From contig NIVC01000825.1 in NCBI GenBank assembly GCA_002269645.1, positions 62,001 to 126,000 on the forward strand: 64,000 nucleotides of DNA. Reading direction: 5' to 3'. The notes beneath the pieces were generated by a model. That model was not told where the DNA came from. It saw only the letters and a program-made list of their open reading frames with translations, and made no database searches. Within the stretch, counting starts at the first letter, position 1; each line of letters begins with the position of its first letter. Source of the stretch: Macrostomum lignano (taxonomy: Eukaryota). The translations under genes and the position numbers were made by a program. Positions 1-64,000 of this stretch are shown here, one piece after another.

Positions 1-1384
1 TGCATCGCATTTTGCAAGTTGAAGGCTCGTCGCCGCCGCGGCCGCCTCCCTTTGGTAGCTTGCAGCCGACACGGCCGCCGCCGTCGCCGCCACTGCCGCA
101 GTCGGCGGCCGACACTTTGTCGGTGAGGTCGGAGAATTCGCAGCCTCTGGTCAGATCGCGGCCGCGGTGCTGGCAACGCCATCTCTGGTAGAGCAGCCGG
201 ACCACCTCAGTAGTGATGATCTTGTCGGAGCCTTCGCTCAGAATCAGCACGAGAAACACGCCGTCGTGACGTAGAAACTTGGATACGAAGGATTTAACAG
301 AAGAACGGTCAGCTTGCAGGCTGGGATCGGACAGGTGCAAGAAGCGCTTGACAAATTGCACTTGATTGCAAGTGCACAGCAGTCGGAATAGCCACACGCC
401 AATGCTGATTAGCGTGACAAAAGTCAGCATTAGGAACCAGAAAAACAAAACTATATAGATCTTTTCGTTGAGAATGTTAACTGGCAGGGTGCACTGTCCG
501 ATATAGGCGTTAGTAGCTCCGGGATCCAGTCGGAGGCGGATATAGCACAGGGTGTGCAGCGGGAATAGCATAGTGGATTGCCAGAGTCCGCGAGCGCTAA
601 CTGTGTGCTGCAACATGGCGGAGCCGTAGGCCTGCAAGCCCAGCTGTTGGAAGCCGAGAAAGGCGGACATGAACATTAGCTGGCCCATCGCGTTGGCAAG
701 GCACAGCAGCTTAACCAACATGTACAGCAGAGTCAGCATAGTGCCCATTCGCTTACTGGGCACTAGAAAATTGCACCGATTATACAGAGCAGACTTCATC
801 CGTTGCAGTCGGCCATTCCGGAACTCTCGATTATAAACTAGCATTCGTTCGATAACGTCTGCAATACGAGACGCCTGCTCACGGAAGTCATTGTCAGTGC
901 TGGTCTTAGCCTCGGCTGCTAGGCTAACAAGACTATAGATGTCTGATCCGAAACGCCGGCTGCAAATCATCTGCCAGATTAATTTTGGTAGATAAGTGAC
1001 AATGCACTGCAGTAGCAGAGCGAAAGGTACCCACTGGTAATAAGTGAGGAGCTGGTTAGAAATAGTATGATCCCAGTAGTATTCTTGTTCTTCAGAACTC
1101 CTGTATCCAGTGAGTTTTACTATAGCATCCTTCGAGTAGACATACGTCCCGTGAGCCCAGCAGTAGCTTTCGGCAAAATCTATAAAATTAGACGGATGAT
1201 GCTGCGGATTACCGGAGAATATGCAGTGCATAGGCCGGCCAATAAATTCCTTGCCGAAAACGACTAGGCTGAACAAGATTAGAAGCATTGGAGTCCACAC
1301 GAAATTTAGGCGGTCAGTGGTGTCCTCAGCTCCAGGCTTTGTGGCCTTTCGAAGGCTTCGTAAATATTCGATTAAACTGCTCAT
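1..1384 (-). CDS. inx: Innexin (invertebrate gap-junction protein), intronless here, 3' end runs off the window
   Basis: Manual translation from ATG 1384: MSSLIEYLRSLRKATKPGAEDTTDRLNFVWTPMLLILFSLVVFGKEFIGRPMHC..YCWAHGTY..YYQWVPFALLLQ..FPLHTLCYIR..QCTLPVNILNEKIYIVLFFWF. It has the innexin YYQWVP signature, two Cys per extracellular loop and four hydrophobic segments. The frame is open to position 2, which is probably why the ORF track missed it. Confidence 0.95.
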   Translation of the reverse strand, partial: MSSLIEYLRSLRKATKPGAEDTTDRLNFVWTPMLLILFSLVVFGKEFIGRPMHCIFSGNPQHHPSNFIDFAESYCWAHGTYVYSKDAIVKLTGYRSSEEQEYYWDHTISNQLLTYYQWVPFALLLQCIVTYLPKLIWQMICSRRFGSDIYSLVSLAAEAKTSTDNDFREQASRIADVIERMLVYNREFRNGRLQRMKSALYNRCNFLVPSKRMGTMLTLLYMLVKLLCLANAMGQLMFMSAFLGFQQLGLQAYGSAMLQHTVSARGLWQSTMLFPLHTLCYIRLRLDPGATNAYIGQCTLPVNILNEKIYIVLFFWFLMLTFVTLISIGVWLFRLLCTCNQVQFVKRFLHLSDPSLQADRSSVKSFVSKFLRHDGVFLVLILSEGSDKIITTEVVRLLYQRWRCQHRGRDLTRGCEFSDLTDKVSAADCGSGGDGGGRVGCKLPKGGGRGGDEPSTCKMRC

Positions 1385-2099
1385 TATACTTTTGAAAGCA
1401 GCTAAGAAACTTTCTTATTACTTTTTCCTTTCTATGGATGGACTACGATTCAGATAAAGAAATTCGAAGTTGTTTACTATATAATTAAGTCCAGAGTCTA
1501 GACTGTGCGGTTGGCCAGCCGCAAAACCAAACCAAAGAAAGCAATAAAATGATTCCCCCTCCCCCCCCCCCCGAGGCTTGTGTACATTACCCCGCGTAAG
1601 CTAGTGTAAATCTGATAATGGTGTACATTAGGTTTGTAACGTACGCTTATTATAGCTCCACCCCTCCCTGCTCCCCTCCCCTCCCCTCCACGGCTCGCGC
1701 CTGACGGCTAGCCGTGTAAATTCACTAGTAGAAAACGCCCGCGGCTAGCCAAGTGGATCCATCCACCTTAAATCCACATTCCACACAAGGCTAGCCCTAC
1801 CCGTGCCCCATATGCGCTACTCGGTGCTAGTACGACCGAAACGAGTTGACATTGACACTGACAGTGAGGTCTAGGGAACAATTTTGGATGGCGAATTTCA
1901 AAACAAAATTGCTCCAAAATTTTACAAGTTCGGTGCTTTGATTTGTGCCAGATGTCAAAATTCGTAGAAAAGATGGAATTTTAAGATGAAATAACAAAAA
2001 CGGAAATTCGATACCACTATTTGTATTCGAAAAATGATAAAAACCTCTAAAACGGCCCTTTTAATGGAAAATATATAGCCCGCAGATATTAGTGGGCCG

Positions 2100-2255
2100 T
2101 CGTTTGCCAGCGGGACGTTTGCCAGCTGACGTTTGCCAGCGGGACGTTTGCCAGCTGACGTTTGCCAGCGGGACGTTTGCCAGCCGACGTTGGCCAGCGG
2201 GACGTTTGCCAGCCAACGTTTGCCTGCGGGACGTTTGCCAGCCGACGTTTGCCAG
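2100..2255. repeat. 14-15 bp minisatellite (GACGTTTGCCAGC core), ~11 copies
   Basis: Read directly; the same unit occurs inverted at 6673-6784. Confidence 0.9.
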
Positions 2256-2429
2256 TTTAACAACAATTTCTTTGAATGTGGAAATATTATAAAGTTTACT
2301 TCTGACGGCTTTATTGCTTTTCCCAGTTTGAGATGTTTGATTTTTGATTTGCGAGTGAAGACGCGCAAATTTAAACTGGAAACTCCAACGAGCCAAGTTT
2401 TGGGCAAATAAAAGACCTGCTGAACGATA

Positions 2430-3480
2430 ATCTCTCCTAATACTAAAACCGACGCGATGTTTGTCTGTCTGTCTGTCTGTATGTAGCAAGTGAACTCCTA
2501 CAATACTGCCAAGTCAGCGTCGAAACTTATATGGGAAAACTGCAAATTTTCCGGAGCAGGCTTTAGGCTATTTTAATTTTTAATTTTCACATTTTAACAT
2601 CCCTAAAAACGCAGAAAACTGCTTTTTTAACCCCCAATAACCTTCTTTGGTCACTCTGCCTGGGGCTTCAGCCAGTTTGTAAAAATAGCCACCCCTACCT
2701 CCGCCCGCGGGCCGCTGTGTATTGAGGGGTGGTGGGTGCGCGTGTTCTGCGTTCAATGCAAATAAAACCCCCCGCGTATTGGGGGGTCGAGTTAAATTTA
2801 ATTCTACCTATAAAAATCAAAACTCTGTGTGTGTGTGTGTGTGTGGACAATTTTGATCGCTATGGACTCCCAAACCGCTCAACCAAATTACACCAAACTT
2901 TACACCCACCCTAAACTTACTACGGAGAATGTCTTAGGCTACCTTTAAATTTCCTAGACTCAAGTCTTCCTACCTAAAAGTACAGAAAACTGCTCAAAAT
3001 GCGCGATTTTTTCACTTAATCCTCCATAGCGCCGCTCCACTTCTACCGATTCTCTTCAAATTTGACACAGATAATCTTAAACTATTTTGGCACAATCATG
3101 TAAAATTTTGAGTCTCAAAGTTAATCCTGAGCGGTGCTGTGCACTTTTAAAGTTAGGCTGTTTTTTTCAGCGTAGCAACCACCCCAACCTCCGCCCGCCT
3201 GCCTCTCTTTCCCGATACCGATCTGGGCCCAGATGTGTAAAAGGGTTTCAAAATTGACTAACTTTCAGCTGCCATAGTTTTTCTCCACGTGAAGCGATTG
3301 ACTTCAAATTTGACACAATTCTTTATTGACTCATTCTCTGCCTACATGTAAAGTCTCAACTCTGTATCTCAATCAGGACAGAAACTGTAAGCATGTGAAG
3401 TTTGTCTGCTTTTTCTGTTGTTTGTGCCGCTCACTCACTCCACTCATTCCCCCCAGAGCCAGACGAAGGGTCAGGCGATA
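2430..3480 (+). mobile_element. Possible non-autonomous Helitron/HINE-like repeat(s)
   Basis: TC-starting AT-rich heads followed by microsatellites (tctctcctaatactaaaa..(TGTC)n at ~2431; tctacctataaaaatcaaaac..(TG)n at ~2803) and CCGATT..AAATTTGACAC blocks resemble invertebrate HINE/Helitron-N elements. No clear 3' hairpin+CTRR end was identified. Confidence 0.3.
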
Positions 3481-3598
3481 GGACTGAATGTACATAGCAA
3501 ATGTACAGTGTTTTGGAATAACTTTATTTATAGCCTTCTCTGCACCCCGAGAGTGGAGAGGCTACGTTTAGCCATAACAGTTTAGTGAGAAATTCTAA

Positions 3599-4640
3599 CC
3601 ACTGCCCTCCCCTCTGTATTGGCAAACTCTGCAGCAGTTTAACAGTGGATGGCAATTGGCAAATCGAGGGAATCCAGCTCCAGCATGGTTTGTAAAAGCG
3701 AAAGATTTATGAAAAGGCAATGCAGTGCAATACAACCCTACTAAATTAGCCACACCATGGAAATTTTAGGTTTCTTTTAAAGGTAGTGTGTAAATTTTAA
3801 ATGGCCTCCTAAGAAATGCGTATTTCCTTGGTTGTTAGACTGATCCAGAGTCCAGACTGCAGTGGAGCTGAAGATTACACAAATTCCTTTCAGGGCTGCA
3901 AATTGGCAAGAAAGATGACGTGATCAAAGCATGAGAACAACGATGAGAGTAGTACGTCCCACAAACTGGCTTTCGAAGCAGGGATCGGCAGACTTTTACT
4001 TCAAAAGCCAGATAAAGAATCCAGCTCATGTGCGGGCCAGATGAGAGTGGAAAGGAGAAGGAATAGACTATTAGAAGAGAGGAGAGGCGAGAGGGGGATT
4101 AGAGAAAACATGGAAGATAAGACCACTGCCCTCCCCTCTGTATTGGCAAACTCTGCAGCAGTTTAACAGTGGATGGCAATTGGCAAATCGAGGGAATCCA
4201 GCATGGTTTGTAAAAGCGAAAGATTTATGAAAAGGCAATGCAGTGCAATACAACCCTACTAAATTAGCCACACCATGGAAATTTTAGGTTTCTTTTAAAG
4301 GTAGTGTGTAAATTTTAAATGGCCTCCTAAGAAATGCGTATTTCCTTGGTTGTTAGACTGATCCAGAGTCCAGACTGCAGTGGAGCTGAAGATTACACAA
4401 ATTCCTTTCAGGGCTGCAAATTGGCAAGAAAGATGACGTGATCAAAGCATGAGAACAACGATGAGAGTAGTACGTCCCACAAACTGGCTTTCGAAGCAGG
4501 GATCGGCAGACTTTTACTTCAAAAGCCAGATAAAGAATCCAGCTCATGTGCGGGCCAGATGAGAGTGGAAAGGAGAAGGAATAGACTATTAGAAGAGAGG
4601 AGAGGCGAGAGGGGGATTAGAGAAAACATGGAAGATAAGA
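3599..4640. repeat. Tandem duplication, copies 3599-4122 (524 bp) and 4123-4640 (518 bp)
   Basis: Identical 64-aa ORFs at 3835 and 4353 (offset 518). The one difference noticed is an extra 6 bp (ctccag) in copy 1. Confidence 0.92.
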
Positions 4641-5369
4641 GGAGAGACAAGTGGTGAGGAGAGAGCAGAGAAGAAGTGAGGAAGAAGCGAGAGGAGGGGA
4701 GAAAGGAGGGAGAGGAAAGAGTAAAGGTGAGAAGAGGGGAGAGATGAGACAGAGGATCAATGAGAGGAGAGTAAAGAAGAGTGAGAAGAGAGTAGAGATG
4801 AGAGAGCAGAAAGAAGATGACAGAGGGTCAAGAGGAGAGGAGAGAGTAGAAAGGATAGAGAAGAGAGGAGATAAGAGGGGGAGAGAGGAGTGAGAAGAGA
4901 AGAGATAGAGATAAGAGAGGGGTGTAAGAAGAGGGGAGAAAGGAGAGATGAGATTGTAGAGATGAGACAAATGAAAGGAGAGATGAGAAAGTAAAGATGA
5001 GAGATGAAAAAGGTGAGAGGAGAGTGCAGAGAGACGAGAGAAGATAATAGAGGAGAGAGAGAGTATAGAAGAGGGAAGAGAAAAGAAGAGAGGAGTAAGG
5101 AAAGAGAGGAGTCAGAAGAGGTGAAAGAGAAGAGTACAGAGGAGATAAGTGAGAGAACGTATTAGAGAGTAAAGATGACAGATGAGAGAGCAGAGATGAG
5201 GGTGAACAGACGAGAGATGGGAGAGTAGAGAGAACAGAGGAGAGATAAGAGAGAAGAGATTACAGAAACTAGAGGAGAGAGGAGAGACAGGAGACAGAAG
5301 AGGAAATAGGAGAATGAAGAAGGGAGAGAGTAGAGAGGAGAAGAGAGATGGGAGAGGAGAGATGAGAGA

Positions 5370-5431
<62 letters not shown>

Positions 5432-5870
5432 GAGACAGAGAGAGAGAGAGAGAGAGCGCAGAGCAGAGAGAAACGAGAAGAGATAAGCGAGAAAAGATAA
5501 AAGAAGAGAAAGGAGAGATAAAAACGCAGACAAGAGAGAAGAGAGGTGAGGGAAGAGACGAGCGACGAGGGGAGAGAGAAGAGATAAAACAAGAAAAGAA
5601 ATGAGAGGAAAGAGAGAGGAAAGAGGTGAGAGAAGAGACGAGAGAAGAGGGGAGAGAGGAGAGAGAGGAGAAGAGAGAAAACGAAAAAGTAGAGAGGAGA
5701 GAGGAGAGGGGAGAGAAAAGAAGAGACAAGAGATGAGATAAGAGAGATGAAAGAGAAGAGAGATGAGGGAAGATACGAGAGAAGAGGGGAAAAGGGAGAG
5801 AGGAGAGAGGAGAGACGAGGGACGAGAGAGATGAGAGGAAACAAAGAGACGATAGAAATTTTAAAGGATC
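4560..5870. repeat. ~1.3 kb polypurine (GA-rich) low-complexity tract with a (GA)n core
   Basis: + strand almost only A/G; the overlapping ORFs are low-complexity translations. Confidence 0.9.
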
Positions 5871-6672
5871 CAAGGGACGTAGGGAGAGTCAGGGAGAGAC
5901 CAGAGTTTAGCAATATATGTTTTAGAGTCAGACAGACATTGCCTGACATTCTGCGCAGTACCCCAGCCAACAATGTCTCAAACCCTAATTTTACACGAAT
6001 GTGCTCCATTTAATGTCTACCTCTATCCTACTAACTATTAACAAGTTTTTGTTTGTGTATGGCCTTAGACTTCAGAATACATGCAAAAGTAGTTCCGGGT
6101 ATTGGAATTCCCCGGGTTCAAAATCCGCGGGTTTCAACAGCTTGTTCTGGCTTATATATTTCCCAGTTCATTGGGAGATCCAAAAGTAAGCGAATTAATT
6201 CCAATGCAGCTTGTCAAGTGCACGCTGTCATGGCCAAACTCCGTTAAGCAGAGTTTGGCTTTTGAGTTAAGTATATACAGGCGAGACTAGACTAAGCCAA
6301 TACCATTATGGATGTCTCAGTCTTTTCCCATTTAGCTTGTAAACACTTAGCTTGCATGTTTGGCCACTGAGATGGAAAAGGCCATTCCAGATTCCATGCA
6401 TGGCATACATAGACATCAACCGTGACAATGGAAACTCCTATTTTGTATTTTTACCTTTATATTTAGGCAGACACGAGCAATAACTTCTTCAGAGTATTTA
6501 TAATAACTTCAATAAGCCTGAACAGTAGTTTGTTAGTAACCTCATAACCTGTATATTCTATTCAATAGCAGTAGTCGGGAGCGAGGTGGAATTAGATTAG
6601 TGCTATGTCCACAGTTTTTAAATGCAAGTACATGTAAGCCTAGAGAGGGCGTACTTCTTTAACCAATTGCCG

Positions 6673-6784
6673 CCTGCAAATGTCCGGCTGGCAAACGTCC
6701 CGCAGGCAAACGTCGGCTGGCAAACGTCGGCTGGCAAACGTCGGCTGGCAAACGTCGGCTGGCAAACGTCGGCTGACAAACGTT
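6673..6784. repeat. 14-bp minisatellite (GGCAAACGTCGGCT), inverted relative of the 2100 array
   Basis: Read directly. Confidence 0.88.
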
Positions 6785-7325
6785 GCTATCCCATATTAGC
6801 AACTGCTCTATGCAGCAAACAATCTAATTATGTATTTCGATTAAAATCACAGGGAATTTATTGAATGATATTTAGATTTTTGTATAAAAGCGTTAATTTT
6901 TCTCTGCCTATAATACCTAATTCAAGTACTCAAAATTCAAATCTACGACATTTTGATTTTTTGCAAATATCTCGAAAACTTTGCATACAAACCTATTGCA
7001 AAAAGAATCTAATGATGCATTATAAATCTATCAATTATCTACAAAAGGACACCTTACATGTATTGGTTGAAAAATAGCTAGGGGAACAGGAGTTTGTCAA
7101 ATATTGAAAAATGCGGTGCATTTTAATTTTGTTGATTTTTTAAACTTTGGATGCATATATTTCCGATTTCTGCACATATACTTGTAGCAACATGCTTGGT
7201 GTGATTTTGTAGCAAGCATTTAGGTGTATAATTTTGATGGGTTTCGGCCTTTTCGGCCCCTTTCGGGAAGTCTTCGGGCCTCAGGTCTCAAAAAAAATGT
7301 ATTTGAGTCCTGGCCCCCCACTCCT

Positions 7326-7739
7326 TGTCATGATCAGCCCCATTGTAGCTTGATCTGTGGCGAGCAGGGAGAATTTTGAAGGTAGAGATCAGCTAATCCT
7401 TAGATTAACTAACCCGCTGCCACCAGCCCGTGCATCCTGGCTCACCAAACCGGAACTTTCGAAATCGGGCTTCCGACTAGAGGGGGCTTTGCACTTACCT
7501 GCCAACTAGCGTCTTTTTGCTGTCAATCTCGAAGTCATAGCCGATGATAAGGAACATTATCAGGGACATGATAAGCGCTAACTGATTTGATAGATTGATC
7601 GACTGAGAACTGCCTTGCCATTGGTCCACTGTGACCGGCGCCTACTAGCTTAGCCACTCATCTGAGCCATCGGCGAACAAAGAAATAAAACCGATAAAAA
7701 TAACTGTCAGATTTAACTTTCTCACTGATTGACTTCACA
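7326..7739 (+). mobile_element. Possible solo LTR
   Basis: Starts TGTCA, ends TCACA, AATAAA at ~7684. No target-site duplication or PBS seen. Confidence 0.25.
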
Positions 7740-8194
7740 CCTCAGATTAAATAGGAGTTTCAGGCTACAAACGGTATTATTGAATGACTGCCTCAATAAC
7801 AGCACTACTGAACAAAATGAGCAAAATTGTGCGCCTAATCCAGCTACTGAAACAGGAGACAGATAAAGGATCACCCAATCAAGCAAGTTTAGGTAGCCTC
7901 TCACCCAACCAATCAGAAACTCAACAGCCGGAGACCATGCAGGTAATCCACAGTGACCGAATCGGCTTATTGCTTCGAAGCTGTAGACCCGGGATGATGC
8001 TGTCACAGTCTTCGCAGATAGCTAGCAGGTGATGATCTCAACCTTGATGTTCGCTGCTGACGACCGGGGGAATTCGTCCTTGATGATGACGGCGGGAGTC
8101 GCGATCCGGGGATCAAGAGACGACGGTCGAGCTCCGGGAGGTCTAAGTTAGGCCAAAGTCCCTGGAGTTTGAGGTCCGAGCGGGTCAAAAACAC

Positions 8195-8310
8195 CGGTTT
8201 AAATAGCCGCCAACTGGACCGCAAATTTTGATATAATGGAACACTTCGACGCTGATTGGCTGAGCCGATTTTTTATAACTGACGTCCAATTTTCTGATTG
8301 GCTGAGCTTG
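8195..8310 (-). promoter_or_regulatory. Promoter-like cluster: two CCAAT boxes, a CRE-like GACGTCA and TATTTAAA
   Basis: The - strand reads ctcagCCAATcag..gacgtca..ctcagCCAATcag..ggcTATTTAAAcc. No convincing ORF follows. Confidence 0.35.
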
Positions 8311-10338
8311 TTGCCACCCAAACTCACGTGACCAGAAGATCCTAATAGTTCCCTCAGTGCCATAAAAATACGCCAGGTGTTGCCATAAATCACTCAAAAT
8401 CGCTACATAATGATTTTTTTACCGTTGGCGTAGGAATGACAAAAATTAATGAAAAATATGGATTAGAAAGATCTTATTAAGTAGAAAGTGAAGATGGTGA
8501 AGAGAAATCGCTAATCGCCAATCCCAAAGTACTTTTAGGAGTAAAACGCATAGCTGTCAAAGCTGTCAAACGCTTGAGTGAACACGAACATATAGTCCCT
8601 GACCTCATAAATCTGATGGCCTGTCAAAAATGATGAGAAAAAAGCTACCGCCCGCGTCCTCTCAGACCATCTGGCGGCTGGCGCCAGCCTGAGCTTGAGT
8701 GAAGCGCAGGTGGCTGTCAGACCAGCTCAAAAGCAATGATTTATAACTCCAAAAGCAGCAAAAAACCGCGCCTATGTTATTATGACTACAAGTATGGCAG
8801 ATTCATATAGCTACAAAAGTCCTACTAGTATTAATTCTAGAAAAGTTACTTAAAAATTAAAGGCATGTTGTTAGTAGGCTAGCAAGTTTGGAGCCCATGT
8901 GCGAGCGTGAAATTTGGAGAAAAGTGCGTCCTCATCAATTTAAATTAAAAACCTAAAAGTTTTCAGTTTTTTTAGATCGCTAATTTAGAAAATATTACGT
9001 TATAACCCAATTTTGACTTTAATTCGATTTTACACATTTCCGATATTATTTTGATTTGATTGTATAAATACTGTGACGGTTTGAGTTCTTGTACACCGTT
9101 TTTGCAAAATAATTTACTGATACTTAAATCTTCTACTAATTAATTGTATTTGTGCACGTTCTGGCTGACCTGTTAGTCAGATAAAGTTTTCATTATTTTG
9201 TTTAAATCTTAATATTCAATTTCAAATGACCATTAAAAACGTTTTGAATTTCCATCAAGCTGCTGGTCTGGTTGTCTGGTTTGTCGTTCGTCGCTCTTGG
9301 CTTTGTGCTGGCTCTAATACCTAATAGTTAAATATATTGAATATGGTTCGCAGATTTTCGACAGTATTTTCGACAGCTCCCTGTAACTCGCCCAGTTCAC
9401 TACTTGACTACTTCACTACTTCACTACTTGTGAATCCTGATAAATCGCTACACAACTCATCAACATCAGCAAAAGAAAAGTAGGCTTAATAAAATTGTCG
9501 CAATACGTTCCGGATCTAATATGTATACCAGAAGATATAGAAAGTAGAAATAAAATGTCTGTACAAATCTACAAAGGACATCCCATTAAGGCAAACTTCG
9601 TTCTGTATATAAACTTCGGTCTTCGGTCGTTACATTGCTATTTGCTCCGCTTTAGCAGGAGCAATCTGCAAATCATCTACTAGTTTTAGTATAGCTAATG
9701 CATAATAAATTGATCGCTAAGTTGGATATAAGTTGCATAAAGGATTTTTATGAAAATCATAAGCAAAAGATCTAATTATTTGTTGTATTTCGTTTTTATT
9801 GATACTATATAATTACAAAATAAAGCATAAAACATCATAAAGTACTATACTTTTAATTCTATTCATGCGTGGACTGTGTACATTAATATATAACTCGTGG
9901 TCCTATATCAAAAGTATTCATGAGACAGATTGCCCTGCGTATTGCTTTTTTAGTGAAACAGTAGAGTAGCAATATCAATAGCCGCAATATAGGTATTTTT
10001 GGACCTCACGGCCCGATATTAAGGCCGGGATTCTGGTTTTTGGACCAGAATTCGCAACTAAATTACGGGTAATAAATTAACTTTAGTCTACTCTAGAAAA
10101 TCATCCTTGTCAATATATATATGGAAAGAAGCTTTAAATAGAATGGCTATATATACTTTACTATGTTTCTCTCTGCTTTGAAGTACCTGCTGCCCTTTGG
10201 TAGTCCGGACCCTAGACACAAGTCTTCGCTACCTTACAGTTACTACATGCGTCTTAACCTTGTCTATTCGAAACCCAACGGCCAATCCCAGTTAATTTCC
10301 ATTTAATTTCTGTAGCTCTGTAGCAGCAGATAAAAATA

Positions 10339-11597
10339 ATGTCAGGTAGACAGCTGCCAGATCACTATGCAAGAAGCGCCGCGTCGCACTGCGCCAGTCA
10401 GCTGGCAGATACTGCACCAGTAACGCCGACCTTCTACGCAGCTAAATGGTGCCAACAGCCGGGCTTTCTGGATCCGTTCGAAGTGGTGTACCTATGCATC
10501 CGGCGCCTGCGGCAGGCCACCTACGTGAATGTCCGGTACTATCGACATTGCGGCGAAAAGGTGGCAAACAAGACCTGCCTGTGTCCCGGTCTTGAGCTTT
10601 ACATTCAAGAGATGCGACCGGACTCGCAGGTGAGGGACAAATGACTTGGTCAACAATTTCGCATCCTCAACAGGTTCAGAAAGTCAGTAACTCAGTCCAG
10701 AATCCCACTGTCTCGCGTCCCAAACTGAATCCGTAATCCCACAACCATCGCCAGGTCCAGCAGGACTTGGCCGAGCACATCTCTCGCGGCTCTGTATCGC
10801 ACTTGAAGTTTGTGATAGGAAAATACCGACTAGACCAGGTGCTGCTATTCCTCATGAAGTACCTGCGAGAGCGCGGTCCATTGCTTCGAATTAATTACAC
10901 CTCGCTGGAGCACCTGCAACAGACTTGCTGCCGCAGTGTCACTCTAGCGAAGACCCACCTTACAGGTGGTCAGATGCATGAATTTGAGTTTGAATCGTTC
11001 GCAGCGCTCGGCTCGTATCTCAGCGACCTACTGACCATAGCCTGCTCGCACGATCTCTTCTGGATGACTTCCCACCTGGCCGAGCTGTGGGGCCCCCTGC
11101 TCGTAGACTTTGTCAATGTTAGCAGCCAGCTGTCCGAGACACTGGCCGAAGACCAACTGACGGAGCGGCGCATCAGCTTCATGGCCCGCTTGCTGGAGGC
11201 GATGCCCTGGGACTCGCTGAAGTGGTGCGAGTCGCTTCGCTTGACTTTGGGCCCGGAGCCGGACCGCAACGAGTTGCTGCGCAGCGGAGTGGAGAGAAGT
11301 AGGCAAATGGCCAGCTTGCAGGAGCGACCGCTGGCTTTGGCGGGCATCTCCACCAAATCAGTCTGCGACATCCTGGACGGCAAGAGCGGAGAGTCGGACA
11401 GCGGCGTCATTCGGGACTCAAGGTACCTGGATGCGCTGAATGAGAAATTGCTGATGGATGAGCTGGCTCAGGCAGAGGAGCGAAAATCACAACTCGAACG
11501 GGAGGCGAGGAACAAAGACTACAGTAGCGAGTACATGTACTCAAAAGAGTACCGAGCAATTCATGCGCCTCATGGCATGTGCAAGAGTGGAGTTTGA
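10339..11597 (+). CDS. Uncharacterised two-exon protein (~377 aa)
   Basis: Exon 1 10339-10629 (CAG|GTGAGG, phase 0) joins exon 2 from 10755 (CCAG|GTC CAG CAG GAC TTG) in frame with ORF 10767-11597. GC-rich codon-like composition in AT-rich flanks; no recognisable family motif. Confidence 0.72.
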
Positions 11598-12702
11598 GCT
11601 GTGCGAGTGCTCGCGCCATTCAGCTATATTCTATTCGCATATACGGCCAATTCTTTCTACAAAAATTTAACTTTTTAGTGCCACATCAAATTGGCACAAT
11701 GTTTTAGGGAACCACAGGGACTTTACCTACATGGCCTTTCGTGTCCATAGCTTCGCGTAGGAATCATAATTATCATAGCATATTTTATCACATTGCGCGA
11801 ACAATCTCGCGTCCCATTTTTGTCCAGCTATTTCTACTATCAGTAGTATGCTAGAGTAGGATAGTGTGCATTGAAATATAATGGATTTCACATATCGCCG
11901 TACAAGTACGACGGCTTAACTAAATAGGGCGGTGAACAGACAGTTCTCGAAAACAAAAAATCCTGCTAACGGAAATGTGTTCATCTTTCTAGCTTGTTCA
12001 TGGGGTTTAATAGCTAGAGTTTAGACTGAACGCGATGGGTTAGTCTACGCATTCGAAAGTGTATATATCTGTAAATAAATCAACGAGAATGCATTTTAGA
12101 CATAGAAAGGTTGAGCTATAGATAAGATGCCTTCACATGCAGCAGAATTAGGTCATTCGCAAACTTGCAAATTTGATCATTTTAAGCAAGATACATGAAA
12201 GGGGAGGTTGTTCGTGCAAGCTAGAATATTCTGATTTAAACACTAACGTTTTCTAACATTCTCGAGTACATTCAGTACCTGTTTTAATAATGCGTGGTTC
12301 GACCAGGTACATAAAGAGGTGATTCACTGAACTCTAAAGCCCTAGGAAGAATTTCTAGGCCAGTATCAGAATATTGCTGTATACGCTTGCATGTACATTT
12401 TTACAGCAAGAAGAAATTCTGCCCCCAAGCAGGGGTGGCTGCATGCTTTGCAAAGGGCAAACGAGACACCAGTGTGCGCAAGCAAATTCAACTCACGTGA
12501 CCACCTAGCGATGACACTAAATTTTCTTAATAAATGGGCTGCAGTGCGGTGTAGCAGGGGTCAAGCTAGCTGTGAAACGACCCAGCAAGCTCCCCGATAA
12601 GAACTAACTCATGCATATATAACGCTAGCACTCTCAGAAACGCATTGCAGAAGACTACCATCATTGTAGTGCCATTACAGCTATTGATCAGCACAGCAAG
12701 AC

Positions 12703-14629
12703 ATGCCAATCAGCATTAAACTGGGCATCGCAGGCCGACTGTTTACCGCTGCGTTGGCCTGCCGGACGTTGGCAGCAACCGTGCCAACAGGTCGCCTGTT
12801 CATCCAATCAACATCTCCGGAGGTTCCACTGTACGTGTACACTCCCATACCCGAGTCCGGCCTCGAGCCCAGAAATATTCACCTGTCTTTCGGCGACAAC
12901 GAGACCTCGGTGGTGGTGACCTGGAGTACGCGCAATGACACTCAGTCGCAGGTGCAGCTAATGAGCGTGCAGCCGCCAAATGCCACAGAGAAATTGTACA
13001 ACGGCAGCTCTACGATATTTGTGGACAGCGGAACGAAAAAAGCGACGCAATATGTGCACCGAGTGACCCTGCCCGACCTCGGCTGGGGCGGTCTGTTCAA
13101 GTAATTATTTGAATATTAAAATAATGGGGGGCCGTATCCTATAGAGGGTTGTAGCCTATAATGGTTATAGATCGAGCGTCGGACTCACGACTGAAAAGGT
13201 CGGAGGTTCGATTCTCGACCCACTCGAAACAATTTTTGTCCTTGAGCAAGCTGTAAAATGGGTGCCAGCATTAGCATTGCCATTAGGAGGGGCTGTGGCG
13301 ACCTCCCCCCCCCCAGTCCTTGGACTGAACAGCCGTACGCAGCCTTCAGATGCACCGCGCAATAGCTGCGGCGGAGCTGTCGGTAATAATAACTGTAATT
13401 ATTATGATTATTATACTTACTATTATTATTAGATATCAAGTAACAAATTGTCTGGCCTGGTTTCTTTTAGGAGTCAAGAGTGTCGATAGTATCTGTATAT
13501 AGCAGTAGTATATATATCCATCTCCATAAAAGTCTCAGCTCTTGTTTTCTCTCTTATCTCTTCTTTGCCCGCCAGCTGTCGGATTTCAATATTGTTTTTC
13601 ATAATATTCAAAACCATCTCTTTAAAACCGCGCAGATACCGCTGCGGTTCGCAAGCCACCGGATGGAGCGACTGGTTCGAGTTTCGCACCCCAAAGCGTG
13701 GCTTCTCCCCACGGTTGGCCATGTTCGGCGACATGGGGATGGTGAACGCTCAGTCGCTGCCTCGGCTGATGCAAGACGCCAGCGCCGGCATGTACGACGC
13801 CATTCTGCACGTTGGCGATTTCGCCTACGACATGCAAGAGCAGGACGGCGCCACTGGCGACCAGTTCATGCAGATGATTCAGCCCATTGCGGCTCGCCTG
13901 CCCTACATGACCTGCGTCGGCAACCACGAATTCATGTACAATTTCTCGCACTATAAAAACCGATTCACCATGCCGAAGGGCTTCGGCGGAGACGGCGAGA
14001 GCATGTTCTATTCGTTCGACCTCGGCCCGGCGCACATCATTGGCATCAGCACGGAGTTTTACTTCTTTGTCGAGTACGGCGTCGACCAGTTGAAGTCGCA
14101 GTACGACTGGCTGCAGGCGGATTTGGAGCGAGCCAGTAAAAACCGAGCCGCGAGGCCCTGGATAATCATTATGGGCCACCGGCCGATGTACTGCTCCAAT
14201 GACGACGGTGACGACTGCACGTTCGGTGCGCTGTTCATGCGCGAAGGCTTCCTGGCCCGCTGGTACCCGCTGGAGCCGCTGCTCCAAAAGTACGGCGTGG
14301 ATCTCGCGCTGTGGGCGCACGAGCACACCTACGAGAGGATGTGGCCGGTGACGCGTCTGGAGGTGCGCAACGGCAGCTGGGCGGAGCCGTACTCGGAGCC
14401 CCGCGGCACTGTGCACGTCGTCACTGGGTCGGCTGGTTGTCGAGAGCGTCACGACACCTTCGGGTCGCCGATGTACTATTCTGCGTTCCGCAGCACCGAC
14501 TATGGCTACACCCGGATGCAGATCTTCAACTCCACCCACCTCAGCCTGGAGCAGGTCAGCGACGATCAGCAGGGTCGAATCATAGACCGGATCACCATTG
14601 TGCAGCACAACCACGGACCTTTTCCCTGA
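12703..14629 (+). CDS. ACP7: Purple acid phosphatase, ACP7/PAPL type (~463 aa)
   Basis: Exon 1 12703-13100 (AA|GTAATT) and exon 2 13636-14629 (CGCAG|A) give ..GGLFKYRCGS... N-terminal PAP domain (EPRNIHLSFGD..VVVTWST..HRVTLPDL) and metallophosphoesterase motifs GDMG, GDFAY, GNHE, MGHRPMY, WAHEHTYER. Confidence 0.95.
13145..13430 (+). mobile_element. tRNA-derived SINE with a CORE-like block, in the ACP7 intron
   Basis: A box TAGCCTATAATGG (13152), B box GGTTCGATTC (13205), then GTCCTTGAGCAAG-CTGTAAAATGGG resembling the two ends of the CORE domain, and an (AAT/ATT)n tail. Confidence 0.7.
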
Positions 14630-15949
14630 CTCCACTTTTTGATTGTGTGACATTGATTTTAACAAACTGATTACCGTTGAGGAAGCAGTCTGTTTTTATA
14701 AAGCAGTCAATATTCTAATGTAGCTGCTGAGTCTCCTTCAATGAACATATATTAGTCATGTGACTGTCGTGATGTCCTAATTAAAAATTCGATTTTTTAC
14801 AAACAAATCTTGTCCTCTTTTAATGCGTGTCAAGTTTGAATTGGAATCTAATCAGCATCCTGTCAACTCGATTCGATTTTTCTAGGCCAGTTTTTTTTAC
14901 AATCTAACTTGGACTGTCTTAATCAGCAGTCGAAATTCATTCGGAAAAGCAAATCAATCAGTATTTTATCAACCCTCGCAAATGAACTCTTTAAAGAGCT
15001 ATTTTACTTGAAATATACGCAATGAAATGACGCTACTATCAACACCCGATGGGTTTTAAGCAAATTAATTGACCTTCTTGATTAGAAAATTGTAAAGATG
15101 TGACAAAAATACTATAAGCTACTATGCGTGATCAGTAATACAGGACTGCGTTCCCAAGGTGACACAATAAAAGAGAATGCAAGTGAAGTTTTTAGCATAA
15201 AGCCAGCTGCATACTGATAAAAAATATGCAACAAGAATTCAGCTACCAACCAGAAATTCATCCATATTTGGTACAATATAGACCTTGGCATCTAGCAAAC
15301 CGGAATTAGTTTTTTGTATACACATACACTGCGTCTATAGCCTACAGAAGACATGCTTCAACTAACTAGAGGAATACAGTTACTGGGAGAATTTCCTCAA
15401 GTGGCTGGTAGGGGGGGCACTGGGAGAATGGACGGGATCGGCAATCGAAAGCAGCACCTCAAGATTCTCTAGCAATCAGACTGAAATACTTGTTCCAGGC
15501 AGTTCCGCCAGATGCATCGGCGAATTCTGCATCCCACGGGTTCAATAGCTCCCCTCCCCCTCTTCTCCTGGATACCCCCTCAAGCAATCAATGGCGTGAA
15601 ATGCCGACTCAGGCTGAGAGCTTGTCTGCGGCGCACGGGCTGCTAAATAATGCAATGTGGGAAGGAAAGCTGGGGGCAGCATCTGCAGGCTTCTCTTTGC
15701 CCCGAATCCAAAGTTATCGATTGTGCCGCGGGGGCAGAACTGACGTGCACATGGGATTTTCCCGTATTTTCATCCCGTCCTAATGGATTTTTCAGGTGAA
15801 ACGCCCGTATTTTTGTTTGTTCACATAAACTACCTTGAACATGTGACCCCTAGATGTATACATGCGCTATTTATTGGGATTAGGATGTTTATCATTAGAA
15901 ACAGTTTGTTAGAAACTGCTGTTGGATGAAGGTTTATTTATGTCGAAAT

Positions 15950-17010
15950 TAGGGTGTTTAAGATCGGCATCAGGGTGTTTGGCATCGGGGATCAGGGTGT
16001 TTGGCATTGGGATCAGGGTGTTAGGCATTGGGATCAGAGTGTTTAGCATTGAGGATCAGGGTGTTTGGCATTGGGATCAGGGTGTTAGGCATTGGGATCA
16101 GAGTGTTTAGCATTGGGATCAGGGTGTTTAGCATTGGGATCAGGGTGTTTAGCATTGGGGATCAGGGTGTTTAGCATTGGGATCAGGGTGTTAGGCATTG
16201 GGATCAGAGTGTTTAGCATTGGGATCAGGGTGTTTAGCATTGGGATCAGGGTGTTTAGCATTGGGGATCAGGGTGTTTAGCATTGGGATCAGGGTGTTAG
16301 GCATTGGGATCAGAGTGTTTAGCATTGGGGATCAGGGTGTTTAGCATTGGGATCAGGGTGTTTAGCATTGGGGATCAGGGTGTTTAGCATTGGGATCAGG
16401 GTGTTTAGCATTGGGATCAGGGTGTTTAGCATTGGGATCAGGGTGTTTAGCATTGGGGATCAGGGTGTTTAGCATTGGGAGAGTGTTTAGCATTGGGATC
16501 AGAGTGTTTAGCATTGGGATCAGGGTGTTTAGCATTGGGATCAGGGTGTTTAGCATTGGGGATCAGGGTGTTTAGCATTGGGATCAGGGTGTTTAGCATT
16601 GGGGATCAGGGTGTTTAGCATTGGGGATCAGGGTGTTTAGCATTGGGGATCAGGGTGTTTAGCATTGGGATCAGGGTGTTTAGCATTGGGATCAGGGTGT
16701 TTAGCATTGGGATCAGGGTGTTTAGCATTGGGGATCAGGGTGTTTAGCATTGGGAGAGTGTTTAGCATTGGGATCAGAGTGTTTAGCATTGGGATCAGAG
16801 TGTTTAGCATTGGGATCAGGGTGTTTAGCATTGGATCAGGGTGTTTAGCATTGGGATCAGGGTGTTTAGCATTGGGATCAGGGTGTTTAGCATTGGGGAT
16901 CAGGGTGTTTAGCATTGGGATCAGAGTGTTTAGCATTGGGATCAGAGTGTTTAGCATTGGGATCAGGGTGTTTAGCATTGGGATCAGGGTGTTGAGCATG
17001 GGGATCAGTG
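15950..17010. repeat. 21-22 bp minisatellite (GTGTTTAGCATTGGGATCAGG), roughly 48 copies
   Basis: Read directly; 1-bp indels between units break any frame. Confidence 0.95.
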
Positions 17011-17747
17011 TTTGGAATCTACATTTGGCGTTCACATTTAAAATCTGGTGTAGGAAAGAACTTAAATTCGAGCCAAGATTTTAGCAAGCTGTTCTCTAAC
17101 AGTTCATTTTGGCCGCTCTTAGCTTTGAGAACTGGGCAGTTGCTACGGTCTATAATAGAACAAAGGCTATCAACTTACAGTACGAAAGCATTAACATTGA
17201 CTTTGCAGAGCTCTGTTTGCTCGTCTTTGCAAAGCCGGGAAAAATTTTCTGGAGGTTTTATCGGGTGCAGGCAAGTTTATGTATATTTAAGTAAATATAG
17301 TGAGGGAACAGTGCGCGTGGGGGTGTACAGTGCTGCGCTGGCTTGATTGGCAAAGTTGAAGTGGCCCTGGCTAGGGAGGCGGTGGGTGGTCTCAGCTCAG
17401 GCAGTCTATTTGAACCCTTCAAACCAATTCAGAGCAGCTCCAGTCCGATTCCAGCGCGAACTTTTCTCTCCATTCTCATGGACATGTGAGTGCCCTGTGT
17501 TCAATATAAAATGTCTTCAATGAGCCGCCCCCCAACCTCCGCGTACCGATTGGTCCTCAGCTATCATCTGTCCAGCAAGGGAGAGCCAGAACAGTGCGCA
17601 GTTAAAAGGCTCAGGACCCCTCAACTCCGACTCACACAGCCTCTCCTAAGCAATCATCTTTTTCTTACTGCACTAAGCAGCCAGACTGTGTTACCAGCAA
17701 CAGTTCTAACATCCAACAGGTTTCTGGACGCATCAAAGTCTGCAGGA

Positions 17748-20700
17748 ATGATGCTTCAGCAGCCACCGCAACAGCAGCAGGCTCGTTCTTACGTTGCCAC
17801 TTCCTCATTCTACACCGACAATTTCTCAGCGCCGCCAGGTTACAACGTCGCTCGCCTGTGCCTGACAAGACAACGAAGATACCAGCTGCTCAGGCTGGGG
17901 TTCGCGATGCTCAGTCTTGTGCTGCTGTGCGGTGCCGCTGTTGGATGCGTGTGGCTCGTCAGCGGCCGTGTCGGCTCCTGGCCCGACTACTTGACGCAAT
18001 CCAGTCGCCGTAACCATAATCAACTGAAGTCTGCTCTGGGTGATGAAGCCGAGGAAGCCGATCTTGACCGACCGAGCGAGGACGGTCGAAAATATTTCGC
18101 TTCAAATCTGAGCACCCTGATGGCTGGCGGCTGGCCTCCTGAGGCCAGGTTTCACCGTGAGCACTGCCAGCTGCCGTCTGGAGGCGTGCGAGTGACGTGG
18201 GACAGAGTGACACGGGGCAGAGAGTGACATGGGACAGAGAGTGACATTGAACAGAGAGTGACATTGAACAGAGAGTGACATTGAACAGAGAGTGACATTG
18301 AACAGAGAGTGACATTGAATAGAGAGTGACATTGAACAGAGAGTGACATTGAACAGAGAGTGACATTGAACAGTGACATGGGACAGAGAGTGACATAAGA
18401 CAGAGAGTGACATGGGGTAGAGAGTGGCAGAGATTTGCCCCAGTCTAATAGTAACTGATTACATCCAATCTTGAAGGCGGATATTACCCTAGCAAGTACT
18501 ATCGTTATTAAGATAATAAAAATGGCCTGATACAGCCTCGAAATTGCAAAATTCATTTTCAGCCACGCCATTTCAATCCACTGTCGCAGTCCTCAACGAC
18601 ACCGTCTACTGCGACGCCCCCGCTGCAGAGGACTCCAGACTGGTGTATGCCGAGCCCACGTGGATGTGCAAAAATATTCGGTAATTACATCCTTAGTTAC
18701 TCCTTATTAATCTTATTAATTGTGTTTATGGATTCTTTAATGATAGATACATTATCTAACTCCTTACTCACATTCCCTACCTGTCACATTCCCTACATGT
18801 CGCATTCCCTACCTGTCACATTCCCTACATGTCGCATTCCTACCTGTCACATTCCTTACATGTCACATTCCTTACATGTCACATTCCCTACATGTCACAT
18901 TCCCTACATGTCACATTCCCTACATGTCACATTCCCTACATGTCACATTCCCTACAAGTCACATTCCCTGCAAGTCACATTCCCTACATGTCACATTCCC
19001 TACATGTCACATTCCCCACCTGTCACATTCCCTACATGTCACATTCCCTACATGTCACATTCCTTACATGTCACATTCCCTACATGTCACATTCCTTACA
19101 TGTTACATTCCCTACATGTCACATTCCCTATAAGTCACATTCCCTACATGTCACATTCCCTACAAGTCACATTCCCTTACATGTCACATTCCCTACATGT
19201 CACATTCCTTACATGTCACATTCCCTACATGTCACATTCCCTACATGTCACATTCCCTACATGTCACATTCCCTACCTGTCACATTCCCTACCTGTCACA
19301 TTCCCTACCTGTCACATTCCCTACCTGTCACATTCCCTACATGTCACATTCCCTACATGTCACATTCCCTACATGTCACATTCCCTACAAGTCACATTCC
19401 CTACAAGTCACATTCCCTACATGTCACATTCTCTACATGTCACATTCCCTACATGTCACATTCCCTACAAGTCACATTCCCTACATGTCACATTCCCTAC
19501 ATGTCACATTCCCTACACTAAAATTTGCTTATTTAATTTCAACTCCCGTTGAGAGTGGCTTTCGGCTGCAATTAGAATCAAACCGAATTGCAGTGCTTTG
19601 TGTAACTGCATCATTTTCCCACTGTATAACTCCGCGCCTTTAATCTGCAATGCAACGCTCTTTGATGCTCTGTGAACTTACAGAGCTAAGGTGACGCGTG
19701 CAACAGGTGCAAAAGAAAAGTACAAAACTGCATGAAAATAACAACCCAGATTCGTGTGTGGGGAGTTTTCTGTTGGTGATCGGCGATTCGTGAGATGGGT
19801 TGTATTATGATCGTTTTCATTTTCATTGCCCGACTTTACGAACAGGAGAGTGGCTATAGAGTAGATAGTGGAAAAAATGAGAGAGTGACCAGACATGAGA
19901 GAGTGACCAGACAAAAGAGAGTGACCAGACAGAGAGAGTGACCAGACAAGAGAGAGAGAGTGTCCAGACAAGAGAGAGTGACCAGACAAGAGAGAGTGAC
20001 CAGACAAGAGAGAGTGACCAGACAAGAGAGAGTGACCAGACAAGAGAGAGTGACAAGATATGAGAGAGTGACCAGACAAAAGAGAGTGATCAGACAAGAG
20101 AGAGTGACCAGACAAGAGAGAGTGACCAGACAAGAGAGAGTGACCAGACAAGAGAGAGTGACCAGACAAGAGAGAGTGACCAGACAAGAGAGAGTGACAA
20201 GACAAGAGAGAGTGACCAGACAAGAGAGAGTGACCAGACAAGAGAGAGTGACCAGACAAGAGAGAGTGACCAGACAAGAGAGAGTGACCAGACAAGAGAG
20301 AGTGACCAGACAAGAGAGAGTGACCAGACAAGAGAGAGTGACCAGACAAGAGAGAGTGACCAAACAAGAGAGAGTGACTAGAAAAGAGAATAACATTCGT
20401 GACTAGACAATAATGACCAGACAAGAGAGAGTGACAATACGTTAGATAGTGAGTGACCAGACACGAGTGACAATGCACAACAGAGTGACAATACACGAGA
20501 CAATACACTAGAGGAGTGACTAGATATGAGATGGAGTAACATATTGTAAGCAAGCTAATTTCCCCAGAGTAGTGCAAAAATGCATTGAATTGGCTAGTTC
20601 GATCTGTAGGGAAGGTTCCACAAAAGAAGCCAAATTGAATTCCTACCCTGATTTATTTCAATCGTTTTCCCACTTTCGTTATAGAGATATTTTTGTATCC

Positions 20701-22385
20701 ACCAGCTCCCCTGTACTCGTGGCTCAGCCAAAAGCCTATCAGATTTCAATAGCGCCCAGCTATTCTCTCTCACCATCCAATCTTTTTGCCTCATCTGGAT
20801 AGAAGTTTTTGGAATCATGTTTTTGGCCCAGTAGGGGACAGGGAAGATCAGCTGTAGCAACCACCGGGGGGGGGGTTAACTTGCAGTTTGACTGCGGGGG
20901 GGGGTTAATTAGGAGCTGAGGAATAGGCATCGATCTGGAACACAGTTGCTGGCCAGGGGTTCTATTTCAATGCAAATTGGGTGTCCTCAGGGCTTTTTAG
21001 TGCTGTACGAGCGTAGTAATACATTTCTAATGTCCTTCAGATGTGCTTGTATCTAAAATAAGAAATTGACTCTGAGGTCAGCTGCACAGTTACCTGCATC
21101 TCAGGTGTACAGTTACCTGCATCTCAGGTGTACAGTTACCTGCATCTCAGGTGTACAGTTACCTGCATCTCAGGTGTACAGTTACCTGCATCTCAGGTGT
21201 ACAGTTACCTACATCTCAGGTGTACAGTTACCTACATCTCAGGTGTGCAGTTACCTACATCTCAGGTGTACAGTTACCTACATCTCAGGTGTACAGTTAC
21301 CTGCATCTCAGGTGTACAGTTACCTGCATCTCAGGTGTACAGTTACCTACATCTCAGGTGTGCAGTTACCTACATCTCAGGTGTACAGTTACCTGCATCT
21401 CAGGTGTACAGTTACCTGCATCTCAGGTGTACAGTAACCTCATCATCCTCGTCTCACCCAGCCTGCTCCAAAGCCCCTGCTCTCCATTTCCGCATGTGCC
21501 CCGCAGTGTCGGAGACTCCGGCCGGCTGCCATTCAGCGACGCCACCAGCAGCCCGCTCGAGGAGCTGCTGATCAGCCGGCACCAGGAGATGCACGGCGAG
21601 TATCCCGTTGTTGGCGACTCGTGCGGCCGCCTGTCTGACCGTCGCAACAACGTGCTGCTGCTGTGCGAGCTGATGCTTGACGAGGAGGCCAGGGCGGCGG
21701 GGCTGGCGAACTCCAAGCAGGGCCGCCTGCATGGATTGCATTTTCGGGCTTCGTCAGTTCATGTGAGAACTGGGTGCTGCTACCTGTGTATACAATGCAG
21801 TGCCCTGTGTGTACAATGCAGTGCTCTGTGTACAATGTAGTGCTCTGTGTGTAAAATGTAGTGCTCTGTGTGTAAAATGTAGTGCTCTGTGTGTACAATG
21901 CAGTGCTCTGTGTGTACAATGCAGTGCTCTGTGTGTACAATGCAGTGCCCTGTGTGTACAATGCAGTGCTCTGTGTGTACAATGCAGTGCCCTGTGTGTA
22001 CAATGCAGTGCTCTGTGTGTACAATGCAGTGCTCTGTGTGTACAATGCAGTGCTCTGTGTGTACAATGCAGTGCTCTGTGTGTAAAATGCAGTGCTCTGT
22101 GTGTACAATGCAGTGCTCTGTGTGTACAATGCAGTGCTCTGTGTGTACAATGCAGTGCTCTGTGTGTACAATGCAGTGCCCTGTGTGTACAATGCAGCTC
22201 CCTGTGTGTGCACAGTGCATTGCTCTGTTGCTTCAACCCCGCAGATACCCTATGGCAACTGTTCATTGCCTGAACGGAAGCGAACAATACTGGTTGGCAT
22301 GACAACCAGCGACGCCGCATGGTACAAGGAGAATCTCTGGAAGCCCGGCTTTGTAACAGATATTTTATGTTCATTTTCTGGCTAA
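17748..22385 (+). CDS. Four-exon type II single-pass membrane protein, unknown family (~298 aa; an in-frame ATG at 17511 is an alternative start)
   Basis: Exons 17748-18156 (C|GTGAGC), 18590-18680 (CG|GTAATT), 21507-21762 (CAT|GTGAGA) and 22245-22385 are phase-compatible. One hydrophobic segment LGFAMLSLVLLCGAAVGCVWLV follows the basic RQRRY; the luminal part has ~6 Cys. Confidence 0.7.
18195..18425. repeat. 17-bp minisatellite (GTGACATTGAACAGAGA), intron 1 of the type II membrane gene
   Basis: Read directly, ~13 copies. Confidence 0.9.
18765..19517. repeat. 16-bp minisatellite (TGTCACATTCCCTACA), ~46 copies, intronic
   Basis: Read directly. Confidence 0.95.
19880..20400. repeat. 18-bp minisatellite (GAGAGTGACCAGACAAGA), ~28 copies, intronic
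   Basis: Read directly. Confidence 0.95.
21083..21433. repeat. 23-bp minisatellite (CATCTCAGGTGTACAGTTACCTG), ~15 copies, intronic
   Basis: Read directly; each unit carries the inverted repeat CAGGT..ACCTG. Confidence 0.95.
21786..22200. repeat. 21-bp minisatellite (GTGTACAATGCAGTGCTCTGT), ~20 copies, intronic
   Basis: Read directly; fills nearly all of intron 3. Confidence 0.95.
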
Positions 22386-22714
22386 TTTGCATTTTTTCAA
22401 CAAGTCGCGCAGAGCTTAACTGCTAGATTAGTACACTAATCCTATATGATTTATTACTTGTAGGGGACAGATTGTATGAACGATCCTTCGCTGCAGACTT
22501 GCTCATTTATTGGCAATCATTTTATTTTATTCGCGAGCTTATTTTATTGTATTGAGAACAATCATATTTGATGTTTTATCTTCTCATCTGCGAATCGATA
22601 TAGGGCTAATCATGCAATAAATGTTCTGAACTTGCTCGGCCAATGTTGTTCTGAAAGCGAATCTGAGTCAAAGAGTCAAGGACTGGTGAAGTATTGATTT
22701 TATTATCAAAACTT

Positions 22715-24350
22715 GATTTTAAGTTTTGAATTTTGTGGAGTTTTGATTTTGTGAAGTTTTGAGCTTTTGAAGTTTTGATTTTGTAAAGTTTTGATTTTGT
22801 AAAGTTTTGATTTTGTTGAGTTTTGATTTTGTTGAGTTTTGATTTTGTGAAGTTTTGAGCTTTTGAAGTTGTGATTTTGTGAAGTTTTGATTTTGTTGAG
22901 TTTTGATTTTGCGGAGTTTTGATTTTGTGAAGTTTTGACTTTGTGAAGTTTTGATTTTGTGAAGTTTTGATTTTGTGAAGTTTTGAGCTTTTGAAGTTGT
23001 GATTTTGTGAAGTTTTGATTTTGTTGAGTTTTGATTTTGCGGAGTTTTGATTTTGTGAAGTTTTGACTTTGTGAAGTTTTGATTTTGTGAAGTTTTGATT
23101 TTGTGAAGTTTTGAGCTTTTGAAGTTGTGATTTTGTGAAGTTTTGATTTTGTTGAGTTTTGATTTTGCGGAGTTTTGACTTTGTGAAGTTTTGACTTTGT
23201 GAAGTTTTGATTTTGTGAAGTTTTGATTTTGTGAAGTTTTGATTTTTTGAAATTTTGATTTTGTGAAGTTTTGAGCTTTTGAAGTTGTGATTTTGTGAAG
23301 TTTTGAGCTTTTGAAGTTGTGATTTTGTGAAGTTGTGATTTTGTGAAGTTTTGATTTTGTGAAGTTTTGATTTTGTTGAGTTTTGATTTTGTGGAGTTTT
23401 GATTTTGCGGAGTTTTGATTTTGTGAAGTTTTGATTTTGTGGAGTTTTGATTTTGTGAAGTTTTGAGCTTTTGAAGTTGTGATTTTGTGAAGTTTTGATT
23501 TTGTTGAGTTTTGATTTTGCGGAGTTTTGATTTTGTGAAGTTTTGACTTTGTGAAGTTTTGATTTTGTGAAGTTTTGATTTTGTGAAGTTTTGAGCTTTT
23601 GAAGTTGTGATTTTGTGAAGTTTTGATTTTGTTGAGTTTTGATTTTGCGGAGTTTTGACTTTGTGAAGTTTTGACTTTGTGAAGTTTTGATTTTGTGAAG
23701 TTTTGATTTTGTGAAGTTTTGATTTTTTGAAATTTTGATTTTGTGAAGTTTTGAGCTTTTGAAGTTGTGATTTTGTGAAGTTTTGAGCTTTTGAAGTTGT
23801 GATTTTGTGAAGTTGTGATTTTGTGAAGTTTTGATTTTGTGAAGTTTTGATTTTGTTGAGTTTTGATTTTGTGGAGTTTTGATTTTGCGGAGTTTTGATT
23901 TTGTGAAGTTTTGATTTTGTGGAGTTTTGATTTTGTGAAGTTTTGAGCTTTTGAAGTTGTGATTTTGTGAAGTTGTGATTTTGTGAAGTTTTGATTTTGT
24001 TGAGTTTTGATTTTGTGGAGTTTTGATTTTGCGGAGTTTTGATTTTGTGGAATTTTGATTTTGCGGAGTTTTGATTTTGTGAAATTTTGATTTTGTGAAG
24101 TTTTGATTTCGTGGAGTTTTGATTTTGTGAAGTTTTGAGCTTTTGAAGTTTTGATTTTGTGAAGTTTTGATTTTGTAAAGTTTTGATTTTGTTGAGTTTT
24201 GATTTTGTGAAGTTTTGAGCTTTTGAAGTTTTGATTTTGTTGAGTTTTGATTTTGCGGAGTTTTGATTTTGTGAAGTTTTGATTTTGTGAAGTTTTGATT
24301 TAGAGCTGGAAGTTTTGATTTAGGGAACTTTTGATTTTGAGAAGTTTTGA
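22715..24350. repeat. 16-bp satellite (TTTTGTGAAGTTTTGA), ~100 copies with a 480-bp higher-order duplication
   Basis: Lines starting 23041 and 23521 are identical (offset 480 = 30 units). Confidence 0.95.
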
Positions 24351-25002
24351 GCTTGGCAAAGCGACCCGCGGGCATCGGATAACCTCCTATCCAAGGTGCT
24401 TATTGTTTTAAAAGTCCATGAGCGGAGAAAAGGAAAGGCAGCCAGGTTTTCCGAGACAGCTCCAGTTTCAATTTTCCTCTAGAAGAGAAGCAAGGGCGGT
24501 GCAAATAAGTTGAGAGCTGCGGAGACAGACTTACGGAGCTTTCATTCTTCATCCTTGCTGCCGCATCCGTTCTCAGCCTGAGCAGGGCGAGGAGGACACG
24601 GAAAATCGATTGCGAAGGCAAACAAAGGCGTGGGAGGCTCCGGTTGACATCGCCTTGTTCGAGTGGAAGCTCAGCTGCGGGGAACTGGCTGGCGTGGGAA
24701 GAATTTCCTTGCATTTGCTTCCATCTGGTTGTTCCCACCTCTGTCTCTCTCTCTCTCTTTCTCTCTTTGCCCCTAAGATGCAGACGAAAAGCAACTATTG
24801 CTTTTAGAATCTTCTTGTGCATAATAACATATTATCGCTATAGTACCATTGCCAGCATTACTAGTAATCATCGCCCCCCTTTAAATGAAATAGAAATTTT
24901 CGATTAACAATACGCGTAGAAAGCCTGGTACAGTTTCTTTGGGATTATGATGTTAAAAGCAAAAGAGCGCCAGGCCTGAAAGACATCAGCAACCCTTTGA
25001 GC

Positions 25003-25790
25003 CTCAGCAATCCTCCCCGTGAGCCATGGCATCTCAGCAATCCTCCCCGTGAGCCATGGCATCTCAGCAATCCTCCCTGTGAGCCATGGCATCTCATCAA
25101 TCCTCCCCGTGAGCCATGGCATCTCATCAATCCTCCCCGTGAGCCATGGCATCTCAGCAATCCTCCCCGTGAGCCATGGCATCTCAGCAATCCTCCCCGT
25201 GAGCCATGGCATCTCAGCAATCCTCCCCGTGAGCCATGGCATCTCAGCAATCCTCCCTGTGAGCCATGGCATCTCATCAATCCTCCCCGTGAGCCATGGC
25301 ATCTCATCAATCCTCCCCGTGAGCCATGGCATCTCAGCAATCCTCCCTGTGAGCCATGGCATCTCAGCAATCCTCCCCGTGAGCCATGGCATCTCAGCAA
25401 TCCTCCCCGTGAGCCATGGCATCTCAGCAATCCTCCCCGTGAGCCATGGCATCTCATCAATCCTCCCTGTGAGCCATGGCATCTCATCAATCCTCCCCGT
25501 GAGCCATGGCATCTCAGCAATCCTCCCCGTGAGCCATGGCATCTCATCAATCCTCCCCGTGAGCCATGGCATCTCATCAATCCTCCCCGTGAGCCATGGC
25601 ATCCCATCAATCCTCCCCGTGAGCCATGGCATCTCAGCAATCCTCCCCGTGAGCCATGGCATCCCATCAATCCTCCCCGTGAGCCATGGCATCTCAGCAA
25701 TCCTCCCCGTGAGTCATGGCATCTCAGCAATCCTCCCCGTGAGCCATGGCATCTCATCAATCCTCCCCGTGAGCCATGGCATCTCAGCAA
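25003..25790. repeat. 30-bp minisatellite (ATCTCAGCAATCCTCCCCGTGAGCCATGGC), ~26 copies
   Basis: Read directly; very homogeneous. Confidence 0.95.
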
Positions 25791-26194
25791 CTCACCTTAA
25801 GCCATGGCCTTACTCTAACCCTAACCCTTACTCTCCCTATGATGTTTTGCCTACCAACAACTCCCATCTCATCCCACAAACAGGCATCCCTTTTTGTTTC
25901 TGCTTAATGTTGGAATTTTCAGGACAAAAAACTTCAAGTAAAATAGTTTTTTCTACTTAGTATTCTATTTGGTATTATCAGTCGCACTTTACTCTACTAA
26001 CAAGTAGGAGGTAGTGGAAAGCCAAAGAGCTAACCATTTTTCTAACAAATTTTTATGTACTTTCGAAACAGGATTTTGCAATAAAAGTTTGCAATATGGA
26101 CGGGTTTCGCAGTATTTTGGAATAAAAATTTGGATTTTGCGTGTGAGCGTGTACATTTATAAGTCCTGACGATGCAAAAGTCAGGACCACTGTA

Positions 26195-27275
26195 CGGGAG
26201 TGGGTCATTGGGGAGTGGGTCATTGGTGAGTGGTTCATTGGGGAGTGGGTCATTGGGGAGTAGGTCATTAGGATGTGGGTCATTGGGGAGTGGGTCATTG
26301 GGGAGTGGGTCATTGGGGAGTGGGTCATTGGTGAGTGGTTCATTGGGGAATGGGTCATTGGTGAGTGGTTCATTGGAGAGTGCGTCATTGGGGAGTGGGT
26401 CATTGGGGAGTGGGTCATTGGGGAGTGGGTCATTGGGGAGTGGGTCGTTGGGGAGTGGGTCATTGGGATGTGGGTCGATCATTGGTGAGTGCGTCATTGG
26501 TGAGTGGGTCATTGGGGAGTGGGTCATTGGGGAGTGAGTCATTGGGGAGTGGGTCATTGGTGTGTGGGTTATTTTGGAGTGGGTCATTTTGTAGTGGGTC
26601 ATTTTGGAGTGGGTCATTGTGGGAGTGGTTTATTGTGGTGAGTGGGTCATTGGGGAGTGGGTCATTGGGGAGTGGGTCATTTTGGAGTGGGTCGTTTAGG
26701 AGTGGGTCATTTTGGAGTGGGTCATTTAGGAGTGGGTCGTTTAGGAGTGGGTCATTTTGGAGTGGGTCATTTAGGAGTGGGTCATTGGGGAGTGGGTCAT
26801 TTTGGAGTGGGTCATTTAGGAGTGGGTCATTTTGAAGTGGGTCATTTTGGAGTGGGTCATTGGGGAGTGGGTCATTGGGGAGTGGGTCATTAGGATGTGG
26901 GTCATTGGGGAGTGGGTCATTGGGGAGTGGGTCATTGGTGAGTGGGTCATTTTGTGTGGGTTATTTTGGAGTGGGTCATTTTGTAGTGGGTCATTTTGGA
27001 GTGGGTCATTGTGGGAGTGGTTTATTGTGGTGAGTGGGTCATTTTGGAGTGGGTCATTTTGGAGTGGGTCATTGGGGAGTGGGTCATTGGGGAGTGGGTC
27101 ATTGGGGAGTGGGTCATTGGGGAGTGGGTCATTTAGGAGTGGGTCATTTTGGAGTGGGTCATTTAGGAGTGGGTCATTTAGGAGTGGGTCATTTAGGAGT
27201 GGGTCATTGGGGAGTGGGTCATTTTGGAGTGGGTCATTTAGGAGTGGGTCATTTTGAAGTGGGTCATTTTGGAGT
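26195..27275. repeat. 15-bp G-rich minisatellite (GAGTGGGTCATTGGG/TTTG), ~70 copies
   Basis: Read directly. Confidence 0.93.
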
Positions 27276-27705
27276 GGCCATAAAGAGTTTAAATACGTTA
27301 TACGGAATCTCATCGTTTTTTAACAACTTTTTTAACAAAATTTTTGTAAAGTACATTTACTGAACATGTGGCAAGAGTACACATGTGGCAAGCGCCAGGC
27401 CAGTTCCCTTAGTAACTACATTAAAATCCCCCAGAGACCTATTATTCCTCACATTCGCTGCCGGAGTTCCTCAACTATCATCTGCTTTTTGATGGGATCG
27501 GCAGCAGCGAATTCACATCCGACATCACATGAGGCACATTTCGTGTTTCGTTACTAGCAACGTCGTCTCTGTCGCCCTATGCGGTGCCATGCGCTGTTGC
27601 ATCCGACAGTCCTCATGGGACTCAACTGACCCCACAATTAATGCTCATAGAGAGTTTGTTTGCAATATTCGTTTGCATGCGCTTCTACTCGCTTCTGCTA
27701 TGGCA

Positions 27706-28017
27706 TTACTCACTCACTCACTCACTCACTCACCCACTCACTCACTCACTCACTCACTCACTCACTCACTCACTCACTCACTCACTCACTCACTCACTCA
27801 CTCACTCACTCACTCACTCACTCACTCACTCACTCACTCACTCACTCACTCACTCACTCACTCACTCACTCACTCACTCACTCACTCACTCACTCACTCA
27901 CTCACTCGTGAACTCGTGAACTCATAAACTTATAAACTCGTGAACTCGTGAACTCATGAACTCGTGAACTCGTGAACTCGTGAACTCGTGAACTCGTGAA
28001 CTCGTGAACTCGTGAAC
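27706..28017. repeat. (CACT)n microsatellite (~200 bp) followed by a (CGTGAACT)n 8-mer array
   Basis: Read directly. Confidence 0.95.
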
Positions 28018-29338
28018 TTATAAACTCGTGAACTCATGAGGTCAACACAATTCTTCAGCACCCGAGCCAGTACTCAGCGAGTTAATCCTTTGTCAACATG
28101 TCCCTCAGACTCCCGCTTCGCAACTCCACTAAGCTACAGTGTCTCATTCCTGACCACCGCAGGCTCTGACAGCAGCACAGCTCCTGCTGGCTAATTAGCG
28201 CAGCTGGACACAGCAGACCCGACAGAAACCTGATGCAAATCATCTCCTCCGTCTCTGCCCAACCAACCCGCCACCCTCCAGGTCTCCGGACTCAGCCAGG
28301 CCTGCCCGGCATCCACTACCTTATTAGCACTCGGGTTTGGCGAATCTGTTTGCTATTTAGACTTCCAGTTTGGCAAGGAGAAAGAGAGAAGAGCTGGGGG
28401 AGAGGGGCTTGCATATCGAATGTGGTGCATCCCCGTTGGATCTCCCTTCCCCATCAACAGGAGGGAGGAAGCTGGGGAAAAACCGGCAGACAGTGAGACT
28501 GGAGTGGGATGGGGGGGAGAAGCGGAGTAGTTTGGGGATGCGCACAAGCCGCACAAAGGTGGATCAGCTAGAATCCATGGCTTGAGCTTGTTGGCCTTGA
28601 GTTGGCTGGGATGAAAGTAGCGCACAGGCAGAGGCAGAGATGGGGGAGAGTGAGGAGGGAGGGCCGCTCAATCCGAAGCATCCCGTTGCCTCCCCCCCCC
28701 CAGATTACTTTGGACGAGCGAGTGCTGAGATACCGGCTGAGGGGCAGGGAGAGCGGACTGCCAGATGGAGAAGAGAACACCATGCCTGCCCCCAGCAGCC
28801 AGCGGCATTCTGCCTTCGTCTCAGTCTCTTGTCTAACCCGCACCCCACAACCCCCTCCCCCACTCTCTGCTCCTCGGCCGCTTCCTCTGCCCCCACCCGC
28901 CCGCCTCGCCGCTCAGCCTCCAAGCCAGGCCGTTCTCCTTCTCATTCCTCATCACCTAGCGGGCCTCCCGCATCCAGCTGGTTCGGGGCCGCTGCTCCGC
29001 CCGCCTGCCTGTGGCAGCCACCCACCCGAGCTGAGGAGGACAGTCAGGCAGAGACAGTGAAAGTGTTTGTAAAGGAGAGAGAGAGAGAGGGAGGGAAGGT
29101 GAAGCTGGAAAACTAAGTTCCTTCGGGTTGTTCTTCTGCATTTGCAATCTTGACTGAGCTCGGCAATCGTGAGTAATCGCAATCATTTTACCCCCTTCCC
29201 CCTGCCTTCTAGAAGCAGACTGAAACTTATCTTTGTCGAATTTTGTTGTCAACCAGGTGTGCCGGCACACCTTACCTTCCGGGATCCGATAGCATCCGGC
29301 CAGATAGCAGAGATTTCCACGGCTCCGCCTGAAAGCAG

Positions 29339-30524
29339 ATGTCGACGGACAAGCCAGAGGACGGCCTGACGGAGGAGCAGATCGAGGAATTCAGAGAAGC
29401 GTTCTCGCTGTTTGACAAAGACGGCGACGGCACAATCACGAACAAAGAGTTGGCCTCCGTGATGCGGGCTCTGGGGCAGAATCCGTCGCAGGAGGAGCTC
29501 AAGGTGAGCGCGCGGTTGAGATGTGGGATTCGAGAATCGGGTGTCACCAAAGGCGATGGGGTAATTAGAGAATGAATCATTGAAATTGGTCATTAAAGAA
29601 TTGGTCATTGGATAATTTGGTCATTGGAAAAATACATCTTGGGGAATTTGTCATTAAAGAATTGGTCATTGATGAATTGGTCATTATAGAATCGGTCATT
29701 GGGGAATGGGTCATTATAAAATTGGTCATTGGGGAATTATTCATTGCAAAATTTGGTCTTTGGGGAAACGGTTATTGGAGAATTGTTCATTGAGATATTG
29801 GTCATTAAATAATTGGTCATTTGGGACATTCGGGAATTGGCGATTATAGAATCGGTCATTGGGGAATTGGTCATACAGTGAAGTGCGACAGCCACTCTGA
29901 ATATTTAAAATCATTTCAATGGCATTTCCTCCGGATGATAAATTAACAACCTGTCGAGCTTGCAATTTCCCTGAAGTTGTCGGTCACCGGGTGCTTTTGT
30001 TTCTTGTGCCCATTTTCAATTTCCAGGTTAGCATCCTGCTTTCATCGCAGCCCGAAATTACATTCAGGGGAGTTGCATTTCCGGATTGCTCCCAGCCTCT
30101 CTCTGCTTTCCAAAACCTCTCGCTGCTTCATCAATTTGGTTTCATGAAAAATTCATTTCGCCAAGACTCTTCACCGTCACCACCCCGGGCACCCCAGGAG
30201 ATGATCAAGGAGGTGGACCAGGACGGCTCCGGCAGCATCGAGTTCGACGAGTTCCTGGAGATGATGAAGAAGCAGATGAACAGCGCAGACTCCGAGGAGG
30301 AGGTGCGTCGGGCTTTTCGCCTGTTCGACGCAGACGGAGACGGCTTCCTTAGCGCCACCGAGTTGCACCAGGTGATGCAGAATCTGGGCGAGCGACTCAC
30401 CATGGAGGAGGTCGAGGCGATGATCGGCGAGGCGGACACTGACCGAGATGGCCAGGTGAGCTTCAGCGAGTTCGCCAAGATCATGGGCGTTGGCGGCGGC
30501 AGCGGCGGCGAGTCGAGCAGCTGA
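29339..30524 (+). CDS. Calmodulin-like EF-hand protein (163 aa, 2 exons)
   Basis: Exon 1 29339-29503 (AAG|GTGAGC) and exon 2 30198-30524 (CCCAG|GAG). Four canonical EF loops: [48 protein letters not shown]. Too divergent to be canonical calmodulin; Gly/Ser tail. Confidence 0.93.
29570..29875. repeat. Degenerate ~15-bp GGTCATT minisatellite in the calmodulin-like intron
   Basis: Units like GAATTGGTCATTGGG, related to the 26195 array. Confidence 0.8.
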
Positions 30525-30624
30525 GCACCCGTGGGAGGCCAAACCCGGCAGTGGAAGACGAACTCAAAAAATATTTAACCAAAACATTGCTGCTTGATTG
30601 TATTTATTTTTTCTGCGGTTGAAC

Positions 30625-30930
30625 TTTTCTTTCTGAGAAACACAGACGCTCTGGGATCAAAGGGGATTCCCCCAGCGGGTGGCTAAATTCTTCTTTCTGA
30701 GAAACACAGACGCTCTGGGATCGAAGGGGATTCCCCCAGCGGGTGGCTAAATGCTTCTTTCGGAGAAACACAGACGCTCTGGGATCGAAGGGGATTCCCC
30801 CAGCGGGTGGCTAAATGCTTCTTTCTGAGAAACACAGACGCTCTGGGATCGAAGGGGATTCCCCCAGCGGGTGGCTAAATGCTTCTTTCTGAGAAGCACA
30901 GACGCTCTGGGATCGAGGGGCCTTCCCCCA
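30625..30930. repeat. 64-bp tandem repeat, ~4.7 copies, 3' of the calmodulin-like gene
   Basis: GAGAAACACAGACG (GAGAAG in the last copy) recurs at 30635, 30699, 30763, 30827, 30891. Confidence 0.92.
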
Positions 30931-31922
30931 GATTTGCAATTCAAATTCGCGCTGAAATTTTGTTTAACTATCAGATTAACTTTTTAGGCAGAACATTTAT
31001 AGAGTTCCCGATTCAGATACTACTCGCGCGCTCGTCAGGTTAAGTAGTTACATGTAAGTGCGCACATAGAGGCTTTTTAAATTTTGAATCGCAAAAAAAT
31101 TCGCCTCAGAATTTCAGAACTTCAGGAGTCCCCTGGAAAATCCTCGATAGATATCCAACTGTCAGAAACTGCGTATTAAATGCGTTATAATCCATTGTTT
31201 TCAAAAATGCAATATTATTATCTTATGCATAAATTTTTTGTTGCAAATATGCTGAAAATCTATCGCTAAATGCTTTCGAGACCGCGGCTAATGATATGTT
31301 AATTAGCTAATTTTATTAATAAAGTAATTAATTTCAATAACACGTGTATAATTACAGTGAAAATGAACTTCAAAGTAAATCAGAGTTGCAAAAAATCAAT
31401 AAAAATGTACAAAGATTGTCCAATATATTTGTAAACTGATAGACGGAAAAAGCGGGAAGCGCAGAGCACACTGATAAGTCATGGAAAATCAGCAGAAATC
31501 GTTATTGCACACTTAAAACATCAAAATGTGATCAGGAGTCAGGAAAATAATCAATAAAAAATGTCCGCAAAAATTGATTTAGAAAGGCGGCAATGTAATG
31601 ACAAAGTTGTTAAAAAAGTTGTAAATAGATAATTTAATACGAAATCAAGGAATATCGACTGTAAAAGTACATCGATATTGTCGTCTATGATCGGGAAGCG
31701 ACGCAAACATAAATAAACAAACACTACATGAAAAGCAACATTAAAATTCGAAATTGCTTAAACAGCCGCCCAGTCAGCCAGGAATGTTCGATAAGTGAAA
31801 TTTTTTAAGAAAGCTTCACCCAACGCCGATATGTTGAGTAGTACACATAAAGTTAAACAAAGTCCTATTGAATGCTATTCCGCGAAAACGAAGCCTCGTG
31901 GAACGTCATGGAAAATTCGAAA

Positions 31923-39190
<7,268 letters not shown>

Positions 39191-40265
39191 GGCTGTTGAG
39201 TTGGGTTCGAGTGTTATATAGTACATTGCTGTTAAAACTTATCTTAAATTGATCAACATGATAAAATGGACCTAAAAGTAAAAAAATTCAGACCTAAGTT
39301 TAAGAATATATGTCCTTGTTACAGTATTTACTTTTTGAGTTTTTATCTAAAAATACTAGTTGAACTGCAGTGCACGTTTTCAATGTGACCAAAACGTTTT
39401 TGATTTTTGGCATATATTATTATAATGTTTAGTCTCTAACTGTTTCTTTGTACTAATATTACTGATAACCTTTCTATTACCAAATTAATTTTAATAAAAT
39501 TTAATCTGATTGGGTCAGGAAAAAACAGGTAACATATCTGTAGCTAATTAATAAATCTATAATTAACATATGCATATGCTGGAACCAGACTAATAGTTTA
39601 CTAGAATTACAATGAGAAATATTTAAAATAAATCTATCAGAACAATAGACATCTCCATAATAGTGGCCAGATTAAATAACTACGAAAAAATAATTTGTTC
39701 ATCTAATTCTAAACAAAGAAGAGTTAAAGTCTGATACATTCGAAACAATAAAGGAAATTACATTAGTTAAATGAGTTACATTAATAAGCTGAATATATTG
39801 TGGTTGGCAGAAATTTTGCAAATTAGGCTCGTAGACGTAATTCTTCTTTAAAAAAATACAGAAGATATTTATTCATGCAGGTTAGAAATCTGAGTATTAA
39901 AAATGGAATAAAACAACCACTAACTGTTTGAAATTAATACCACCAATGAGCTACGGGAAAAAGCGGATGCACTATGCATGTCAAAATGAAACAAACATTT
40001 TTAATTGACAAAATATTCTAAACAATAAAAAACCAAAATTATTTATTTAAAAACTATTAGACAGTAAGTTTTTTTCCAAGGATGAAATTATCTGTCTACT
40101 TTAAAAATGTTTCGTGATATTGTTTGAATGTTCTAGACCATAATTATTAATAAAAATGATATTTAAACAATTGTCTAATTTAACCGCACCGCATATGCCT
40201 TAACGTGATTTGATTTAGTTGCATTCCTTTTAAACCTCAATCTAAAACAATAAATCACTTTGAAA

Positions 40266-42725
40266 ATGAAAATTCGAATCACTTTAACCGTTTTTTCGCT
40301 TCTATTTTGCGCATTTAGCCAAGGTAAGTCAGTCAGTAATCATTCTATGAAGATTTCACTCGTAAGATTACCGGTTTACGTTTCTTAAAGCTTAATAAGA
40401 TTTTACGACATTCCAGATCTAGGATGCTATTATGTGTTATTATTGGTGTTTATTACCAGCTTTGTTGAGTTAAATTATTAATTCTCTTGGAGACGGAGAA
40501 AAATTTGAAAGCCAAAAATTGATTTAAATAGCATCATCTGTGAATGTTGTAAATATATTTTAAAACTTGTACGAAAACAGTCAGGAAAAAACCAATAAAA
40601 TCCGCTCAAAAAAAATAAAAATAATTTTGAGCGGATGTACCATAGCCGTTTCAAACACATAAACAGTAAGGAATGAATGGCCGATGTTAGTCGATTTTCA
40701 ATGCCAGTAAATCCGAAATGACTAAATCTTCGCAAAACTGATTAAGACAAATTTTTAAATAATTCACGAATGCATAAATCATAAATATCCGGATGACAAG
40801 AATGTTTAAGAATTGAGCGAATTCTGTGGGCAGATAAAAATAAGCCAACAGTAGAGAGGCACATCAGATTTTTTTATCACAGATGGTAAGTACGTAGTTC
40901 GCTGTTTCGACATGCAATCTGGCAAGAAATGTGTTTAGTAAGTTAATATTATATCTATATATCTAACCAAGCAGTATTCTGCACACCTACACCTACTACA
41001 CACTGCAGTAAACTATAAAGATGACCTTGAAGCCCCACACACTATCGCTGCGCATGGAGGCAAATGCATGGCAAGATACGAGTAGTTGCGAACGTTCTAA
41101 ATATATAAAGTTTTTGGTGAAGATTTACCGCGGTCTCTGCATCTGACTAAAGCATCTCAGTATCTGTATACACTAAATAAACGCATTAAGCGCTATTCCA
41201 CACTTTTATTTATCTATGCCAGCTACAGCCTGAAGTTATACTTTATTATGACAAGAAGCATTTAAGTGGCAGATTCAATTTTCAACTTTGACTTTGTGCC
41301 AAGTCGACAACGTTGAGTGTTTCCAAGATAAAACTTTTAACTCGCTGAACATGGAAAACATCTGTAGTTCGTTGTCATTATTGCAAGCGCAGTGAGGTGA
41401 TTGGATTATGGGGTCTTTGTGGTGTGAGATGGTTGGATAATGGGGGAGGGGTTGTGGTGTGAGTTTGTTGGATAACGCTGTGCTTTGTGCAGAGAGGTGT
41501 AGATCGTGAATGCAACGGTTCAGAAAAACTATTTTAAATTTCATTGTTGGATAAAAAATGACTAAAACTGTTTTTTTCAGTAAGTACGGAATCGCGACAA
41601 GTTCTTGACAGCAGCGTATCAACAACCTCCGCCTTCACCACCGAGGGCGGCAACTTCACCAACGCCGAGGAGGGCGACAACTTCACCAACGCCGAGGAAG
41701 GCGGCAACTTCACCAACGCCGAGGAGGGCGGCAACTTCACCAACGCCGAGGAGGGCGGCAACTTCACTAACGCCGAGGAAGGCGGCAACTTCACCAACGC
41801 CGAGGAGGGCGGCAACTTCACCAACGCCGAGGAAGGCGGCAACTTCACCAACGTCGAGGAGGGCGGCAACTTCACCAACGCCGAGGAAGGTGGCAACTTC
41901 ACCAACGCCGAGAAGGGCGGCAACTTCACCAACGCCGAGGAGGGCGGCAACTTCACCAACGCCGAGGAGGGCGGCAACTTCACCACCACCAATGAGGGCG
42001 GCAACTTCACCACCACCAATGAGGGCGGCAACTTCACCACCAATGAGGGCGGCAACTTCACCACCACCAATGAGGGCGGCAACTTCACCACCAATGAGGG
42101 CAGCAACTTCACCACCACCAATGAGGGCGGCAACTTCACCACCAATGAGGGCGGCAACTTCACCACGGCCGATGAGGGCGGCAACTTCACTACCACCAAT
42201 GAGGGCGGCAACTTCACCACCGAGGGCGGCAACTTCACCACCACCGAGGAGGGCGGCAACTTCACCACCACCGAGGAGGGCGGCAACTTCACCACCACCG
42301 AGAGTGGTGGCAACTTCACCACCACCAATGAGGGCGGCAACTTCACCACCACCAATGAGGGTGGCAACTTCACCAGCACCAATAAGGGCGGCAACTTCAC
42401 CACCACCGAGGAAGGCGGCAACTTCACCACCACCGAGGAGGGCGGCAACTTCACCACCACCGAGGAGGGTGGCAACTTCACCACCACCGAGAGTGGTGAA
42501 GTCACAACAACGATGACAACCTCAAGCACCACTACGCCGTCGCCAGTGTCAAGCTTTAACGCCGGTTCCTTCGTCGGTGGAGCAGCCCTTGGCGCCGGAC
42601 TGGCTATCGTTATCTACCTGTTGTGCATCTGCGCGAAGCGTCATCGAAACTACGGAAGCGCTAGCAGCCAGGACAGAAGCTACGGTTCAGCTGGATATCG
42701 GCGACTCGGCGGGTCGACAGCTTAG
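40266..42725 (+). CDS. CD164/porimin(TMEM123)-like type I membrane glycoprotein with 32 tandem N-F-T repeats (~400 aa)
   Basis: Exon 1 40266-40323 (MKIRITLTVFSLLFCAFSQ, AAG|GTAAGT, phase 1). Exon 2 41581-42725 (TTTTCAG|TA) reads STESRQVLDSSVSTTSAFTTEGG(NFTNAEEGG / NFTTTNEGG)n..SSFNAGSFVGGAALGAGLAIVIYLLCICAKRHRNY..GYRRL.. with no stop, in frame with ORF 42513-42725. Confidence 0.88.
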
Positions 42726-43149
42726 GCTCTCGGGCGTCGATCAGAACAGCGAATATTGACTAAGGTGTCAGTAAAATGATTGCGATGCTATTCAAGATAA
42801 TTTGGCAAACTACTCTGACAAACAACGGAAAATAGCTACCAATTTTTGTTAACCCTGCCCACAGAGTCTAGAATAACCAGATGGGCCACTCAGGCATATG
42901 CTTTGTAAAACAGCTTTCTACTTTCAGTTCAGTAGCAAAGAAAATTACATAAGCTATTTTATAAAAATAAAGGCAGCTGAAATGAATTTGATAAGTTTAG
43001 AAAGAAGCCCAAGCTTGCAGGCGTAAACAACTTGCTAATTGGTTCAGCAATAATGTACATTAGCCAGTCCAGTGAAATGTACATAGCAGCTTTAGGCTGG
43101 AATTCCGAGAAAGGCAATAAAAATTTGGGCGCGGCGGGGGGGGGGGTTC

Positions 43150-43670
43150 ACAAACTCGAAATTTCACAACGTCGAAAGCACCTTCTTTCACAAGGTCGAA
43201 ATTTCACGGGGTCGAAATTTCATAACATCGAAAACTCAAATAGCAGCCACTTTCACAAGGTCGAAACTTCACAAGGTCGAAATTTCACAACATCGAAAGC
43301 TTTAGCAAAGGACTTCATAAGGTCGAAATTTCACAAGGTCGAAATTTCACAACGTAGAAAACTACTGTATGGTTCTTGATATATAAAATTTTCGACTTTG
43401 TGAAATTTCGAGCTTATGAAGTTTCGACCTTGTGAAAGTGGCTGCACTTGAGTTTTCGATGTTATGAAATTTCGACCTTGTGAAATTTCGACCTTATGAA
43501 ATATCTCTTGCTAGATTTTTCGATGTTGTGAAATTTCGACCTTGTGAAGTTTCGACCTTATGAAGTCTCTTGCTAAAGTTTTCGATGTTGTGAAATTTCG
43601 ACCTTGTGAAGTTTCGACCTTGTGAAATAATTTACTTTTCGACGTTGTGAAATTTCGACCTTGTGAAAGC
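43150..43670. mobile_element. Foldback/MITE-like element with arms made of 16-bp units (TTTCACAAGGTCGAAA)
   Basis: Left arm ~43150-43360 is the reverse complement of right arm ~43390-43670, including a ~60-bp variant block (ttcataacatcgaaaactcaa..gcagccactttcac). Short central spacer. Confidence 0.75.
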
Positions 43671-44235
43671 ACCCCGGCGGGGGTACGTATTATTGTACGA
43701 AAAGGCGCAATTAGAGGGTTTTAGCTGGGGGGGGGCAAGAGCCAATAAATGAGCCTTGGCTTTAAAAATACATTAAGATGCTTCAGTTTAACTTACTACT
43801 GAGCTGAAAGTAGCTTACATGCAAAGGTGATGAGTGGCCCATCAAGTTATTCTTGTATCGGTGGCCCTGTCTAACTGGACCGCAGCACTGATTTAGCTGG
43901 GAATCTGTCTGCACTTATTCCCGCTTTGCCAATGGAAGTTGCGTGGCAAAATTAAATGTATTGATGGTAGACTTACAGTAATAACAATGCAGTATTAGCA
44001 ATATTTCCAAATTTAATCCAATTTTGTCATGCATCAATATGTGCTACTTTAAGTAGTATTGATAAAAATGTTCGAATTGATATTTTTTCTATCAAAGGTA
44101 AAAATTACAATGAACAATGAACAATTGTTATATCCACGCGACGCCTCAGCTCGACTGCAATAAGGAGCTTATAAAATTTAATTTAGGTACTAATTGTACT
44201 CTCAATCAATTTTGCTTGATGAAGTTTGCTTTCAC

Positions 44236-45460
44236 GGAAGTTTGCGAGCCAAAGGATGCTTGTGGAAGTTTGCGAGCCAAATGATGCTTGTGGAAGTTTG
44301 CCAGCCAAAGGATGCTTGTGGAAGTTTGCGAGCCAAATGATGCTTGTGGAAGTTTGCCAGCCAAAGGATGCTTGTGGAAGTTTGCCAGCCAAAGGATGCT
44401 TGTGGAAGTTTGCGAGCCAAATGATGCTTGTGGAAGTTTGCCAGCCAAAGGATGCTTGTGGAAGTTTGCGAGCCAAAGGATGCTTGTGGAAGTTTGCCAG
44501 CCAAAGGATGCTTGTGGAAGTTTGCCAGCCAAATGATGCTTGTGGAAGTTTGCGAGCCAAAGGATGCTTGTGGAAGTTTGCGAGCCAAAGGATGCTTGTG
44601 GAAGTTTGCCAGCCAAATGATGCTTGTGGAAGTTTGCGAGCCAAAGGATACTTGTGGAAGTTTGCGAGCCAAATGATGCTTGTGGAAGTTTGCCAGCCAA
44701 AGGATGCTTGTGGAAGTTTGCGAGCTAAATGATGCTTGTGGAAGTTTGCGAGCCAAATGATGCTTGTGGAAGTTTGCGAGCCAAAGGATGCTTGTGGAAG
44801 TTTGCGAGCCAAATGATGCTTGTGGAAGTTTGCCAGCCAAAGGATGCTTGTGGAAGTTTGCGAGCCAAAGGATGCTTGTGGAAGTTTGCGAGCCAAAGGA
44901 TGCTTGTGGAAGTTTGCGAGCCAAAGGATGCTTGTGGAAGTTTGCGAGCCAAAGGATGCTTGTGGAAGTTTGCCAGCCAAATGATGCTTGTGGAAGTTTG
45001 CGAGCCAAAGGATGCTTGTGGAAGTTTGCGAGCCAAATGATGCTTGTGGAAGTTTGCCAGCCAAAGGATGCTTGTGGAAGTTTGCGAGCTAAATGATGCT
45101 TGTGGAAGTTTGCGAGCCAAAGGATGCTTGTGGAAGTTTGCCAGCCAAAGGATGCTTGTGGAAGTTTGCGAGCCAAATGATGCTTGTGGAAGTTTGCCAG
45201 CCAAAGGATGCTTGTGGAAGTTTGCCAGCCAAAGGATGCTTGTGGAAGTTTGCCAGCCAAAGGATGCTTGTGGAAGTTTGCGAGCCAAAGGATGCTTGTG
45301 GAAGTTTGCCAGCCAAAGGATGCTTGTGGAAGTTTGCCAGCCAAATGATGCTTGTGGAAGTTTGCCAGCCAAAGGATGCTTGTGCAGGAAGTTTGCCAGC
45401 CAAAGGATGCTTGTGGAGGAAGTTTGCCAGCCAAAGGATGCTTGTGGAAGTTTGCGAGCT
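44236..45460. repeat. 28-bp minisatellite (GAAGTTTGC[G/C]AGCCAAA[G/T]GATGCTTGTG), ~43 copies
   Basis: Read directly; two dimorphic positions. Confidence 0.95.
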
Positions 45461-45956
45461 ACTACGTCGAACGTGTTTTCCATCATGCGACACTTTTAAG
45501 TTGCTTAGTGCAATGTAAGTTACAAAAGCATAAAAAATGCACATTGAAAACTAGCAATAAAAACGTAATGAATAATTTCTGACAACATATTATTGTTTAT
45601 AATAATTTAATATTAAATCCAACCTCAATATAGCGTTGCAAACAAATTTTCTTTCGGCAAAAAACGCCTAATCAGAATTTACGACTCAGTTGAAATAATG
45701 AAATAGCAAAGCCATACTCACAGCTTTATTTACAAGCAACATACAAGAGGACGCTTCACATTATTTTAGTCATTGTTGATAAGCTATTTTCAACGGTATA
45801 ACTTGTTATAATCAATCGCTAGCGATAAGCGCTATTGGCGCAAATTTAAATTAAGAATTTGAATTCTGTATTCAGATCTACCAGAGCTGTCTGAAAACTA
45901 TCTACGTAATCCCCGTGGCAATTTTATTACTCATTTAATACTTTGGTTTTGCCAGG

Positions 45957-46601
45957 ATGAAGATCTACAACAGCAGGATTTCGCTGCTGCTGATTGCTTC
46001 AATTTTTGCTGCTTTTGCTGTGCATCATTGTGAGTGCCAACTAGCAGTCTGTTTGTTTCAATTTCTGCTTATATTCGGCGCTGTTGCGAGTCTGCATTTA
46101 GTATAAAACAAAACTACTCATTTTTATACATTTTTTATTATTTTTATGTAACTTTATGTCAGGCTTTGCCAGCAGATAAACTATTCTCAATTTCATTGAG
46201 CAGGCAGCCCCCTGCCTCAGTTGGACGACTCAGTGGCACAGCTTGACGACTCGGAGTGGGATCTGAGCGCAGACAATGACACCACGGTCTCAACCGACCA
46301 GACGACTGGCTCAACAGAATCTACAAGCGGCTTCACAACGACCGGCCCATCGGACAACTCAACATCAGCCGAGCCGCAGAGCACGCCAGACAGCTCCGGC
46401 ACAACCGCTGCGCCGACGACAAGCGGCACAACGTCGAAAGCCCCGACGACGACGACGACGACGACAGCTCCGCCGTCTGGCGGCTTCGACGCCGGCTCGT
46501 TTGTTGGCGGCATCGCCCTGGGCGCTGGCCTGGTAGCCCTCGGCCTGTTCGCCTTCACGTTCTACAAACGGCGAACAGGTCGCTCCTATCAACGGATGTA
46601 A
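45957..46601 (+). CDS. CD164/porimin(TMEM123)-like sialomucin, paralogue 2 (156 aa)
   Basis: Exon 1 45957-46029 (MKIYNSRISLLLIASIFAAFAVHH, T|GTGAGT) and exon 2 46204-46601. Ser/Thr mucin stalk, FDAGSFVGGIALGAG TM motif, C-terminal YQRM (YxxPhi). Confidence 0.9.
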
Positions 46602-48031
46602 CAGAGAATTTGACTCTTCCATTTTTGAATTCGCGCCAAATTTAATTGGCTTCGTTTAAACAAAAAAATCGTTGTTTGCGGGTAAGAGGCTCCGGAGTAT
46701 CGGGGGAATTAATTTAATATGAAGATTGAAATGAACTGTAGACAGAGACAGATGCTTAATAAAACCCTGTTACTCTGCTGGTTCGCCTAAATTAAATGAG
46801 ATTACAACACCAAAAAATATATTCCTTGCTCGACATCATTTCACAACGATAAAAAATATCCCCAGTCTTCGAGGTGAACTGTTTTTGAGAAGCATAAAAA
46901 CCTTGAACTTTTCACTAATCCGTGTCATGCCTTATGCTATCCAGAATGCCGCTCTTGTTACTGTTTTCACCATTTTTTGCCTGTGATTCTATAATTTCCT
47001 ATATAAATTTCTGATTGCAAATAATCCAGTAAAAGTACAAATTTTATATATACATATTTACGTACTTCTATTGAATTGCATAGGTATTTGGTTAAATAAA
47101 ATTTAAACTGCCATGTGCCCTTGGAGCCCACACGACTGAAAGCATCGACCGTACCCAATGCGCAGGTCTGTACAACAAGCAAATATAAAATTTGCGCCTA
47201 TAGAGCTACTGACTCGAGTCTGTTATCTTACTCTGTAGGGTTGCTTTATCGGAATTTGAGCACAATCCGAAGCAGTCGTAGTGGCTACACAGTGTGACAA
47301 TGGGGCTGCTGCCAAGCCAGATCTCAGACCAGTTACAGACTTAACTTGTACTCAATGGCCAGACTTCATTTTATTGAAAGCTTAGCTCATTTAATCCTTG
47401 GAACGCGATAACGGACAAGTCATAAATGTCTTATCTGAGCAGCACCGCATGCGACATCGCTGCTTGTGCTCAAGAACTACTGCAGCCTACAAGATATCTT
47501 AGTAGCCCCAGAAGATTATAACTGTAACCTACCGAAAACCGTTAAAGCAATAAAGTAAGAACAAAATATATCAATGAGCCACTTTGGAGTGGTTGCAGGT
47601 CTAGCAGATTATTATTATTACCAGAAATTGACAATTATAAACGGCCTCAAAAGCTCAAGAAAACGTTGTGTAAACATCTGCAAAAATACCGAATGGCCAG
47701 AAGACGAAAAAAGAACTGAAAAAACACAAAAATAAACCATTAACAGTTGTAAACATCCATGAAAATCGGTTTATTATAATTTAACAACAAATAACTGACA
47801 GCGAATTGTCAAAACAGACAAGCAGGAAACACAGAAACAATAAATGAAGTGTTTTTTATATAATTTTGTATATTAAAAATTTCTTCAAAACTCAGCAAAA
47901 CGTAAACCGGTCTAATAAGTTCAAAACAAAAGGAAAACCAAAGCTAGTTAAATTTTTTTTCGCTTTTTCTGAGCAAAAGAATCTAACTACTGCTCATCAG
48001 TAGCATATATCGACTGGGCGGGAGAGAAGTC

Positions 48032-50219
48032 TCAGGAGTCGCCAATATTTGACTGCTCGTCGGGCTCAGGCTGCGACGGCAATTCCTGCTGAGGCATCGG
48101 CGGGGCCGGATAGGCATAGTAGTACTGCTGCTGCTGCTGGGCCAGGCTCTCTACAGGCAGGTAGCCGGCCTCGCTAACCGGCATGTAGAGCCGGGGATCG
48201 ATGGCCGAGCTGTCAACATAGTAGATTGGCTGCGGCTGGTCCTGCGGCTGGGCGGCCTCGCCGACGGCGCCCCTGAGATGGTACAGGCCCTGGATGCACT
48301 GCAGCTCGTTGCTGGACACCAGACGGAGCGACTCTGACGCGGCGTCGACAAACATCGACGACGCTGACGACTGCTGTTGACCGTCGCTGCCGTCTGTCGC
48401 TCCGGCGGAGCTGCCGATGGCGAAGGCCAAGGCGCCAGACGGGTCGATATCTCCGCTTGGCTGCGCCGGCTGGCAGCGATAATTAGTCACGTGATCGGTG
48501 AGGGCGGCCAGACTAGTGAAGCAGTAGTGACAGTTCTGGCACTGCAGTATGGTGGCTGCGGAGTATCGGCAGGGCGGAGTGTGAAGATAAGAAAAACTAG
48601 TATAGTGGACTAGCGGACTCCCCCGCTGGGTGAAAATCTTGTTTTATTCAACTTGAACCATAAAAATAACAGAATATAGTGTAGCACAGCCACCCGAACC
48701 CGTACTAACCATACTGCTCGGTGAACGCGGAACCAGCGAGCGGAGCTTCCAAATGCGGATAGAAAGTTTGAGCGGCTGCAGGATGCCGGAGAACAGGTTG
48801 AGATAGTAATAAAAGTGATTATACTATAATAAAAATGCGCCTGACCCTCTGTATCTGTCACCCCCCCCCTCTGTAGCTGGCACCCCCTCTGTAGCTGTCG
48901 CCCCCTCTGTAGCTGGCACCCCCTCTGTAGCTGTCGCCCCCTCTGTAGCTGGCGCCCCCTCTGTAGCTGGCGCCCCGAGAAGCTGGGAAATTACCCGAGA
49001 AAATCTCCCGCAGGTAATTCCCCAAGGCCTAGACCCTTGAATCCCCTACTTGACATTTCTTCTGCCCAGCATTTGAGCTCTTGGAATCCACCCTACCCTG
49101 AGCGCTGCTCGAATCTGCCGCGGCGCCCTCAGCCTTGACCTTCGCAGCCTTGGACTGGCGCCGGGCTTTCACAGCTTTGCGAATGTCCTCCTTGTGCTGC
49201 CGCCGCTCGTGAGCTAATTTTGCTTCCACTGATTGACAGTCGAGGCCGCAGAAATTGCACTTAGCCGACTGCGAGTGCTGCTCGGCGTGATCGAGCGCCA
49301 CTCGTTTGAGGCCGAACTGCAGGCGGCACAGGCGGCACTCGTAGGCTCGTCTGCAGTGCAATATATAGTGTCAGACCAAGGACTCCTAAAGTTTCTCGGA
49401 AAATTTTAGGAATTTAGGTTTTACCGGAAACAAATGTTGCACAACTCGATTCATTCGTTTTAAGAATCTTATTTTTCATGCTTAGCTAATATTAAGTAAT
49501 AATTTTATAAATTATAATCTTTACAAACAGTAATGAGCCTTCAGTAAAGTAGAATGGAAGGCGTTTAATTATATTAGGCTAATATAGGCCATATTTATGA
49601 AAGCCTACGCCTAAAAGTCAATATTGTCTTATTTTTCTCAATGTTAAAATCATTGTAGTTAAAAAACAACTTTGCTTTGAGTAGTCTTTGAGTCAGGTGC
49701 GTTAGGCCTCCTTATATTATGCGAGCTTCTCGATAGGCCCCCATTACCAAAGCTCAATAGGCTAAATTCTCTGGTGCATCTACTGATGTGATTATGCCAC
49801 TAGCAAATGGGATCTCGCACCTGCGCGGCCAGATATTGAGCGCCCTATCGCCAGTCAAACTCAGAACATCGAGCTGGTCGTTGAACTTCTCCCTAGCCCG
49901 GATTCGAACCGGATCAAGCGGCAGCGGCTCGGCCGATGCCATCCTGGACAGCGGCATTGTGGCCGCTTCCAGGCTGAGGGTGCAGACGACGCGGAAAACC
50001 GTTGGATCGCCTGGCCAAGGACCGGCGCAGGAAGGATAGCAGATGGACCCGCTGGTGCTGCAGCATGTGACTCTCGAATAGGAACGGCTTGTCGCAGGTG
50101 GCGCACTGCAGAACGGGCCCGGTGACGCAGTCGGTCGGTCTTTCCTGCGCTGCGAAATCTTGCGGGTTGCATGGGACTAACTCGTGATAGGTGCTGCTGT
50201 GCTGTTCCATCATTGCCAT
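48032..50219 (-). CDS. C2H2 zinc-finger protein (3 C2H2 + 1 C2HC, ~400-413 aa) with a +1 frame discontinuity in exon 1
   Basis: Exons 50219-49821 (AG|GTGCGA), 49350-49097 (G|GTAGGG), 48775-48710 (G|GTTAGT), 48555-48032. Fingers CATC..HQRVH, CRLC..HAEQH, CNFC..HERRQH, CQNC..H..C. Exons 2-4 phase correctly; exon 1 is 1 nt too long for the phase-2 junction. Confidence 0.72.
48860..48975. repeat. 18-bp minisatellite (CCCCCTCTGTAGCTGGC-like), ~6 copies, zinc-finger intron 2
   Basis: Read directly. Confidence 0.85.
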
Positions 50220-52976
50220 TAGCAACTTGATTGTTCTGAAAGAATAGGTTGCTTAATAAAGTTATAACTACAAGGCATAATGGTGCATTTTTTAATTTAA
50301 AAGGCATTAACTTATACGTGATTAAAATAAATATCCTTATAGATTTCATTGGTTGTTCCATCATCTGGTTCCATCATTCTATTATTTGTTTTCAAATAAT
50401 GAGTCATGAGTTATTATGAGCTAGAGATTAATTAGTTTCTTTTTAATGGTGACTTTTTATTCAAAACAAATAATAGCAAATAATAGTAACAGCATTTTAC
50501 TTTTAAATTAAAGTTTATAGATCATTAATTGTGGATTAAGCTAGCCTCTTACTATCAGCATACCTTAGAAAATATAACTTCAAAGAAGTTGCAAAGCTTA
50601 ATAGTTTAAATGCATTTCAAATGCATTAGATAAAATTTATTGAGTTGCAATAGTATGTATTTTATTTGTGTTTGTACATTTATCAATAAAGGCAGGTGGC
50701 TTAAATAAAAAAATTGTGAAATATAAGAATTTTAATACTATATTGTAAAAATCGACCAAAATAAAAGTTCAGAATAAGCGTAGAAAAAGTAACAGCATTT
50801 AAGAAATTAAAAAATTTTATTTTATTACCCTGAAATCTAGGAGTGGTAAGGATCATCATAAAAATTAGTTAAAGCATTGATTGTAAAAATCGTTAAAAAA
50901 ACTATTTATAAACAGTTGATTTTCTGTTTTAAATAATTTGAGAATACAATGGGTTAAGTTTAAGTACTCAATGTATACTGTTTTTTTTGCTTTTTCAATA
51001 TCTATATGTTCTGGTTAATGTCATAGTCACCTTTTGATATGAATACTGTTTTACTATTGTTTTATAGCTTATTGCCAATATATAATTTAACACATACGAT
51101 GCAAGTTATTTGCAAGCATCTGACTATACTTCACTAATCGCACTCCTTAAGTATTTAAAAAAATACTGTATGCAAAAAAGCACTAGTACTGCATGCTAGC
51201 ATTGTAAAAAAATGAAATCGGTTGAACAATTTTTCTACAGTTCTTTCAATACTTAAGAACCTAAAATTGGAAGTCAACTAATTTTTAATCGATGTACATG
51301 TAAAAAATGATCTACGAACTTACCTGAAACTTTATTGAATCCAATAACTGCAGCAGCACGTAGCACGGTTTGGCAAACCACGAAAATTTGAAAAAACGTT
51401 CTCCTGTACTCGAGGGCAATTTACATTTCAACTAAAAGAAACTTTTATCACCTTAATGAGTTTTTAAAGCTACTTTTTAATTTACTCTACAACGAAATCT
51501 ATATTCGCAAGTTTTTTGTGGAATATTTTGTTTAACTGTTTTCGCTCTAACGTTTTTATGCAGGTTCGCTTAATTATATTTAATCAGGTTGGATGACACA
51601 CTTGCAATGTCACAAAATTTATTTATGCAGCTTTACTCTTCAACTATAAAAATTGAGTTTCAGTTTGATTCCAGTCCGATCAATTAGACAAGTGCAGTTG
51701 CCAATATAGAAAACAAGAGAAGCGCAATTGAAGTGTCGTCTATACGGATCATAATTTCGTAGAGTTAGTTCATCAAAAAAGGGTTTTGATCCCATCCTTA
51801 AAATTGTAGGACGAGAATAATCTGTTGATAAATCTCAATTAATAATAGTTACACTTTCAGCTGTTTTCCAATAGTACATTTCCATGACCAAAGTCCATAA
51901 AGCTTGTAGGCAGCTTCCCGTGATCTTCGGTGTTCAAAGATAAGAAATAGACAATTTTGTGGTAAAAAATCCCATATCTCGTTAACTGCATTTTAAAGTG
52001 AATACATTTTAATTTGATTCAAAGGTTTACATGTATATGTATGTGCGCATGTTAACTTTGTCTTTGAATGTCTTTGAACAATCAAAAATTTATTTATTCA
52101 CAGTCGTTTTTAAGCAATACCATTCAAAGCAGGCAAATACGCTCCGTGATTTATTGCAGTTTGAGCTTTGACAAAGTCACGTGACCGAAATCGATGAACA
52201 AACAACGGAAGAAGGTGTATAAATTTAATCAGGTAAGACAGATAAAAAGTGAGTATATTTATAGTTATGATTCGGATGTACAGTAGATCAATTTACATGT
52301 AGGTTACATACGATTGACATACGACGTGAAATTGCAACAATAGTCAACAGTTCGCTGAGCTTTTATTATAATAGTGCAAGAGAATTGATAAAAAAACTGC
52401 TGTTTATTTGATTTGCCCCTTGGACTAGAAAAGCCGCTCCCCCAATTTTTATTCCTAGAAATGCAAAGTGCACACAAAAAATAAACTAACGAACAGGAAC
52501 GCCGTTTAGAAACCAAACTATTCAAATTTGCGCGTAAAAAAAGAGGCCAGTTACACACAACCTTATAAAAACAACTTGATCTGTGCGCGTAGAGTAAGTA
52601 GTATAGTAAGTAGTAACAACGAAAAAGGCATGAAAGAAGCAAAGAAGCAGTAGGAGAGTTGCAGCTGGGGAAAAGGATAATTGAAACGAAAAGAGACGCG
52701 CGCGCGCAAACAACCGGTCAAAATCAAGAGCTGCTTGGAGCAGGAAATACTAGTTAATTAGTACTCAGGTACAAAACAGTGGCCCAAAATATAGTCATTG
52801 GACTAAACTGACTCGATAAAACACATGTAAGAATAAGTATAGAAAAAGTATAAGCACTCAGGTAAAAAACTGATACGTAAATTTTGTATATAGACTATCT
52901 AAAGAATGAAAGGGGCTGATGATCTGTCTGTCTCAGCTGCGTGCCTTTGTACAGAAAAATTGTTCTTGTAAGCCAG

Positions 52977-55900
52977 TCAGCACTCGAACTCGCGGGTTGT
53001 GAGGCCTTTCAGATCTTGAATGAGGCCGTCCAGAGTCTTTGTCATGTCCATGTCCTCCGTGGACAGGTTAAACTGAAATTGTGGGCGGGAGAAACTTTGC
53101 ATTAATTACAATCTGGATTATCATAGGGATGTCAGCAGGATCCGTAAGTTATCAGATGGATCAGTGTGTGTCAGAGGGACATGATATGTCAGAGGAATCC
53201 ATGGGGTGTCAGAGGGACCCTTGGGGCGTCAGGGGATCCATGAGGTGTCAGAGGGATCCATGGGGTGTCAGAGGGACCTATGATATCTCAGAGGGATCCA
53301 TGGGGTGTCAGAGGGACCTATAGTATCTCAGAGGGATCCATGGGGTGTCAGAGGGACCTATGATATCTCAGAGGGATCCATAAGGTGTCAGGGGATCCAT
53401 GGGGTGTCAGAGGGACCTATGATATGTCAGAAGGATCCATGGGGTGTCAGAGGGACCTATGATATCTCAGAGGGATCCATGGGGTGTCAGAGGGACCTAT
53501 AGTATCTCAGAGGGATCCATGGGGTGTCAGAGGGACCTATGATATCTCAGAGGGATCCATAAGGTGTCAGGGGATCCATGGGGTGTCAGAGGGACCTATG
53601 ATATGTCAGAAGGATCCATGGGGTGTCAGAGGGACCTATGATATCTCAGAGGGATCCGTGGGGTGTCAGAGGGACCTATGATATCTCAGAGGGATCCATG
53701 GGGTGTCAGAGGGACCTATGATATGTCAGAAGGATCTATGGGGTGTCAGAGGAATACATGGGGTGTCAGAGGAATCCATGGGGTGTCAGAGGGATCCGTG
53801 GGGTGTCAGAGGGACCTATGATATCTCAGAGGAATCCATGGGGTGTCAGAGGGACCCTTGGGGCGTCAGGGGATCCATGAGGTGTCAGAGGGACCCTTGG
53901 GGCGTCAGGGGATCCATGAGGTGTCAGAGGGATCCATGGGGTGTCAGAGGGACCTATGATATCTCAGAGGGATCCATGGGGTGTCAGAGGGACCTATAGT
54001 ATCTCAGAGGGATCCATGGGGTGTCAGAGGGACCTATGATATCTCAGAGGGATCCATAAGGTGTCAGGGGATCCATGGGGTGTCAGAGGGACCTATGATA
54101 TGTCAGAAGGATCCATGGGGTGTCAGAGGGACCTATGATATCTCAGAGGGATCCATGGGGTGTCAGAGGGACCTATAGTATCTCAGAGGGATCCATGGGG
54201 TGTCAGAGGGACCTATGATATCTCAGAGGGATCCATAAGGTGTCAGGGGATCCATGGGGTGTCAGAGGGACCTATGATATGTCAGAAGGATCCATGGGGT
54301 GTCAGAGGGACCTATGATATCTCAGAGGGATCCATGGGGTGTCAGAGGGACCTATAGTATCTCAGAGGGATCCATGGGGTGTCAGAGGGACCTATGATAT
54401 CTCAGAGGGATCCATAAGGTGTCAGGGGATCCATGGGGTGTCAGAGGGACCTATGATATGTCAGAAGGATCCATGGGGTGTCAGAGGGACCTATGATATC
54501 TCAGAGGGATCCGTGGGGTGTCAGAGGGACCTATGATATCTCAGAGGGATCCATGGGGTGTCAGAGGGACCTATGATATGTCAGAAGGATCTATGGGGTG
54601 TCAGAGGAATACATGGGGTGTCAGAGGAATCCATGGGGTGTCAGAGGGATCCGTGGGGTGTCAGAGGGACCTATGATATCTCAGAGGGATCCATGGGGTG
54701 TCAGAGGGACCTATGATATCTCAGAGGGATCCATAAGGTGTCAGGGGATCCATGGGGTGTCAGAGGGACCTATGATATCTCAGAGGGATCCATGGGGTGT
54801 CAGAGGGACCTATGATATGTCAGAAGGATCTATGGGGTGTCAGAGGAATACATGGGGTGTCAGAGGAATCCATGGGGTGTCAGAGGGATCCGTGGGGTGT
54901 CAGAGGGACCTATGATATCTCAGAGGGATCCATGGGGTGTCAGAGGGACCTATGATATCTCAGAGGGATCCATGGGGTGTCAGAGGGACCTATGATATCT
55001 CAGAGGGATCCATGGGGTGTCAGAGGGACCTATGATATGTCAGAAGGATCTATGGGATGTCAGAGGAATACATGGGGTGTCAGAGGGATTCATGGGGTGT
55101 CAGAGGGATTCATGGGGTGTCAGAAGACTCCATGGGGTGTCAGGGGGTCCATGGGGTGTCAGAGGGATCCATGTATGTCAAATGGATTTATGTAGTGTCA
55201 GATGGATCCATGCAGTGTCAGATGGACGTTAAAGTCGAGCGAAGGATGTCAGAGCGGAGATCAACGTTATCTTAAACGATGCACAAAGTGTTTGGATGCA
55301 CCAGCCGCCAGTAGCGGAACGAGCGCACCGGAAAAGTGCAACAGTGCATCGTAACAAATGGGAGATTAGCTTGGCCTAGCTTGTAAGCCCCAGCTTACAT
55401 TTCGAGAGTTCTGACTCTCCAGAGTGAGGCTGCCTACAGTGGCTTGGCTGTTCCTGAGCTGCTGCTGCTGCTGGTGCGGGTGCTGCTGCTGGTGCTGCCT
55501 CTGACCGGACGCCGGGCTCAGAATGTCCGGCGCAGGGTACGGCCTCGAATGCGTCGACGTTGACATCAGGGAGCCGGCAGCGGCTGCGTGTCGCTGCTTT
55601 GAAGCCGAGCCGATGGACGAGCTGAGACTCGAATGGGGACTAGACAGCTTGCCGGCTGCAGGTGGGCGGGGTTCGGGACATTGTCACTCTTACATGGGCA
55701 TTGTCACTCTTGCATGGGCATTTTCATTCTTACATGGACATTGTCACTCTTACATGGGCATTGTCACTCTTACATGTCACTCCCCCTCTTACTCAGAGCA
55801 TTGTCACTCCACCCCCCTACTCAGAGCATTGTCACTCCACCCCCCTACTCAGAGCATTGTCACTCCACCCCCCTACTCAGAGCATTGTCACTCCACCCCC

Positions 55901-58900
55901 CTACTCAGAGCATTGTCACTCCCTCTACTCAGAGAATTGTCACTCCCTCTACCCAGAGCATTGTCACTCCCTCTACTTAGAGCATTGCCACTCCCTCTAC
56001 TCAGAGCATTGCCACTCCCTCTACTCAGAGCATTGCCACTCCCTCTACTCAGAGCATTGTCACTCCCTCTACTCAGATAATTGTCACTCCCTCTACTCAG
56101 AGCATTGCCACTCCCTCTACCCAGAGCATTGTCACTCCCTCTACTCAGAGCATTGCCACTCCCTCTACTCAGAGCATTGCCACTCCCTCTACCCAGAGCA
56201 TTGCCACTCCCTCTACCCAGAGCATTGTCACTCCCTCTACTCAGAGCATTGTCACTCCCTCTACTCAGATAATTGCCACTCCCTCTACTCAGAGCATTGC
56301 CACTCCCTCTACTCAGAGCATTGTCACTCCCTCTACTCAGAGCATTGCCACTCCCTCTACTCAGAGCATTGCCACTCCCTCTACTCAGAGCATTGTCACT
56401 CCCTCTACTCAGAGAATTGTCACTCCCTCTACTCAGAGAATTGTCACTCCCTCTACTCAGATAATTGCCACTCCCTCTACCCAGAGCATTGTCACTCCCT
56501 CTACTCAGAGCATTGCCACTCCCTCTACTCAGAGCATTGTCACTCCCTCTACTCAGAGAATTGTCACTCCCTCTACTCAGAGAATTGTCACTCCCTCTAC
56601 TCAGATAATTGCCACTCCCTCTACCCAGAGCATTGTCACTCCCTCTACTCAGAGCATTGTAACTCCCTCTACTCAGAGACTCGCACTCTCTCTACTCAGA
56701 GCATTGCCACTCCTTTTACTCAGAGACTCGCACTCTCTCTACTCAGAGCATTGTCACTCCCTCTACTCAGAGCATTGCCACTCCCTCTACTCAGAGACTC
56801 GCACTCTCTCTACTCAGAGCATTGCCACTCCCTCTACTCAGAGCATTGCCACTGTTCTACCCAACACTACCCAGACCAATCGAAACGGCGACTCACGCGA
56901 GGAAAAGTCAGGTGCGTCGACCCTAGGCGGCGAAGCAACGGAGTTCAGCCGCTGGCCGCCCTGCTGATGCGAATAGGAGCCGCTGCCGGAGTTGGACAGA
57001 TTCCGGAAATGCCCGGCTACTGACGGGTTCGGCACCGGCCCCGACTCCAGCAGCATCTGCGGCGGCGGCGGCGGCGGCAGCTGCATCGACACCATCGGAC
57101 GAGCGCCAACCCCGGCATAGTCGGCGGGCATGGCTCGAAGTTCGAAATCGGCGTGACGGCATAAATCTGGTGTGTGCTGCTGCTGCTGGAGCTGGTGCTG
57201 CAGCTGGCGATGGTGATGCTGCTGCTGCTGGAGCTGGTGCTGCAGCTGGTGCTGCAGCTGGTGGCTGGCCAGCAGGGCCGCCGTGGAACTTGGCGGCATC
57301 GACAGAGGCGACGCCGTACTGAGCATGCCGGGTCCCGGCGGCGGCTGCATCGACTGCTGCGACTGAGGAGGCGACTGCGGATGCTGCTGCTGCTGCTGCT
57401 CGGGCCCGCCGCCGATCAGGCTGGCGCTCTCTTTGGCGCCGCGGGCGCGCTGTTGGCTGTCGGCGGAGCGGCGCGGCCGGCGCTGCTGGCACATGCAGAC
57501 CACGGCTGTGGAGACGGCCAGCAGCAGCAGGGCCAGGCCGAACACGCCGCCAATCAGCAGCCACCAGCGCCGGCTGGACAGGCCGTCCGACTCGGCCCCG
57601 TCCGATAAGTCTTTGTTCGGGGGGGAGTTAGGGGAACAAAGAGTTTAAAAAGGAAATTTTAACTTACTACTCTGAAAAGTTGACAGTTGACTCACCACGC
57701 TGCAGCACGGAGTCCGTGTTGTAAACCACGCCGCCGCCTTGACCAGACGCTGCGGAGTGAGTGATTAGTGCTGAAGTATTAGGGTCACATCAATCCCAAC
57801 CAGATTCACAAGAATCCCAACCAGATTCACAAGAATCCCAACCATATTCACAAGAATCCCAACCAGATTCACAAGAATCCCAACCAGATTCACAAGAATC
57901 CTAACCAGATTCACAAGGATCCCAAACCACATTCACAAGAATCCCAACCAGATTCACAAGAATCCAACACAATCCACGGCACTCACAGTCCGGCATCATA
58001 AACTCGATCGCGTCGCTATCCGGCCCGAATCCTTCGCTATTTCCGGCTCGAACCCGGAAATAATAGTGCGTAGACGGTCTCAAACCGGTGATGACCACCT
58101 GAGTCTCTGCTGTCGGCATAGCGTGCTCGGACCCTGCCGGTTTGGCACTATTCGAGCTAACCGGCCGATAGAGCACTGTGTACTTTGTAATTTTACCATT
58201 GGGCTCGAGCGGCGGCAGCCAGGACAGCATAACGGACATTGGCAGGGTGGACCGGCTGATCTTGAGGTCGCGCGGCGGACTCCCCGGCGCCTCGGGCTCT
58301 GTTGAGAAGCTCGCCCTCAGGCTGAAGCTGGACGGCACGACGGTTTGGTCCGAGGCCAGGGCCAGGCAGCGGACCCGAACCGAATAGGCGGTGCTGGGCC
58401 GCAGGCCGACAAGTCTCGCGCTCAGCTCGCTGGTGTTCAAACGCCAGGATGACGGAGTCTGCGGCTGCGGCTGCTGCTCGGCCGTCTCCAGCGACCACTC
58501 AACCTCGTAGATTCGGCGGCCGCTAGACGGCTGGTCGGCCTGCTGATCCGTCCAGGAGACTGTCGCATTGCGGCTGCCCACCTGCGTGGCCTTCAACGCC
58601 ATTGGCACCTGCGGCAGCGGGCGTTCGGCTGAGGGAAAACCGGAGGGAAGCTGTCTGTCTGTCTGTCTGTCTGTCTAGCTGTCTGTCTACTGTCTACCTG
58701 TCTATCTACCTGGCTGCCTGTCTACCTGGCTGTCTGTCTACCTGGCTGTCTGTCTACCTGTCTATTTACCTGTCTGTCTAAATGTCTGTCCACCTATCAG
58801 TCTACCTGCCTGTCTATTTGCTTGTCTACTTGTCTGTCTACCTGTCTCTCTACCTGTCTGTCTACCTGTCTACCTGTCTGTCTATCTGTCGATCTGTCTG

Positions 58901-61900
58901 TCTAACTGTCTGTCTGTCTGTCTACCTGTCTGTCTGTCTACTGTCTGTCTACCTGTCTCTCTGTCTGTCTACCTGTCTGTCTAACTGTGTCTGTCTACCT
59001 GTCAGTCTGTCTACTGTCTACCTGTCTATCTACCTGGCTGCCTGTCTACCTGTCTGTTTACCTGTCTGTCCACCTATCAGTCTACCTGCCTGTCTATTTG
59101 CTTGTCTACCTGTCTGTCGATCTGTCTGTCTATCTGTCTATACATGTGCATTTGCATATCAATCTACATGTCAATTTACATAGATACTGCTATTAATCAA
59201 ACTATCAGTCCAACAGTCGTAGGAGAGTCTCATAAAACCTAACAGCGCAGCAGTCTATGGCCAAGACCCACTCACTATTGGGATCATCTGAAATATGAAA
59301 CGGTGGGCGCATAATTAGATGAAAGTAAACAAGCTTAGTACTCGTAATGAAACTTTTCACAGCTACAAACAGTGACAAACCTTTTGAGCCCCTGGTCCGA
59401 GCTTCCACAAGCGTCTCAAAGTGAAGATTGCCCTTCAGTGCCGTAATGCAGATGAAGTAGCGAGTGTTGGGCTCTGAAAAAGATAAAATGTTTATATTAC
59501 TACTTATTACCGGCTTGTCAGTAGTGCATTCAGAATATTACGTTTGCAAAAGGTGCAGAAAGGCTAAGTGGCATATAAATCATATTCCAATTTTATATTG
59601 ATAGTGTATTCACCTTAGCTAAAGACGCCCTCAACAGGCACTTCGATAAAACAAACATAATTGAATATCAGATATGCTCGCCTAAACCGTGTAGCCTAAT
59701 CAGCTGCGTCGGAGGAAATGCCACGGCCAGACGGGCACACAACAGCTGACAGGTAAGAAAAGCAACAATTGCAACAATCTCAGCGCAATCTGCCTGCTTT
59801 TGTGGCATTTCTTCTGCTGCGCTTTTTCAAGGCTAAGGCCAACCTTCTGACACCCGGCAGCAAGCAAGAGGAACAGAGATCGTCAGAGGGAAAGCAAAAC
59901 TACAAATATTACTGCTAGCTAGGCAAACTATGCGCGTATTTTCCTTCCGTGGCAACAGACAGCTGGGGGGGGGGTAAATTTTATATCTGGACAGCTCGAT
60001 CTCAGGATGCAGTAGCGGCAGAGTGTGAAGGAGGGAATTGTAATCATGCAGAGAGAGATGTGAGATAACAGTGGGTTATTTCAAGCCTCTTCTTAGCTCA
60101 TCAGCTACAAATATGTGTTCATTTCTCACTGCAATTTGCGTCACAATGCCCAAGCTTAGGGGGCCGTAGCCCAGCGGTAGCGCAGCTGCTCTGGTGTGCC
60201 AGCGACCCAGGCTCGATTCCAAGTGCAGTCACATTAATTTGGGGCTGAATTGGAATCTCGGCTTGGCTCTGCTCGTGCAATTAACGGCCTTGAGAGCCAA
60301 CCCCCCAAGGCACAGTGAAGTGTACATGCCGAACGATAAATAAAGTTAGGGCCGCTGTACACGCCTGTGTGAGGGTGTGCCTGTGCGTATGACTGCGTAC
60401 GTATCCGCGCGCTTGTGCGCCTGCTCAGGGGAGTCGGCGCAATTGGAAGCAATGCCTCTCGCTTAAAGTGCGCCACCATGGATGCACACGATTACCCCGA
60501 TTAAAAAGACAGTTTTGATATTTTAAATCTACTGAACTTAAAGAATTAAGTTGAGACTTTGTTAGTACCAAAGTTGATCTAAAATCAAGGTTTGTGTTTC
60601 GCCTCAGCTCTCTTCTCAGTTCTCTCTTCTCTTCTCTCCTTGTTCTTCCCTCATCTAATCTCGTCTCCTTTATTCCCTCGCCTCTCCTTTCTCCTATCCC
60701 TCTCTACTCTCTTCTCGAGGAAGAGATAAAAATCTCGCGGATGCATGTAGACTAATGGCGGGCCCCGTCATGGACTTCTAAAATACAGCATCCGGTATAG
60801 CATGGAAACTCCAGATTACCAACCCGATGAGTCAGCTTTCTAACTCCAAAAAACTTCCAAATCATATGGAGAGAATTGTATCAAAAAACTAGAAAATGCG
60901 CGCTTTCAAGAAAATCCAATAAACAGCAATCTTTTATAAAGATGGAAAAGTTGAAAAGCACCAGTTTATGTAGGTCGTTATGCAAAATGTCATCTATGAA
61001 AATTCAAGACTAGAAGGTTTCATCGCTAAAGGGAGAAGCTAGGAACTATTCTAATCCAACCCCTATACAAAGCAAGCAATCAATAATGAGTAAGGCCCAT
61101 GGCAAACAGCACACACACAGAGGTACACAGGTAACACTGCTATAGAGTGTCTAGAGCTTTTGAACATTTGCCGACAATATCAAGGGAAGGGGTATATTGG
61201 GTTGGGATTTGGGGAGCCGAGAAGGGAGGCCATCGTAAACTAGGCCATTGTTAGCTTAGCAGGGACTGACTCTGTCTCTAATAAAGCTCATTCTTGCTCT
61301 GGCGCTAGTAGTTCCTAAAAAAAGGGGATATCCAAAATTGGGATCAGACGGTCCGACACCGGCTGACTAAGCAAAGAGAAATCATATATTACCTTAGCTC
61401 AACTGCTAACTGCATGCCAACAAACACACACACACACACACACAGGTAAATAAAATAATTAAACTTTTCTTTCTAAGAAACAATTAGTAAACCTCTATGC
61501 ATGATCTTCATCAATCTAAACCCTGCCACTGCTTCACGCAAGCGACCAGTCATTCCCCGCAAAGCGCGATCGCTGATTCCTCTTATTATAACCTACTAAT
61601 GGTCAATTCATTCACTTGGCCTTCCGGCTGAGTCATAGCTGAACCCGCAAAGGGCCAGCCGCCGACCAGCAGGAGCCACCGCTGCGATAAGATATATGTG
61701 CATATATGAGTGTATTAGATATATGTGTATACAGTATATACACATATAAATCTATCTCATATATCCCGTCATGTACATGCAGATCCATCCCATCACATAG
61801 ATTTGATAATCTAGATACCATCCATCCAGATCCCATGCATCCCGTCATCTAGATCCCATCTATCCCGTCATCTAGATCCCATCTATCCCATCATCTAGAT

Positions 61901-63936
61901 CCCATCTATCCCATCATCTAGATCCCATCTATCCCGTCATCTAGATCCCATCTATCCCATCATCTAGATCCCATCTATCCCGTCATCTAGATCCCATCTA
62001 TCTCATCATCTAGATCTCATCTATCCCGTCATCTAGATCCCATCTATCCTACCATCTAGATCTCATTTATCCCATCATCTAGATCCCATCTATCTCGTCA
62101 TTCAGTTAATATATATCCCATTATCAAGACCCCATTATCAAGGTCCCACCACCAAGATCCCATTATCGAGATACGATCCTCAAGATCCCATCACCAAGCT
62201 CCCACTCACTCAGATTGATGATCTGGAAGGTGTCCCGGTTGCCGGGGATTTCGCCAGCCACCCTCTCCTTAGCAACATGAGCGCCGTAGGTGATGATGTA
62301 CTTGTCTGGCAGCACGTGAGACGGCCGGATCCATGACAGCAGGATGGAGTCCGGCTTGCCAATGGGTATCAGCTCTTTAATCCGTAGCTGTTCGGCCAGC
62401 GCCTCCGTGGGGGCCGATTGGCGATTTGTAGAATCCGCCATAGTTCCGGAATTAATCGATAGGTCTGCAAATTTTGGCGCGAATTTAAATTTCAAAATGT
62501 ACTAAACTCCAGAATTGAATATCAAACAAACACTGGAAAAGTTTATAAGCCCACAATAGTTGACAAGCAGAATTTTATAGTCAAGAGTCACAGGATCACC
62601 TAAGCGTCAAGCAAGCAACTGGAGTCAGAATGTTCCACAGAGCGAACCAGTTGGAGGCAATAAACAGAGGCAGCAAATGTTTTTATTGTTATTATCATAG
62701 CATCCTGTCTAGCGGGGACACGGCAATTCTAAACTGCTGCAATGCGTTCAGCATGATTTCAAACCACGTGATTTCGTATAAAATTCGACTAGAGTTCGGG
62801 TGAAGGGGTTAGCGACAAGGTGGCAGCGCATTGAGGACTTTATTATGCTAGAAGGACCTGGGCTCGACTCCAAATGTCAGGGGCACCAAATGAGGTATCA
62901 GGTGAACCAAATCAAATGTCAGGTGAGCCAAATCAAATGTCAGGTGAGCCAAATAAGGTGTCAAGGGGGCCAAATGAGGTGTCAGGGGGAGCCAAATGAG
63001 GTGTCAGGGAGAGCGAAATGAGGTGTCAGGGGGGCCAAATGAGGTGTTAGGCGGAGCCAAATGAGGCGTCAGGGGAGCCAAATGAGGTGTCAGGGGGAGC
63101 CAAATGAGGTGTCAGGGGAGCCAAATGAGGTGTCAGGGGGGTCAAATGAGGCGTCAGGGGAGCCAAATGAGGTGTCAGGGAGAGCCAAATGAGGTGTCAG
63201 GGGGGCCAAATGAGGTGTCAGGGGGAGCCAAATGAGGTGTCAGGGGGAGCCAAATGAGGTGTCAGGGGGAGCCAAATGAGGCGTCAGGGGAGCCAAATGA
63301 GGTGTCAGGGGAGCCAAATGAAGTGTCAGGGGAGCCAAAGGTGTCAGGGGAGCCAAATGAAGTGTCAGGGGAGCCAAATGAGGTGTCAGGGGAGCCAAAC
63401 CAGATGTGGGATGGCAGATTGCTAAAATCCGAGCTCCGAACTCACAGGCGTTCCGGCGGCCAGTGTCGAACGGCAGCCAGTCGGTGAAGGCGCCAACAAA
63501 GCCGGCGGCAGTGCGAGCGGCCACGCGGACAAGAAACCGCCGCCTAGCAGGCAGGCCTGGCGGCAGCTGGCATTCAAGGCCGGCCACGGTCAGCAGCCGC
63601 TGTTCATTGTTGTCGTCGTCATCGTCAACGGTTGCAGCCGGTCGATAGGCGACAATATAGTCGGCAATCTCGGAGTCGGCCGCAGACTGTGGCGGTTGCC
63701 AGGCAACGTGCACAACGCCGTCTCGAGACCAGGCGGTGAGGCCGGACGGCCGAGCGATATTAGGTTGGCCGAGGCCGATTACTAGGCTGGCCGACGGGGA
63801 GAACCGGCCGTCCGGGCCAAGGATTCTAGCCGACAGGCGATTCGTCGAGCGGCCGATGGGCAGATCGGCCAATGTGGCCGAGCAGCTGGCCGAGGTGACG
63901 GCCGGGCCGCTGCTGGGTGGAGGCTGAAGTCGCAGT
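52977..63936 (-). CDS. fra: Frazzled/DCC/neogenin (UNC-40) netrin receptor, 3' part (5' exons beyond the window)
   Basis: Eight phase-compatible exons: 63936-63446, 62464-62210, 59473-59381, 58628-57987, 57749-57696, 57610-56897, 55655-55399, 53072-52977 (~866 aa). At least 4.5 FN3 domains, TM WWLLIGGVFGLALLLLAVSTAVVCMC, P1-like TPDLCRHADFELR, and P3 C-terminus MTKTLDGLIQDLKGLTTREFEC* (recalled fly Frazzled end LEGLMKDLSAITANEFEC). Confidence 0.93.
53165..55215. repeat. 19-21 bp minisatellite (GGGGTGTCAGAGGGA[T/C]C..) with a 179-bp higher-order repeat, last frazzled intron
   Basis: Near-identical ORFs recur at 53305/53484 and 53981/54160/54339 (offset 179). Confidence 0.95.
55675..56855. repeat. 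24-bp minisatellite (CATTGTCACTCCCTCTACTCAGAG), ~48 copies, frazzled intron
   Basis: Read directly; fills the intron 55656-56896. Confidence 0.95.
57790..57965. repeat. 21-bp minisatellite (CCAGATTCACAAGAATCCCAA), ~8 copies, frazzled intron
   Basis: Read directly. Confidence 0.9.
58650..59140. repeat. Degenerate (TGTC/CTAC) microsatellite, frazzled intron
   Basis: Read directly. Confidence 0.9.
60160..60507 (+). mobile_element. tRNA-headed SINE-like element, antisense in a frazzled intron
   Basis: A box TAGCCCAGCGG (60167) and B-box-like GGCTCGATTCC (~60210) at tRNA spacing, no closing acceptor stem, ~270-bp body ending in a short A run. Confidence 0.55.
61800..62160. repeat. ~23-bp minisatellite (ATCTAGATCCCATCTATCCCGTC), frazzled intron
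   Basis: Read directly. Confidence 0.9.
62870..63400. repeat. 21-22 bp minisatellite (CCAAATGAGGTGTCAGGGGAG), ~24 copies, frazzled intron
   Basis: Read directly. Confidence 0.93.
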
Positions 63937-64000
63937 CTAGAAGGGAGAAAGTGTAAGCGTTTGAACTGATGAAGACCGCGAACGTCTATCAGCTGCTGAT

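What the first reader, a model, noticed from the sequence alone, without database searches (positions are those of the whole stretch)
41581..42500. Coding minisatellite builds a stalk of 32 N-glycosylation sequons on a porimin/CD164-like protein
Seen: after splicing, the repeat reads (G-G-N-F-T-N-A-E-E) shifting to (G-G-N-F-T-T-T-N-E); 32 AAC-TTC-AC[C/T] (N-F-T) units were counted. All length variants are multiples of 3 (27, 24, 21 nt), and variants include synonymous changes (GAG/GAA, GGC/GGT, ACC/ACT), unlike the frame-breaking non-coding arrays nearby. The ORF track shows only the wrong frames (TSPTPRRAA, VVKLPPSS). Established: CD164/TMEM123 stalks are mainly O-glycosylated Ser/Thr mucin. 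Inference: an acidic stalk with an N-glycan site every ~9 aa is an unusual glycocalyx or lysosomal-coat design and may be length-polymorphic.
Basis: partly seen in the sequence, partly recalled or inferred. Interest (0 to 1): 0.75.

Follow-up and report, generated by a model that had tools for sequence, protein, structure and literature searches.

The report
Flatworm CD164-like gene with N-glycan-site repeat
In the flatworm Macrostomum lignano, a 27-base tandem repeat inside an unannotated copy of a CD164-type membrane mucin gene encodes 32 evenly spaced N-glycosylation sites; this is an unusual variant of a known protein family, and so far it is only predicted from the sequence.

Summary
Window 41646-42494 (+) holds 32 in-frame units (28 of 27 nt, 3 of 24 nt, 1 of 21 nt), and each encodes G-G-N-F-T plus a variable acidic or Thr-rich spacer.

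The frame runs without a stop into a unique C-terminus with the CD164-family motif F-N-A-G-S-F-V-G-G, a transmembrane helix and a basic tail. A family model built without window sequences scores it 46 bits. The best of 20,000 shuffles scores 14.

A signal-peptide exon (40266-40323, donor GTAAGT, phase 1) fits the acceptor at 41581. An ordinary Ser/Thr-mucin paralogue 3.2 kb downstream (Pfam MGC-24, 48.9 bits) has the same two-exon, phase-1 layout.

The genome is Macrostomum lignano. No public protein collection searched holds the target. Splicing, expression and glycosylation are untested.

The sequon codons carry no amino-acid change, while the spacers vary about 7-fold more (Fisher p = 0.013).

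Two results temper the novelty:
- Other family members reach 7.2 sequons per 100 residues, against 8.0 here overall and 11.3 in the array.
- 28% of 9-residue stretches in family ectodomains already contain a sequon.

AlphaFold predicts a beta-solenoid-like rod rather than a floppy stalk, and an antisense-frame control does not fold.

Verdict: a real coding minisatellite and a new variant of a known kind, of moderate interest.

The parts
40266..40323 (+). Exon 1. ATG plus 19 codons (MKIRITLTVFSLLFCAFSQ) plus 1 base. It is signal-peptide-like: a basic n-region, a hydrophobic core, then A-F-S. The donor is AAG|GTAAGT, phase 1.
   Evidence: It is the only upstream ATG exon that combines a hydrophobic core, a consensus donor and phase compatibility with the 41581 acceptor. 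The script used the wrong sign for the phase; I corrected this by hand. The join itself is inferred, not observed.
40324..41580 (+). Intron 1 (1257 nt), GT...tttttttcAG. It is 35% GC, against 61% in exon 2. An in-frame TGA lies at 41559-61.
41581..41645 (+). Unique start of exon 2 ((V)STESRQVLDSSVSTTSAFTTE). It ends in a degenerate 'unit 0', S-A-F-T-T-E, which lacks the Asn.
41646..41969 (+). Array units 1-12, type GGNFTNAEE. Each unit has one Thr (the sequon Thr), no spare Ser or Thr, and two acidic residues.
41970..42494 (+). Array units 13-32, types GGNFTT(T)NE, GGNFTTTEE and GGNFTTTES. All three 24-nt units and the single 21-nt unit lie here. Each 27-nt unit carries two extra Thr (fewer in the four short units and in units 20 and 28), which are possible O-glycan sites. 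Unit order shows higher-order duplications (27/24 alternation; TTEE-TTEE-TTES blocks).
42495..42551 (+). Ser/Thr/Pro-rich linker (GEVTTTMTTSSTTTPSPVS), a remnant of an ordinary mucin segment.
42552..42632 (+). CD164-family juxtamembrane motif S-F-N-A-G-S-F-V-G-G followed by the transmembrane helix (FVGGAALGAGLAIVIYLLCIC).
   Evidence: Pfam MGC-24 scores 29.7 bits on an 85-aa piece (cut-off 28.5). A family HMM scores 46.2 bits against 14.1 for the best of 20,000 shuffles. AlphaFold places a helix at residues 329-354.
42633..42725 (+). Cytoplasmic tail AKRHRNYGSASSQDRSYGSAGYRRLGGSTA plus the TAG stop. The family's terminal Y-x-x-hydrophobic position reads YGSA here. A new G-Y-R-R-L lies at 42693-42707.
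42966..42971 (+). First AATAAA after the stop, a candidate poly(A) signal 241 nt downstream.
45957..46029 (+). Paralogue exon 1 (MKIYNSRISLLLIASIFAAFAVHH plus 1 base; donor GTGAGT, phase 1).
   Evidence: The same peptide starts the public M. lignano model A0A1I8GAX9.
46204..46601 (+). Paralogue exon 2. It encodes an ordinary Ser/Thr-rich mucin ectodomain with 2 sequons, the motif FDAGSFVGG, a transmembrane helix, and a tail ending YQRM plus stop.
   Evidence: Pfam MGC-24 48.9 bits, E = 1.1e-12. BLASTP against the target gives 49% identity over the transmembrane module.

Best explanation
The region is the large second exon of an unannotated two-exon Macrostomum lignano gene. The gene is a tandem duplicate of the flatworm's CD164/endolyn-type sialomucin gene.

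In this copy a 27-bp coding minisatellite expanded a 9-residue unit that already contained one N-X-T sequon. The expansion replaced most of the Ser/Thr mucin ectodomain with about 283 residues of (G-G-N-F-T + 2-4 variable residues) x 32.

Predicted course (inferred):
1. The signal peptide takes the chain into the ER.
2. Oligosaccharyltransferase meets an Asn-Phe-Thr every 7-9 residues as the chain emerges and glycosylates many or all of them.
3. The product is a type I membrane protein with a strongly acidic ectodomain (53 D+E against 3 K+R) that carries N-glycans like a bottle-brush or rod. The polypeptide is about 39 kDa and could carry up to 32 glycans.
4. It acts as a glycocalyx or endolysosomal coat component.
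5. The tail has lost the family's terminal YxxΦ motif and carries a GYRRL further out, so its trafficking may differ from the paralogue's.

Shown: the array, the frame, family membership of the C-terminal module, the paralogue, and sparing of the sequon codons.
Inferred: splicing, expression, glycan occupancy, location and function.
For: - Array and frame.
- The N-F-T frame continues into a family-specific C-terminus. Pfam MGC-24 scores 29.7 bits (cut-off 28.5) on the last 85 aa.
- A profile of the two window C-termini finds 175 proteins. Those inspected are mostly CD164-, CD164L2- or porimin-like, from Trichoplax to sharks, and the match lies at or near the C-terminus. In the alignment scanned (the 2 window fragments plus 82 hits), 81 of 84 members are Pfam MGC-24.
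- An HMM built from 144 of those hits, without window sequences, scores the target at 46.2 bits. The best of 20,000 shuffles scores 14.1.
- Paralogue: MGC-24 at 48.9 bits, with the same arrangement of signal-peptide exon, phase-1 intron and one large exon.
- Codon use: GC3 is 0.91 in the N-F-T frame and 0.44 and 0.51 in the other two. The codons used are those preferred in other window genes: GGC, AAC, TTC, ACC, GCC, GAG.
- Constraint: the 288 nt of N-F-T codons carry 2 changes, both synonymous. Heterozygosity is 0.034 in the core and 0.23 in the spacer. At 1st and 2nd codon positions, 0 of 6 are variable in N-F-T against 8 of 12 elsewhere (Fisher p = 0.013).
- All four length variants keep the frame.
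[quoted passage not shown] That these lectins bind complex N-glycans is my own knowledge.
- N-glycans are functional sorting signals on rat endolyn (PMC3442411).
Against: - There is no transcript or protein evidence. The target is absent from the protein collections searched, which do hold M. lignano models, including one for the paralogue.
- The full-length product scores only 7.7 bits against Pfam MGC-24. The above-threshold score depends on which fragment is scanned: 22.3 bits for 70 aa and no hit at E <= 0.001 for 64 aa.
- The hits used for my family HMM were picked by a profile that included the target, which is partly circular.
- Frame-keeping is weak evidence. The 3-nt loss is an ACC slip that was copied three times, so there are only about 2 independent events.
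- Spacer changes are mostly non-synonymous. My rough hand count is at least 11 non-synonymous against at least 5 synonymous events, a ratio near 0.7, so the spacers show no clear purifying selection.
- The region is full of unstable minisatellites. A non-coding array here also gives sequon-rich open frames by chance.
Confidence: 0.6

Rival explanations
1. The repeat is a folded beta-solenoid or beta-sheet rod, not a disordered mucin-like stalk. In this reading Phe points inward, Asn and Thr point outward, and Gly-Gly forms the turns. The regular unit is then kept for folding. The glycans, if added, decorate one face. This changes the mechanism but is compatible with glycosylation.
For: - The single-sequence AlphaFold2 model has beta strands along the whole array. 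pLDDT is 70-82 there, mean 68.0, pTM 0.51.
- The antisense frame of the same array is an equally perfect 9-residue repeat. It gives pLDDT 35.7 and no secondary structure.
- The Foldseek top hits are all beta-solenoids: curli CsgA, tailspikes, Ag43 and hyper-glycosylated TibA.
- The conserved part of the unit is G-G-N-F-T, not only N-x-T.
Against: - No Foldseek match is significant. The best has E = 0.099 and TM <= 0.27.
- To my knowledge AlphaFold over-predicts solenoids for perfect repeats.
- The control is Pro-rich, so it would not fold in any case.
- There is only one hydrophobic residue per 9, and the array carries about -47 net charge, which would destabilise a stacked fold unless cations bind.
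- The 24- and 21-nt units would break a strict coil register.
Confidence: 0.25
2. The gene is a young, non-functional or barely expressed duplicate. A CD164-like copy was invaded by one of the genome's many expanding minisatellites. The open frame and the sequons persist only because the array is recent.
For: - The target is not in the protein collections searched.
- The family's terminal YxxΦ position is degenerate (YGSA), and the tail is extended by a YGSA-like internal duplication.
- The spacers show no clear purifying selection.
- Tandem and simple repeats make up 15% of this genome (PMC5730564).
- Neighbouring arrays differ in copy number between two copies of the region.
Against: - The reading frame is intact for 1.2 kb, from the signal peptide to the stop.
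- Splice signals are consensus.
- Preferred codons are used (GC3 0.91).
- The sequon codons are spared (p = 0.013).
- The array has three diverged subfamilies and an intermediate unit (unit 20, T-A-D-E), so it is not brand new.
Confidence: 0.2
3. The gene model differs from the one proposed. Either the array is partly or wholly spliced out, or exon 2 is joined to another 5' exon or to a trans-spliced leader. The mature protein would then lack the repeat or the signal peptide.
For: - The public model of the paralogue (A0A1I8GAX9) joins its signal-peptide exon to an internal acceptor inside exon 2.
- 38.8% of M. lignano genes are trans-spliced (PMC5730564).
- GT and AG dinucleotides occur inside the array.
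Against: - The acceptor at 41581 has the only long pyrimidine tract.
- The first in-frame ATG in exon 2 is at 42513, after the array. A leader-initiated or exon-2-only product would be a 70-aa fragment without a signal peptide.
- As I recall, flatworm leaders end in AUG. Joined at 41581, such a leader would read ATG-TAA.
- Exon 1 is phase-compatible with the acceptor.
Confidence: 0.08

Closest known systems
CD164 / endolyn / MGC-24 sialomucin (Pfam PF05283)
   Same: - Type I topology.
- Juxtamembrane F-[DN]-x-x-S-F-x-G-G motif, then a transmembrane helix, then a short basic tail with N-Y.
- A heavily glycosylated ectodomain that also carries N-glycans with a sorting role (PMC3442411).
- A bona fide family member lies next door.
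   Different: - There is no Cys-containing compact domain between mucin segments; the ectodomain has no Cys.
- The ectodomain is 329 aa, against roughly 100-180 in relatives.
- It is a regular 32-unit array with 11.3 sequons per 100 aa and very little Pro (2 residues).
- The terminal YxxΦ motif (YHTL in vertebrates, YQRM in the paralogue) reads YGSA, and the tail is extended by 23 residues.
Porimin (TMEM123) and CD164L2
   Same: They have the same C-terminal module and are retrieved by the same profile. One example is a hit ending ...YRTIDEHEAII.
   Different: These are vertebrate paralogues. The flatworm genes cannot be assigned to either, so 'porimin-like' means no more than 'CD164 family'.
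VNTR mucins, such as MUC1 and, among flatworms, the Schistosoma polymorphic mucins with 9-residue repeats (from my own knowledge)
   Same: A coding minisatellite, in one large exon for most mucins, builds a glycosylated extracellular domain that is probably variable in length.
   Different: Those repeats are Pro/Thr/Ser-rich and O-glycosylated. Here the conserved element is an N-X-T sequon, Pro is nearly absent, and units 1-12 have no spare Ser or Thr.
Densely N-glycosylated coat proteins: LAMP-1/2 and viral glycan shields (from my own knowledge, roughly 1 site per 20 residues)
   Same: The idea of a protective coat made of N-glycans. A YxxΦ-type tail motif also suggests endolysosomal cycling.
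   Different: The predicted site density is about twice as high (1 per 8.8 residues), and the sites sit in a repeat rather than on folded domains. There is no homology.
Hyper-glycosylated beta-helical adhesin passenger domains, such as TibA and Ag43 (Foldseek hits)
   Same: The predicted model is a repetitive beta-solenoid rod that would carry sugars at regular positions.
   Different: The matches are not significant. Those proteins are bacterial, their glycosylation chemistry is different, and there is no sequence relationship.

Membership tests
CD164 / MGC-24 family (PF05283) | Conserved module: juxtamembrane F-[DN]-x-x-S-F-x-G-G motif, transmembrane helix, and basic tail with N-Y. | tested here: met
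   Pfam scores 29.7 bits (cut-off 28.5) on the last 85 aa. The family HMM scores 46.2 bits against 14.1 for the best shuffle. F9, F14, G16 and G17 are invariant across 84 sequences. Caveat: the full-length protein scores only 7.7 bits and the 70-aa piece 22.3 bits.
CD164 / MGC-24 family (PF05283) | Type I membrane topology: an N-terminal signal peptide and a single C-terminal transmembrane helix. | tested here: inconclusive
   The transmembrane helix is clear. The signal peptide depends on an inferred splice. No dedicated signal-peptide predictor was available.
CD164 / MGC-24 family (PF05283) | [quoted passage not shown] | tested here: not met
   The target ectodomain has no Cys. The paralogue has one Cys. 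This feature may be vertebrate-specific.
CD164 / MGC-24 family (PF05283) | A tyrosine-based YxxΦ sorting motif at the extreme C-terminus. | tested here: not met
   The homologous Tyr is followed by G-S-A, and the tail continues for 23 more residues. A GYRRL lies 5 residues from the end. The paralogue meets this feature with YQRM plus stop.
CD164 / MGC-24 family (PF05283) | Heavy N- and O-glycosylation of the mature protein. | not testable with these tools
   Only sequons (32) and Ser/Thr counts (95 in the ectodomain) can be read from the sequence.
VNTR (PTS-repeat) mucins | Tandem repeats rich in Pro, Thr and Ser. | tested here: not met
   The ectodomain has 79 T, 16 S and only 2 P. Units 1-12 have no Ser or Thr apart from the sequon Thr.
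VNTR (PTS-repeat) mucins | Array length is polymorphic between alleles. | not tested
   The second copy of the region that I could fetch (L001) ends before the gene. Non-coding arrays do differ between the two copies (50.1 against 37.1 units, 28.2 against 30.2, 21.2 against 24.2).
RTX beta-roll nonapeptide repeats (GGXGXDXUX) | Gly at positions 1, 2 and 4, Asp at position 6, and a large hydrophobic residue at position 8 of a 9-residue unit. | tested here: not met
   The unit is G-G-N-F-T-N-A-E-E. Only the G-G and the period of 9 agree. There was no HemolysinCabind hit at E <= 10.

The most novel reading that the evidence does not exclude
This could be a metazoan 'N-linked mucin'. In that reading, a CD164-family membrane protein has had its ectodomain rebuilt by a coding minisatellite into 32 evenly spaced, occupied N-glycan sites, about one per 9 residues. 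By my recollection that is roughly twice the density of LAMPs or viral glycan shields. The ectodomain may fold as a glycan-decorated beta-solenoid rod. It would contribute to the PHA-E/PHA-L-positive glycocalyx of M. lignano, and its length would vary between genome copies.
Probability: 0.25. Interest if true: 0.65.

Novelty: new variant of a known kind. Interest (0 to 1): 0.4.

Why it matters
If the protein is made and most sites are used, it would show how densely the eukaryotic oligosaccharyltransferase can glycosylate a natural substrate. It would also show that a mucin-like coat can be built from N-glycans rather than O-glycans, and that minisatellite expansion can swap one glycosylation chemistry for another within a gene family.

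The sequence would also be a compact natural scaffold for glycoengineering. M. lignano has RNAi, transgenesis and lectin stains, so the prediction can be tested directly.

If the gene is not expressed, it is simply one more expanded repeat in a repeat-rich genome.

Tried and rejected
**Searches that found nothing**
- Word-indexed protein searches with the full product and with the C-terminal 81 aa gave no hits.
- Exact look-ups gave nothing on record for the 70-aa ATG ORF, the phosphatase ORF and P0121.
I did not try them in any other tool.
- The Rfam scan of the window found nothing.
- The phage DNA search found nothing; it was a poorly chosen collection for a eukaryotic window.
- The PDB sequence search of the C-terminus gave only chance transmembrane hits.

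**Ideas tested and dropped**
- RTX-type calcium beta-roll: rejected on the motif and on Pfam.
- Alternative first exons between 39300 and 41580: the only other candidate is 40424-40463, which has a poor donor and no basic n-region.
- Frame preservation as strong evidence of coding: downgraded, because there are only about 2 independent indel events and half of the array periods here are multiples of 3.
- A sequon-dense open frame as evidence in itself: rejected, because the non-coding 16-nt array at 22721-24350 gives 23-26 sequons in three frames.

**Literature**
Searches for N-sequon tandem repeats or an 'N-mucin' found no precedent. No paper links M. lignano with CD164. These searches are word-based and incomplete.
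Full report
**1. What is in the sequence**

Tandem Repeats Finder reports one array at 41643-42491: period 27, 32.0 copies, 90% matches, score 1136. I split it at the invariant AACTTCAC. This gives 32 units between 41646 and 42494: 28 of 27 nt, 3 of 24 nt and 1 of 21 nt. The 15-nt core GGCGGCAACTTCACC (up to 2 mismatches) occurs 32 times in the window, all of them here. Shuffled sequence gives 0.12 expected.

In the frame that starts at 41583, each unit reads G-G-N-F-T plus a spacer. The spacers are NAEE (units 1-12), then TTNE/TNE, TTEE and TTES. Unit 20 (T-A-D-E) looks like an intermediate between types. The unit order shows block duplications (27/24 alternation; TTEE-TTEE-TTES occurs twice).

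The ORF tool lists only the other + frame and one minus frame. The N-F-T frame has no ATG/GTG/TTG between the stop at 41559-61 and 42513.

**2. Is it coding?**

An open frame across a repeat proves nothing here. Many arrays in this window are open in several frames. The non-coding 16-nt array at 22721-24350 even gives 23-26 N-X-S/T in each of three minus-strand frames. A period that is a multiple of 3 is not distinctive either, since 21 of the 44 array periods I tallied share it.

The decisive evidence is what the frame connects to. Downstream it runs without a stop through a Ser/Thr/Pro linker into SSFNAGSFVGGAALGAGLAIVIYLLCIC-AKRHRNY... and ends at TAG 42723-25.

Support for the C-terminus as a CD164-family module:
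- The last 85 residues score 29.7 bits against Pfam MGC-24 (PF05283), whose cut-off is 28.5. The whole protein scores only 7.7 bits, the 70-aa piece 22.3 bits, and a 64-aa piece nothing at E <= 0.001. Pfam alone is therefore borderline.
- A profile of the C-termini of the target and its neighbour was run against 1.84 billion representatives. It found 175 proteins at E <= 0.001, with the match at or close to the C-terminus in nearly all.
- Their sequences include vertebrate CD164 (...[37 protein letters not shown]), porimin-like, mollusc and Trichoplax proteins. I scanned an alignment of the 2 window fragments plus 82 of these hits, and 81 of its 84 members are Pfam MGC-24.
- An HMM built from 144 of these hits, without any window sequence, scores the target C-terminus at 46.2 bits. 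The best of 20,000 shuffles scores 14.1. There is some circularity, because the hits were selected by a profile that included the target.

Codon use agrees with coding in this frame. GC3 is 0.91 in the N-F-T frame and 0.44 and 0.51 in the other two. The codons used (GGC, AAC, TTC, ACC, GCC, GAG) are the preferred ones in four other coding stretches of the window. Exon 2 is 61% GC, while the proposed intron is 35%.

**3. The 5' end**

The N-F-T frame is closed by TGA at 41559-61, so an upstream exon is needed.

The stretch 40266-40323 encodes MKIRITLTVFSLLFCAFSQ plus one base, followed by AAG|GTAAGT. The acceptor tttttttcAG|TA at 41580/41581 completes a GTA codon in the right frame.

I scanned all ATG-initiated hydrophobic exons between 39300 and 41580. 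The only other candidate has a poor donor and no basic n-region. The script in that call had a sign error in the phase, which I corrected by hand.

Independent support comes from the neighbour (section 4), which has the same layout: a signal-peptide exon ending in phase 1, one intron, and one large exon.

The join is still an inference. No RNA data could be reached with these tools.

**4. The paralogue and the organism**

The paralogue lies 3.2 kb downstream, at 45957-46029 plus 46204-46601. It encodes a 156-aa protein with an ordinary Ser/Thr-rich ectodomain (2 sequons), the motif FDAGSFVGG, a transmembrane helix and a tail ending YQRM-stop. It scores 48.9 bits (E = 1.1e-12) against MGC-24. 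It is 49% identical to the target over the transmembrane module.

The top representative hit, P0121, is UniRef A0A1I8GAX9, named 'Secreted protein, Macrostomum lignano'. It starts with the paralogue's exon 1 but joins it to an internal acceptor.

The purple-acid-phosphatase gene at 12703-14626 is 100% identical, over the 309 residues queried, to BOX15_Mlig013175g4 on contig NIVC01000618.1 of GCA_002269645.1. That contig aligns to the window at 97-99% identity with indels. The window is therefore another copy or another assembly of the same M. lignano region.

In this genome, simple and tandem repeats make up 15% and large blocks are duplicated (PMC5730564).

The target protein itself is absent from every protein collection searched. 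It is unannotated.

**5. Is the sequon under constraint?**

'32 sequons' is one sequon copied 32 times. A random 9-mer from family ectodomains contains a sequon 28% of the time, so finding one in the unit is not surprising.

The pattern of variation is more informative:
- The 288 nt of N-F-T codons carry two changes, both ACC to ACT.
- Mean per-site heterozygosity is 0.034 in the G-G-N-F-T core and 0.23 in the spacer.
- At first and second codon positions, 0 of 6 are variable in N-F-T against 8 of 12 elsewhere (Fisher p = 0.013).

This fits selection on the sequon, or on the whole G-G-N-F-T motif. It is modest evidence, because the units are not independent. Spacer changes are mostly amino-acid-changing, so the spacers look free to vary.

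**6. What the product would be**

- The mature polypeptide is about 39 kDa.
- The ectodomain is 329 aa with 79 T, 64 G, 56 N, 50 E and 34 F. It has 53 acidic and 3 basic residues, 2 Pro and no Cys.
- Units 1-12 have no Ser or Thr apart from the sequon Thr, so that part can only be N-glycosylated.
- Most of units 13-32 carry one or two extra Thr or Ser each, and the linker is Ser/Thr-rich, so O-glycans are possible there.
- Sequon density is 8.0 per 100 aa overall and 11.3 in the array. The densest of the 150 relatives listed has 7.2, a shark CD164.
- Rat endolyn has 8 sequons and 40 predicted O-sites, and its N-glycans direct apical sorting (PMC3442411). The family already uses N-glycans, and this member takes that to an extreme in a regular array.
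- From established knowledge, N-X-T with any X except Pro is a good acceptor. I did not open the papers on closely spaced sites listed, so I make no claim from them about tolerance of close spacing.
- The tail differs from the family. The conserved Tyr of YxxΦ is followed by G-S-A, and the tail goes on for 23 residues with a GYRRL near the end.

**7. Stalk or rod?**

AlphaFold2, run without an alignment, predicts beta strands throughout the array. pLDDT is 70-82 there, mean 68.0, pTM 0.51, with a transmembrane helix at residues 329-354.

As a control I used the antisense frame of the same DNA, an equally perfect 9-residue repeat (VVVKLPPSS). It gives pLDDT 35.7 and no structure.

Foldseek finds only beta-solenoids, none significant (best E = 0.099, TM <= 0.27).

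I treat this as a live rival to a disordered stalk. Two cautions apply: AlphaFold tends to build solenoids from repeats, and the control is Pro-rich. The idea of an RTX-type nonapeptide roll fails on the motif and on Pfam.

**8. Context and length variation**

The M. lignano glycocalyx is strongly labelled by PHA-E and PHA-L (PMC6410801). To my knowledge these lectins bind complex N-glycans. That fits an N-glycan-rich surface coat but says nothing about this gene.

The array's own polymorphism could not be tested, because the second copy I could fetch ends about 17 kb before the gene. Five non-coding arrays in the shared part differ in copy number between the two copies, and three do not. Length variation of the coding array is therefore plausible by analogy only.

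**9. Verdict**

This is a real coding minisatellite in an unannotated CD164-family gene of M. lignano. Still untested are the splice, expression, glycan occupancy and polymorphism. The claim of unusualness holds for the regular, dense, Pro-poor N-sequon array, but it is softened by the family's existing N-glycosylation. It is a new variant of a known kind, and I score interest at 0.4.

Noticed in passing
window 45957-46601 (+): A second, ordinary CD164-family gene lies 3.2 kb downstream. It has a signal-peptide exon, a 174-nt phase-1 intron, a Ser/Thr mucin exon and a tail ending YQRM. The public model A0A1I8GAX9 uses a different internal acceptor, which gives it a frame-shifted middle section.
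   Followed up: yes
window 43139-43675: About 400 nt after the target's stop, two blocks of the same 16-nt unit lie in opposite orientation (TTTCACAAGGTCGAAA and TTTCGACCTTGTGAAA). The arms reach 111 nt at 95% complementarity. This is a foldback or palindromic minisatellite.
   Followed up: partly
window 22721-24350 (minus-strand frames): This non-coding 16-nt array (about 102 copies) is open for 526-597 codons in three frames, and each frame has 23-26 N-X-S/T sequons (NQNFTKSKL...). Sequon-rich ORFs can therefore arise by chance in this genome.
   Followed up: partly
window 894-24879 versus L001 (NIVC01000618.1:1-20601): The window is 97-99% identical to the public Mlig_3_7 contig but is not the same sequence. 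It has about 4.6 kb extra between 1521 and 6145, including the GA-rich block at 4761-5841. Several minisatellites differ in copy number: 50.1 against 37.1, 28.2 against 30.2, 21.2 against 24.2, and 5.5 against 6.5.
   Followed up: partly
window 32517-34767 (-): Exons with a GPR158/179 extracellular domain lie here (56 bits and 26 bits). The 21-nt array at 33530-34132 sits between them inside an open frame. I did not check whether it is intronic or coding. Related unassigned ORFs lie at 37802-38221 and 38531-39226.
   Followed up: partly
P0149 (92-aa protein from an ENA contig of 548 bp): This CD164-family fragment has the same FNAGSF variant of the motif and four short sequon-bearing repeats (SPNMTT, SSNMTT, SPNTT, SNMTT). 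It is a small-scale parallel to the array studied here. The organism is unknown.
   Followed up: no
window 30201-30521 (+), 57904-58608 (-), 63243-63872 (-), 12703-14626 (+): Other genes in the window are an EF-hand protein, two fibronectin type III exons and a two-exon purple acid phosphatase (ACP7-like).
   Followed up: partly
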